Part shown: positions 1 through 49,573 of the stretch, in pieces
Layout: each line of letters begins with the position of its first letter
Numbering within the stretch: position 1 is the first letter of the stretch
Assembly: GCA_007126515.1 (NCBI GenBank)
Contig: SLBD01000028.1
Span: 1 to 49,573 of the forward strand
Reading direction: 5' to 3'
DNA length: 49,573 bases
Origin: Kiritimatiellia bacterium
GTDB lineage: Bacteria; Verrucomicrobiota; Kiritimatiellia; SLAD01
The notes under the pieces: generated by a model
What the model was told of the DNA's origin: nothing
Seen by the model: only the letters and a program-made list of their open reading frames with translations
The model's database searches: none
Position numbers and translations under genes: made by a program

Positions 1-977
1 GCATCCCCCTCGCCTTTGCTAATGTAGTCCGACGCGGCCCCATCGGCATTGTTGCGGCCTCGGGCACCGGCTTGCAGGAAGTCTCATCGTTCATTCATAA
101 TCTCGGCAGCGGCGTTTCCCACGCGATTGGGACCGGCGGACGCGACATCAAATCGGACGTGGGCGGTCTCACCTTTTTGTCTGCACTTACAGCGCTCAAA
201 GAGGATCCTGACACGCAAGTGGTTGTGCTGGTTTCGAAGACACCCGATGCGGATGTGCTGGAACGGATTGGAAAAGCGGTTGCAAATCTAGGCAAACCCG
301 CCGTCGCGATTTTCATTGGGGCCGATCCCGAAGTGGTAGCGAAGTCTGGAGCGATTCCGGCGCAGACCCTCGAAGAGGCGGCTCGGCGAGCTGTGGCCCT
401 GGCTGAGGGAAAGGCCTTGAGCGATGCAGAGCTTGCCTGCCCTCCCCTGCCCGACTCCATCCAGCGGCGCGAGGGTGGACGCTATGTGCGCGGGCTGTTT
501 TGTGGCGGCACGTTTTCGCAGGAAGCTGTTCACTTGCTGAAGCCGGTTCTGGGAGACATTTGCACCAACGTCACCGGCGAGCTGGAGGATCCCGATCACA
601 GTGCGGGACACACGATCATCGACATGGGCGGCGATGAATTTACGGCGGGGCGGCCGCATCCCATGATTGACTACTCACTGCGTAACAAGCGCATCGTGCA
701 AGAAGCTCAAGATCCAGAGACAGCCGTCATTTTAATTGATGTTGTGTTGGGCTTTGGTTCCAACATGAATCCTGCGACAGAATTGCAGCCTGTCCTCGAA
801 GAGGTTCGGGCCTTAGATAATCCGCCGCCGATCGTTTTTCATGTCTGCGGCACCGATGCCGATCCTCAGCAGCGCAATGCCACCGTCCAACGCCTACGCG
901 ATGCCGGGGGAATCTGGGCAGAATCCAACGCCATCGCCGTCCAGTGGGCGGGGCAACTGATCGAGGAGCAACAATGA
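1..977 (+). CDS. fdrA: FdrA-family acyl-CoA synthetase-like protein (succinyl-CoA synthetase alpha-like fold), C-terminal part; the 5' end lies outside the window
   Basis: Frame 3 is open from the window edge (IPLAFANVVRRGPIGIVAASGTGLQEVSSFIHNLGSGVSHAIGTGGRD...) and carries glycine-rich CoA-ligase type motifs. The stop TGA at 975-977 overlaps the ATG of the next gene (ATGA), as in the fdrA-ylbE pair of E. coli. Confidence 0.8.
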   Translation, partial: IPLAFANVVRRGPIGIVAASGTGLQEVSSFIHNLGSGVSHAIGTGGRDIKSDVGGLTFLSALTALKEDPDTQVVVLVSKTPDADVLERIGKAVANLGKPAVAIFIGADPEVVAKSGAIPAQTLEEAARRAVALAEGKALSDAELACPPLPDSIQRREGGRYVRGLFCGGTFSQEAVHLLKPVLGDICTNVTGELEDPDHSAGHTIIDMGGDEFTAGRPHPMIDYSLRNKRIVQEAQDPETAVILIDVVLGFGSNMNPATELQPVLEEVRALDNPPPIVFHVCGTDADPQQRNATVQRLRDAGGIWAESNAIAVQWAGQLIEEQQ

Positions 978-2359
978 CTGACTTATTGTCTAAACCTGTT
1001 CGTGTCATCAACGTCGGCATCGAAGAATTTGATGCCAATATCCGTGCCAGTGGTGGCGTGAGTCAGCATGTGCAATGGCGACCGCCGGCACCGATCGCGG
1101 CCGCGACGTTGCGCAAGCTCATGGAAACCGAAACAGCGCGCAACGAAGCCAATCAAGAGGCGTTGCAGCGATTGCAACGCGCCAAGCCTGTATTGACGGG
1201 AATGGGCGTGGCGCTCGACACCATTCCCGGCATGGCCAAGAATTTGTTTCTGCACGCGGGGCCGCCGATCACGTGGGATCACATGTGCGGTCCCATGCGT
1301 GGGGCCATGATTGGCGCCGTCCTTTATGAAGGACTGGCCGACACGCCTGAAGCGGCGGAAGAGCAATTGGCGAGTGGCGCCTATCGCTTTGCGCCTTGCC
1401 ACGAGCATGCGACCGTGGGCCCGATGGCAGGCGTCGTGTCTGCGTCCATGCCGGTCTTTATTGTCGAGAATCAAGCCGATGGCAACCGCGCCTACTGCAC
1501 GCAGAACGAAGGACTCGGCAAGGTCCTCCGCTACGGGGCGTACTCGGACGAGGTCGTCAAACGGCTGAAATGGATGGAAGAGGTGATGTATCCCGCTCTG
1601 CAAAAGGCGCTGCAGGCATCGGGTGGCATCGATCTCAAAAATCTGATTGCCCAAGCCTTGCACATGGGCGACGAAGTCCATAACCGCAATCGAGCCGGCA
1701 CATCGTTGTTCCTGCGTGCCATCACTCCGTGGTTGGTGCGAACGGCGACGGACTTGGAAACAGCCGCCTCCGTGATCGACTTTATCAACGGCAATGACCA
1801 TTTCTTTCTGAATTTATCGATGCCCGCCTGCAAAGCCTCGCTCGATGCAGCACGCAATGTCGAGGGCAGTTCCATGCTCGTGTGCATGGCCCGCAATGGG
1901 ACTGACTTCGGGATTCAATTGTCCGGGACGGGCAACGCCTGGTTTACGGGTCCGGCGCTGGTGCCGGATGCCTTGTTCTTTGCCGGATATACCAAAGACG
2001 ATGCCAATCCCGACATTGGTGACAGCGCCATTACCGAAACAGCGGGTTTGGGCGGCTTCGCGATTGCGGCGGCGCCAGCGATTGTCCAATTCGTTGGCGG
2101 CTCGGCAGGTGATGCGATGAATTACACGCTGGAAATGTATGAAATCGCCGTAGGCGAAAACGGTGTCTTTCAAATACCTGCCTTGGATTTTCGCGGCACA
2201 CCCACCGGCATCGACGCCGTTCAAGTTGTGCGCAAAGGAATTGTACCGTTCATCGACACCGGCGTCGCCCACAAAGATGCCGGAGTCGGCCAAGTCGGCG
2301 CGGGCGTTGTCAGCGCCCCGATGGATCCGTTTATCAAAGCCGTTGAAGGCTTAGCCTGA
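974..2359 (+). CDS. DUF1116 domain protein (YlbE-like)
   Basis: The long ORF is 944-2359. The ATG at 974 (MTDLLSKPVRVINVG...) overlaps the fdrA stop. Its size (461 aa) and its position directly after fdrA match the YlbE/DUF1116 family. Confidence 0.75.
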   Translation: MTDLLSKPVRVINVGIEEFDANIRASGGVSQHVQWRPPAPIAAATLRKLMETETARNEANQEALQRLQRAKPVLTGMGVALDTIPGMAKNLFLHAGPPITWDHMCGPMRGAMIGAVLYEGLADTPEAAEEQLASGAYRFAPCHEHATVGPMAGVVSASMPVFIVENQADGNRAYCTQNEGLGKVLRYGAYSDEVVKRLKWMEEVMYPALQKALQASGGIDLKNLIAQALHMGDEVHNRNRAGTSLFLRAITPWLVRTATDLETAASVIDFINGNDHFFLNLSMPACKASLDAARNVEGSSMLVCMARNGTDFGIQLSGTGNAWFTGPALVPDALFFAGYTKDDANPDIGDSAITETAGLGGFAIAAAPAIVQFVGGSAGDAMNYTLEMYEIAVGENGVFQIPALDFRGTPTGIDAVQVVRKGIVPFIDTGVAHKDAGVGQVGAGVVSAPMDPFIKAVEGLA

Positions 2360-2391
2360 TTTCGACTTACGGGTTGCACTGATTCCCTCAA

Positions 2392-2435
2392 CTCCGTAGT
2401 ATCTGGCAGGCTGAAAAATCAGATTAACTACGGAG
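2392..2435 (+). promoter_or_regulatory. Stem-loop in the 5' leader of the NSS transporter gene that pairs with the first half of its Shine-Dalgarno sequence
   Basis: CTCCGTAGTATCTG (2392-2405) pairs with CAGAT (2420-2424) and ACTACGGAG (2427-2435). That gives 14 Watson-Crick pairs, a 2-nt bulge and a 14-nt loop. The GGAG at 2432-2435 is part of the GGAGAGG SD lying 4 nt before the TTG start at 2443. No U-tract follows. Confidence 0.45.
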
Positions 2436-2442
2436 AGGTCCA

Positions 2443-4038
2443 TTGAGTAATTCACCATCTGGAGAACGTTGGAGCACACGCGTTGGCGTGATTCTAGCCG
2501 TTACCGGCAGCGCCGTTGGACTCGGTAATTTCCTGCGATTTCCTGGCCAGGCCGCTCAGAATGGCGGCGGCTTGTTCATGATTCCTTATCTGGTCGCCTT
2601 CTTGATTGTTGGGATCCCCTTGGCTTGGTCCGAGTGGGCCTTGGGCCGACACGGCGGCAATCGCGGATACAATTCAGCGCCGGGCATTTTTGGAGGTGTC
2701 CTGCGTCGCCCCAAAGGGGCCTATGTCGGCATGCTGGGTACCGTCATGCCGGTATTGATCTACACCTACTACGTCGTAGTCGAAGCCCTCTGCTTGTATT
2801 ATGCATGGCATTATTTAACCGGCACGCTGGCCGGATTTGGCGACGATGTTTCGGCGGTGGGCGACTTCTTTGTTGCTTCGATGGGCATGACCGAGCACGG
2901 AGCGATCTTCACCTCGGGCCAAGGTCAATTCCTTGGATTTGTTGGCATTTGCTTTTTCATTAACTTTTTCTTGATCTACCGCGGCCTGAGTCGGGGAATT
3001 GAGAAGTTCTGTGCCATCGCCATGCCGTTGCTGGTGGTTTGCGCGTTGATTGTCTTGGTCCGAGTTCTGACCTTGCAGCCGCTTCCGGAAACACCGGATC
3101 AAACCCTGTGGGCGGGTCTAGGCTTCATGTGGAACCCCGCCCAACAAGATGGCAGTATCTGGGACACCTTGGCCAATCCGGATGTCTGGTTGGCTGCCAC
3201 GGGTCAGATCTTTTTTAGTCTGTCCGTCGGATTTGGCCTGATTCTGACGTATGCCAGCTACTTGCGCAAAGACGATGACGTGGCGCTGTCTTCCTTGACC
3301 TCCGTTTCGGGCAATGGGTTTTGCGAAGTCGTTCTGGGCGGTATGATCGCCTTGCCTGCAGCCTATATCTTTCTGGGCCCGATGTTTCTTTCCGATCCCC
3401 AAAATATCGGGACGTTCAGCCTTGGCTTCGTGACCCTTCCCAATGTCTTCAATCAAATGCCCGCAGGGTCGTTTTTCGGATTCTTGTTCTTCTTCCTGCT
3501 CTTCCTCGCGGCAGTCACTAGTTCGCTTTCCATGTTGCAGCCGTCGATTGCGTTGCTGGAAGAGGGGTTGGGCATTACCCGCAAGCCATCGGTGGCCATT
3601 CTTGGGTTCATCACGTTTGCGGGTACGTTCTTTATCGTTTATTTCAGCGCCGGTCTGCAGGCATTGGACACGGTGGACTTCTGGATGGCTAATTTCTTCA
3701 TTTTCATCTTTGCCACGGTGCAAACACTCATCTTCGGTTGGGTGCTTGGCCCCAAGAAGGGCTACGAGGAGCTGGCGGCCGGCGCGGAAATCTGTGTTCC
3801 ACGCGGGATCATGTTTGTGATTCGCTATATCTCTCCGCTCTTTTTGCTGACCGTGTTCGCACTGTGGTGCCGCCGTAGCCTGCCGGGGCGGTGGGAGGCG
3901 ATTATGAATCCCCCGGCCGGTGAGCCGCCTGTCGTCTTGATGGCCTTGGGATTTATCGTCGTGGTGCTGCTGTTTTTCTCTTTCGTAATTGCAGGTGCGA
4001 ATCAACGCTGGTATCAAACCGATAAGGAGCCTTCCTGA
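2443..4038 (+). CDS. Sodium-dependent transporter, neurotransmitter:sodium symporter (NSS/SNF) family
   Basis: The 531 aa ORF begins GERWSTRVGVILAVTGSAVGLGNFLRFPGQAAQNGGGLFMIPYLV, which is the NSS TM1 signature. It has about 12 hydrophobic segments. The TTG start is preceded by GGAGAGG. Confidence 0.92.
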   Translation: MSNSPSGERWSTRVGVILAVTGSAVGLGNFLRFPGQAAQNGGGLFMIPYLVAFLIVGIPLAWSEWALGRHGGNRGYNSAPGIFGGVLRRPKGAYVGMLGTVMPVLIYTYYVVVEALCLYYAWHYLTGTLAGFGDDVSAVGDFFVASMGMTEHGAIFTSGQGQFLGFVGICFFINFFLIYRGLSRGIEKFCAIAMPLLVVCALIVLVRVLTLQPLPETPDQTLWAGLGFMWNPAQQDGSIWDTLANPDVWLAATGQIFFSLSVGFGLILTYASYLRKDDDVALSSLTSVSGNGFCEVVLGGMIALPAAYIFLGPMFLSDPQNIGTFSLGFVTLPNVFNQMPAGSFFGFLFFFLLFLAAVTSSLSMLQPSIALLEEGLGITRKPSVAILGFITFAGTFFIVYFSAGLQALDTVDFWMANFFIFIFATVQTLIFGWVLGPKKGYEELAAGAEICVPRGIMFVIRYISPLFLLTVFALWCRRSLPGRWEAIMNPPAGEPPVVLMALGFIVVVLLFFSFVIAGANQRWYQTDKEPS

Positions 4039-4223
4039 TGACCACTGCGGGCCTATTTGTAATGATTTTCGCGATTGGCGGCATGACCGGATTGCTGGGG
4101 TGGTGTGTCTACAAAGTCATGTCCACACCTGACTCTACACAGCATCTGCACAGCCCACTCGATATCGATGCTGGCGATAAATCTGACTCTCATCATGGCT
4201 CTCGCCATGATGGAGCGAAGTAA
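4038..4223 (+). CDS. Small single-pass membrane protein, probably a MetS-like small subunit of the NSS importer
   Basis: The 61 aa ORF has an ATG that overlaps the transporter stop (ATGA). It has one N-terminal TM helix (LFVMIFAIGGMTGLLGWCVY) followed by a polar tail. The layout resembles the MetP/MetS pair of Corynebacterium. Confidence 0.55.
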   Translation: MTTAGLFVMIFAIGGMTGLLGWCVYKVMSTPDSTQHLHSPLDIDAGDKSDSHHGSRHDGAK

Positions 4224-5220
4224 CTCATTCTCGACTGGAGGTTCCCCCTTGGACTACGTATCCCGCGCTCGTGCCATCATCGATATTGAAGTAGACGAAC
4301 TTACCAACGTCCGCAACGGCCTCGACGAGGGATTCAATCATGCCCTCGACCTGCTGCTCCATGCCGTGTCCGACGGACACAAGATCGTGGTCACCGGTGT
4401 AGGCAAGAGTTTGCATATTGGCCAAAAGATTGCAGCCACCCTCACCAGCACAGGCAGTCCCGCAGTGGTCCTGCATCCGGCGGAAGCCATGCACGGGGAT
4501 CTGGGGATCCTCAACGAAGGAGATGTGGTTCTCTCGCTCAGTTATACCGGCGCATCCGATGAATTGGTGACCTTGCTGCCCCTGATCCGGCAGGCCAACG
4601 TAAAAATTATCGCGCTGACCGGAGATCCAGACAGTCCCTTGGCGGCTAACAGCGACGCAGTCATCTCCATCCGCGTCCAGCGCGAGGCGTGCCCGCTCAA
4701 CATTTCCCCGACCAGCAGCACTACGGCCACGCTGGCTGTTGGGGATGCTCTGGCCATGGTTCTCCTCGAAGCGCGAGGCTTCTCGCGGGATGACTATGCC
4801 AAACTGCATCCGGGCGGCGCGATTGGACGCGCCTTATTGCTGAAGATCAAAGACATCATGCGAACTGGGCACCGGGTCGCTTTTGTCCGGGAAAATGCGC
4901 TTGTTCAGGACGCGCTTTTTGCCATGACGGAAGCTCGTTCGGGGTCGGTCGTCATTGTCGATGAAGATCATCGTGTGCTCGGCATCTTTACCGATGGCGA
5001 CCTACGCCGTCATCTTTCGGACGGGGGCAATCTTCCTGTGAAACGCATTACAGAAGTGATGACACCCCAGCCGGTTGCCTTGAACCAAAATGCCCTGGCT
5101 GTGGATGTGGTAGCCCACTTCCGCGAACACCAAATTGACGACTTAATCATCGTCAATGATCAGGGCACGCTCGTGGGCATGGTCGATATTCAAGACCTGC
5201 CCAAATTCAAAATATTCTAA
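4207..5220 (+). CDS. kdsD: Arabinose-5-phosphate isomerase, KpsF/GutQ/KdsD family (SIS domain plus two CBS domains)
   Basis: GHKIVVTGVGKSLHIGQKIAATLTSTGSPAVVLHPAEAMHGDLG is the SIS signature. A C-terminal CBS pair follows (VALNQNALAVDV..., IIVNDQGTLVGMVDIQD). The start is uncertain: the ORF opens at 4105, and ATGs at 4195, 4207 and 4210 give a family-typical length. Confidence 0.88.
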   Translation: MMERSNSFSTGGSPLDYVSRARAIIDIEVDELTNVRNGLDEGFNHALDLLLHAVSDGHKIVVTGVGKSLHIGQKIAATLTSTGSPAVVLHPAEAMHGDLGILNEGDVVLSLSYTGASDELVTLLPLIRQANVKIIALTGDPDSPLAANSDAVISIRVQREACPLNISPTSSTTATLAVGDALAMVLLEARGFSRDDYAKLHPGGAIGRALLLKIKDIMRTGHRVAFVRENALVQDALFAMTEARSGSVVIVDEDHRVLGIFTDGDLRRHLSDGGNLPVKRITEVMTPQPVALNQNALAVDVVAHFREHQIDDLIIVNDQGTLVGMVDIQDLPKFKIF

Positions 5221-5234
5221 TTGAGGCCCCACTC

Positions 5235-6167
5235 ATGCCCCCATGGAAATCCATTCTACTCTGCTTTTGTCTAACTGCCACCGTCGCTGTGGCTGCCGAA
5301 ACTGTTCCTGCCGAAGAAGTCAACATGACGTGGTGGCAGGCCTTTGTCCTGGGAGCCGTCGAAGGTGTCACCGAATATTTGCCAGTCAGCTCCACGGGGC
5401 ATCTGATTCTGGTGCAGCGGGCCATGGGAATTGGCCAAACAGAGGAGACCAACGAAGCGGCAGATGCCTACTCCATTGCCATCCAAGGCGGCGCGATTCT
5501 CGCCGTGCTGACTCTTTACTTCCCTTACATGCGTCGCATGTTCATGGGGCTGCTGGGCAAAGATTCCTACGGGCTGAAATTGAGCATCAACATCTTGATC
5601 GCCTTCCTCCCCGCCGCAGTGATTGGCTTGCTCTTTCACGCCCAAATCAAGGAATACCTGTTTAACCTCTGGGCGATTGTCTTTTCCTGGTTTGTGGGTG
5701 GAGTCGCCATCTTGGCTGTGACATGGTGGGGTCGCGGGCGACCTTCCCAACCGGGTCTTGAGATCGAGGATTTGACCTGGAAACATGCGCTCTTCATTGG
5801 TTTCATGCAATGCATTGCCATGTGGCCCGGAACGAGCCGTAGCCTTGTGACCATTCTCGGAGGCTTGCTAATCGGGATGAATTTAACATCTGCGGTTGTG
5901 TTCAGTTTCTTGCTTGGGGTGATTACTCTCACGGCGGCTACGGCGTATGACACGTTGACGCACGGAACCACGATTGTTGAGGCATTCGGCTTTGCCAATT
6001 TTGCAATCGGATTCATTGTGGCTACATTTGCTGCAATCTTTTCTGTGAAATGGTTGCTGGGGTATTTAAAGAAACACGGCTTGGCCTTGTTCGGTTATTA
6101 TCGGATTGCACTGGCCGTGATTGTTGCCATACTGATGCTTGCGGGTGTCCTGCACGATCAACTGTAG
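5235..6167 (+). CDS. uppP: Undecaprenyl-diphosphate phosphatase (UppP/BacA)
   Basis: It carries the VEGVTEYLPVSSTGHLIL signature and a polytopic membrane profile. The alternative start at ATG 5325 (MTWWQAFVLGAVEG) gives the canonical ~280 aa. The ATG at 5235 adds a signal-peptide-like 30 aa. Confidence 0.9.
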   Translation: MPPWKSILLCFCLTATVAVAAETVPAEEVNMTWWQAFVLGAVEGVTEYLPVSSTGHLILVQRAMGIGQTEETNEAADAYSIAIQGGAILAVLTLYFPYMRRMFMGLLGKDSYGLKLSINILIAFLPAAVIGLLFHAQIKEYLFNLWAIVFSWFVGGVAILAVTWWGRGRPSQPGLEIEDLTWKHALFIGFMQCIAMWPGTSRSLVTILGGLLIGMNLTSAVVFSFLLGVITLTAATAYDTLTHGTTIVEAFGFANFAIGFIVATFAAIFSVKWLLGYLKKHGLALFGYYRIALAVIVAILMLAGVLHDQL

Positions 6168-6185
6168 GCGAATCCCAGCAGTATC

Positions 6186-6473
6186 ATGAGTACGTGGAAT
6201 GCCATTTACAGAATCGTCTCGTTTGCCTTGGGTGTATTGCTCCTGATAGGTTTGGCCATGGTATTCATCCCTCAGATCCAATTGGATCAAGAATATCATC
6301 GCCGCGAAGAACAGCTTCGACGTGAGATCCAAGCCAAACAGGAAAACATTCGCGAGCTGCAACTCAAGCAAGAACGATTCGAATCCGACCCCGCCTTCCT
6401 CGAACGAATCGCACATGAATTTGGTCTCGCCAAGCCGGGCGACACATTATTCCGATTCATCGATGAACATTAA
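6186..6473 (+). CDS. Septum formation initiator family protein (FtsB/DivIC-like)
   Basis: The 95 aa protein has an N-terminal TM helix, a coiled coil (EEQLRREIQAKQENIRELQLKQE), and then DPAFLERIAHEFGLAKPGDTLFRF, which is typical of the family. Confidence 0.75.
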   Translation: MSTWNAIYRIVSFALGVLLLIGLAMVFIPQIQLDQEYHRREEQLRREIQAKQENIRELQLKQERFESDPAFLERIAHEFGLAKPGDTLFRFIDEH

Positions 6474-6663
6474 CCCGCATAAGTCCTTTGGCGAGCGCGA
6501 ATGTCCCGGCTGCGCGATGATGGTTGAGGCCAATCACAACCGTTGCCCGATTTGTGGATATGAATTCCCCCATGCCTCTCCCATGCGCCGCCAACTCATC
6601 TGGCTTGGTAGCCTGCTGCTCTTAGTCATCTTTCTGTCGCTCTCGTTGAGGCTGTTGAGATGA
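6463..6663 (+). CDS. Zinc-ribbon membrane protein (hypothetical)
   Basis: The ATG at 6463 lies inside ORF 6322-6663 and overlaps the end of the previous gene by 11 nt. The product reads MNINPHKSFGERECPGCAMMVEANHNRCPICGYEF (CxxC...CxxC) and ends in a C-terminal TM helix. Confidence 0.55.
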   Translation: MNINPHKSFGERECPGCAMMVEANHNRCPICGYEFPHASPMRRQLIWLGSLLLLVIFLSLSLRLLR

Positions 6664-8057
6664 ATAAGGAAAACGACACCGAAATTACTCCTTCCCGCTG
6701 GCAATCATTCCGATCTGTCTGGCATGAACTGGTGGGTAGCAGCACGGGCAGCAAAGTCGCATCCAAAGCTCAGCCGGAACCGTTACGGGCCCATATCCAA
6801 GCCTGTCTGGAAGGCCAAGGAGGTGAAGTGTCGGCGCGGCAGCGAGCCGGCAAGTTGGCTCGACAGTATCTGGCTTTTGGCCCCGAAGATCAACTCGTCT
6901 TCCTGCGGCTGCTCCAAAACGAGTTTGGCTCCGACGACGAGGAAGTGAAGTCAGCGATCCAAACGCTCCAGGCGGCAGAGGATCCTGTCGCGGTTTCTGC
7001 GGGTCGAGCCCACTTACGTAAAGTCCTTGAACCGGCTCGGAAACGCTTGTTACGCCAATTCAACATGTTTCAGTCTGGCGCCCGCTTTCTGGTCGAATTG
7101 CGCCGGGAACTTCTTGATCTGCGCAAGACGGCCCCTGACCTGAAACCACTCGAAGTTGATATCAAGGAGTTGCTGACTGAGTGGTTTGATGTTGGCTTTC
7201 TCCAGCTCGAAAAGATTACGTGGGACTCGCCTGCCTCTTTGCTAGAAAAGGTGGGTCGATACGAAGCCGTCCATCCCGTTCGCAGTTGGATTGATCTCAA
7301 AAATCGGCTGGAAAGTGACCGCCGCTGTTTCGCCTTTTTTCATCCCTGCATGCAAGATGAGCCCTTGATCTTCATTGAAGTCGCTTTAGTGAGTGGTCTG
7401 GCTGATAACATCCAAACATTGCTCAGTAACCAGCATGTCGCGTTGGATCCGGAAACGGCGGACACGGCAATCTTCTACTCCATCTCCAACACGCAACGCG
7501 GACTGGATGGCATCGGATTCGGGAACTTCTTGATCAAGCAAGTGGTCGATCGGTTGCAAAAAGAGCTTCCTAACCTCAAACAGTTTGCCACTTTATCCCC
7601 CATCCCTGGATTCAGCCGCTGGCTGACGGATCATCTGGAAGAGGAACTACGGACACTCTCTCCCAAAGCCCTGAAACCACTACGCACCCTAGCCGACCCT
7701 TTGCCCATCGAGGAAGTTGTGCGCAATATTCTCGGGGATCCCAAGTGGGCACGTAACGAGTCTTATACCAAGGCGATGGCCCCTGCCCTACGCAGTTTGT
7801 GTGCCCGCTACTTATTGAACGCGAAGAAGCCAGATGGCAAACGCGCCCTCGATCCGGTAGCCCATTTCCACCTGACCAATGGCGCTCGCATGCAGCGACT
7901 CAACTGGCTGGCCAATACGTCGACGGCCGCCCTGCAGCAATCGGCAGGTATGATGATCAATTATCTCTATCGACTCGATCGGATTGAACGCTTTCACGAA
8001 GAGTATAGCGGCACCGGCAAGATCAATGCTTCATCCACAATCACCAGCCTGCTGTAA
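6660..8057 (+). CDS. Malonyl-CoA decarboxylase family protein
   Basis: The 465 aa protein starts at an ATG that overlaps the preceding stop (ATGA). The segments FYSISNTQRGLDGIGFGNFLIKQVV and DPVAHFHLTNGARMQRLNWLANTS match the MCD catalytic domain. Confidence 0.85.
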   Translation: MNKENDTEITPSRWQSFRSVWHELVGSSTGSKVASKAQPEPLRAHIQACLEGQGGEVSARQRAGKLARQYLAFGPEDQLVFLRLLQNEFGSDDEEVKSAIQTLQAAEDPVAVSAGRAHLRKVLEPARKRLLRQFNMFQSGARFLVELRRELLDLRKTAPDLKPLEVDIKELLTEWFDVGFLQLEKITWDSPASLLEKVGRYEAVHPVRSWIDLKNRLESDRRCFAFFHPCMQDEPLIFIEVALVSGLADNIQTLLSNQHVALDPETADTAIFYSISNTQRGLDGIGFGNFLIKQVVDRLQKELPNLKQFATLSPIPGFSRWLTDHLEEELRTLSPKALKPLRTLADPLPIEEVVRNILGDPKWARNESYTKAMAPALRSLCARYLLNAKKPDGKRALDPVAHFHLTNGARMQRLNWLANTSTAALQQSAGMMINYLYRLDRIERFHEEYSGTGKINASSTITSLL

Positions 8058-8068
8058 ATCACACGGAC

Positions 8069-9058
8069 ATGAATATGCAGCCTCCAACCAACGTCCAATC
8101 ATGCATGAATGAAACGAAACCAGCTCGCGTAGCGCCTGTCGCCCTGCCGGTCGCTCTCATCTGCATGGCCTTCCTTGCTGTCGGCTGTGGCACACTGCAA
8201 CATGACCCGATTAGCGGCCGCCAAGTACGTAACATGTATGTCATCGACCAAGAGATCGAGCTCGGTCGTGGCGTGGTTCAGAATGCCGTTGAGGAATTCC
8301 AGCAACAAGGCATTCCCATCAACCAAGATCTTGCCACATTACAGGTCCTCTCCAACATGATGCATCGGATCGCCGCAGTGTCACATTTTCCCGAACTACC
8401 CTACAGTGTGACACTGGTTCATTCTGATGTCGTCAATGCCGCCTGCGCCCCTGGCGGTCAATTGATTTTCTGGGAAGGGCTCTACCATCCCGAGCAGGGA
8501 CTCGTGAAAAACGAAAATGAACTGGCCGCCGTGATGGCTCATGAAATTGCCCATGCCACAGCCCGCCACACCACGCGCACATTGACACGGGAAGCGCCCA
8601 TCCAAATAGGCCTTCTCTTGGGTATGCTGGCCGCCGAGCTCGCAGACAAAGAGGATCTCGCCATTGGGCTCGGGGTGGCGTTTGTTGTGTACCAAGGCAT
8701 CTGGTTGCCGCGTTATTCGCGCCGAGATGAATTCGAGGCAGATCGGCTCGGACTTTTCTACATGGCAGATGCGGGATATGATCCTCGTGCTGCCTCCGCC
8801 ATCTGGCAACGGGCTTGGCAGCGGCAGGGAGATCCCGGCCTGGAACGATTTTTGGCTTCTCATCCCTCGCACCGGGATCGCCATCATCAACTTGAACGCT
8901 TGATGCCGCAGGCATTGGAGCGATATTATGCCTCCATTAATCAGTCATCGCCTTTGGCGGCCCGACCCGATGCCCTGCCTAGCTCAGCGACAACGGAATC
9001 GACTGCGGCCCAAATGCCCGCGACAGTCGGCAGTCATGGACGAGCTGTTCAGCGTTAA
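8069..9058 (+). CDS. M48 family zinc metallopeptidase, probable lipoprotein
   Basis: HEIAHATARH is the HExxH motif, with a downstream EFEADRLGLFYMADAGYDP. A lipobox-like FLAVGC is present. An alternative start lies at 8105. Confidence 0.85.
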   Translation: MNMQPPTNVQSCMNETKPARVAPVALPVALICMAFLAVGCGTLQHDPISGRQVRNMYVIDQEIELGRGVVQNAVEEFQQQGIPINQDLATLQVLSNMMHRIAAVSHFPELPYSVTLVHSDVVNAACAPGGQLIFWEGLYHPEQGLVKNENELAAVMAHEIAHATARHTTRTLTREAPIQIGLLLGMLAAELADKEDLAIGLGVAFVVYQGIWLPRYSRRDEFEADRLGLFYMADAGYDPRAASAIWQRAWQRQGDPGLERFLASHPSHRDRHHQLERLMPQALERYYASINQSSPLAARPDALPSSATTESTAAQMPATVGSHGRAVQR

Positions 9059-9077
9059 ACAATAGGGAGTTTGAGAA

Positions 9078-9464
9078 ATGGCAAAGTGGACAGTACTTGT
9101 TGGAACCATCCTGACAATCGTTGGGATCTTGTCGGCATCGCTAGCCGACACAGGCATTGCCGGGCTTTTTCCGGCTTTTATCGGCATTCCGATTGTTGCC
9201 CTTGGGGCGCTTGGGCGGATCAACTATGATCAACGCAAGCCACTACTCATTGGGGCCATTGCCATAGCAGCCTTGGGGTTTGTGCGAACGGTTGGAGATA
9301 TCCGATTGGGGCTCTACCTGATTTCCGTAGGCCCCGTTCACGTAGATCATCCTGATCAAGTCGTCACGCACTCGATCATAGCCATCGTTTGCGGAGCGTA
9401 CTTGTACGGGGGATGGCGATGGCTGCGGACACCCCCGCGCCCGCAACCGGCCTCAAACCTTTAG
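9078..9464 (+). CDS. Hypothetical integral membrane protein (about 4 TM helices)
   Basis: The 128 aa ORF follows the M48 gene after 19 nt, with GGGAG upstream. The sequence is hydrophobic throughout. Confidence 0.6.
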   Translation: MAKWTVLVGTILTIVGILSASLADTGIAGLFPAFIGIPIVALGALGRINYDQRKPLLIGAIAIAALGFVRTVGDIRLGLYLISVGPVHVDHPDQVVTHSIIAIVCGAYLYGGWRWLRTPPRPQPASNL

Positions 9465-9635
9465 TTCTTTGAGCTTCGCTCGCACCTGCTTGTCATTCAA
9501 TTGACGCAAGGTATCTTCTGTCACACCTGCCGCCAGCAATCGGTTGCGGTGCTCCAGAACTCGGCGCCGACGCGCCGCACCGGTCTTTTTGGGACGCAAC
9601 AAATTCTTATTCTTCGTTAGTTTTACTCGTGCCAT
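9453..9635 (-). CDS. Small, highly basic hypothetical protein (60 aa)
   Basis: The internal ATG at 9635 in ORF 9453-9671 gives MARVKLTKNKNLLRPKKTGAARRRRVLEHRNRLLAAGV.... The gene overlaps the convergent membrane-protein gene by 12 nt. Confidence 0.5.
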   Translation of the reverse strand: MARVKLTKNKNLLRPKKTGAARRRRVLEHRNRLLAAGVTEDTLRQLNDKQVRAKLKELKV

Positions 9636-9947
9636 AATATCATCCTTCCACACAAACGGGGTGTTCTCCAATAAAAGCGCCGTACCATACCCGCCCTAAC
9701 CGCCGCTGGCAACATCAAACCAACACCCACAAGAGTAATTCTTTCCGGCCATTAGAAGGAACTTGACTCCTGAGTCGCAACAACGCGTTGAGTCTGCCAG
9801 ATCACCATGTCCAATTATGCCAGACACATATACCCGGCATACATTGGGAAGGCAGGGCACACTCACCCGACTACGCGAGGAAGCTACGTCGGACAAGCCG
9901 CCCGCCCTACCCGGTACGTTTATGCCGAACAGTTTGCGTGAATCGCA

Positions 9948-10652
9948 TTAAAAGCGGAATCCAAGACGGCCCCCAATGATTCGTGTGTCATCTTCTAAAT
10001 CCTGCCAAAACGTTCCCCCTAGCAGAAAATTATCCGACAACCAGAAGTTTACAGACGCGTTTATCGAGTTACGCGTGTCCTCGATGTCTGCGTCGCCAAG
10101 GTCGGCACCGAGTTCGTCGCTGAACAAATCAGGGGATTGACCGTCTGTCCGAGCCACACCAATCAAGACGGATAATTGATCGGTAAAACTAATTTCCACA
10201 CCAGCAGAGAGGATCAATGCAGATTCCCAATCATCGTCAGAGAAACGCTCGTCCATGGCCCGCACTTCCACCTCTACCAATGTGTAGGAGTAGGCTACCC
10301 CCACATAGGGATTAATCATTTGCCCGGGCAAGAACTGAAGCCGTGCCCCGCCGACAAACGCTGTCAGATCGCTATCCAGGGAGGCCCGCATGCCGACCTC
10401 ACTTATACTTCCGTTGATGGATGTCCGGCTGACATTGGCCAACAGGGAAAGGTAGTCGCCCAAAGGTAGTTGAAGCCCGACCCCATAGACATAGATGTCA
10501 TCGAGAAAAGATTCCACTTCGTCGAAATCATCACCCAATTGAACGATGCCAAGCTCGCCACTAACAATGCGCTTTCCTAATGTCGATGCATGAGACACAT
10601 CCACCAGAGAAACGACAATCAACGCAACTAAGCCGCCTATGACTCTCTTCAC
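9948..10652 (-). CDS. Outer-membrane beta-barrel protein (OmpA-beta/OmpW-like small barrel)
   Basis: The sequence shows an alternating amphipathic strand pattern and a C-terminal GGRLGFRF with a terminal aromatic residue. The signal peptide is KRVIGGLVALIVVSLVDVSHA. The GTG at 10652 is preceded by AAGGAAGGTGG, although the ORF opens at 10742. Confidence 0.7.
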   Translation of the reverse strand: MKRVIGGLVALIVVSLVDVSHASTLGKRIVSGELGIVQLGDDFDEVESFLDDIYVYGVGLQLPLGDYLSLLANVSRTSINGSISEVGMRASLDSDLTAFVGGARLQFLPGQMINPYVGVAYSYTLVEVEVRAMDERFSDDDWESALILSAGVEISFTDQLSVLIGVARTDGQSPDLFSDELGADLGDADIEDTRNSINASVNFWLSDNFLLGGTFWQDLEDDTRIIGGRLGFRF

Positions 10653-10830
10653 CTTAGACCACCTTCCTTGTGTTATACACAATACGTGAACCATTCCAAC
10701 TCGTAATCGGCATGACTTTTGCCCAACAGAGACTTGCATCATACCTCACACCATAAACTATGATTGAACCTTTGCGCGGGCTGTGTCAAACAAGAAGCAT
10801 GGAATCAAAGTCGATTTCTTTTAGACCCCC

Positions 10831-10861
10831 AAAAAGTAATCACGGGGTTACAAACCCTGTG
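10831..10861 (-). terminator. Possible intrinsic terminator downstream of the Hsp70-like operon
   Basis: The minus-strand RNA reads CACAGGGUU-UGU-AACCCCGUG, which forms 8 pairs plus one A.C mismatch, followed by AUUAC and UUUUU. A second 7-bp hairpin, ATGGATG/CATCCAT, lies at 10882-10902. The spacer before the U-run is atypical. Confidence 0.3.
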
Positions 10862-10944
10862 AACTGCGCCGCTATCGGGGCATGGATGATGCCGCCATCC
10901 ATACCTCAAGTATTAGATATCGATAGGCACACTTGCAGCGTTGA

Positions 10945-13737
10945 TCACACTCGCAGCAACAAGCCGGCGGGCATTGACTCGCCCTGTGAGCGACGACTTT
11001 CATCGCCCTGCAGTTGACCGCCCTCAAGGACCAGTTCAATCCAATGCGACGGCGCGGATGCGGCCTCAAGACGACGTACCACCCGTTCACGCAGGTCGCC
11101 AGAAATGTCTAGGTAGCGATCCCCCGTCCTGCGGGCCAAAGACATCAATGTGAACAACCACTCATCTTCCCCATATGACCCTGCGAGCAGTCTTTCCAGC
11201 CACTCGCCAACCACTTCCGCAGATAATAGATGGTTTTCCTCGCCATACATCGGCACTCGGGCACCGGCTCGGCCCAGCCCCCATAATGCAGCACGCCGAT
11301 GCGATGTCGGCACATTCCGGCGCTGTTGATAGTCGATCAAATAGCGCCCCCATACTTCTCGCTGAGTGACCGGCAATCGCTCCAACCATGAGATCAATCG
11401 AATCCATTCAACCGTCTCATGATCGGCCAACCGCACGTCCCGCTGCAAGAGTCGCACTTTGGGTTTGCCGCCGAATAGTTGCCGTGCGACGGATAGAATC
11501 GGCGCAGCCAAGGTGGATTGTTGCCCCGCGGTCAACCCCGCCGCGAGCCGCCGCCAGAGGATCCACCATTCGGCCCTCACTGTCTCCTGCGTATAATGAA
11601 TGGGCCCGTCGTGCCAGATTTTCCACATTTCCGCCACCCGCCAGTCGTCCAGAGCCACACCGCATCCCGGGCGTAAGAAATACCCCATCAAATTCAACCA
11701 TCGTTGCTCATGAGCGGCGGATCGTTGCCGATACGCAGTCTCCTCTCGCAAGGCACTCCACAGTGCTCGCAACAAGGTCGCTGGCCATTCCGAACGCGGT
11801 AAGGCCAATTCCGACTCCAAGTGCTTCATCACCGACGTATTTTCCAGCACTGCGGCCTTCCCTGTAAAGGCGTGCTGCACAACTGCAATCGCAGATGCAG
11901 TCCGTTCCGCATCGACAATCCCGCCGGCTTCCCCTTCCCCCGCATGAAACGTCAAATCGGCCTGCGTCGCTGCTCGCAGATCAAACGTCAATTTCCATGA
12001 CCGCGATCCGTCCGCCTCCTGAATTCGCACATCGAGGCTACCCAACTCCGTCAGGTGACATACGACATGCACATCGATACGATCGTTCACCGCTCGTTTC
12101 CCTGCCGTCAAAATCGTCCGCAGCGGCGGCAACGCGGTATACAGCTCAGGGGGCTCCATGACGACGCGCTCACCAGCCGTGTCCACAGTTCGGCTACTGG
12201 ACACATACAAGGGGAATTCAACCGGCGTTTTCAGACGCGCCTGCAAGGGATGCTGATCCAAGGTGAACGACTCCCCTGCCATCGCACCTGCTGGTGCCAC
12301 ACACAGGGCATGCCTTTGCCCATCGCTATCCGTCGATTCCAATCCCAAATAGTAAGCTCGGGCCAAATCGCTGACGATGCGAATACCATGTCCCCGCCGC
12401 ACCCAGCCGTAATACGCAGCTCCTCGTGCCACGGCCAAATCCAATCGCTGATGAGGCAGCAGGGTCGGACACCGGTCCCCAAACCAGGCAGTCAATACAT
12501 CTTGAAGTCGCCGCCGCATAGCCTGCGACTCAAACAATCCGCCGTTCAGCAATAGGTGTTGCGGCGGGTTCGGTCGTCCGTCAGGATCGGAGGGTGCATG
12601 CGTGCGCAGAAATTCGGCGAGATACCGGGTAATGGCGGCATCAGCCGCGTAAGGCAAGCCAAACTCGCGGAACCCAGATCGGCGCCGAGCAGGCGACTCG
12701 GCCAAATCTACGAGCGGCAGGAAACCGTCTAACAAGAGTCGCTCCACGTCGGATTTCGTCAGGGTTGCCTGCCGCTGGGCAGCTAGCAGCTTGGCCCCAC
12801 GGCTTGGCAAGGTCACCTCCACCTGGTCCGGCGCATTCTCTCCCAGTAACACTTCTTTCTGATGGCGGCAGAGGCGTGTGAGCGTGGACCAAGATGCCGG
12901 GTCCAAGGTCTCGTCCCCCCACTGCGATTCGATATGATGGGCCAAGGCCAGATCGAGATTATCGCCGCCCAGAATGAGATGCTCTCCCACAGCGGCACGA
13001 TGAAACTGGGCATCGCCGGCACGGGTCGTACGGGCATGGATCAGAGTCAAATCGGTCGTTCCGCCGCCCACATCGCAAATCAAAATCTGATCGCCCGGCT
13101 GAATCGTATTTTGCCAATCCGCTTCATGATCGGACAGCCAGGCATAGAAGGCGGCTTGCGGCTCTTCCAGCAAAATGGGGGCAGGGATTCCCGCTTGCTG
13201 CGCCGCATTGATTGTCAATTCCCGAGCCGCCTCGTCAAACGACGCCGGCACCGTAATGAACACATCTTGTTCGGCCAACGGCGCATCGGAATGGGCTTCG
13301 TCCCAGGCAGCGCGGAGATGTCTGAGGATCATGCTCTGGGCTTCGACAGGAGAAATGGCGGCAACATCCGCCGCCGCATGCCACGGCAAGATATCTGCTT
13401 CGCGATTGACACCGCCATGGCAAAGCCACGATTTGGTGGAGGCAATGTAGCGGCCCGGCGCGAGGGCGCCATGATCGCGGGCATGAATCCCCACACGAAA
13501 GCGCGCATCCACCTGCCGATCCGCTTCGGTGACTTCGTCGGGAAGCAGCGCGTACAGGAAAGACGGCAACGTATCGCGTCGTTCCCGCACACCAGCCGCC
13601 GTGTATTGAGGAATCGGTACATCCACGATTTGGTTCGTGGCGGCTGGTTCCACAGCCGCCATCGCGCACTGGGTGGTTCCCAGGTCGATGCCAACCACGA
13701 ACCGGGCTGGTTGCCGCTCATTTGGAGCCGCATTCAT
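10945..13737 (-). CDS. Hsp70-family ATPase with a long helical C-terminal extension (930 aa)
   Basis: The Hsp70/actin-fold motifs are present: VVGIDLGTTQCAMA (phosphate-1), ITVPASFDEAARELTINAAQQAGI, ILICDVGGGTTDLTLI (phosphate-2), GGDNLDLAL and LLLNGGLFES (adenosine). A beta-rich segment ends at about aa 588 (WKLTFDLR), followed by about 340 aa that is Trp/Arg/Leu-rich and probably helical. Confidence 0.9.
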   Translation of the reverse strand: MNAAPNERQPARFVVGIDLGTTQCAMAAVEPAATNQIVDVPIPQYTAAGVRERRDTLPSFLYALLPDEVTEADRQVDARFRVGIHARDHGALAPGRYIASTKSWLCHGGVNREADILPWHAAADVAAISPVEAQSMILRHLRAAWDEAHSDAPLAEQDVFITVPASFDEAARELTINAAQQAGIPAPILLEEPQAAFYAWLSDHEADWQNTIQPGDQILICDVGGGTTDLTLIHARTTRAGDAQFHRAAVGEHLILGGDNLDLALAHHIESQWGDETLDPASWSTLTRLCRHQKEVLLGENAPDQVEVTLPSRGAKLLAAQRQATLTKSDVERLLLDGFLPLVDLAESPARRRSGFREFGLPYAADAAITRYLAEFLRTHAPSDPDGRPNPPQHLLLNGGLFESQAMRRRLQDVLTAWFGDRCPTLLPHQRLDLAVARGAAYYGWVRRGHGIRIVSDLARAYYLGLESTDSDGQRHALCVAPAGAMAGESFTLDQHPLQARLKTPVEFPLYVSSSRTVDTAGERVVMEPPELYTALPPLRTILTAGKRAVNDRIDVHVVCHLTELGSLDVRIQEADGSRSWKLTFDLRAATQADLTFHAGEGEAGGIVDAERTASAIAVVQHAFTGKAAVLENTSVMKHLESELALPRSEWPATLLRALWSALREETAYRQRSAAHEQRWLNLMGYFLRPGCGVALDDWRVAEMWKIWHDGPIHYTQETVRAEWWILWRRLAAGLTAGQQSTLAAPILSVARQLFGGKPKVRLLQRDVRLADHETVEWIRLISWLERLPVTQREVWGRYLIDYQQRRNVPTSHRRAALWGLGRAGARVPMYGEENHLLSAEVVGEWLERLLAGSYGEDEWLFTLMSLARRTGDRYLDISGDLRERVVRRLEAASAPSHWIELVLEGGQLQGDESRRSQGESMPAGLLLRV

Positions 13738-13754
13738 TGTTTTCGCTTCCCGAA

Positions 13755-15548
13755 TCAGTTCTCGCGAACGCTGAACTCAAGCTTCCACCGCTCATCGCTG
13801 ACCGTACTGGCGCACCAGCATTCCAGCACGCCCAGTTCCGTCACATGTGTTTCGATCCGAACAGGGACATACCCCCCTTCGGCATTTGCGGCGGCGGGGA
13901 GTTCCGCCTCAAGCGAGTCGGTCTCTTGCAAGTCGTCTTCATCCCACCGGGTCAGCAAAAGTCCAGGCTGATCGTGGACGCGGCGCGCCGAGCTAAAGAA
14001 TCGGAAATGCATCGGCTCTCCCACCACCAAACCAATTTCCTCGCTGGGCACCTGAATGGAGGTCCCCTCTTCCATGCCATGCGGCACTACACAGAGAGCA
14101 TGCAGTGGCCGCGGCGCTCCAGGCACCGCCAACCCCGCCGTCTCAATGCCAATGTAGTAAGCGCGCGCCGTACCCCCACGAATGCGCACTCCGCCTGCTT
14201 GCTTGATGCGGCCATACTGCGCAGCTCCCCGCGCCACGGAAAAGTCGAGATCTTCGCTGCCGGACAAAGAGGCAGGCGCTTCCTCTCCCGGGAACCACTG
14301 CTCGAAAAACGAGCGGACGCGCTCCTTTAGTGCTGCCGACTTAAACACGCCACCATTGAACAACAGATGCGTGGGACGCTTTGCCGCCGCTGCATCGGTT
14401 TGCGTATGTCCAGCAAGGAAGCGAGCCAGATGCCGTGTAATGGCTGTATCCGATTCATACGGGAGTCCCAACTGCTTAAATCCGGACGCTGGGCGCTTTT
14501 GCGGTTTGTCTGTGATTTCACATGGAGGCAGGAATCCTTCGAGCAAGGTTTTTTGCGCCACATCCCGATGCAACTCCACGGACAGCGACCCGCCAATGAC
14601 TTTGGAACCTCGTCCGAGAATCGTCACTGGATGGGACTCCGGCCCGTCCGGCGCCAGCAGCGCTTCCTTGGCAAGGCGACAGGCATGCCACAACGAAACC
14701 GACTGCCAAGCATCCAGCGTATGCCCTTGCTCCTTGAACAGCTCCTGCACGGTGAAAGCCAATGTCAGGTCCATGTTGTCGCCGCCCACCAGAATATGAT
14801 TTCCGACGGCCAGTCGAGACAGCTCCAAATCGCCGTCCCGATCCTCAACAGCGATCAGGGTAAAGTCCGTTGTCCCGCCCCCCACATCGCAGACCAGAAT
14901 CATGTCGCCGACATGTAACTCCTTGCGCCACTCCTCGCCGCGATGTGCCAGCCACGCATAGAGCGCTGCCTGCGGTTCCTCCAACAAGATGAAGTCGGCC
15001 GGGAATCCGGCTATCACCGCTGCCTCACGCGTCAAATCGCGGGCGCTGGCATCAAATGAAGCAGGTACTGTCAACGTCACTTGCTGTTGCTTGAACGGTG
15101 CCTCCGGGTGGTGCTGATTCCACGCGTCCGCCAGATGCCGCAGATACAGAGCCGAGGCAGCAACAGGAGAAACCTTGCCAACGTCCTCGGGCGCATTCCA
15201 AGGCAAAATCGCCTGGTGTCGGTCCACGCCAGAATGACAGAGCCATGACTTGGCTGCGGCGACGGTTCGGGTGGGCACGTCCGCCGATTGTGCCCGCGCA
15301 AACTGTCCCACCACGCCAGATGCCTGTTTGACAGAGGAGAGCTGCAAGGCCCCTCCCTCTCGCTCCACGTCCGTGGGCAGATACAAAAAGGACGGCAGCA
15401 AGGGCCGGTGTTCGGCCACTGTGGCTGTCGTCATTTGCGGAATTTCCAGCAACTCAACTGTCGGCGCCTCATCTGCCAATGATACATAGGCAAGTGCGCT
15501 GTTGGTTGTACCTAGGTCAATACCGATTGAATATAAAGGATCACTCAT
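13755..15548 (-). CDS. Hsp70-family ATPase, short form without a helical lid (597 aa)
   Basis: The motifs are SIGIDLGTTNSALAYV, TLTVPASFDASARDLTREAAVIAGF, ILVCDVGGGTTDFTLI, VGGDNMDLTL and HLLFNGGVFKS. The protein ends right after the beta-rich segment (WKLEFSVREN). It lies 17 nt upstream of the 930 aa paralog. Confidence 0.9.
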   Translation of the reverse strand: MSDPLYSIGIDLGTTNSALAYVSLADEAPTVELLEIPQMTTATVAEHRPLLPSFLYLPTDVEREGGALQLSSVKQASGVVGQFARAQSADVPTRTVAAAKSWLCHSGVDRHQAILPWNAPEDVGKVSPVAASALYLRHLADAWNQHHPEAPFKQQQVTLTVPASFDASARDLTREAAVIAGFPADFILLEEPQAALYAWLAHRGEEWRKELHVGDMILVCDVGGGTTDFTLIAVEDRDGDLELSRLAVGNHILVGGDNMDLTLAFTVQELFKEQGHTLDAWQSVSLWHACRLAKEALLAPDGPESHPVTILGRGSKVIGGSLSVELHRDVAQKTLLEGFLPPCEITDKPQKRPASGFKQLGLPYESDTAITRHLARFLAGHTQTDAAAAKRPTHLLFNGGVFKSAALKERVRSFFEQWFPGEEAPASLSGSEDLDFSVARGAAQYGRIKQAGGVRIRGGTARAYYIGIETAGLAVPGAPRPLHALCVVPHGMEEGTSIQVPSEEIGLVVGEPMHFRFFSSARRVHDQPGLLLTRWDEDDLQETDSLEAELPAAANAEGGYVPVRIETHVTELGVLECWCASTVSDERWKLEFSVREN

Positions 15549-15602
15549 AGTTCGATCACTTTCTTATTGAAATGGAATGAGAATACAAAGGGGGACGTGG
15601 AA

Positions 15603-16106
15603 TCAGGATATTTCCACCTCAGCCGGGGCCACAATCCAGGCGGCATCGTCGCTGCCGGTCCAAGCGGGCAGCTCGTGACGAGTCAACGTCCAGCCATGAT
15701 GTCGGAGGATGCCTTGGCTGGCTTCTGAATCGACGCGGCCCGTCAACTTCCATGCCCCCGGATCACGGGTAGCTGGCAGCTCCACCGATTCGCCCTCCGC
15801 CTCGGCACGAAGCGACTGGAGGCCGAACAAGCGATCAAGGGCTTGACTGCAATCGCGATGGATATCACGTACCGCCGCGCCGATTTGCGCGTCGGAATAG
15901 CCGTCAATGGACTCCTGCAAGAAATCCACCAAGCGCCCTTCCCGCTGCAAGGTTGCCAGCAATTCGATGGCCGCCGTGCGACGCGGAGCCGGAGATGGCT
16001 TGGGCAGAACCGGAGCGGGCCGCTCCAGCCAAGCAGACAGATCGGCCGCAAACGACTTGTCACGGATCGTTCTAAAAAACGTTTTAATTGCTAAAGATAA
16101 ACTCAT
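15603..16106 (-). CDS. DUF2760 domain protein
   Basis: The ATG at 16106 gives MSLSLAIKTFFRTIRDKSFAADL..., an N-terminal amphipathic segment. The ORF opens with a TTG at 16118. The ~167 aa size and the position directly upstream of Hsp70 paralogs match my recollection of the DUF2760 (PF10816) context. Confidence 0.65.
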   Translation of the reverse strand: MSLSLAIKTFFRTIRDKSFAADLSAWLERPAPVLPKPSPAPRRTAAIELLATLQREGRLVDFLQESIDGYSDAQIGAAVRDIHRDCSQALDRLFGLQSLRAEAEGESVELPATRDPGAWKLTGRVDSEASQGILRHHGWTLTRHELPAWTGSDDAAWIVAPAEVEIS

Positions 16107-16288
16107 GATGACTCTCAAAAAATAAAATAGGATTGGGCGGAACAGGCAAAGTCCCGCATTCGGTGTGCCCCGTTACAGCAAAGCACCGATTGAGACAAGC
16201 CAGAAATGAAGGTCTTTAACAAAGAATTGTGGTTCGGGATCAATCGTAGTACAACTGGAATGTTCATTAATCACGAAGGAATCAGATC

Positions 16289-17569
16289 ATGAAGGCAACT
16301 GACTTACGGGGGATCCTCGGCTATATCGCCCGGTTTCGAGACCGGTTGTTTGTGCTGAATATCGACAGCGCGGTCATGGAGGCGGACACGTTCCGAAACC
16401 TGCTGCTGGATATCTCTGTTCTTCGTAGCCTGAACATCAATGTGCTGATTGTCCACGGTGCCAGTTGCCGGATCCAGCAACTGGCCGACACAGCGGGCCT
16501 GCAGCCGTCCGATCTTGACGGCATGGGCATTACGGATGCCACCACGCTGGAGCTTGCCATCCTGGCCGCTAATCGGTTGTCACATGACATTCTCGAGGGA
16601 TTAGCTGAAACCGATGTGCGGGCGGCGGTAACCAACGCCATCGTCGCGCACCCCGCCGGTATTCGGCGGGGCCAAGACTTCGCCCTGACAGGCAAGGTGG
16701 AACGGGTGGATAAGGCCTTTCTGCAAGAACTGCTGAAGCAGGGCATCGTGCCCATCGTGCCGCCGCTGGGCTTTGATGGCAATAGTCAGACGTTCCGAGT
16801 CAATTCGGATCAGGCGGCTCGGGCGGTGGCGGAGTCGCTGAAGGCGGCCAAGCTGATGTTCATTACGCCAGGCGATCATATTCAAGGCGCGGGCACCCTC
16901 AGCGCCCAGTTTTCCGTCGCCGAAGCCGAGGCATTCATCCAGGATCATGCCGACACCCTCACACCGGAAATGAAGTCCAAGCTGGAGCATGGGGTGCACG
17001 CCTGCAAACAAGGTGTTCCCCGGGCCCATTTTATTAACGGATTACTGGATGAGGCGCTGCTGGGCGAAGTTTTTTCGAACGAAGGTGTCGGCACAATGAT
17101 CTATGCCAATGAATATCAATCGATTCGCCCGGCCCGGAAGCGGGACATCGGAGCTATACTGGCCTTGATTCGAGAAGCGATTGCGGCGGAAGAGTTAATT
17201 CCTCGCACGCGCCATGACTTAGTCGGGCAATTAGGTGCATTTTATGTATTCGAGATCGACCGGAACGTGGTGGCCTGCGTGGCCTTGCGATTGTATGCAG
17301 AAGCGGAAGCGGCAGAGCTCGAATGCCTATTTGTTTCCGAAGCGCATGAGAATCAGGGCATTGGCGGCAAATTGGTGCAATTCGTCTGCGAACGCGCTCG
17401 CCAACTGGGTTGCAAGCGGTTGTTTGCCTTGTCGACACAGGCCTTCAACTACTTCCAGCAGAAGGGCGGCTTCAGTCTCGGCTCTGTTGAGGACCTGCCC
17501 GCAGAACGGCGGTCTAAATACGATCAAAGTGGACGGCAGTCTCGTGTCCTCGTTCGGGATCTCGATTGA
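16289..17569 (+). CDS. argA: Amino-acid N-acetyltransferase (N-acetylglutamate synthase): amino-acid-kinase domain plus GNAT domain
   Basis: The 426 aa protein has an N-terminal AAK-fold region (FVLNIDSAVM..., NVLIVHGAS) and a C-terminal GNAT region (ECLFVSEAHENQGIGGKLVQFVCERARQLGCKRLFALS). Confidence 0.88.
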   Translation: MKATDLRGILGYIARFRDRLFVLNIDSAVMEADTFRNLLLDISVLRSLNINVLIVHGASCRIQQLADTAGLQPSDLDGMGITDATTLELAILAANRLSHDILEGLAETDVRAAVTNAIVAHPAGIRRGQDFALTGKVERVDKAFLQELLKQGIVPIVPPLGFDGNSQTFRVNSDQAARAVAESLKAAKLMFITPGDHIQGAGTLSAQFSVAEAEAFIQDHADTLTPEMKSKLEHGVHACKQGVPRAHFINGLLDEALLGEVFSNEGVGTMIYANEYQSIRPARKRDIGAILALIREAIAAEELIPRTRHDLVGQLGAFYVFEIDRNVVACVALRLYAEAEAAELECLFVSEAHENQGIGGKLVQFVCERARQLGCKRLFALSTQAFNYFQQKGGFSLGSVEDLPAERRSKYDQSGRQSRVLVRDLD

Positions 17570-17587
17570 TCAAACATCGGAGAATAT

Positions 17588-18295
17588 ATGAACGAACCTA
17601 TTCCAGAATCTGACCGAGTGTCAGAATCGGACCCTGTGCCCGTTGCCTGGCCGGTATTAAGCAAAGTGCAAGTTCGCGTGCTGGGCTGTCTGATGGAAAA
17701 GGCCAACACGACGCCCGAATACTATCCGTTGACGCTGAATGCGCTGACAAACGCTTGCAATCAAAAATCGAATCGAGATCCGCTGATGTCCTTGTCCGAG
17801 GCGGATGTGATTGACGCGTTGGACGGTTTACGGCACACGCACAGGTTGGCGGCGCTGGTGCATACGGCGGGCAGCCGCGTGGAAAAATTCAAGCATACGA
17901 TTACGCAAGTCATCGAATTGAACCCACGACAAGCCGCCATTCTTTGCGAGTTACTGTTGCGCGGTCCTGAGACCGTCGGAGAACTGCGGACGCGGGCTTC
18001 ACGCCTGCATTCATTTCACGACTTGAACGAAGTTCAGAGTGTGCTAGATGAACTGGCCGCTCATGCCGGAGGTCCGCTGGTTGTGCGCCTTCCGCGCGAG
18101 CCCGGACGCCGCGAATCGCGTTGGATGCATGCCCTTGCAGGCACGCCCGAAGCTGCACCGGATCAGGAGCCTGAAAATGCCTCATCACCGACGGCGACGG
18201 GAGAATCGGCGCTACGGGAAGAAGTAGATCAAATCAAGGCCGAGTTGGAATCGTTGAAAGCAGATTTCGACCGGTTCCGTCAACAATTTGAGTAG
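17588..18295 (+). CDS. yceH: DUF480 (YceH) family protein
   Basis: VRVLGCLMEKANTTPEYYPLTLNALTNACNQKSNRDP is the characteristic YceH N-terminal block. A C-terminal coiled coil is also present. Confidence 0.85.
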   Translation: MNEPIPESDRVSESDPVPVAWPVLSKVQVRVLGCLMEKANTTPEYYPLTLNALTNACNQKSNRDPLMSLSEADVIDALDGLRHTHRLAALVHTAGSRVEKFKHTITQVIELNPRQAAILCELLLRGPETVGELRTRASRLHSFHDLNEVQSVLDELAAHAGGPLVVRLPREPGRRESRWMHALAGTPEAAPDQEPENASSPTATGESALREEVDQIKAELESLKADFDRFRQQFE

Positions 18296-18302
18296 GGAAG
18301 CG

Positions 18303-19715
18303 ATGAAATACGAATTTGATGCAATAGTCATTGGACTGGGCCCTGCCGGAATGGCGGTCAGTATTATGGGCGCTGAAATGGGGCTGAAGATTTGTGCCAT
18401 TGAAAAACGGGCCATTGGCGGCGAATGCATGAACATCGGCTGCATCCCCAGCAAGGCCATGCTGAAGATGGCCCGGGCCCGGGCCACGGTCGGGGAGCTG
18501 GAGAAACTGGCCATGGCACCGCTGCCATTACCTGACGTGCAAAATCCGTTTGCCAAGATCGCCGCCGACTTAAAATACATTGGCGAAGCCAAAAACAAAA
18601 AAATGTTCGAGAAGGTTCACCTCGTACTGGGTGAAGGGGCGGCCGAATTTATCGACTCACATACTGTAGCGGTTGGTGGACGTCGCTATACGGCCAAGCG
18701 CATATATATTTGTACGGGAACCCGTCCAGCGGTCCCACCCATTACCGGGCTCGATCAATTGGAGATTCTGACGAACGAGAATGTGTTTCATTTAGATCGC
18801 ATTCCAGAAAGCATGACCATCATCGGCGGTGGCGCGATTGGCTGCGAGATGGCGCAAGCATTCACTCGCCTGGGCTGTCGCTGCGCCATTGTGCACATGG
18901 ATGCTCGACTATTGCCACTGGGTGACACCGACCTGGGCGCAGCCTTGGAACAGGCCTTTCAGCGGGAAGAGATTCCTGTCTACAATGGCCGTCACATCCG
19001 TAATGTCGAAAAGCGGGCCGATGGTCAAGTGGTGTTGACCACTGAAGAGGGCGACGAGTTGGTTGCCGAGCGACTGCTAGTCGCGGCGGGGCGGTCCTCC
19101 GTACATGCCTCGTTGCAACTGGACAAAGCAGGTGTGCAATTCGACAAGCGAAAGATTCCCGTCGATAAATATCTGCGTACGTCGCAAAAGAATATTTTCG
19201 CTTGTGGCGATTGCAACGGCCATTCCCTGTTCACTCACGCCGCCATGCATCAGGGAATGCTGGCGATCATGAACAGCATGATTCCGGGACCCTTCAAAAT
19301 CGACTATCGCAAGTTTGTCGTCCCGTGGACCGTCTTCACAACGCCGATGATCTCTCAGGTGGGTCGCAGTCGCCAGGAACTCGAGCAGGCTGGGGTGCGA
19401 TTTGAAGAAGTCACCTGCAAATATGAAGACTACGGGGCCGCCATTGCCGAAAACATCGCCGAAGGATATGTGAGCGCGTACATCACACCCACCGGACGGA
19501 TTCTGGGTGCCAAAATTGTTGGCGAAGGGTCCGGCGAGATGATCGGTGAATGGGCGCTGGCGATTCAGAAGAAACTGCGAATCACCGACATCATGATGCT
19601 GCAGCATTCCTTCCCGACCATGTCCTTCCTGACCAAGCGCGTGTCCGAGACCTGGATGATGGGCATGATGAAATCCGAGCGGATCAAGAATCTGTGCCGG
19701 TTTATGTTCCGCTGA
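18303..19715 (+). CDS. FAD-dependent pyridine nucleotide-disulfide oxidoreductase (class I, dihydrolipoyl dehydrogenase / mercuric reductase-like)
   Basis: The motifs are FDAIVIGLGPAGMAV (FAD GxGxxG), the redox disulfide GGECMNIGCIPSK, MTIIGGGAIGCEMA (the NAD site) and ACGDCNG. The ATG at 18303 lies inside ORF 18288-19715. Confidence 0.88.
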   Translation: MKYEFDAIVIGLGPAGMAVSIMGAEMGLKICAIEKRAIGGECMNIGCIPSKAMLKMARARATVGELEKLAMAPLPLPDVQNPFAKIAADLKYIGEAKNKKMFEKVHLVLGEGAAEFIDSHTVAVGGRRYTAKRIYICTGTRPAVPPITGLDQLEILTNENVFHLDRIPESMTIIGGGAIGCEMAQAFTRLGCRCAIVHMDARLLPLGDTDLGAALEQAFQREEIPVYNGRHIRNVEKRADGQVVLTTEEGDELVAERLLVAAGRSSVHASLQLDKAGVQFDKRKIPVDKYLRTSQKNIFACGDCNGHSLFTHAAMHQGMLAIMNSMIPGPFKIDYRKFVVPWTVFTTPMISQVGRSRQELEQAGVRFEEVTCKYEDYGAAIAENIAEGYVSAYITPTGRILGAKIVGEGSGEMIGEWALAIQKKLRITDIMMLQHSFPTMSFLTKRVSETWMMGMMKSERIKNLCRFMFR

Positions 19716-19770
19716 ATTAAGGATATACTTTTACCAGACAATTTAGTTAAGGTTTTGCCAGTAGACGAGA

Positions 19771-20385
19771 GTGAGGTACAGATTGACGAATGAGACTGAC
19801 GGGATTGATCCAGAGCGCTGGATTTCGGAACACGGGGATGTCATGTTCCGCTACGCAGTGGTGCGCTTGAAAAGCCACGCGGTTGCTGAAGATATTGTGC
19901 AAGAAACATTTCTGGCCGCGATGAAGGCCAAGGAACGCTATCAAGGTCGCTCCTCGGAACGATCGTGGCTGATGGGTATTCTCCGCCACAAATTGATCGA
20001 TCACCTGCGCAAGGCGGCACGCGAAGTCAAAATGGAGGATATGGAATCCGAAGATTTTCAGGATTCGCTGATGTTCCGCGAAGTTGGCATCCCTCACTGG
20101 AGACCCCCCAAGTGGCAGTTCAACCCTCGCAAAGTGTTCGAGCAGAAAGAGTTCTGGGATGTCTTCTCCTCCTGCCTTAGCAAACTGGATCAGCGCATGA
20201 ATCTAGCTTTTACCATGAAGGAGCTGGAAGGCCTGTCTACGGAAGATGTGTGTAAGGAGTTGGGAGTAGAACCGACGTACCTTTGGGTTATCTTATATCG
20301 GGCTCGCAACGGATTAAAAGCGTGCCTCGAGAAGAACTGGTTAAAAAAGAACAAAGGTGTGAAAGAACTCCATGCTGCGGTGTAA
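19771..20385 (+). CDS. ECF-type RNA polymerase sigma-70 factor
   Basis: Region 2 reads HAVAEDIVQETFLAAMKAKERYQGRSSERSWLMGILRHKLIDHLR and region 4 reads LEGLSTEDVCKELGVEPTYLWVILYRARNGLKACL. The start is GTG. Confidence 0.9.
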   Translation: MRYRLTNETDGIDPERWISEHGDVMFRYAVVRLKSHAVAEDIVQETFLAAMKAKERYQGRSSERSWLMGILRHKLIDHLRKAAREVKMEDMESEDFQDSLMFREVGIPHWRPPKWQFNPRKVFEQKEFWDVFSSCLSKLDQRMNLAFTMKELEGLSTEDVCKELGVEPTYLWVILYRARNGLKACLEKNWLKKNKGVKELHAAV

Positions 20386-20629
20386 ACAAGTATCAGATGC
20401 GTTGTCGAACGGGAAATACTGGGATCTTCCCCTGCGCCAGCGAATTGGCCTCAAAATGCATGTGTGCCTGTGTTTTGTATGTGGTCCCTTTAATCGCTTC
20501 ATCATGCTGATGCAGGATACGACCCGTCACTACTTAGCGCACGAGCAATCTGACGCACCGCCGTCTTCCATGTCTCTATCTGATGATGCAAAAAAACGGA
20601 TGGCATCGTCCTTAAAAGAGAAGTCGTAA
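20372..20629 (+). CDS. Soluble zinc-binding anti-sigma factor (ZAS, zf-HC2), 85 aa
   Basis: The gene overlaps the sigma gene by 14 nt. Residues C4 ... H30-x3-C34-x2-C37 (MLRCKQV...MHVCLCFVC) form a complete ZAS motif. No transmembrane segment is present. Confidence 0.8.
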   Translation: MLRCKQVSDALSNGKYWDLPLRQRIGLKMHVCLCFVCGPFNRFIMLMQDTTRHYLAHEQSDAPPSSMSLSDDAKKRMASSLKEKS

Positions 20630-20638
20630 GGAAATGGT

Positions 20639-21211
20639 ATGGGAGCTGTGCGACGCATTTTCATGTCTCGCCTTCTCTGGATCAGTGGCTGTGGGCTGCT
20701 GGTTCTGCTGATTGTCACGACGAAGCCTTTCGCATCCGATATTGCGTCCGATTCTGAGTCGGCGACTTGGGTGACCGTTTATTCGCCGGAAACAGGAGGA
20801 ACCATCATGGTGGAACGAATTGTCAAAACCGATGCCGAATGGCGGCAGATTCTTACAGAGGAACAATACCGCGTGACGCGGCAAGGCGGCACGGAATGTG
20901 CCTTCACCGGCCAATACGACGGCAACAAAGAGGCGGGCATGTACTATTGCGTCTGCTGCGATCTCGCCTTGTTTTCATCAGAAAATAAATTCGATTCAGG
21001 GACCGGGTGGCCCAGCTTCTGGAAGCCCATTGCGGCAGATAATATGGCGGAGCGTACGGATCGCAGCCACTTCATGGTTCGCACTGAAGTGCTCTGTCCC
21101 CGCTGCGATGCTCATCTGGGTCATGTTTTCTCAGACGGCCCGCCCCCCACCGGGTTGCGCTATTGCATTAATTCGGCTGCGTTACGATTTGTCCCGGATC
21201 AGGACAGTTAA
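20639..21211 (+). CDS. msrB: Peptide-methionine (R)-S-oxide reductase MsrB with an N-terminal signal/anchor sequence
   Basis: The MsrB blocks are [46 protein letters not shown] and the catalytic RYCINS. The N-terminus ([16 protein letters not shown]) is hydrophobic. Confidence 0.93.
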
Positions 21212-22440
21212 TGGCTGAAAAGACGCAAGTAAGCGCTGCCGCATCTTTACCCGCGATGCAGTACAGGCGCTTCGGGCGCACAAATCTGCGTATACCGGTG
21301 TTCTCCTGCGGCGGCATGCGATATCAGCAATCATGGCAAGATTTATCGCCAGACGAAATCGAGGCGGAAAAACAGGTCAACCTTGAGGCCTGCATCCATC
21401 GCGCCGTTGAACTGGGCATTAACCACATCGAGACAGCACGCGGATATGGCACATCAGAGCAGCAGCTGGGCCGCATTTTACCCAATCTACCTCGCGAACA
21501 ATTGATTGTGCAAACCAAGATCGGGCCCAAGGAATCCGGGGCGGAGTTTATGGATGTTTTCGAGACCTCCATGCAGAACTTGAAACTGGATTATGTCGAC
21601 TTACTCGGCATCCACGGCATCAACACGCAAGAACTTTTGGATTTAACGCTGCGCACGGATGGCATGATGACGGCTGTCCGCGAGGTCCAGCGGCAAGGCC
21701 GCGTCCGTCATGTTGGCTTTTCGACTCATGCGCCAACCGATGTGATTGTTAAGACGATTGAATCGGGCGAATTTGAATACGTCAATTTGCACTGGTACTA
21801 CGTCAATCCCTTCACCTGGGAAGCGGTCGAGGCAGCAAACCGAGCCGACATGGGAGTGTTCATCATCAGCCCCAGCGATAAGGGCGGAAAATTGTATGAG
21901 CCCAGCGAGAAAATGAAGCAACTCTGCGCGCCGCTGTCGCCGATGCAATTCAATGACCTCTACTGTCTTTCTCGAGAAGAAGTTCACACCCTAAGCCTTG
22001 GCGCCGCACGGCCCACTGATTTCGACGAGCACGTGCAGGGGCTGACCGACTGGGATACACATCAGGAATTGACGACAGACATCGCGACCCGATTGCACAA
22101 CGCCCTTACCGAGCACCATGGGGAAGAATGGGTCTTGCATTGGCACGAAGGGTTGCCCGATTGCAGCGACATCCCCAGCGAAATCAATGTCCATGAGATA
22201 CTGCGCCTCTGGACCTACGGAACAGCGCTGGACCTCCTTCCCTGGGCAAAAATGAGGTACAACTTGTTAGGCCAAGGGGGGCATTGGTTTCGAGGACAAA
22301 ATGCAGCAACAGCAGCCGATGTGGATTGGTCACCCTTACTCTCCCAAAGTCCCTTCGCGGACATCATTCCCGACATCCTGCGTCAAGCCCACGACTTACT
22401 CGTCGAAGCCCCCGTGGAACGCGCCAGCCAGGGGAATTGA
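21211..22440 (+). CDS. Aldo/keto reductase family oxidoreductase with a C-terminal extension (409 aa)
   Basis: The start overlaps the msrB stop (TAATG). INHIETARGYGTSEQQLG and VRHVGFSTH are AKR motifs. Confidence 0.85.
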   Translation: MAEKTQVSAAASLPAMQYRRFGRTNLRIPVFSCGGMRYQQSWQDLSPDEIEAEKQVNLEACIHRAVELGINHIETARGYGTSEQQLGRILPNLPREQLIVQTKIGPKESGAEFMDVFETSMQNLKLDYVDLLGIHGINTQELLDLTLRTDGMMTAVREVQRQGRVRHVGFSTHAPTDVIVKTIESGEFEYVNLHWYYVNPFTWEAVEAANRADMGVFIISPSDKGGKLYEPSEKMKQLCAPLSPMQFNDLYCLSREEVHTLSLGAARPTDFDEHVQGLTDWDTHQELTTDIATRLHNALTEHHGEEWVLHWHEGLPDCSDIPSEINVHEILRLWTYGTALDLLPWAKMRYNLLGQGGHWFRGQNAATAADVDWSPLLSQSPFADIIPDILRQAHDLLVEAPVERASQGN

Positions 22441-22602
22441 GCTGCTCCCGCAGCACAGTCGACCGATAGCCACAGGGCAGATAGCCATCACGACTGTTGC
22501 CCTTTGGCACAACTCTTGGTAATCTGCACGCCGTTTTTCCATGCTATGGAAGGGTGACGAGCCTGATGGTTCAGGCTGATCCCGCCCTCGGAGGATGACA
22601 CG

Positions 22603-25600
22603 TTGTATCTTAAAAATCTTGAGTTGATTGGCTTTAAAAGCTTTGCATCCAAGACTCGGCTCCAGTTTGAGCCGGGCATGACGGCTATTGTGGGCCCGAA
22701 TGGATGCGGGAAAAGCAATATTTCTGATTCGATCCGCTGGGTCTTGGGTGAACAAAGGGCCAAAGCCCTCCGCGGCTCAAAAATGGAAGATATCATTTTC
22801 AATGGTACGGACTCTCAAAAACCGCTGTCCATGGCGGAGGTCAGCATCACCCTGGCAGATTGCGAATCCACGCTAGGCACCGATTACAACGAAGTGACTG
22901 TGACACGTCGCGTGCTCCGTTCGGGTGAAGGCCAGTATTTTATCAACAAGACGCCCTGCCGCCTCAAAGATATTCAGCGCCTGTTTATGGATACGGGAAT
23001 TGGCACCAATTCCTATTCATTGATGGAACAGGGCCGCATCGATCAGATTCTCAGCTCCCGGCCCGAGGATCGTCGCGCCGTATTTGAGGAAGCGAGTGGG
23101 ATCACCAAGTTTAAGGCAGATAAAAAGGAAGCCATCCGCAAGTTGGACCAAACGGAAGCCAATCTGCTGCGCCTGGCCGATATCATCCGCGAGGTTAAAC
23201 GCCGGATCATCTCGTTGCAGCGTCAAGCGGGGAAAGCCAAACGCTACAAGTCGCTTCAGGAGGAATTGCGGGCCTTTGACACGTATCTTTCCCGCGATCG
23301 TTTAAAGCAGCTGGCTACAGAGATTACTGCGCTGGAAGAAAAACTGGCAGCGATTCACGGCGGCGAAGAGTCGGCTCGCGCCACCATTCAACAAACGGAG
23401 CAGCAAGCTCACGAGTTGCGGTCCCGCGTTCAACAAAAGGAAGATGAAATTGCGCAGGCAATGGAAGCGGCTTCGCGAACCAATGCAGAGAGGGAACGAG
23501 CTGAGCAAACCATTCAGGTCAACCAAGACCGGATCAAGGAACTCAAACAACTGTCCGAACGTGATCATCGGGATGCGCATGAAGCCCATGAGCGGGTGAA
23601 CGTGCACCGCACAACGTTGGTTGAGGTGGGCGAACAATTGAGCGCGGCCGAACAAGCCCGCATGGATGCAGATGCGGATGCTCAATCCAGCGCAGCAAAA
23701 CTGCAAGAAATGGATGCAGCGGTCCGACAGATTCGCGATTTGTTAAATCAGTTGCGAAGTGAATCGGTGGACCTCGAAAGTCGGGGGGCGCGGTTGCAGA
23801 ATGAACTGTCCGACCTGGATGCTCGCGAGCGCAATAGCGTGACCCGACGCGAACGACTGGCCGCTGAATTGGCGGCAACCCAGCGAGCCGTTGAGAAATT
23901 TGAAAGTCGCAAGTCCGAGGCGGAAGCGCACATGAACTCGCTGCGCGAGGCGGTTGCCACACAGAAAGAACAAGCGCAGACGTTGCAATCGGAAAAGAAC
24001 AATTTGCGCGACTTGATGGCTACCGAAAGAAAACGCCTCGGCGAATGGCAACAAAAGGTGGCGGCGCGAGAAGCCCAGACGGAACTCTATCGACAATCCG
24101 AGGCGGAAGCAGAAGATGTCCCGCCCGGAGCGCGACGGATCTTAAGTTCTGACGAAGAACCATTGATCCCTGCAGATCAAGTGCTGGGAACGTTGGCAGA
24201 TCACATCCAGGCTCCCGAGGAATTTCAAAAGGCACTGGAAGCAGTGCTACGGGCGTGGCTGGATGCCGTCATTGTGTCCGATCCTGCTGCGCTTCAGAAT
24301 GCGTTGGCGGCCCTCGAATCAACGGGAGCGGGGTCGGCCCGGTTGCTGGCGATGGACGCAGCGATGGACGCGACCGATTCATTTCATGATCTTCCAGGCC
24401 AGGCCCTTCGTGACTGCGTGAATGTGTCTGATCGCGCCACTGGCTTGGCCAATCGCCTGTTTGCCGGAGTCCGCATTGTGGATTCGTTGACAGACATTCA
24501 ATCTACAGATGTTTCTCCGGCAGCCGTCTTTGTGACGCGTACGGGGCTGGTCTTGCGAGGAGGCGCAGGTGAAATCTGGATGCCAAGCGCACAAGAAACC
24601 AATCCCCTGAAGCGGCGGCACTTGCTGACCCAGTGGCTGGGCGAGTTGGATGAATTGCGCAATCAAATGGCGCGGGCTGAACTGGCCCTGCAAGAGCTAC
24701 AAGAGCGAGATCATACAGTCGACGAACAACGCGCGGCTGTGCAAAAGGCGCTTGATGAAGCGCGGCACGAATTATCGCTTTGCGAAGGCGAACATCGCGT
24801 CAAAGCACAAGAAGCCAAGCAAGCAGCGCAACAAATGGAAACCGTGTCGTTCGAGCTGGAGCAACTGGTTCAACAGCAAGCTTCCAGTGGCGAGCGACGG
24901 CAAAGCATCATTGACGAGATAGAATCGGCGCGCTCTCGACAAGCCGATGTCCGACACGAAATCGCTTCTCAAACCGAGACCTTGCAGAAGATGGAAGATG
25001 AGCGAGGGCAATGGCTGTCCGAGGTGACGGAAAAGCGCGTCTTGCTTGGGGAACGCCGACAGGCTGTGGCTCAACTGACGGCTCAACGCGAGGATTTACA
25101 GAACCGAATTACCGAGCTGGACGCATTAATTCAGGAACGCCGCCAAGGACTCGACAGCTACGAGACGCGAATTGAAGAGCTCAGCCAACATGTTGAAAAA
25201 ACCCAAGCCCGCTTGCAACCGTTGGGTGACCAGTTGGCTCAGCAAAAGCAGGCTCTAGAACAAGCCCGCCAGAATCGGGAAGATCACACGCTGGCATTGC
25301 GGCACATGGAAAGCCAGCTGCATGAGCATCGCACCGCACTCGAAGAGGTGCGAAATCAGCGATCGAAGTTGGACGTGGAACTGGCGGAACAACGGCTGCG
25401 CCGCCAGACAATTGTGGACCGACTGTCGCAAGAATATCGTCTCTCCCCCGAGGAGTTGGAAGAACTGCCTGAACCGCAGTGGGAGAATGAGCAGCAACCG
25501 GATCGCGACACGCTCGAAACCATGATTGCTGAAATTCGGACCAAATTGGATTCGATGGGTCCGGTGAATTTGATCGCTATTGAGGAACACCAAGAGTTGG

Positions 25601-26202
25601 AAGAGCGCTTTGAGTTCTTAACGGCACAACAGGACGACTTGGTTAAGGCCAAGAATCAGTTGCTCGACATGATTCGCCGGATCAACAACACGACGACCGA
25701 TATGTTCAAACGCACGTTCGAACAGGTTAACGAAAACTTCCAAAAGACCTTCAAACAATTGTTCGGGGGGGGCTCGGCTCGATTGGTATTGGTCGACGAC
25801 GATGATGTCCTCGATTCCGGCATTGAGATTATTGCCCGTCCGCCGGGCAAAAAATTGCAGACCATCTCATTGCTGTCCGGTGGAGAACGTACCATGACAG
25901 CCGTGGCTTTGTTGTTTGGGTTGTACATGGTCAAGCCGAGTCCTTTCTGTGTGTTGGACGAGCTGGACGCGGCCTTGGATGACGCCAACATTGGCCGTTT
26001 TGTGGGGATGGTGCAGGAGTTCCAAGCAAATTCACAATTTGTTGTAATCACCCACAACCGTCAAACGATTGAAGCGGCCGATGCGTTGTATGGTGTAACG
26101 ATGGAGAAATTTGGTGTCTCCAAAATTATGTCCGTACGGTTCAACAAGCACGAGGCAGGCGATGCCGCGGACTCGACCGAGACGGAACCGCAGGACGAGT
26201 AG
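22603..26202 (+). CDS. smc: Chromosome segregation protein SMC
   Basis: The 1199 aa protein begins MYLKNLELIGFKSFASKTRLQFEPGMTAIVGPNGCGKSNISDSIRWVLGE (Walker A). It has long coiled coils, a central hinge and C-terminal LSGGERTMTAVALLFGLYMVKPSPFCVLDELDAALD. The TTG start is preceded by GGAGGA. Confidence 0.97.
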   Translation: MYLKNLELIGFKSFASKTRLQFEPGMTAIVGPNGCGKSNISDSIRWVLGEQRAKALRGSKMEDIIFNGTDSQKPLSMAEVSITLADCESTLGTDYNEVTVTRRVLRSGEGQYFINKTPCRLKDIQRLFMDTGIGTNSYSLMEQGRIDQILSSRPEDRRAVFEEASGITKFKADKKEAIRKLDQTEANLLRLADIIREVKRRIISLQRQAGKAKRYKSLQEELRAFDTYLSRDRLKQLATEITALEEKLAAIHGGEESARATIQQTEQQAHELRSRVQQKEDEIAQAMEAASRTNAERERAEQTIQVNQDRIKELKQLSERDHRDAHEAHERVNVHRTTLVEVGEQLSAAEQARMDADADAQSSAAKLQEMDAAVRQIRDLLNQLRSESVDLESRGARLQNELSDLDARERNSVTRRERLAAELAATQRAVEKFESRKSEAEAHMNSLREAVATQKEQAQTLQSEKNNLRDLMATERKRLGEWQQKVAAREAQTELYRQSEAEAEDVPPGARRILSSDEEPLIPADQVLGTLADHIQAPEEFQKALEAVLRAWLDAVIVSDPAALQNALAALESTGAGSARLLAMDAAMDATDSFHDLPGQALRDCVNVSDRATGLANRLFAGVRIVDSLTDIQSTDVSPAAVFVTRTGLVLRGGAGEIWMPSAQETNPLKRRHLLTQWLGELDELRNQMARAELALQELQERDHTVDEQRAAVQKALDEARHELSLCEGEHRVKAQEAKQAAQQMETVSFELEQLVQQQASSGERRQSIIDEIESARSRQADVRHEIASQTETLQKMEDERGQWLSEVTEKRVLLGERRQAVAQLTAQREDLQNRITELDALIQERRQGLDSYETRIEELSQHVEKTQARLQPLGDQLAQQKQALEQARQNREDHTLALRHMESQLHEHRTALEEVRNQRSKLDVELAEQRLRRQTIVDRLSQEYRLSPEELEELPEPQWENEQQPDRDTLETMIAEIRTKLDSMGPVNLIAIEEHQELEERFEFLTAQQDDLVKAKNQLLDMIRRINNTTTDMFKRTFEQVNENFQKTFKQLFGGGSARLVLVDDDDVLDSGIEIIARPPGKKLQTISLLSGGERTMTAVALLFGLYMVKPSPFCVLDELDAALDDANIGRFVGMVQEFQANSQFVVITHNRQTIEAADALYGVTMEKFGVSKIMSVRFNKHEAGDAADSTETEPQDE

Positions 26203-26204
26203 CC

Positions 26205-27608
26205 ATGACTTCCGCAACGGATGGTCCCCTGATTCCAGATTCCCATGATTCGGGCAGCAAGAGAGGTGCCTCCGGATCGGAAACGCGACGAGCCCAACTC
26301 CTGTCCCGCTTTTGGGAACAAACCATATCGGGTCACATTAACAGCATCCAATCGGTGCGCACCCGCCTGTTGTTGCTCTTGTCAGCGCTTTCGATTGTAG
26401 TGAATTTAATTTATGCGGGTGCGGCGGCGAGTACGCAACAGGTTCAAGCTTTATCCATATATGGGATGACATTGGTCATTCTCGCGGGCGTGTTCGTGTC
26501 GGCAAGGAAAGTGGGATGGAGACGTCCAACCGCCATCGTCTATATTGGCTCAGCCGTTCTCAGTCTGACGCTATTTTTGTTACTGGACGCTGAAGTACCT
26601 TCAGCGGTCGCGGCCTGGCTCCCCTTCATTCCTATGCTGGCCATGATTTTGCTCGACCGTCGCGATGGCGTGATTGCCACGCTGGTAGCGACGACTTGGT
26701 TTTGCGGCGTGGTGATCGCTCTGCAGTGGCACACGTCGGCAGATCCGCTGCTCATCGTCTTGCAACGCAGTCTGCCCACCCTGCTTGCCTTTGCGGGAAC
26801 GGCTTTGGCTGCCGTAGCCGTTTTGCTTGTCTATGTTTACATACGAGATGTGGCCTTTGGCCAGCAACAGCGGGAGAGACAAGCGAAAGAAGCTTTGCTG
26901 CGTATCCTTTGTCACGATATTTCAGGGGATCTTTCGATTATCCGAATGAGTGCCATGATGGCGAATTCCCCACAACGCTCAGACCGTATCCCTGAAGCCC
27001 TAAAGAGGATCCGGACATCCACGGAAAGCATCATTGAAATGGTTCAGACCGTCCGTTCTATGGCCGCTCTTGAGGCGGGTAAACTGGCGGTTCGACTCCA
27101 GCCCGTTTCTCTGATTGAAGTGATTCAACATGCCCTCGCCCGCTGGGAAGGGCCGGCTGCTCATAAAGGGGTCATTCTCATTGCCGACCTGCCAGATGCA
27201 GCACTGCAGGTCTGGGCAGATTCAACCTACCTCGAGCAAACTGTGCTGGGCAATATCATCAACAATGCGATCAAGTTTACGCCAGCGGGAGGACGGGTTC
27301 GATTGGTGGCTCAGAAGGGAAGCGAGCCAGGTTCGGTTTTGATTACAGTGACGGATGAAGGCATTGGGATTCCTACAGAACTCATGGAACATCTCTTCGA
27401 TCCGGGCAAGTATACCAGTCGGGAAGGCACGGACGGGGAAGCGGGTACAGGCTTCGGCTTACCTTTAGTGAAACAATTTGTGCAACACTTTGGCGGAGAT
27501 ATTCATGCCCACTCGCAAGGCGAAGGCGCAGGAGCGACTTTTGAAATCACGTTACGCCGCGCATCTGCTGGGGATCAATCCCCTCCCGCAACGCAATCGT
27601 CGCCATAA
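26205..27608 (+). CDS. Membrane-bound sensor histidine kinase
   Basis: It has about 6 N-terminal TM helices, an H-box (LRILCHDISGDLSII), an N-box (LGNIINNAIKFT), and G-boxes (DEGIGIP, GTGFGLPL). The ATG lies 2 nt after the smc stop. Confidence 0.9.
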   Translation: MTSATDGPLIPDSHDSGSKRGASGSETRRAQLLSRFWEQTISGHINSIQSVRTRLLLLLSALSIVVNLIYAGAAASTQQVQALSIYGMTLVILAGVFVSARKVGWRRPTAIVYIGSAVLSLTLFLLLDAEVPSAVAAWLPFIPMLAMILLDRRDGVIATLVATTWFCGVVIALQWHTSADPLLIVLQRSLPTLLAFAGTALAAVAVLLVYVYIRDVAFGQQQRERQAKEALLRILCHDISGDLSIIRMSAMMANSPQRSDRIPEALKRIRTSTESIIEMVQTVRSMAALEAGKLAVRLQPVSLIEVIQHALARWEGPAAHKGVILIADLPDAALQVWADSTYLEQTVLGNIINNAIKFTPAGGRVRLVAQKGSEPGSVLITVTDEGIGIPTELMEHLFDPGKYTSREGTDGEAGTGFGLPLVKQFVQHFGGDIHAHSQGEGAGATFEITLRRASAGDQSPPATQSSP

Positions 27609-28512
27609 CTTTCGGGACATACATTTGCGTTTCGCTGGGTAGATACGGCGCAATCTCCTCGAACCGACTGGCCTCATGTTGACGCAAGAGTCGAGCGACC
27701 CGTCCCTGCCCCCCATTGTAGGCCGCCAACGCCAAGGACCAGGAACCGAAACGGCGATAGAGTTGACGCAAATATTGCGCAGCAGCGCGAGCATTGAGCT
27801 CTGGGTCCAAGCGTTGGTCCACAGGTGCAAGACTCATCCCAAAGGATTCTGCCGTGGCGGGCATAAACTGGAACAATCCCAACGCCCCGACCGGACTGCG
27901 GGCCGCCGGATTAAACGAGGACTCCACCTCAGCGACCCAAATCAATTCCGGCGGCACCCCCTCCTCCTCGAAGATCCGTCTCAACGTCGGCGCCAGGGCT
28001 TCCGCACGCTCCGGCATCGGCCGCCCGGCCAGCCGCTGATTCCACGTTTCCTGGCTGCTGGCTTGACGGCGAATCTCGCGCCGGTTGTCTGCAGGCAGAG
28101 GTTCTGGCGATGGCTGCGGCACCGGCCTCACTGTCGGCGGTTCGGTCGGAGGAGCGCGTCGATGAGCTGGAGGGGCATGGGCTTCCACCGCCCCATGGGC
28201 AACATCAATATAATCCCACCGTTGTAGCAACCAATCGGCAAATGGTTTCGTTTCCTCAAATTGACGCAGGAAATCCAGAGTCACTTCCACTTCGGGACGC
28301 AACCAGGCCACATCCACAAAATCACCTGTACGCAGCGATTGATAAACTTCCTGCCACACGCCTTGCCAATCGGCAGGAGCCAGTTCCTCAGCCAAAACAG
28401 CCCCGATGCGATGTACCCGATCCCAATCGATTTCCCACTCCCAATCCCATGCCATGGTTTGATGGACTGGTAACCCCATCAAAAGCAATCCAATGAACAT
28501 ACGATTCTTCAT
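27547..28512 (-). CDS. Lytic transglycosylase (SLT domain), secreted
   Basis: It has a signal peptide and the catalytic block AEVESSFNPAARSPVGALGLFQFMPATA ... AAYNGGQGRV. Confidence 0.9.
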   Translation of the reverse strand: MKNRMFIGLLLMGLPVHQTMAWDWEWEIDWDRVHRIGAVLAEELAPADWQGVWQEVYQSLRTGDFVDVAWLRPEVEVTLDFLRQFEETKPFADWLLQRWDYIDVAHGAVEAHAPPAHRRAPPTEPPTVRPVPQPSPEPLPADNRREIRRQASSQETWNQRLAGRPMPERAEALAPTLRRIFEEEGVPPELIWVAEVESSFNPAARSPVGALGLFQFMPATAESFGMSLAPVDQRLDPELNARAAAQYLRQLYRRFGSWSLALAAYNGGQGRVARLLRQHEASRFEEIAPYLPSETQMYVPKVMATIALREGIDPQQMRGVT

Positions 28513-28514
28513 GT

Positions 28515-31058
28515 TTAACTTTCTTCCTCCGCCACCTCTGTCCGATTCGCCGCTGCTCGATTCAGCGCCTGCCGAACTTGGCGCAGCAAATCCTGGCTTT
28601 TACACGGCTTATAGACGAGTCCTAGAGCCCCGCGATTCAACATTCGGTCCCGTTTCTGTTCTTGAACAAATCCACTGGTCAGTAAGATCGGCACATCTGG
28701 ACGCACGGCCTGCAGTGCTTTCATCGTCGCTTCACCATCCATTTCTGGCATCACAATATCTAACAAAACCAAATCAATCCGGTCGCGCAACTCATCCAAA
28801 TATTCCACACCCTTGCGTCCCGCATCCGCTGAGATCACCTCGTAGCCCTGACCGCGCAGGACTTCGGTGACCATTTGCCGAACAATCAACTCGTCATCGA
28901 TCACCAGAATTCGCTCTGTGCCCGTGAGGGAATCGATGTCTGGAGTTTGTTGATCTTCCGGCGTGCCGGAAAAGGCGGGCAAATAGATCATGAACGTCGT
29001 CCCTTCGCCGACCTCACTATCAACAATCACATGTCCCCCATGGTTGGAGATAATGCCGTAGACGATGGACAAGCCAAGGCCGGTGCCACCCTTGTCCGAT
29101 CGAGTCGTATAGAATGGCTCGTAGATATGCTCCTGCAATTCGGCCGTCATCCCAATGCCGTTATCGGCAACCGAGAGGCAGACAAATTCATCATCGGTGT
29201 CCTCGTCCAACACGATTCGTTCGCGCGGAGTCAGCGGTCGCAATTCCGTTCGCACCGTCAACTGAGCATCGGCAGCATCCCGCATCGCTTCGGACGCATT
29301 CAAACATAAATTCATAACCACTTGGTTCAATTGCCCTGCATCGCCGTGCACAGCAGGCAGATTGTCTTCCAATTGTTCGATAATTTGCATGTCCCGTGCA
29401 GCAGAACGACGAACCAGCGACAAGACATCGCGAATCACCCCGTTCAGGCAGATGGCTTCTTTGGCAAAATGTTTTCGTCGGGCAAAGGCCAACAATTGCC
29501 GAGTCAAATCGGCGGCGCGCATGGCCGACTGCTCGATCAATTTCAGATCACGGTGCATAGTGCTTTGAGGATCCACTTTGGACAGCAAATACGAAGAAAA
29601 TCCCAAGATCCCGCTGAGGATATTATTGAAATCATGTGCCACTCCTCCGGCGAGCAAGCCAACGGCTTCCATCTTCTGGGCTTGCCGCAAGTGATCGGCT
29701 AATTCTTGATTGATGACCTCTTGCTCTTCACCACGTAGCCGCGCCGCGATGTGCAAACTGGCCACCGTGATCAATTCGACATCGACGTGGTCATAGTATT
29801 GCTTGTCGATATCCAATAAACAAACGGCCCCGCGCACTTTCCCCGTTGAATCCCGTAAAGGGGCCCCTAAACACGTGCGGAATCCCTGGCGAATTACGTC
29901 CGGATCGCTGCGGTAAGGATCCGTCTGCTGCAACGTATTACAGCAAAGCGGGAGTCCTGATTTCATCAACATCTTTGTCAGCGCCTCAGGAACAACCACT
30001 GCTTCTGCGCGCTCCCCATCCTTTCCTTGGACCACCAACTGAGCGTCCTTGCCGATCACTTGGATCGCGATGGCGGTCGGGCGATACATATCATTCAATG
30101 TTTCACAGACGCGTTTCAAATAGCTATCGATGTCGGCAGGAAACGTTCCCACTCGACCAAAGAAATGCTTCAGCTTCGCAATCAGCAACTGCGCTCGCTG
30201 ATGGCTTTTTTGCGCCGAATTTGCGCGCTCACGCAACTGCGATTCCAACTCTTTGCGCCGATTGATATTGCGAGCCACACCCACAATGCCACGAACTTTT
30301 CGCGTTTCATCATGCAACGGACTCAGGCTGAGCTCGAACCATTGATAGAATCGGTCGGCACTCAACAATCGTAGCTCAATTAGCTCCGACACACCCTCTT
30401 TCGCACACAGATCAATGCTACGGCGCAGCAGGAGTAAATCATCGGCATGAACGCAATCCCCCCAGCCTTTTTCATCTCGGAACCACAACTCTGCTCCCAA
30501 TCCCGTGTAGTGCTCGAACCCCGCATTCGCAGAGAGTATATCTCCCTCTGGATTTAAAATCAGAACGGGGTCCGATGATTCACGGAACAAGACGTTGAAG
30601 CGTTCCTGTGCTGCTTCCAGTGCATACGCGAGACCATCGCGTGCTTTGACGGAGTCGAGGTAGCGTTGTTCCCATGCCGTCGCCCATTCAAAGAGTAACA
30701 TGGCGATTGGTTTGCCATCCGCAGCATCCATGTGTCGCCTCAAGACACGGGAAACCGGTCGCCCATGCAAACTCAGAAGCACCTCCGATGACTCATCCGC
30801 TGCCTCAGCAGGATTCACGTCCCACCATGAGGCCGGAAGGAGTTGATCCATTTCCGAGGGATTGATTCCTAAAAAGTCAGAGACCCGCACCGGACCTGGC
30901 TGAGGCCAAGTCACAGAAGCCATTTCAACGGCCGACTGATTCGCGTATAAAACGTTGCCCTCGGGATTAGCCAGCAATACAGGCGTACGAACCGCACGAA
31001 TCACCTGACGACACACATTTGAACACAAGAGGTCGTCGTCTTGTAACGGATCCATCAT
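28515..31058 (-). CDS. Hybrid sensor histidine kinase / response regulator (PAS-PAS-GAF-HisKA-HATPase-REC)
   Basis: The 847 aa protein has an H-box (GVAHDFNNILSGILG), NLCLNASEAM, DNGIGM, GTGLGLSIV, and a C-terminal receiver (ILVIDDELIVR ... DLVLLDIVMPEMDG ... LVYKP). Confidence 0.92.
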   Translation of the reverse strand: MMDPLQDDDLLCSNVCRQVIRAVRTPVLLANPEGNVLYANQSAVEMASVTWPQPGPVRVSDFLGINPSEMDQLLPASWWDVNPAEAADESSEVLLSLHGRPVSRVLRRHMDAADGKPIAMLLFEWATAWEQRYLDSVKARDGLAYALEAAQERFNVLFRESSDPVLILNPEGDILSANAGFEHYTGLGAELWFRDEKGWGDCVHADDLLLLRRSIDLCAKEGVSELIELRLLSADRFYQWFELSLSPLHDETRKVRGIVGVARNINRRKELESQLRERANSAQKSHQRAQLLIAKLKHFFGRVGTFPADIDSYLKRVCETLNDMYRPTAIAIQVIGKDAQLVVQGKDGERAEAVVVPEALTKMLMKSGLPLCCNTLQQTDPYRSDPDVIRQGFRTCLGAPLRDSTGKVRGAVCLLDIDKQYYDHVDVELITVASLHIAARLRGEEQEVINQELADHLRQAQKMEAVGLLAGGVAHDFNNILSGILGFSSYLLSKVDPQSTMHRDLKLIEQSAMRAADLTRQLLAFARRKHFAKEAICLNGVIRDVLSLVRRSAARDMQIIEQLEDNLPAVHGDAGQLNQVVMNLCLNASEAMRDAADAQLTVRTELRPLTPRERIVLDEDTDDEFVCLSVADNGIGMTAELQEHIYEPFYTTRSDKGGTGLGLSIVYGIISNHGGHVIVDSEVGEGTTFMIYLPAFSGTPEDQQTPDIDSLTGTERILVIDDELIVRQMVTEVLRGQGYEVISADAGRKGVEYLDELRDRIDLVLLDIVMPEMDGEATMKALQAVRPDVPILLTSGFVQEQKRDRMLNRGALGLVYKPCKSQDLLRQVRQALNRAAANRTEVAEEES

Positions 31059-31079
31059 GTGTATCGCATCCTTGTCTTG

Positions 31080-31940
31080 TTATCCGAAGAGTACGGTCTT
31101 GTTGTTATATACAAGGATCTGACGACGCAGGTGCAGCCAAATGGCCCGCGACAACACCGCTTTCTCCAGGTCGCGTCCCCGGCGGATAAAGTCCTCAATC
31201 GTTTCACGATGCGACACGCGAATGATATCCTGCTCAATAATCGGCCCCGCATCCAAATCAGCCGTCACATAATGGCTCGTAGCACCAATGATCTTCACAC
31301 CGCGGGCATAGGCAGCATGATACGGCCTCGCTCCCGCAAACGCGGGCAGAAAGGAGTGATGAATATTGATGATTCGGCTCGGATAACGATCCACTAATGT
31401 CGGTGTCAAAATCTGCATGTAGCGGGCCAAGACAATAAAATCAACGTGTGCCTCTTCCAGCAATCGGATTTGCTCCTGTTCCTGCGCGGCTTTGGTTTCT
31501 GGAGTGACGGGCAAGTGATGAAACGGGATTCCGAAACGCTCCGCAATATGACCGCAATCTGAATGATTACTAATCACCATTGGGATATCAACCGGAAACT
31601 CCCCCGTTTCATGGCGCGAGAGAATATCGTAAAGACAGTGCGGCTGTTTCGAAACAAAGATCGCCATTCGCAATGGTTTTGCGCCCTCAAACAGATCAAA
31701 TTGCATGCTGTATGTCTCAGCCAACGGTGCAAACGCAGTGACGAATTCGTCCACGGTCAGGTCGAAATCGGCCAGCGTCCACTCCATCCGCATAAAGAAC
31801 ACGTCCTGCTCAAAATCGACGTGCTGATCCAGATGCAAAACATTGCCGTTGTGCTGATTGATGAATCCTGTGACCGCCGCCACAATCCCTTTCTGATCAG
31901 GGCAATGGATATGCAGGATGGCTGTATGTTGTTTATTCAT
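31080..31940 (-). CDS. purU: Formyltetrahydrofolate deformylase
   Basis: The 286 aa protein has an N-terminal ACT domain (ILHIHCPDQKGIVAAVTGFI) and a formyltransferase core (IINIHHSFLPAFAGARPYHAAYARGVKIIGATSHYVT). Confidence 0.93.
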   Translation of the reverse strand: MNKQHTAILHIHCPDQKGIVAAVTGFINQHNGNVLHLDQHVDFEQDVFFMRMEWTLADFDLTVDEFVTAFAPLAETYSMQFDLFEGAKPLRMAIFVSKQPHCLYDILSRHETGEFPVDIPMVISNHSDCGHIAERFGIPFHHLPVTPETKAAQEQEQIRLLEEAHVDFIVLARYMQILTPTLVDRYPSRIINIHHSFLPAFAGARPYHAAYARGVKIIGATSHYVTADLDAGPIIEQDIIRVSHRETIEDFIRRGRDLEKAVLSRAIWLHLRRQILVYNNKTVLFG

Positions 31941-32007
31941 GCGCCATTCTTACCACGACTTTGCCCCTGTGGCAACTTGCACGCAGATTTGCGCGTACCC
32001 CGCCGCG

Positions 32008-32850
32008 CTACCGCACGAGCAGCACAGGCACTTCTGCCTGGGTCATCACATAGGTGGTTGTACTGCCTAGAATCCATTCGCGAATGCGGCTGTGGCCATA
32101 GGCACCCATGACAATTAAGTCAGCACCTTGCTCTTCGCAATTGGCAAGAATCGAACGAGCCGAATCAGGATCGTCACTGATTAGACTAATCGCGTGACAC
32201 TTATGAGCCTCCGTCATTCTCATGGCTTCCTCAGAAGTGGCATTGGCCCATTCCTCCTCCCCTTCGGCCACAGTCAGCACAACCAACTCCACATCCAAGG
32301 ACTGAGAAAACTCAATCGCCTCATGCAGGGCTTGGCTGGCATGTCCGCTGCCATCATAGGCCATTAGAATCTTTCGAATTGGATGCAGTGTTTGAGGCAC
32401 AACCATACAGGGTTTGATGGAATGCCGCACCACTCTCTCGGCCACAGATCCCAACGCTTCACCGACAATATTGGCATGCAAGCCTCGCTGACCCAAAAGC
32501 ATTAATTCAGCCCGGACCTCTTCTTCCAACAGCACACGCGAGGGATGCCCCATGCGTAGCACTCCCTCGCCTTGCACGCCTGCGTCAGCACACCGTTGAT
32601 TGAAGGCATCAACAATGGTGCGCCCCTTTTGCTCTAACACATCACGGAATTGCTGTAATTGACTACTATAGGGTTGAGCGCCAATCCACCCCGAAATATC
32701 AGCCATCATCGGACCTTCAAGCATTCTTGAGTCGAGCACATGAATCCCCGCCAGATGGGCATCCAATTGTTTGGCCAACTCCACCCCATACCCTGCGGCC
32801 GAATCGCTGTACGCTGAACCATCAATTCCCACCATGATGCTTTTGATCAT
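32008..32850 (-). CDS. Universal stress protein, tandem Usp domains
   Basis: The 280 aa protein has two UspA-like halves, each ending in a G-x2-G-x9-GS-type motif (LLGQRGLHANIVGEALGSVAERVV and VMGAYGHSRIREWILGSTTTYVM). Confidence 0.88.
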   Translation of the reverse strand: MIKSIMVGIDGSAYSDSAAGYGVELAKQLDAHLAGIHVLDSRMLEGPMMADISGWIGAQPYSSQLQQFRDVLEQKGRTIVDAFNQRCADAGVQGEGVLRMGHPSRVLLEEEVRAELMLLGQRGLHANIVGEALGSVAERVVRHSIKPCMVVPQTLHPIRKILMAYDGSGHASQALHEAIEFSQSLDVELVVLTVAEGEEEWANATSEEAMRMTEAHKCHAISLISDDPDSARSILANCEEQGADLIVMGAYGHSRIREWILGSTTTYVMTQAEVPVLLVR

Positions 32851-33039
32851 ATCTCACCTCGTGTTGGACAGATGAACTTACGACACCATTTCTAGTATAG
32901 GGATCGCGCTGCCAATTGTCGAGTCAGGAGGCATATTGGGACAGCAATTCTAATGATGGCCTCTTCCGGCTGAACCCGGTACTACAAACAGCCTATCCCC
33001 CCCGAACCCCCGCATGTAGTTCCGGCTTTAGCCGGTCTT

Positions 33040-34047
33040 CTATACGCGTTTCTGGCCATAATTAGAATTGCTGCACATTGGATCACCCTCCGCAGCGCGG
33101 CGGATACGATCCATCAGGGCATGTCCCAACCCTTTCTCTGGAACGCTTTGACAATAGATGCGGGAGATGCCCGCTTTTTCACAGACACGGAAAAAATGAA
33201 ATAGTTGCCGCGCATAATCCGTTACATTTTCGCACACGCACAAACGGCGCGGTCGCCCAGGGAAACCGTCTCGATCCAAACCGATATATGCGCTGACAGC
33301 GGCGTGGTCAGGCGGGAGTTCGGCAGGACTGGCAATCAATTGGACGCGAGCTGTCGGGGCATAATGCCGATGGTTCATGCCGGGACTTCGTGCTGGTCCT
33401 TCCCGAGTGCTTGACGATGCCAATCGGATCGCAGGCCAAATCTCTTGTAACTGCTCCAAGGAAATCGCCCCAGCTCGCAACAGCACCGGACAAGAATGAG
33501 TGCAATCGATGACGGTTGATTCCAGGCCAATCTGCGCGACCTCCCCTTTCAAAATCGCATCCACGCGCCCATCCAATTCCTCGGCAACGGCTTGCCAGGT
33601 CGTCGGACTCGGTCGCCCGGAGCGATTGGCTGACGGGGCAGCAACGGGGCAACCACATTCCTGCAACAATGCCTGAGCGACAGGATGGTCGGGACAGCGG
33701 ATACCGACCGTGTCCAGGCCTGCTGTCACAGTCAATGGCAGGTCCGGGTGGCGCGGCACAACTACAGTCAGGGGTCCTGGAAAGAATTCATTCATCGCCG
33801 CTTGCGCCGCAGGCGTGATCTGAGCGGCAACTTGCTCCACGTGGGATGCTTCGGACAGATGGACAATTAACGGGTTATCTTGAGGGCGCCCTTTGGCGCG
33901 GAAAATCGCTTCCACCGCAGGTTCGCAAAAGGCATCGGCCCCAAGCCCATACACTGTTTCCGTCGGAAACGCAACGACACCTCCCGCCTGGATCGTTTTG
34001 CCCGCGAGCCGTGGCGAACGTGTAATGCGAGTTTTCATAGGAGTCAC
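33040..34047 (-). CDS. tsaC: L-threonylcarbamoyladenylate synthase, long form (YrdC domain plus Sua5 domain)
   Basis: The blocks are GGVVAFPTETVYGLGADA, KGRPQDNPLIVH and APSANRSGRPSPT. A C-terminal Sua5 domain of about 120 aa follows. Confidence 0.9.
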   Translation of the reverse strand: MTPMKTRITRSPRLAGKTIQAGGVVAFPTETVYGLGADAFCEPAVEAIFRAKGRPQDNPLIVHLSEASHVEQVAAQITPAAQAAMNEFFPGPLTVVVPRHPDLPLTVTAGLDTVGIRCPDHPVAQALLQECGCPVAAPSANRSGRPSPTTWQAVAEELDGRVDAILKGEVAQIGLESTVIDCTHSCPVLLRAGAISLEQLQEIWPAIRLASSSTREGPARSPGMNHRHYAPTARVQLIASPAELPPDHAAVSAYIGLDRDGFPGRPRRLCVCENVTDYARQLFHFFRVCEKAGISRIYCQSVPEKGLGHALMDRIRRAAEGDPMCSNSNYGQKRV

Positions 34048-34156
34048 TGAAATCTTTAATAACGAATCATTTCATTCATCAAAAGAGAATGGTTGTCAGT
34101 AAAGAAAGCATAATGAGAGCCTTTCTACAATATGCGTACAAAGAGACGCAGGGGAT

Positions 34157-34185
34157 TTGACAAAGCGATGGGGATGTTTTAGCCT
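34157..34185 (+). promoter_or_regulatory. Candidate sigma-70-type promoter for tRNA-Lys
   Basis: TTGACA (34157-34162), a 17-nt spacer, then TAGCCT (34180-34185), about 45 nt upstream of the tRNA 5' end. It was found by eye, and the promoter consensus for this organism is unknown. Confidence 0.35.
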
Positions 34186-34229
34186 CTCCCCAGTGTTTTC
34201 GACTTAGAAGCAAACGCTCCCTTGATGTG

Positions 34230-34305
34230 GGCCGGTAGCTCAGTTGGCAGAGCACGGGCCTTTTAAGCCTGTTGTCGTGGGTTCGAGCCCCACCCGGCTC
34301 ACCAC
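34230..34305 (+). tRNA. tRNA-Lys (anticodon UUU), CCA encoded
   Basis: I folded the cloverleaf by hand. The acceptor stem is GGGCCGG/CCGGCUC (one G.U pair) and the D arm is GCUCAGUUGGCAGAGC. The anticodon stem is CGGGC/GCCUG with loop CUUUUAA. The T arm is GUGGG-UUCGAGC-CCCAC, followed by discriminator A and CCA. Confidence 0.93.
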
Positions 34306-34306
34306 A

Positions 34307-34726
34307 TCATTCCCCGTTCAGCTGGATAACGATTTCGCGAGAATGACGAGCGGATCGATGTTCCCACAAATACAATCCTTGCCATGTGCCCAGCATTAAC
34401 TGCCCTCCATGAAAGGGAACGGTTTCGCTGGTTCGGGTCAGAGCCATTTTGATATGGCTAGGCATGTCATCGGGGCCTTCCAGCGTGTGCGTGAACTCGG
34501 GATCATTTTCCGGCACCAGCCGATCCAGGAACCGTTCCAAATCATGGCGCGCCGAAGGATCGGCATTCTCCATGATCACCAAACTACAACTGGTGTGCCG
34601 ACAGAAGACAATCGCGCATCCTTCCTGCAAGCCACTGTCCTGAAGCGCACGGGTGACTTCATCTGTGAACTCGACCGTGCTCTTCGGGCGGGATTGTAAT
34701 CGGATCGTTTTTGTAAACGTCGCCAT
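34307..34726 (-). CDS. yjbQ: YjbQ/UPF0047 family protein (secondary thiamine-phosphate synthase-like)
   Basis: The 139 aa protein has the family-typical blocks GCAIVFCRHTSCSLVIMENADP and DMPSHIKMALTRTSETVPFHGGQLMLGTWQGLYLWEHR. Confidence 0.88.
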   Translation of the reverse strand: MATFTKTIRLQSRPKSTVEFTDEVTRALQDSGLQEGCAIVFCRHTSCSLVIMENADPSARHDLERFLDRLVPENDPEFTHTLEGPDDMPSHIKMALTRTSETVPFHGGQLMLGTWQGLYLWEHRSARHSREIVIQLNGE

Positions 34727-34732
34727 TTAAAA

Positions 34733-35323
34733 TTACGAGCCGATGAGACGACGCCGCTGCTCACGTCGAATTTCCTGAATATCGGTCCAAACGATTTCAC
34801 CGGTCCGCAAATCTCTCAAATTCAGCTGAATCTGATAGTACTGCCGAACCGTGCGACCCACCGTTTCACGCATTTCCAGAATATCTCCAAACAAATACAA
34901 CTGGGCGGCGGTTTGTTGGCCAGGCTGAATGACTTGATCGGGATCGACAAAACCCATTTCCGCTTGTGCCAGAAAATCAGCGTCCTCGCCTACCTGCGTC
35001 CGGTCTACAAAGCGAAATTTGCCGGATCGAATTAGGCGCGTTCGCATGTTCTGAGTGATCAAACGCACGTCCACCATTTGCGTGGTATTATTGCGTAAAA
35101 GCCCCAGATCTAGCACAGGTCGCTCATTCGCGGTCAATTCCACAACAGGCGGAAACATCAACATCGAATCCACCATAAACTCGACGGTATTCCGCACGTC
35201 TGTTGGATCTAATCGCACACCGATGTGTGGCGCTGTGTCATCGATCGGACGCACCGTTTGACAGCCCACCAGAAATCCGGCCACCAGCAGGATAGCGACA
35301 CTTTGTATTCTCTTTTTCATCAT
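34733..35323 (-). CDS. LpoB-like (COG3417) outer-membrane lipoprotein
   Basis: It has a lipobox (LVAGFLVGC). The blocks LLRNNTTQMVDVRLITQNMRTRLIRSGKFRFVD and LRDLRTGEIVW parallel E. coli LpoB (NNRTNGSL...LANNGKFTLV ... VQTGEIIWSG). The ORF opens at GTG 35332, but the ATGs at 35323 and 35320 follow GGAG. Confidence 0.75.
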   Translation of the reverse strand: MMKKRIQSVAILLVAGFLVGCQTVRPIDDTAPHIGVRLDPTDVRNTVEFMVDSMLMFPPVVELTANERPVLDLGLLRNNTTQMVDVRLITQNMRTRLIRSGKFRFVDRTQVGEDADFLAQAEMGFVDPDQVIQPGQQTAAQLYLFGDILEMRETVGRTVRQYYQIQLNLRDLRTGEIVWTDIQEIRREQRRRLIGS

Positions 35324-35361
35324 CTTCTCCACATTTCTATTTTGCTTCTGATAAAACCACT

Positions 35362-35775
35362 CTACCGACGCAATCGCACTTTGTACTCTACGGCCCGGGA
35401 ATTCGGCGCAACACTCTGTACAGAGACCGCATCACGGCCCTGCAAGATCATTTTTCGAAAAGGCTGCCCTTGCGCGTCGATTTCCACACCGTTTTCATCA
35501 TACCACGAAAAACGGTATTGAACATGCTGAGATCTCATCCGATTTGACCGAAACGTTGCATGAGCCCGTATCAATCCGTTCTCGAGGATTTGGTGATCCG
35601 TCGAAACCAGATCAATCCGACGCGCCAATGTTGCATCATCCACAATCAGATAAGGAGACGTCGCATAAGAAGCGCCTCCTCCCGCAATGCCCGCCGTCGA
35701 ACACGCCGTCAATACAATCGCTAACCCAGCTATTGCCAGCCCCAAGGCTGCTTGCACTCCTCGATTCGTTTTCAT
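35362..35775 (-). CDS. YcfL (DUF1425) family periplasmic lipoprotein
   Basis: It has a lipobox (IVLTAC). VQYRFSWYDENGVEI ... EYKVRLRR parallels E. coli YcfL (VHYRFYWYDARGLEM ... KVRLYLYL). The ATG at 35775 lies 6 nt after AGGAG, although the ORF opens at 35808. Confidence 0.75.
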   Translation of the reverse strand: MKTNRGVQAALGLAIAGLAIVLTACSTAGIAGGGASYATSPYLIVDDATLARRIDLVSTDHQILENGLIRAHATFRSNRMRSQHVQYRFSWYDENGVEIDAQGQPFRKMILQGRDAVSVQSVAPNSRAVEYKVRLRR

Positions 35776-35860
35776 TTTCATCTCCTGTTCTGTAATCGGG
35801 CATCTCACGGAACCCTGACACCCATTCCTTCAGTTCTAGGTCGTTGTTGTCCAGTTTAAT

Positions 35861-37420
35861 TCATTCACTTTCTTCTTTGACGTCGCGATCTGTCATCGAT
35901 TCATTTATCAATGTACGCTCTCTCGAGCTGGAAACCAATGCCCCGTCATTTCCCCGGCTGATGTGCCCCAAAATAGAGGCAGACTCGACGGCGTGCCCCG
36001 GCAAAGAGCGATCTAGGCCTGCCCATGCAACCTGACTGCGAGACCCCAGATCCGCCACCCAAACCAACTGCAATTGCCCCTGCGCCGCCGTGAGATCCAC
36101 TTGATGTTCCCGGCCCGTGCCGACATGTGTAATCCGCAAGGTGCGTTCTCCTGGTTCAACGGGAAGCCGTGCCAATTGGACGGTCATCGGCAAGGTATAC
36201 CAACTCCGAGTGTCGGCAGAATCCGCAATCAGTGTAGTGATGTTAAATAACAAGCCCAACAAATTCACCAAGGCCGCCTCGCTTTGCTGAGAAGCACTAT
36301 ACGCCACCTGCCGAGCAACGGCTCGAGTGATATTCCTCAGCATGACCCCGTTCATCTGCTCCTGCAAGTCCCGGTACGCCAGCGACTGGACGTAAACGGC
36401 CGGTTGCAGACGCTCTTCTGCCCCTCCATCAATACGCACCTGCAATGAAGCTGGCTGATGAGGGGGATCACTGTAGAACGGCAAATTAAACATCTGCCAT
36501 GTGCCAGTAAAAATCGGGATCCGTTCGACACGGCGACGCGAGATCAACGCTTCGTCAAAAACGACCAACACCTCCGATGCTGGTGTCTCCAAGTCGGCCA
36601 CCTGTATTCCATATCGTTCCAATTTAGGCAAATACTCCGGGCGATGCACCCGAACCCCCAGTCGCAGGTAATCACGACGAAATGTGTGATTATCGGGCAT
36701 CATCTCGGATGCCCGGCGAAAGGCTTGATAGGACCCATTCATATCGTCCTGATGCTCGAACATCACCCCTGCCAAATACCAGGCAAACGGATTTTCCTGA
36801 GAGTTGGCGACGCGAGCGGCTGTCGCAATCAGATCCGTCGATTGCTCGCGGAACCGCTCCATGCTTTTCTCCAAGTACTCTTGCCTGGCCTCATCGTCTG
36901 GAAGTTCTTGTTGTCGTTCAGCGGCCTCTTGGCGCCACAAATCCTGAACGGCTGCAGCTCGACGCAATTGCACCCAAGCCGCCTCGGGCTCTCCCAACAT
37001 CCAATGATTCATCGCTTGAGCGACGAACAACATCACAGTCTCAAAATAGGCGAGTACAAATGGACGCATACGGTCATCTGTCAAGGTCCCGGCCAAGGTC
37101 ACGCCACCGACATCGCGAAGCCGAATCACAGCTCCTTCCTCGCGCACGATGACATGCTCGATCACCTGATCAAACGCTCGCCGGCTGCCGGCGAAATCGC
37201 CAGATAATTGCCGCATCCTCCCTGCTTCCAAGAGGTGCAGATAGCGGTTCCGGCCTGCGTTGTGTCGCTCGAAAAAGACCAAGGCCTGATCCACATCCCC
37301 TTGAACAAAATGGTGCAGACTTTGCTCGGTTCGCTGGCTGTGGGTGGCGCATCCGGCGGACAACAACGCCACCAGCGCCACCCCGACCAGCCTACCGATC
37401 TTGGATTTCCGTACCATCAT
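35861..37420 (-). CDS. Large lipoprotein with a TPR-like N-terminal region (possibly COG3014-type), function unknown
   Basis: The 519 aa protein has a lipobox (LLSAGC) and a helical-repeat-like N-terminal half. It sits in an operon with the YcfL-like and LpoB-like genes. The family assignment rests on my memory of neighbourhoods, not on a search. Confidence 0.6.
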   Translation of the reverse strand: MMVRKSKIGRLVGVALVALLSAGCATHSQRTEQSLHHFVQGDVDQALVFFERHNAGRNRYLHLLEAGRMRQLSGDFAGSRRAFDQVIEHVIVREEGAVIRLRDVGGVTLAGTLTDDRMRPFVLAYFETVMLFVAQAMNHWMLGEPEAAWVQLRRAAAVQDLWRQEAAERQQELPDDEARQEYLEKSMERFREQSTDLIATAARVANSQENPFAWYLAGVMFEHQDDMNGSYQAFRRASEMMPDNHTFRRDYLRLGVRVHRPEYLPKLERYGIQVADLETPASEVLVVFDEALISRRRVERIPIFTGTWQMFNLPFYSDPPHQPASLQVRIDGGAEERLQPAVYVQSLAYRDLQEQMNGVMLRNITRAVARQVAYSASQQSEAALVNLLGLLFNITTLIADSADTRSWYTLPMTVQLARLPVEPGERTLRITHVGTGREHQVDLTAAQGQLQLVWVADLGSRSQVAWAGLDRSLPGHAVESASILGHISRGNDGALVSSSRERTLINESMTDRDVKEESE

Positions 37421-37461
37421 CTGTCTGCGCCAATTTGCTCACACCACACCGCACTTATCGA

Positions 37462-38721
37462 TTATCTGGGATCCTGAAAATTGATATTCACATCCGCACT
37501 CTGGCCCGAATCTCCCAAGACCACACTCTGCCAGGCTTCTGTGTCAAAGTTGACACGAATTCCTCGCCGCCAAGCTGCCTCAGCATATTGCAAAGCAAGG
37601 GCCGCTCGTGCGCCTTCCAGCGAGGTAAAACGTCGCAGGCCGGCATCAGACAATTCCAATGCCACATTCAGCTCCATCCCATCACGGATATTCACAGTGA
37701 CCTCATAGGGAGTCATCCACTCGCGTTCGATCCTCAAGATATGCAGCCCGGGCGTGGCCTCAAACGTACCTGGTGTTGAGCCGATCGCCGCCCCGTTCAA
37801 GAGCACGGTCGTACCACCCACCAAACGCCGCACCTCATCCAGCAGATCCACGGGAGCTCGCACACCATGCTCCAAACCATCCACAAAATGATCCAAGTTG
37901 GTCCGCACCGAGAACCGAGCCAACGCAGTCGGCCGCTCAATGTCTGGCCAGGACGGCCGACTGTCCGCAACGGCTTTGGCCACATCAGGCATGGCCCGAC
38001 TCATCAAGTCACGAAAATAAATCCCCACATCACCTGTGGCACCCCCACGACGAGGATGGCGACGCTCGAAGGTCTCGCCAAACACCGAACGCCCTTGTAC
38101 CCCATCCAGGACGCGGACGGCAAATCGCATCGTGAATGTATCAATCGCCGTTCCCGTTGCAACATTTTGACGGACATCCGCGGAGGCAATGGATAACAAC
38201 ACGACAAAATCTGCATCCACCATCTCGGCCATACGCACCGTTGTGCCACCCGGTGACAATCCCGCCACCATCTCCCGTAGATCGGGATCGCCGGGCAGGC
38301 GGCTCTGTCGAAATCGATCCATCAAGTCGACCGCATCAATCACAGCCAAGTCATACATGCTTAACTCCGCCGCCAACTGGCTGCGCAGGGCATCGATTTC
38401 TTCATTCAAGTCTGTACGGCGGGATTGATTACGGACAAAAATCGCTACGGTTGGAATTTCTTCAACAAACGAATCCCCAACAGCTTCCTCTTCATCGTCC
38501 ACAAGCGACTCGGGTATCGATGTCGCCACAGCTTCCTCCGTCTCGCCCCTATAATCATCTTCCACGCTGGCCCAGGCAATGTCTGGGAAGGTCGTTTCAA
38601 CTTGAGCTCGGAAGGAGTCCAGAGCGCTATCGTCTTCTACCGACTCGGCAGCCAAGATCGGGCCCACGATCAAACTGGCGACTATACACAGCCACCCCAT
38701 TTGCTTATATGCTGTTTTCAT
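37462..38721 (-). CDS. Secreted protein with an acidic N-terminal region, an LpoB/CsgG-like alpha/beta region and a PEGA domain
   Basis: It has a signal peptide (LCIVASLIVGPILAAES), an acidic stretch (DDEEEAVGDSFVEE) and a PEGA-like block (TVLLNGAAIGSTPGTFEATPGLHILRIEREWMTPYEVTVNIRDGMELNVAL). Confidence 0.6.
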   Translation of the reverse strand: MKTAYKQMGWLCIVASLIVGPILAAESVEDDSALDSFRAQVETTFPDIAWASVEDDYRGETEEAVATSIPESLVDDEEEAVGDSFVEEIPTVAIFVRNQSRRTDLNEEIDALRSQLAAELSMYDLAVIDAVDLMDRFRQSRLPGDPDLREMVAGLSPGGTTVRMAEMVDADFVVLLSIASADVRQNVATGTAIDTFTMRFAVRVLDGVQGRSVFGETFERRHPRRGGATGDVGIYFRDLMSRAMPDVAKAVADSRPSWPDIERPTALARFSVRTNLDHFVDGLEHGVRAPVDLLDEVRRLVGGTTVLLNGAAIGSTPGTFEATPGLHILRIEREWMTPYEVTVNIRDGMELNVALELSDAGLRRFTSLEGARAALALQYAEAAWRRGIRVNFDTEAWQSVVLGDSGQSADVNINFQDPR

Positions 38722-38739
38722 AAATCCATTCCTTTCGGC

Positions 38740-39393
38740 TTAGAATGCAAACACGAACTTGAGCTGCAGCAGCAGGGCATCGAGGGACACGCTTTCCCCC
38801 GCTGAGTTCTTGGGCTTATCTAGGTCAAATCGATATCCCACTCCGCCACCGACACCAAAGCCGGTACCGGTTCCATAGACGAATTCCAGGCCGAGACGCC
38901 CTGTAATCCCGTCATCAAAACTATCTCCCGCTTCACTGTAATCAAAGAATGCGTAATGAAGTCCAGCGAACGCCTGCAACCGCAGGGTCGGTGTATGATA
39001 CAGCTCCCACAAAAATCCGCCTCCCAGAGACACGGCACTGGCATCTTCCAAACCGCGCCGGGATTCTATGCTCTCGTAGTCTACGCCCAACCGGAGCCCC
39101 AACGGTCGCGCCATATACCATTCCATACTACCGCCAACGCCCCAAGCGCGGCGGAATCGACTTTCGCTATAGCTGGGATGGTGCAAAATATTTATCTCAA
39201 ACGTTGGCAACGACTCCCCGCCCCGATCAAAGACCTGGAAACGGTCTGTTTCCCGATACGTCGGTTGCAGTTGATCTTCAGCATGGCGAGGCAATTGCGC
39301 GTCCACCGATGACACCCCAATCAACAGAGCGACCATAAATATAGGGAACAGGCGGGAAACAGTTTGGATCATGTGTATACTGACTTCTTTCAT
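38740..39393 (-). CDS. Outer-membrane beta-barrel protein (small barrel)
   Basis: It has a signal peptide (LFPIFMVALLIGVSSVDA), alternating strands and a C-terminal LLLQLKFVFAF. The ATG is preceded by GAGGAGGAG. Confidence 0.7.
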   Translation of the reverse strand: MKEVSIHMIQTVSRLFPIFMVALLIGVSSVDAQLPRHAEDQLQPTYRETDRFQVFDRGGESLPTFEINILHHPSYSESRFRRAWGVGGSMEWYMARPLGLRLGVDYESIESRRGLEDASAVSLGGGFLWELYHTPTLRLQAFAGLHYAFFDYSEAGDSFDDGITGRLGLEFVYGTGTGFGVGGGVGYRFDLDKPKNSAGESVSLDALLLQLKFVFAF

Positions 39394-39572
39394 GAGCTCC
39401 TCCTCAGGTTATTGGTTCATGCTTGCACAGTCACCGATCACTGTCAATTGTGGCCCAACCAGGGACACTGTCATTTTGATACTTTCCCGAATCATTTTGA
39501 TCGCCTACAGTACAGCACGTTATGAGTGTTTGACGCAGAACCGCGATCAACTATTCAATCAACAGGCAAATT

Positions 39573-40808
39573 TTGATGAAAACTGAATCGACATCACCGC
39601 TCCCCCCCCCCATCGCACTCGTTGGCATCTGTGGTGGCATAGCTGCATACAAGTCCGTGGAAGTGGTCAGTGGGCTGCGCCGCGAGGGCTATGAGGTGCA
39701 TGTAGCGATGAGCGCTGCTGCCTGTCGCTTTGTAACGCCCCTCACCTTTGCCGCCATCTCGGGAAACCGCGTACTCACCGATGCCTTCCCCGATCCAGGC
39801 CAAGCCACGGGCGAAGCCGCCTATCCACACTTGTATCCGGCTACTCAGGCGGATCTCTTCGTTCTTGTCCCAGCCACAGCCAATATGATGGCTCGAATCG
39901 CGCGTGGGGAAGGACAAGAGATGGTCTCGATGGCTGCTTTATCCTTACCCAATGCATGCCGCCGCGTATTCTGCCCCAGCATGAACGTGGAAATGTGGGA
40001 ACAAGCATCCACCCAGGCCAACGTTCGCACCTTGGAGGAGAGAGGCTGGATTCGCATAGGCCCGGAGAGCGGAGCATTGGCTTGCGGGATGACCGGCGCT
40101 GGCCGCCTAACGGAACCCGCAGACATCCTCCAACGACTGATCGAGCTCAGAGATCTCGCCCATTGCCTCACAGATAAACATGTTTTAATTCTATCGGGCC
40201 CGACTCGCGAGCATCTCGATCCGGTTCGTTATATCGGCAATGCCAGCAGCGGAAAAATGGGACGGGCCCTTGCGGAAGAGGCCGCAGATCGCGGAGCCCA
40301 TATTACCTTTGTGACGGGCCCCGTGGATCCTAGCCACGTGCCTTGCCGATCCACCATTCGAGTGATTCCCGTCACGTCTGCCAACGAAATGTTGGCCGCG
40401 GCTCAAGACGTATTTTCAACGGCCGATGTTGTCATTTTTGCAGCAGCCGTTGCCGATTACCAGCCGGCTCAACGGTCGACCGAAAAGATGGAGAAACCGC
40501 GGGGCGAATGGTCGTTGTCCCTTACCCCAACACCCGACATTGCCGCGACGCTAGCCGCTGCACGTCGTCCCCAGCAACGCCTGCTCGGCTTTGCCCTGCA
40601 ATCAGGCGAGGGCCAGCAAGCGGCGCGCCAGAAATTAGATCGCAAACAATTGGATGCCATCGTCCTCAATCATCCCGATGCCATGGGCGCCGATGCCTCC
40701 ACATATACGTGGATCCCTAAGAATGGAGACATCAGCCCGTGGGGATTACTGGACAAGCGCGAGTGCGCAGTCCGCATCTGGGACCAACTCAGCGGATCAT
40801 CTTCATGA
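39573..40808 (+). CDS. coaBC: Bifunctional phosphopantothenoylcysteine decarboxylase / phosphopantothenate-cysteine ligase
   Basis: The 411 aa protein has an N-terminal flavoprotein block (VGICGGIAAYKSVEVVSGLRREGYEVHVAMSAAACRFVTP, PATANMMARIA) and a C-terminal CoaB block (SGPTREHLDPVRYIGNASSGKMG, AAAVADY). Confidence 0.93.
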   Translation: MMKTESTSPLPPPIALVGICGGIAAYKSVEVVSGLRREGYEVHVAMSAAACRFVTPLTFAAISGNRVLTDAFPDPGQATGEAAYPHLYPATQADLFVLVPATANMMARIARGEGQEMVSMAALSLPNACRRVFCPSMNVEMWEQASTQANVRTLEERGWIRIGPESGALACGMTGAGRLTEPADILQRLIELRDLAHCLTDKHVLILSGPTREHLDPVRYIGNASSGKMGRALAEEAADRGAHITFVTGPVDPSHVPCRSTIRVIPVTSANEMLAAAQDVFSTADVVIFAAAVADYQPAQRSTEKMEKPRGEWSLSLTPTPDIAATLAAARRPQQRLLGFALQSGEGQQAARQKLDRKQLDAIVLNHPDAMGADASTYTWIPKNGDISPWGLLDKRECAVRIWDQLSGSSS

Positions 40809-42046
40809 ATCTACCCACGGCTTGGAAATTTATTACCCGACTTGCGTGTGCACTGGGCGTTCTGCTCACGGTCTTACTTGGATTCGAGTTACTGCGCATC
40901 TTCGTTTTTCTGTACCGGTTTCGTCCCAGCTATGGGTGGACCTTTGCGATCTTAATGATCAGCGGCATGGTCGGCATGGGAATCTATCTGATCATGCTGT
41001 GGCGACAATGTCCGTCTCGCCAAAGACCGCCTCCACAAATCGATTTGGACAGAGCCACCCATCCTCAGCTTAAGCGCTATGCTCGGCATATGATCTCTGA
41101 ACTCAGGCACCAAACAATGAATGCCTGGATCCCTGATTCCACACTGAGTTGGTTAGAAGAAGAAATGGATACTCTAGAAGGCCTTCTCAATCACCATCCG
41201 CTGAATGAAGATTTGATTCGAATCATCACCAAAAGCGATCAAGAAATTGAATCCGTGCTTCAAGATACCTTATGGCAAGAAGTGGATGCAATTATTCAGT
41301 CCTGCGCACAACGCATCATGCGCGACGCAAGCTGTGGAACTCAACGCCCTATTCATTACGCGAGGCTACTGATCACACAAATCGGACTGATCAATCGCAT
41401 CGTCTCGATTGCCGACCCCGCGCCTACGCTCCGACATCGCGCCCGCATCATTCTTGACGTTAGCACAGCGTTGCTCAGTCCGTCCGTCGAACATGCGGAA
41501 CAATCTCTGATCCGCAAATTACAAGAGCACGACCATCATTCAGCGGCTCAAAATGACCGAATCGGCACGATAGCTGGCACCGGCTTGATCACAATTATGG
41601 GGGGGGAGATTGCCTTTCAACGCTGCCTTTTCCCTCACCGTTGGGACGCAACAGATGCCGAAACAGTGATCCGCGACTGTTTACCGGATGGTCTCGCCCG
41701 CATACAAAAACTGCTAAACAATGACCTGCACCCTCAAGCCACAACACCTTCATCAACAGAGGCAGCGAAGCCAAAACCATCGCTGGATATCAAAGGGATC
41801 TGCAACACTGTTGCACGGGAACCACGATCAACTCAGCCCCATTCGACTCAATCTGCCCGCCGCCCCCCGAACACGATTGCGCCGAGATCAGTGAACGTCC
41901 CAGAGAGAATGGATCACGAAACAACATCATCTTCTCACAGTCGGAAGCGGCGAAAACGGCGAACCAAACGGCGGCGTGGAATTGCTCGTATTCTTCACAC
42001 CTTTGGACAAAGGATCAAATACACCATGGGCTTGGGACGGAGATAA
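40805..42046 (+). CDS. Hypothetical membrane protein with two N-terminal TM helices and a polybasic C-terminus
   Basis: The ATG at 40805 overlaps the coaBC stop (ATGA), although the ORF opens at 40739. The C-terminal tail reads SSSHSRKRRKRRTKRRRGIARILHTFGQRIKY. I recognised no family. Confidence 0.6.
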   Translation: MNLPTAWKFITRLACALGVLLTVLLGFELLRIFVFLYRFRPSYGWTFAILMISGMVGMGIYLIMLWRQCPSRQRPPPQIDLDRATHPQLKRYARHMISELRHQTMNAWIPDSTLSWLEEEMDTLEGLLNHHPLNEDLIRIITKSDQEIESVLQDTLWQEVDAIIQSCAQRIMRDASCGTQRPIHYARLLITQIGLINRIVSIADPAPTLRHRARIILDVSTALLSPSVEHAEQSLIRKLQEHDHHSAAQNDRIGTIAGTGLITIMGGEIAFQRCLFPHRWDATDAETVIRDCLPDGLARIQKLLNNDLHPQATTPSSTEAAKPKPSLDIKGICNTVAREPRSTQPHSTQSARRPPNTIAPRSVNVPERMDHETTSSSHSRKRRKRRTKRRRGIARILHTFGQRIKYTMGLGRR

Positions 42047-42051
42047 CGGAC

Positions 42052-42462
42052 ATGTCCCAATCACGTCACATCAGTAAAGCTGAACTGTCTCGCTGGGCTG
42101 TCCAACGAGAACGTTTGCATCTACTGGAAACACGTCCGCCGGCACCCTACCGAGTTACGACCCCAGATTCGATTGTTGCGAACATCATGAAAAAAGTGGG
42201 CTTGGAAAAGCCGCTGTGGGAACAAACGCTCCTGAACGAGTGGAACGAGTTGGTGGGCGGGAACATTGCTGCCCACGCCCGCCCCGGCGAGCTAAATCGC
42301 GGCATCCTGATCATCCACGTTGATCATTCAGTCTGGCTTCACGAACTTCGCGGTCCACCCGAACAAGCCATGCTGAAAAAGCTACAAGACCGATTCGGAC
42401 ACTCCAAAATCAAAGGCATCCGCCTGCGCCTTGACCCAGATGGACCCACGGGATCGAAGTGA
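42052..42462 (+). CDS. DUF721 (DciA-like) protein
   Basis: The 136 aa protein has NEWNELVGGNIAAHARPGELNRGILIIHVDHSVWLHELR, which matches the DUF721 core (W...vG..ia.ht.p..l..g.L.v.v.s..w..eL). Confidence 0.75.
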   Translation: MSQSRHISKAELSRWAVQRERLHLLETRPPAPYRVTTPDSIVANIMKKVGLEKPLWEQTLLNEWNELVGGNIAAHARPGELNRGILIIHVDHSVWLHELRGPPEQAMLKKLQDRFGHSKIKGIRLRLDPDGPTGSK

Positions 42463-42515
42463 GTGTGTATGAGCCTGCGGCGCGACAGGCCGAGCGAGCC
42501 GCCCATAAAGAACTA

Positions 42516-45437
42516 TCAGCCTTCTGCGCTCACCAAGATCCGATCCGGCACAGACGGTACGGGCTCAAAGTCGCCCCACCCCATCAGACACTCCTTTTCG
42601 CCGGCTTTCATCGCCATCAGCAAGGAATCTTGGTCGACAGGGACACTGTATACGCGCACGCCCACGGCGTTATAAATCGCGTTCGTGATCGCGGGCGTCG
42701 TCGGAATACTGGAAAGCTCTCCAATCCCTTTGGCTCCGAAGGGGCCGTCTGCTGTTTCATGCTCAACAATGCGCGAAATGATCTTCGGCGTGTGCTTGAT
42801 ACTGGGCATCTTGTACCGCGCCATCACATCGGTCCACGGAGCACCTTGATCTGTCACAAAATGCTCTGTCAGCGTATTGCCCAAGCACATGATGATGCCA
42901 CCCTCAATCTGGCCTTCCAAGGTCAGCGGATTAATCGCCCGCCCCACGTCATTGGCACCAATGATCTTCTTCACCTTGATTTCGGCTGTCTCGCTATCAA
43001 TTTCAACCAACGCCGCTTGGGCACCAAACCCAAAGGCAACATGCATGTCCCCTCCGGTTCCCAACGGCTGAGTTTTCGGTGCCCAATACTCATGCTCAAT
43101 CTTGGTTGATTGACCTGATTCCTGCGCCCATTGAATGGCATCGGCAATACTGGCCCGGCTGCCATTGCAGACAATGTGCCCATCCGCAAATTCCAACTCG
43201 CCGGCAGAGTGCCCCAGCTTATTGGCGGCGGCGGTGGCAAGAATTAATCGCAGTTGTTTAGCAGCAAGCCGGGCCGCATTGCCACTCACATAGGTCTGGC
43301 GACTGGCCGTGGTCGGCCCGCCGTCCGGGCAGTGATCCGTGTCACCCAACAGCACTCGCACCTGCTCATACGGCAGACCCAGCTCTTCTGACGCGCAGGC
43401 AGCCAACACCGCCGGCAACCCTTGCCCCATTTCAGCTGACGAGGTTCGAACTTCGGCAATGGCCTTGCCATCCTCTACCCACGCTTCGACGATGGCACTC
43501 GCCTTGTCTGGTGCGCCACCGCCCAATCCGGTGTTTTTATAACCGATGCCGATGCCCCACGCATATCGCTTCGTGCCGTCAGCCCACGACCACTGGAACG
43601 GCGTGCCGTTTTCCTCGTGGTGGGCTCGCATGTCTTTCTCCAACCAGTCGATGCATTCTTTCAAGCCCACGCTTTCACGCATCACCTGGCCTGTGCATGT
43701 TGTTCCGCCCACGTCGAGAGCGTTGACTCGACGAAATTCGATCGGGTCCATGCCTAACTCTTCGGCCACAAGATCCATGTTGCTTTCCACTGCATAACAA
43801 CTTTGCGTCACACCGAATCCGCGAAACGCTCCACAGGGCGTGTTGTTGGTGTACATGGCATAACAATCCACCACAACATGCGGGACTTCGTAGGGCCCCG
43901 AGGCGTGGGTGGTGGCTCGAGTCATTACTTTTTCGCTCAAGCTGGCGTACGCTCCACCATCGCCATACAACTCCGCTTCCACGGCCGTCAGACGACCATC
44001 ACGCTTTGCCCCCGTCTTGATGCGAATCACTGTGGCATGACGCTTGGGATGGAACAGCAAACTTTCGGCTCGCGTGTAAAGCATCTTCACGGGTCGGCCC
44101 GTGCGCTCCGCCAGCAGCGCCACATGAATCTGAGCTGCAATGTCTTCTTTGCCGCCAAATCCTCCGCCCATCAAGGCGGCCACAATCCGAATATCTTCAT
44201 TGGCCACACCCAATGCCGCAGCGGTTTGATCGCGGTCCAAGTAGGGAATCTGCGTGCCACAATAAATCGTTGTCTTGTCGTGTTGGAAATGGATGCCACG
44301 TTCCGCCTTTGGATCCACGCGTCCACCAAACGATTCGGGATTGTATCCTTTGGGGACCCCAATCGAACATTCAGGCTCAAGGAACATTTGTTCCGTCATC
44401 GGAGTCCGATAGGTCTTCTCCACAATCACATCCGCATCGGCAAACCCTTGATCAATGGATCCCTTCCGCACTTTGATATGTTTGAGAAGATTTCCGTCAG
44501 GCCGTTCTTCATGCACGATCGGCGCATCGGGCTGAGCCGCTTGAAGCGCATCGTTCACAACCGGCAGCGGTTCATAATCAACTTGAATCAGCTCCAGCGC
44601 CTCCGCGGCCACATCTTCGGACTCCGCCGCCACCACGGCCACGGCATCCCCTGCGTACCGGACTTTATCATAGCACAACGCCGGCCAATCAACCGAGACG
44701 AGCCCGTGATTCTTGCGACCAGGCACATCTTTGTGCGTCAAAACCGCCACGACACCCGGCAAGGCTTCGGCAGCAGAGGTATCAATCGACCGAATTCGCG
44801 CATGCGCCAAACCCGCCCGCTTTGTGCGTCCCACCAGCATGCCCGGGAAACAGAAGTCATCAGTATACATGGCGCGACCAGTAATCTTGGCCAACGAATC
44901 GGGATTGGCGAGGGCACGCCCCACCGTCCGATGCGGCGTCTTGGTCTCGGGGATGTAGGGCTTCACATCCTCCCCCGAAGCCTGCAAGATCGCGTTAATC
45001 ACACTTTGGTATCCCGTGCAACGACAATAGGTATCCTTGAGAGCCACCTTGACATCGGCCTCAGACACCCTTTCACCAGCAGCCTTCTTGTCGTCCAGCA
45101 ACGCTTTCGCCGTCATGATCAGGCCCGGCGTACAAAAACCGCATTGCACGGCACCATGATCAAGAAAGGCCTGCTGAACCGGATGAAGCTGCCCCTCTTT
45201 ATCAAGGCCTTCAATAGTCGTGACATCCGCCCCCTGGGCCTTGAACGCGGGATAGATACAAGAGTTCACCGGGCGTCCATTCACAATCACACTGCAAATA
45301 CCGCATTCGGATTCGTTGCAGCCAATCTTCGTGCCTGTCAGCCCCAGATCATAACGAAGGACTTCTGCCAAATACCGACTTTCCGGCACATCGACTTCCA
45401 CAGGTTTCCCATTCACTGTTAACTTTAATAGACTCAT
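42516..45437 (-). CDS. Xanthine dehydrogenase/aldehyde oxidase family molybdoenzyme with fused [2Fe-2S] and molybdopterin-binding subunits
   Basis: The N-terminus has CNESECGICSVIVNGRPVNSC and CGFCTPGLIM (two 2Fe-2S sites). These are followed by GGGFGGKED, AEMGQG and a C-terminal GAKGIGELSSIPTTPAITNAI (catalytic Glu region). AAGGAG lies 10 nt before the ATG. Confidence 0.92.
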   Translation of the reverse strand: MSLLKLTVNGKPVEVDVPESRYLAEVLRYDLGLTGTKIGCNESECGICSVIVNGRPVNSCIYPAFKAQGADVTTIEGLDKEGQLHPVQQAFLDHGAVQCGFCTPGLIMTAKALLDDKKAAGERVSEADVKVALKDTYCRCTGYQSVINAILQASGEDVKPYIPETKTPHRTVGRALANPDSLAKITGRAMYTDDFCFPGMLVGRTKRAGLAHARIRSIDTSAAEALPGVVAVLTHKDVPGRKNHGLVSVDWPALCYDKVRYAGDAVAVVAAESEDVAAEALELIQVDYEPLPVVNDALQAAQPDAPIVHEERPDGNLLKHIKVRKGSIDQGFADADVIVEKTYRTPMTEQMFLEPECSIGVPKGYNPESFGGRVDPKAERGIHFQHDKTTIYCGTQIPYLDRDQTAAALGVANEDIRIVAALMGGGFGGKEDIAAQIHVALLAERTGRPVKMLYTRAESLLFHPKRHATVIRIKTGAKRDGRLTAVEAELYGDGGAYASLSEKVMTRATTHASGPYEVPHVVVDCYAMYTNNTPCGAFRGFGVTQSCYAVESNMDLVAEELGMDPIEFRRVNALDVGGTTCTGQVMRESVGLKECIDWLEKDMRAHHEENGTPFQWSWADGTKRYAWGIGIGYKNTGLGGGAPDKASAIVEAWVEDGKAIAEVRTSSAEMGQGLPAVLAACASEELGLPYEQVRVLLGDTDHCPDGGPTTASRQTYVSGNAARLAAKQLRLILATAAANKLGHSAGELEFADGHIVCNGSRASIADAIQWAQESGQSTKIEHEYWAPKTQPLGTGGDMHVAFGFGAQAALVEIDSETAEIKVKKIIGANDVGRAINPLTLEGQIEGGIIMCLGNTLTEHFVTDQGAPWTDVMARYKMPSIKHTPKIISRIVEHETADGPFGAKGIGELSSIPTTPAITNAIYNAVGVRVYSVPVDQDSLLMAMKAGEKECLMGWGDFEPVPSVPDRILVSAEG

Positions 45438-45522
45438 CGTTGCTCACTCCTTTTTCCCTGGGGGGTCAAATCATTACAATAAACCCAATGTTCTTGATCG
45501 CAAGCGTTGGCATGCAGACAGG

Positions 45523-46446
45523 CTATGCCCCGACACCCTCCGGCACAGCTTGGCCCGATTGCGCCCGCTCAACCGCCTTCGCCACGGTTTTCGGTAACTG
45601 CACGCGAATCATTTCCTCCCGATACTCCGCCGAGGCGCGATGCGGACTGGTCCGTAACTGAACTTCCTCCAACGCCACCTCTGCTGCTTTCGCGAACGTA
45701 TCTGAAGTCGGCGGTTGTCCAGCCAAGAACTTCATCGTCTCGACGGCAAGGAACGGCACTTTACTGGCTGGGCCAATCGCAATTCGGCACGACTCAATCA
45801 CATCCCCTTGGAGCTGGACGCGCGCGGCCATGCCAATCATCGGCAAGGCAATCCCCTGAGGCCGCATCACCCGCCGAAAAGCGGATCCTTCTTGGTCCCC
45901 GGTCGGGCGGAATCGAATTCGGGCAATCATCATCTGCTTGGCATCGACCGTGCTTTTGCCCGGACCAATAAACGTCTCCTCCATCGGGAACCAATGGATA
46001 CCATCTGGCCCCGCCACTTGGATTTCGCCCCCAAGCGCCAGTGTTCCGATCGTTCCATCGCCAGCAGGCAAGGCGTGAGCTATATTGCCGGCCAAAGTCG
46101 CGACATTGCGTACCTGCGGTCCGCCAATCACACCGCAGCTTTCCACCAAGCAAGTACCGCGGGAGCGAACACGCTCATCATTCACAATCGTCGTGTGGGT
46201 CACCCCAGCACCAATCACGAGGAAGCCATCCTCCTCAACAATCTCTTGCAAGCCCTCAATTCGGGTCGGATCGACCAAGGCATCCATTTTCGGTCGGTGC
46301 CCCTGCTGGATTTCCAACAGCAAATCTGTACCGCCACCGATCATGCAGGCTTTGCCTTCATATCGCGCTAAAATTGCCACTGCTTCTTCCACTGTGGTCG
46401 GAGTGTAATAATCTTTCCAGTACGCCATCATGCCCTCCAAAATCAA
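45523..46446 (-). CDS. Xanthine dehydrogenase family FAD-binding subunit (CoxM-like)
   Basis: The 307 aa protein has IGGGTDLLLEIQ, IGAGVTHTTI and VRNVATLAGNIAHA, the FAD_binding_5 motifs. It lies upstream of the fused FeS/Moco subunit gene. Confidence 0.9.
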   Translation of the reverse strand: MILEGMMAYWKDYYTPTTVEEAVAILARYEGKACMIGGGTDLLLEIQQGHRPKMDALVDPTRIEGLQEIVEEDGFLVIGAGVTHTTIVNDERVRSRGTCLVESCGVIGGPQVRNVATLAGNIAHALPAGDGTIGTLALGGEIQVAGPDGIHWFPMEETFIGPGKSTVDAKQMMIARIRFRPTGDQEGSAFRRVMRPQGIALPMIGMAARVQLQGDVIESCRIAIGPASKVPFLAVETMKFLAGQPPTSDTFAKAAEVALEEVQLRTSPHRASAEYREEMIRVQLPKTVAKAVERAQSGQAVPEGVGA

Positions 46447-46586
46447 AAATCCATTATGGACAGTTGGAAACTATAGCAAACGACTTCGGGAATTCCACTA
46501 TTAAATACGTAAGAAAAAGAGGGTGGGCTGAACGAAGGAGATGATGTAAAGTGGTCAAAATGGCTATACCAAAGGAAAGGATCATC

Positions 46587-47960
46587 ATGAATCGATTTCG
46601 CGATCTCTGGATGAACTCGATGGCGGTTGCGGCGCTCTTTGTCGCCAGCGCCTGTGCTGAAAACTCCGCCCCCGAACTCAACTCCAGTGTGCCCTCAGAA
46701 GAACCCGAGCTTTCGCCCGCTGCAGCGTTACTGAAAGAGCGTGCCCTACCCCTCAACGATGCCGCCGATCTCACACCGCTGTTAGAGCGAGTGGGTGATG
46801 CTCGACTCGTTTTGCTGGGCGAAGCCTCGCACGGCACATCAGAATTCTATACCTGGCGAGCCACCATCAGCCAGAGGCTGATCGAAGAAAAAGGCTTCAA
46901 CTTCATCGCCGTGGAAGGCGATTGGCAAACACTGTGGTTACTGAATCAGTACGTCAAACATCGCGAGCAACCGTTCGCCAACGCCACGGAGATTATGCAA
47001 ACCTTTGATCGCTGGCCACCCTGGATGTGGGCCAACGAAGAAACACGCGACCTAATCGAATGGCTCCGTGCCTACAACGCCGACCGGCCCATGGGCCAAC
47101 GAGTCGGCTTCTACGGCATGGACGTGTATGGAGAAGATCAGTCCAAAGCGGTCTTGCGTCGGTCTCTCGATGATCTGGATGAAGAAACCGCCGCCCTCTT
47201 GACAGCGGCATTGGACTGCCTGGCTCCCTTCCATGGGAACATGCACGATTATGCTCGAGCTGTTGCTCACGGAAGACAATCCCCTTGTCAGCCAGCCCTC
47301 GAAGCAGCTTTTACAGCCATGCAGGAATGGGTCGATCGCGCTGAATCCGATGCCGATGAACGGTTCGCCTTAAAAATGAGCACGAAGGTTCTCAAAAACG
47401 CTGAACAACATTTTCGACTAATGGCCCAGCAAGGTCCCCAATCGTGGAATGCCCGTGCGGATCATTTCTATGCCGCCGTCGCCCAGTTGCTCGAGTGGTA
47501 TGGAGACGACTCCCGCGGCATCGCCTGGGCTCACAACACGCACATTGGCGATGCCCGCGCCACTGCAATGGCGGGCGGCGGTCAACGCAACATCGGTCAA
47601 ATAGCCCGGCAACGGCATCCAGCAGATGATGTTGTTGCAGTTGGCTTTGGGACCCATCGGGGTACCGTTCAAGCCGGCCGCCAGTGGGGACAGGCCATGG
47701 AAACCATGCAGGTGCCGCCCGGAATCGCCGGCAGCGTCGAAGACTTCATGCACCAAACCGGAAAATCAACCGCCCTGTTCATTTTCGATCCTGCCCAAAA
47801 TTGGAGTCCACTCGAAACCGTGCTCGGCCACCGGGCCATGGGCGTCGTCTATAATCCCGAAGTTGAGCATCGCGGCAATTACGTCCCCACCCTACTCACC
47901 CGCCGCTACGATGCCTTCATCTTCATCGACGAAACAAAGGCCCTCCGACCGATTCGCTAG
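46587..47960 (+). CDS. Erythromycin esterase family protein, probable lipoprotein
   Basis: RLVLLGEASHGTSEFYTWRATISQRLIEEKGFNFIAVEGDW and WAHNTHIGD are family blocks. A lipobox (LFVASAC) is present. The ATG at 46587 is preceded by AAGGAAAGGA, although the ORF opens at 46551. Confidence 0.85.
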   Translation: MNRFRDLWMNSMAVAALFVASACAENSAPELNSSVPSEEPELSPAAALLKERALPLNDAADLTPLLERVGDARLVLLGEASHGTSEFYTWRATISQRLIEEKGFNFIAVEGDWQTLWLLNQYVKHREQPFANATEIMQTFDRWPPWMWANEETRDLIEWLRAYNADRPMGQRVGFYGMDVYGEDQSKAVLRRSLDDLDEETAALLTAALDCLAPFHGNMHDYARAVAHGRQSPCQPALEAAFTAMQEWVDRAESDADERFALKMSTKVLKNAEQHFRLMAQQGPQSWNARADHFYAAVAQLLEWYGDDSRGIAWAHNTHIGDARATAMAGGGQRNIGQIARQRHPADDVVAVGFGTHRGTVQAGRQWGQAMETMQVPPGIAGSVEDFMHQTGKSTALFIFDPAQNWSPLETVLGHRAMGVVYNPEVEHRGNYVPTLLTRRYDAFIFIDETKALRPIR

Positions 47961-48023
47961 CTAACGATAAAATCATATCAATTGACTTGCGATTGAGCTG
48001 GGATCGGGGTAGATAATCCGCCC

Positions 48024-48983
48024 ATGAAATTTGCTTTCTATGTAGTTGTTGCATGCATGTTGGGCTTGTTGACTGGCTGCGGCAGAGTCGGTCCGTTGTC
48101 AGATGATGGCCCCCTGCGCGTTGTGGCAACAACGACAATCGTCGGTGACGTAGTGGCCAATGTGGGCGGTGACGCCATCGACTTGCATGTGCTGATCCCG
48201 CCCGGAACAGATCCACATCATGCGATCTTTCGCCCTGCGGATCTTGCACTTGCCTCGGATGCACACTTGGTGTTTATCAATGGTGGGCGGCTGGAAGGGC
48301 AGATTGACCGCTTGCTGCGAAATGTCGGCGATCCCGACCGGATAGTCTCCCTTGACCGCAACATCGCCGCACGTCGTGCCCATGATCACCACCATCATCA
48401 TGATCACGGTCACGGCCATCATCACCATCACCACCACCATGACGACGTGGACCCCCACTTTTGGACAGATCCCCATAATGTGATGATCTGGGCCGACACG
48501 ATTGCCGCCGCCTTGACCGAGCATCGGCCCGAACTCGCCGACGAGTTTGCCGCACGCGCAGCAGCCTACCAAGAGCAGCTTCGCGAGCTGGATGCATGGA
48601 TTCTAGAACGGGTAGCCCAGTTGCCTGAATCCAACCGCCGACTGGTCACAGATCACCTATCCCTCGGTTACTTTGCGGACCGCTACGGATTCGAGCAGGC
48701 GGCTGTGATTCTGCCCAGCTTCGACACCATGGCCCAGCCCGCTGCCCGCCACGTGGCATCTGTGATTGAAGCGATCCGCGCTCAGAATGTCCCTGCCATC
48801 TTCATCGGTGCGGCGGTCAATCCAGCGCTAGCCTCACAGATCGCCCGTGACACTGGCACACAATTGGTGGTTTTGCCGTCTGATTCCTTGACCACCGCAG
48901 ACGGCCCGGCCCCTGATTACCTTTCCTACATGCGCATGATCGTTGACGCATTGATTGACAATCTGGCTGACTCTGTCCATTAG
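48024..48983 (+). CDS. Metal ABC transporter substrate-binding lipoprotein (ZnuA/cluster A-I) with a His-rich loop
   Basis: It has a lipobox (LLTGC), LRVVATTTIVGDVVANVGGD, DPHHA and DPHFWTDP. The loop HDHHHHHDHGHGHHHHHHHHDD is typical of zinc-specific ZnuA proteins. Confidence 0.88.
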   Translation: MKFAFYVVVACMLGLLTGCGRVGPLSDDGPLRVVATTTIVGDVVANVGGDAIDLHVLIPPGTDPHHAIFRPADLALASDAHLVFINGGRLEGQIDRLLRNVGDPDRIVSLDRNIAARRAHDHHHHHDHGHGHHHHHHHHDDVDPHFWTDPHNVMIWADTIAAALTEHRPELADEFAARAAAYQEQLRELDAWILERVAQLPESNRRLVTDHLSLGYFADRYGFEQAAVILPSFDTMAQPAARHVASVIEAIRAQNVPAIFIGAAVNPALASQIARDTGTQLVVLPSDSLTTADGPAPDYLSYMRMIVDALIDNLADSVH

Positions 48984-48989
48984 TCAGTC

Positions 48990-49573
48990 ATGTCAACCGC
49001 TGTTAAAACTTCCGGGCCGGAATCGCACGGGCGTGACCCCGCACATTTGCCCAACCAACCGATCCTGACCGTTCAAGGTGCATCCCTGCGGTACGGAGAA
49101 ATCGCGGCACTGGACACGATCTCTTTTCAACTCGACGAGGGGGATCAGGTCGCAGTCATCGGCCCCAATGGCGCTGGCAAAAGCACGTTGTTCAAAGCCA
49201 TCGCCGGAGTCATCCCCTTGACCTCCGGCGACGTACGTATCGGCGGCAGCCAGCCCACGGCTCATATCTGCATTGCTTACATTCCGCAGCGCAGCCAAAT
49301 CGACTGGTCCTTCCCCGCCACCGTCTACGATGTCGTCCTGATGGGGCGCGTCGGCCGCCTGGGCTGGTTCCGTCGCCCCAAGACACAAGATCGCGACATG
49401 GCGCACACATGCCTCGATCTCGTCCGACTCGGTCATCTGGCCAAACGCCAAATTGGGGAACTGTCCGGCGGCGAACAACAGCGCATGTTTATCGCCCGCG
49501 CCCTCGCCCAGGAAGCAGAATTGATGTTGATGGACGAAGTCATGACCGGTTGCGATACACCGGCCCGCGACGA
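48990..49573 (+). CDS. Metal ABC transporter ATP-binding protein (ZnuC-like), N-terminal part; the 3' end lies outside the window
   Basis: I translated this by hand from the ATG at 48990. It carries GPNGAGKSTLF (Walker A), LSGGEQQRMFIARAL (the signature motif) and LMLMDE (Walker B). The frame is open to the window end and is absent from the ORF track because it has no stop. Confidence 0.88.
   Translation, partial: MSTAVKTSGPESHGRDPAHLPNQPILTVQGASLRYGEIAALDTISFQLDEGDQVAVIGPNGAGKSTLFKAIAGVIPLTSGDVRIGGSQPTAHICIAYIPQRSQIDWSFPATVYDVVLMGRVGRLGWFRRPKTQDRDMAHTCLDLVRLGHLAKRQIGELSGGEQQRMFIARALAQEAELMLMDEVMTGCDTPARD

Follow-up and report, generated by a model that had tools for sequence, protein, structure and literature searches.

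A conserved three-gene locus encoding DUF2760 and two lid-less Hsp70 paralogues as a candidate dedicated, non-canonical Hsp70 machine

In the current view, Hsp70s need J-proteins in order to work and, in bacteria, GrpE as well. With the DnaK-DnaJ-GrpE, HscA-HscB and HscC-DjlC systems, the triad of genes described here shares an actin-fold nucleotide-binding domain (NBD) with all catalytic residues, a beta-sandwich domain and partners encoded in an operon, but it differs from them in having no lid, no VLLLD linker, no J-contacts and, in the neighbourhoods examined, no nearby J-protein or GrpE. Like Hsp110/Grp170 with Hsp70, it comprises two Hsp70 paralogues that are probably paired, the larger of which has a divergent linker and a long helical extension at its C-terminal end; Hsp110, however, is found in eukaryotes only and keeps a lid-derived helical bundle, whereas here the larger protein has a DUF3731 tail, both partners are lid-less, and the pairing is read from a single fusion protein (P0157). 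The yeast Ssb/Ssz1/Zuo1 system (RAC) likewise combines two Hsp70s, one of them atypical and lid-less, with a single dedicated partner that uses a terminal segment to engage the atypical beta domain, and RAC structures are among the Foldseek matches of our 930-aa model. The RAC partner, however, is a J-protein, whereas DUF2760 has neither J-domain nor HPD motif, and no ribosome link such as that of RAC is evident for the triad.

In domain architecture, the 930-aa protein also resembles CnuD of the CoCoNuT (type III McrBC-like) systems, a protein with degenerate Walker A-like motifs and an association with a McrB-like GTPase and McrC (DUF2357) (PMC11090510), whereas the triad has intact motifs and no such neighbours. 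Myxococcus xanthus StkA is comparable as a non-heat-shock Hsp70 homologue with a specialised role, encoded in a small operon; we rejected the StkA locus as an instance of the same module, its partners being SCP2-like and PhaE-like proteins and not DUF2760 or a second Hsp70. Lid-less DnaK derivatives are discussed as unexplored 'dark matter' in a 2026 review, which proposes a co-chaperone role for those containing an NBD and describes them as present only in genomes that also have canonical DnaK (PMC13580251). The general class is thus already recognised, which narrows the claim of an earlier note on this DNA that the system is uncharacterised; that claim holds for the module itself, since no paper found by full-text literature search names DUF2760, DUF3731, PF10816 or PF12531.

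The window, meaning the whole 49.6-kb stretch of DNA that was analysed, carries the three genes on the minus strand in the order DUF2760, 597-aa Hsp70-like and 930-aa Hsp70-like, with gaps of 54 and 17 nt, exactly as the earlier note had placed them (Table 1). For DUF2760, the alignment of homologues favours an ATG start at 16106 over the TTG at 16118 given in the list of open reading frames (ORFs). The spacing and order of the genes fit one operon, and a single transcript is probable, as had been proposed: in homologous loci the genes lie a median of ~78 and ~30 nt apart, with overlapping start and stop codons in many cases. No sigma-70-like site was found by a scan within the presumed promoter region (16107..16288). 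At the other end, the 121-nt region 3' of the 930-aa gene is predicted to fold with -42.9 kcal/mol (z = -2.45); of the two hairpins reported there, the 11-bp one is strong and the other weaker, and a terminator scan flagged neither as a canonical intrinsic terminator (10827..10944). The surroundings of the triad in the window consist of housekeeping genes.

Table 1. Features of the DUF2760-Hsp70 locus (window positions)
Feature	Position	Strand	Description
DUF2760 gene	15603..16106	(-)	167 aa; PF10816 E 6e-40
DUF2760 N-terminal conserved helices	16026..16103	(-)	residues 2-27; candidate membrane-proximal or partner-binding element
DUF2760 C-terminal tail APAEVEIS	15606..15629	(-)	near-invariant acidic end
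597-aa lid-less Hsp70 paralogue gene	13755..15548	(-)	PF00012 53.6 bits
597-aa protein domains			nucleotide-binding domain ~1-452; beta substrate-binding-like domain ~453-597; aligned to DnaK, HscA, HscC
KSWLCHSGVDR...ILPW...SPV block, 597-aa protein	15162..15251	(-)	residues 100-129; K100 = DnaK catalytic K70
930-aa Hsp70 paralogue gene with DUF3731 tail	10945..13737	(-)	PF00012 + PF12531
KSWLCHGGVNR...ILPW...SPV block, 930-aa protein	13345..13434	(-)	residues 102-131
DUF3731 domain	10954..11721	(-)	residues 673-928, helical-repeat tail; PF12531 E 2e-69
3' untranslated region	10827..10944	(-)	11-bp hairpin 10879-10905, weaker hairpin 10827-10847
Divergent intergenic region, DUF2760 / N-acetylglutamate-synthase-like gene	16107..16288	(.)	presumed operon promoter region

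Profile searches placed both large proteins in the HSP70 family (PF00012: 53.6 bits for the 597-aa and 59.3 bits for the 930-aa protein, against a Pfam cut-off of 20.6) and the small one in PF10816, in agreement with the earlier domain calls, to which they added the previously unnamed DUF3731 (PF12531) of the 930-aa protein. The NCBIfam equivalog cut-offs for DnaK and HscA were not reached (best 65-89 bits versus 620-822), and matches to the MreB and BeeR families were weak (E 1e-4 to 7e-8), all under their curated cut-offs. In alignment, both paralogues keep DnaK D8, K70, E171, D194, GGGT199, D201, G228/G229 and G341/G342, and the equivalents of these catalytic residues are invariant across 61 orthologues of the 597 type and 36 sequences of the 930 type, the sets over which invariance was counted. 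The ATPase sites are therefore not degenerate but intact in both proteins and invariant family-wide, which shows both to be Hsp70 homologues that are ATPase-competent as judged by sequence. Every motif quoted before (DLGTT, VPASFD, DVGGGTTD, GGDN-DL, NGG, KSWLCH...ILPW...SPV and WKL-F) was recovered. The KSWLCH block, which the earlier note did not recognise from canonical DnaK, is indeed present in both paralogues, but its lysine aligns with the catalytic K70 of DnaK; it is therefore not a wholly foreign insertion, and by alignment it is the K70 strand plus a remodelled subdomain IB. Its invariant residues are K100, S101, W102, L103, R110, L115, P116, S127 and P128 in the 597 type, and K102, S103, W104, L105, H107, G109, R112, L117, P118, W119 and P130 in the 930 type (36 sequences). 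The NBD is followed by a substrate-binding-like beta-sandwich domain, alignable from 'YYIGIE' to 'WKLEF'.

Several canonical Hsp70 parts are missing. As had been noted from the terminal WKL-F, the 597-aa protein has no helical lid (SBD-alpha) and stops at its last beta strand, which is the end of the DnaK beta domain, while the tail of the 930-aa protein is DUF3731 and not a lid. Alignment to DnaK shows that VRIRGG or IRIVSD stands where the hydrophobic linker of DnaK reads VLLLD, and that the J-domain contacts R167, N170 and T173 have become I, E and Q in the window proteins. Searching the whole window by tblastn with E. coli DnaJ, HscB, DjlC and GrpE gave nothing significant (best E 0.5), Pfam detected no J-domain or GrpE in 20 window ORFs spanning 72 to 31940, and tblastn found no match to J or GrpE genes in 82 related loci. 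The window thus contains no detectable DnaJ-like or GrpE-like gene, as claimed. Calling the triad 'self-contained', with no J-protein or exchange factor, overstated the case, because DnaJ and GrpE may be encoded elsewhere in the genome, outside what a 49.6-kb window can show, and DnaJ, GrpE or DnaK from there could serve the two paralogues; the 82 loci, together with the lost linker and J-contacts, speak in its favour.

In the AF2 model of the 930-aa protein (pLDDT 79.4), the NBD and beta domain span residues 1-590, with a fold matching the corresponding domains of DnaK, and the tail (~600-930) is all-helical, which accounts for the ~340 additional residues reported for this paralogue. The best Foldseek match of the model was truncated DnaK (7kru_B, E 3e-23, TM 0.65 on target, ~600 columns aligned). 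PF12531 is matched over its full length (profile positions 1-248 of 248), C-terminal to the Hsp70 domain; the tail closes on a conserved FGESxPxGL motif, and its profile retrieved no sequence relative from the PDB (best E 0.24).

The DUF2760 protein begins with conserved helices, continues through a Pro/Ala-rich linker into a globular domain and closes with a conserved C-terminal tail; it matches PF10816 from profile position 3 to 124 of 124. Its AF2 model (pLDDT 88.5) has no fold relatives in the PDB or among viral structures (best E 0.84 and 0.83), GrpE is not among the fold matches listed, and comparison with GrpE and DnaJ profiles indicates that they are unrelated (hhalign probability 0.1% and 1.4%). 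The HPD motif is missing, as the earlier note had observed, and so is a J-domain altogether. Two helices are predicted at residues 3-15 and 17-27; the amphipathic character ascribed to this N-terminus gains little from their hydrophobic moment (0.41-0.44), which was equalled by 512 of 2000 shuffles. The suggested role as adaptor or anchor gains some support from ~14 of 150 family representatives, which have at least two transmembrane-like segments in place of the N-terminal helix, although these variants could include gene-calling artefacts. At the other end of the protein, A160, P161, A162, E163, V164 and E165 show full invariance or at least 90% conservation, and 82 of 123 representatives carry the motif no more than five residues from the C-terminus.

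A DUF2760 search of species-representative genomes returned at least 594 matches. We sampled the 80 loci closest to the query, a choice by similarity that does not represent the family at random; of these, 55 were informative, each with at least 6.5 kb of downstream sequence. A 597-type gene lies directly downstream of DUF2760 on the same strand in 44 of these 55, and the full triad is present in 23; 21 of the 44 pair loci lack a linked third gene or have none within 10 kb, and the 930 type can stand alone elsewhere. The earlier treatment of the three genes as one unit thus went too far; the conserved core is the pair of DUF2760 and the 597 type. Even that partnership is not obligatory in cis, since 10 of the 55 DUF2760 genes lack an Hsp70 within 10 kb. 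The order DUF2760, ~600-aa Hsp70, ~930-aa Hsp70 is found again in PVC bacteria, Fibrobacterota, Myxococcota, and Alpha- and Betaproteobacteria, including Caballeronia, Burkholderia, Cupriavidus and Planctomycetaceae, and one triad is carried by a Bradyrhizobium conjugative plasmid, so that co-location with Hsp70 paralogues extends far beyond close relatives. In one case, both Hsp70s are joined in gene order in a 1536-aa protein (P0157) encoded directly after a DUF2760 gene; this is the single clean fusion found, P0187 looking like a frameshift read-through. No other conserved neighbour family emerged from the 146 nearest neighbours at 37 loci (the 25 commonest of 107 families), and dnaK, dnaJ and grpE were never the constant neighbour of the paralogues in the loci examined.

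Taken together, we give roughly even odds (about 50%) to the reading of the locus as a conserved operon that encodes a dedicated, non-canonical Hsp70 machine, heteromeric, probably membrane-proximal and with its own cofactor, for which we infer the following mechanism. The two paralogues would act as a hetero-complex, as suggested by the one natural protein in which they are fused in gene order. Pairing may occur through their NBDs, as between Hsp110 and Hsp70, with one paralogue driving nucleotide exchange on the other, in which case GrpE would not be needed. DUF2760, the near-obligate neighbour of the 597-type protein, would be its dedicated cofactor or adaptor and may stand in for a J-protein, with its N-terminal helix keeping the complex close to the cytoplasmic membrane on the inner side. 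A beta-domain cleft, or the helical tail, could receive two extended peptides, namely the conserved acidic C-terminus of DUF2760 (PAEVE) and the LPxGL peptide at the C-terminus of the 930-aa protein. ATP hydrolysis would then remodel one specific client or complex and not serve general protein folding. In its boldest form, which we regard as doubtful, the reading would make this the first Hsp70-Hsp70 heterodimer machine from bacteria, in which lid-less paralogues cycle each other's nucleotide and a membrane-tethered DUF2760 of new fold replaces both J-protein and GrpE in acting on a specific membrane-proximal client; if so, hundreds of species would have it, spread over PVC bacteria, Fibrobacterota, Myxococcota and Proteobacteria.

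Alternatively, the paralogues may be accessory co-chaperones of a housekeeping DnaK encoded elsewhere, as Hsp110-like exchange factors or disaggregation boosters, with DUF2760 as a regulator and the module not self-contained. Exactly this role has been proposed for NBD-containing DnaK derivatives (PMC13580251), the diverged linker and the lost J-stimulation features recall Hsp110, and the window covers just 49.6 kb of the genome. We nevertheless consider it unlikely, given that the catalytic residues are fully invariant and the beta domain highly conserved in both paralogues, that these are fused to each other and not to DnaK, and that their constant neighbour is DUF2760, never dnaK, dnaJ or grpE.

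Less probable still is a signalling or regulatory switch modelled on yeast Ssz1 or Myxococcus StkA, in which DUF2760 would be the client or output, held or released by the ATPases on cue. No signalling domain or regulator occurs among the conserved neighbours and the StkA locus differs in gene content, which weighs against it, even though DUF2760 is rich in invariant charged residues and has two conserved peptides at its termini that resemble binding epitopes, and regulatory non-heat-shock Hsp70 homologues such as StkA are known (PMC4319316). The Vibrio cholerae operon VC1373-1375, annotated as 'DnaK-related protein', has a HapR-activated promoter and is repressed in biofilm (PMC10328515, PMC9201469), but is linked to the triad by annotation wording only.

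An anti-phage or conflict system resembling CoCoNuT CnuD (Hsp70 NBD, SBD and HEAT-like repeats) appears very improbable. The NBD/SBD and helical repeats of the 930-aa protein do resemble CnuD as described (PMC11090510), yet its ATPase motifs are intact where the Walker A motif of CnuD is degenerate (PMC11090510), and the triad has neither a McrB nor a McrC partner. On a Thiodictyon plasmid, one DUF2760-Hsp70 pair lies amid genes annotated as anti-phage and a TIR protein, and a triad occurs on a conjugative plasmid; against this, housekeeping genes surround the triad in the window and defence models are not enriched among the 146 nearest neighbours (37 loci). A PADLOC match to PDC-M61B was weak and non-significant (E 0.0028), and a search of 50,697 phage records gave no homologue. 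Finally, we give almost no credence to an actin-like (ASKHA) cytomotive or membrane-remodelling filament system in place of a chaperone, which the weak MreB and BeeR matches (E 1e-4 to 7e-8) and a possible membrane association of DUF2760 might suggest, since Hsp70 models score far better, those matches lie far under curated thresholds, and DnaK is matched both in the beta substrate-binding-like domain and in overall fold.

If the dedicated-machine reading is true, a widespread module of two intact lid-less Hsp70 ATPases and DUF2760, with neither helper, would alter the picture of Hsp70 dependence on J-proteins and GrpE. Its presence in culturable Burkholderia, Cupriavidus and Bradyrhizobium makes genetics and biochemistry feasible, and it would open the 'dark matter' of bacterial DnaK derivatives (PMC13580251) to tractable experiments. 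The module would also be a test of whether bacteria evolved Hsp110-style paralogue pairing independently.

Two conserved DUF2760 peptides served as queries in a scan of one genome per species, which returned at least 594 confirmed hits; we examined the best 80 of these loci, from Kiritimatiellia, Verrucomicrobiota, Planctomycetota, Lentisphaeria, Fibrobacterota and a few others. Gene order was counted in the 55 of these 80 that had at least 6.5 kb of downstream sequence. A gene of the 597 type (the family of the shorter Hsp70 paralogue) lies directly 3' of DUF2760 on the same strand in 44 of the 55 loci, and 23 of these 44 carry the full triad, in which a 930-type gene (the family of the longer paralogue), tail included, comes last; the order DUF2760, 597, 930 has no exception among them. 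The pair alone was found in 21 of the 55 loci, and DUF2760 alone in ten. The association of DUF2760 with paired Hsp70 genes proposed from the window therefore held, in other lineages too, for the DUF2760-597 pair, but the complete triad was seen in only 23 of 55 loci. In Thalassoroseus, a 930-type gene stands alone elsewhere in the genome, so that pair-only loci need not be without one. The conserved core is thus DUF2760 together with the 597 type, with the 930-type gene often unlinked.

Identical triads were present in Caballeronia and Burkholderia, in Cupriavidus and in one Planctomycetaceae genome, where start and stop codons overlap; the estimated intergenic medians are ~78 nt (DUF2760-597) and ~30 nt (597-930), and overlaps are frequent. 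Across phyla, the arrangement of the genes is operon-like and conserved. A full triad is also found on the Bradyrhizobium barranii conjugative plasmid pCC829_3 (locus L091, 8312-14161), directly after Trb conjugal-transfer genes and preceded by a MarR-family regulator, showing that the module can move horizontally. In one Planctomycetaceae locus (L051, 10595-12350), the 597-type gene matches only in several frame-shifted pieces next to apparently intact DUF2760 and 930-type genes, which could reflect either decay into a pseudogene or a faulty assembly. The 1536-aa protein P0157, encoded immediately after a DUF2760 gene, fuses 597-type and 930-type units in gene order. A second apparent fusion, P0187 (Polyangiaceae, 1499 aa), was set aside as a probable frameshift artefact, unlike P0157, because its low-complexity, Arg/Ala-rich junction resembles out-of-frame read-through.

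In the window, the three co-directional minus-strand ORFs described in the earlier note were present, separated by 54 and 17 nt. An alternative TTG start lies upstream of the DUF2760 ORF at 16118 in the ORF listing; homologues start at the ATG, which was therefore preferred. Promoter and terminator scans performed at chance level and flagged nothing in the triad's intergenic gaps.

Features of the window discussed in the text
Feature	Position	Strand	Remark
DUF2760 protein, 167 aa	15603-16106	-	start = ATG at 16106
597-aa Hsp70 paralogue	13755-15548	-	PF00012
Conserved stretch in beta domain of 597-aa paralogue (residues 455-530)	about 13959-14186	-	
930-aa Hsp70 paralogue	10945-13737	-	PF00012 + PF12531
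Sigma-70-like promoter match	10760-10789		of the beta-barrel gene
Outer-membrane beta-barrel protein	9948-10742	-	PF13505; C-terminal Phe; just downstream of operon
M48-family peptidase, then 128-aa protein	8069-9464	+	lipoprotein-like signal (LAVGC) in peptidase
CoA-ligase-like gene and AllG gene (oxamate carbamoyltransferase subunit)	72-2359	+	~30-nt overlap; window start
DUF480 gene and pyridine-nucleotide-disulphide oxidoreductase gene	17588-19715	+	8-nt overlap; two genes from operon
SMC chromosome-condensation gene, 1199 aa	22603-26202	+	
tRNA-Lys(UUU) gene	34229-34304	+	single

The surroundings are ordinary chromosomal genes, encoding SMC, N-acetylglutamate-synthase-like, BacA, MsrB, sensor kinase and outer-membrane beta-barrel proteins; the SMC and tRNA-Lys genes confirm this setting. 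The beta-barrel gene has its own promoter match and is not a conserved triad neighbour in other loci. In locus L064 (8363-10369), the gene directly upstream of a lone DUF2760 gene belongs to the same family as the window's oxidoreductase gene, possibly a coincidence. The two genes at the window start point to a cluster for purine or allantoin catabolism. The 128-aa protein encoded 19 nt after the M48 peptidase matches no Pfam family and contains several hydrophobic stretches.

Both large proteins match the Pfam HSP70 family PF00012 (53.6 and 59.3 bits against a cut-off of 20.6) and the small protein matches PF10816 (DUF2760, E 6e-40), bearing out the initial domain calls, which had nevertheless left unnamed a DUF3731 domain (PF12531, 'DNA-K related protein') at residues 673-928 of the 930-aa protein (E 2e-69). 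NCBIfam DnaK/HscA models score both paralogues at 65-89 bits against cut-offs of 620-822, so far below that both are Hsp70-superfamily members rather than DnaK, HscA or HscC orthologues. The nearest named homologues are from Kiritimatiellia. We aligned the two with E. coli DnaK, HscA and HscC and with Caballeronia orthologues. DnaK residues D8, G10, T11, K70, E171, D194, G196-G198, T199, D201, G228/G229 and G341/G342 are all kept in both paralogues, and these catalytic and nucleotide-site positions do not vary among 36 proteins of the 930 type and 61 of the 597 type; both paralogues are thus other than degenerate pseudo-ATPases. The KSWLCH block, which the earlier note did not recognise from canonical DnaK, is not wholly foreign: its K is the catalytic K70, and the remainder (GVDR...ILPW...SPV) takes the place of much the greater part of subdomain IB.

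In the alignment, the counterpart of the beta substrate-binding domain runs from 'ARAYYIGIE' to 'WKLEF'. The end of this domain is exactly the end of the 597-aa protein, in agreement with the missing lid reported earlier. In the 597 type, this domain is unusually strongly conserved across phyla, with invariant motifs that include RI.GG, YY.GIE, GMEEG and FRFF.S, a degree of conservation beyond that expected if the domain bound peptides promiscuously, and a hint at a single, fixed partner. An AlphaFold model of the 930-aa protein (pLDDT 79.4) matches lid-truncated DnaK (7kru_B) over ~600 columns (E 3e-23, TM 0.65 on target), and its residues 600-930 are modelled as all-helical. A profile of the DUF3731 tail found no relative among PDB sequences, with just sub-threshold hints of ARM repeats (E 1-3), and a Pfam scan of the tail returned DUF3731 alone.

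Four parts make up the DUF2760 protein: conserved helices at the N-terminus (residues 3-27), a linker rich in Pro and Ala whose length varies, a globular domain with many invariant charged residues and the motifs LQREGRLVDF, YSDAQIGAAVRDIHR and HHGW, and a near-invariant C-terminal APAEVE tail. Its model is confident (pLDDT 88.5), with no significant fold match in the PDB (best E 0.84) or a viral library and no PDB relative by sequence. A hidden GrpE or J-protein was rejected, with profile comparison giving probabilities of 0.1% (GrpE) and 1.4% (DnaJ) and no PDB sequence hit. The amphipathic N-terminus proposed earlier found little support: its hydrophobic moment is unremarkable and was reached by 512 of 2000 shuffles. 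The family numbers 2,094 clusters at 50% identity. Among its 150 best representatives, ~14 carry at least two transmembrane-like segments instead of the N-terminal helix, which is the strongest hint so far that this end places the protein at the membrane.

With E. coli DnaJ, HscB, DjlC and GrpE as queries, no match was found in the window or in 82 loci. Both paralogues have lost the features through which Hsp70 responds to J-domains: the DnaK linker VLLLD is VRIRGG or IRIVSD, and the contact residues R167, N170 and T173 are I, E and Q. All-against-all clustering of flanking ORFs yielded no fourth conserved gene, and the 146 nearest neighbours (37 loci) are functionally heterogeneous. The observation in the earlier note was confirmed and its interpretation upheld in part: J-protein and GrpE genes are indeed missing from these loci, but a 'self-contained' triad is not demonstrable from one window.

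Taken together, we propose that the two paralogues form a hetero-complex, as suggested by their fusion in P0157, and may pair through their NBDs as Hsp110 does with Hsp70, one partner serving as nucleotide-exchange factor for the other. DUF2760 would be dedicated to the 597-type protein, as its cofactor or adaptor, and would sit close to the membrane. The terminal peptides PAEVE (DUF2760) and LPxGL (930-aa protein), both conserved, would be docking epitopes, and the machine would act on a specific client. We give this package roughly even odds (about 0.5).

Alternatively, the paralogues could assist housekeeping DnaK as accessory factors, a role proposed for DnaK derivatives in general by a 2026 review (PMC13580251), or DUF2760 could be a regulated client of a signalling Hsp70. 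A role in defence is suggested by the resemblance of the 930-aa protein to CoCoNuT CnuD (PMC11090510), by the plasmid-borne triad of L091 and by a DUF2760-Hsp70 pair inside a defence island; however, the triad has intact ATPase motifs, no McrBC partners and housekeeping gene contexts. PADLOC gave one insignificant hit for the three proteins and no enrichment of defence models among the 146 neighbours, and no phage homologue was found, so that we rejected the triad as a defence system. The island, the sole such context among the loci viewed, is on Candidatus Thiodictyon syntrophicum plasmid pTs485 (L092, 8695-11213), where the pair, without a 930-type gene, is surrounded by annotated anti-phage genes (DUF3780, DUF1156, PLD-like protein) and is also near a VapC toxin, a Uma2 endonuclease and a TIR-domain protein. 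For an actin-like filament role, there are only sub-threshold hits to MreB and BeeR.

Full-text searches for DUF2760, DUF3731, PF10816 and PF12531 found no papers, in line with the earlier note, which gave no mechanistic description of the module as known. The Myxococcus StkA locus was rejected as a match, since StkA is followed by SCP2-like and PhaE-like genes (PMC4319316), in contrast to DUF2760 and a second Hsp70. Vibrio cholerae VC1373-1375, annotated 'DnaK-related protein', are reported to be repressed in biofilm, and the VC1375 promoter to be activated by HapR (PMC10328515, PMC9201469); from the annotation name, these genes are a candidate match, as a lead only. Lid-less DnaK derivatives form a class without assigned function according to a Myxococcus Hsp70 survey and the 2026 review (PMC13580251). 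The module described here is real, widespread and uncharacterised, and the central claim, of a dedicated and functionally linked set of genes, is much more secure than the individual steps of the proposed hetero-complex mechanism.
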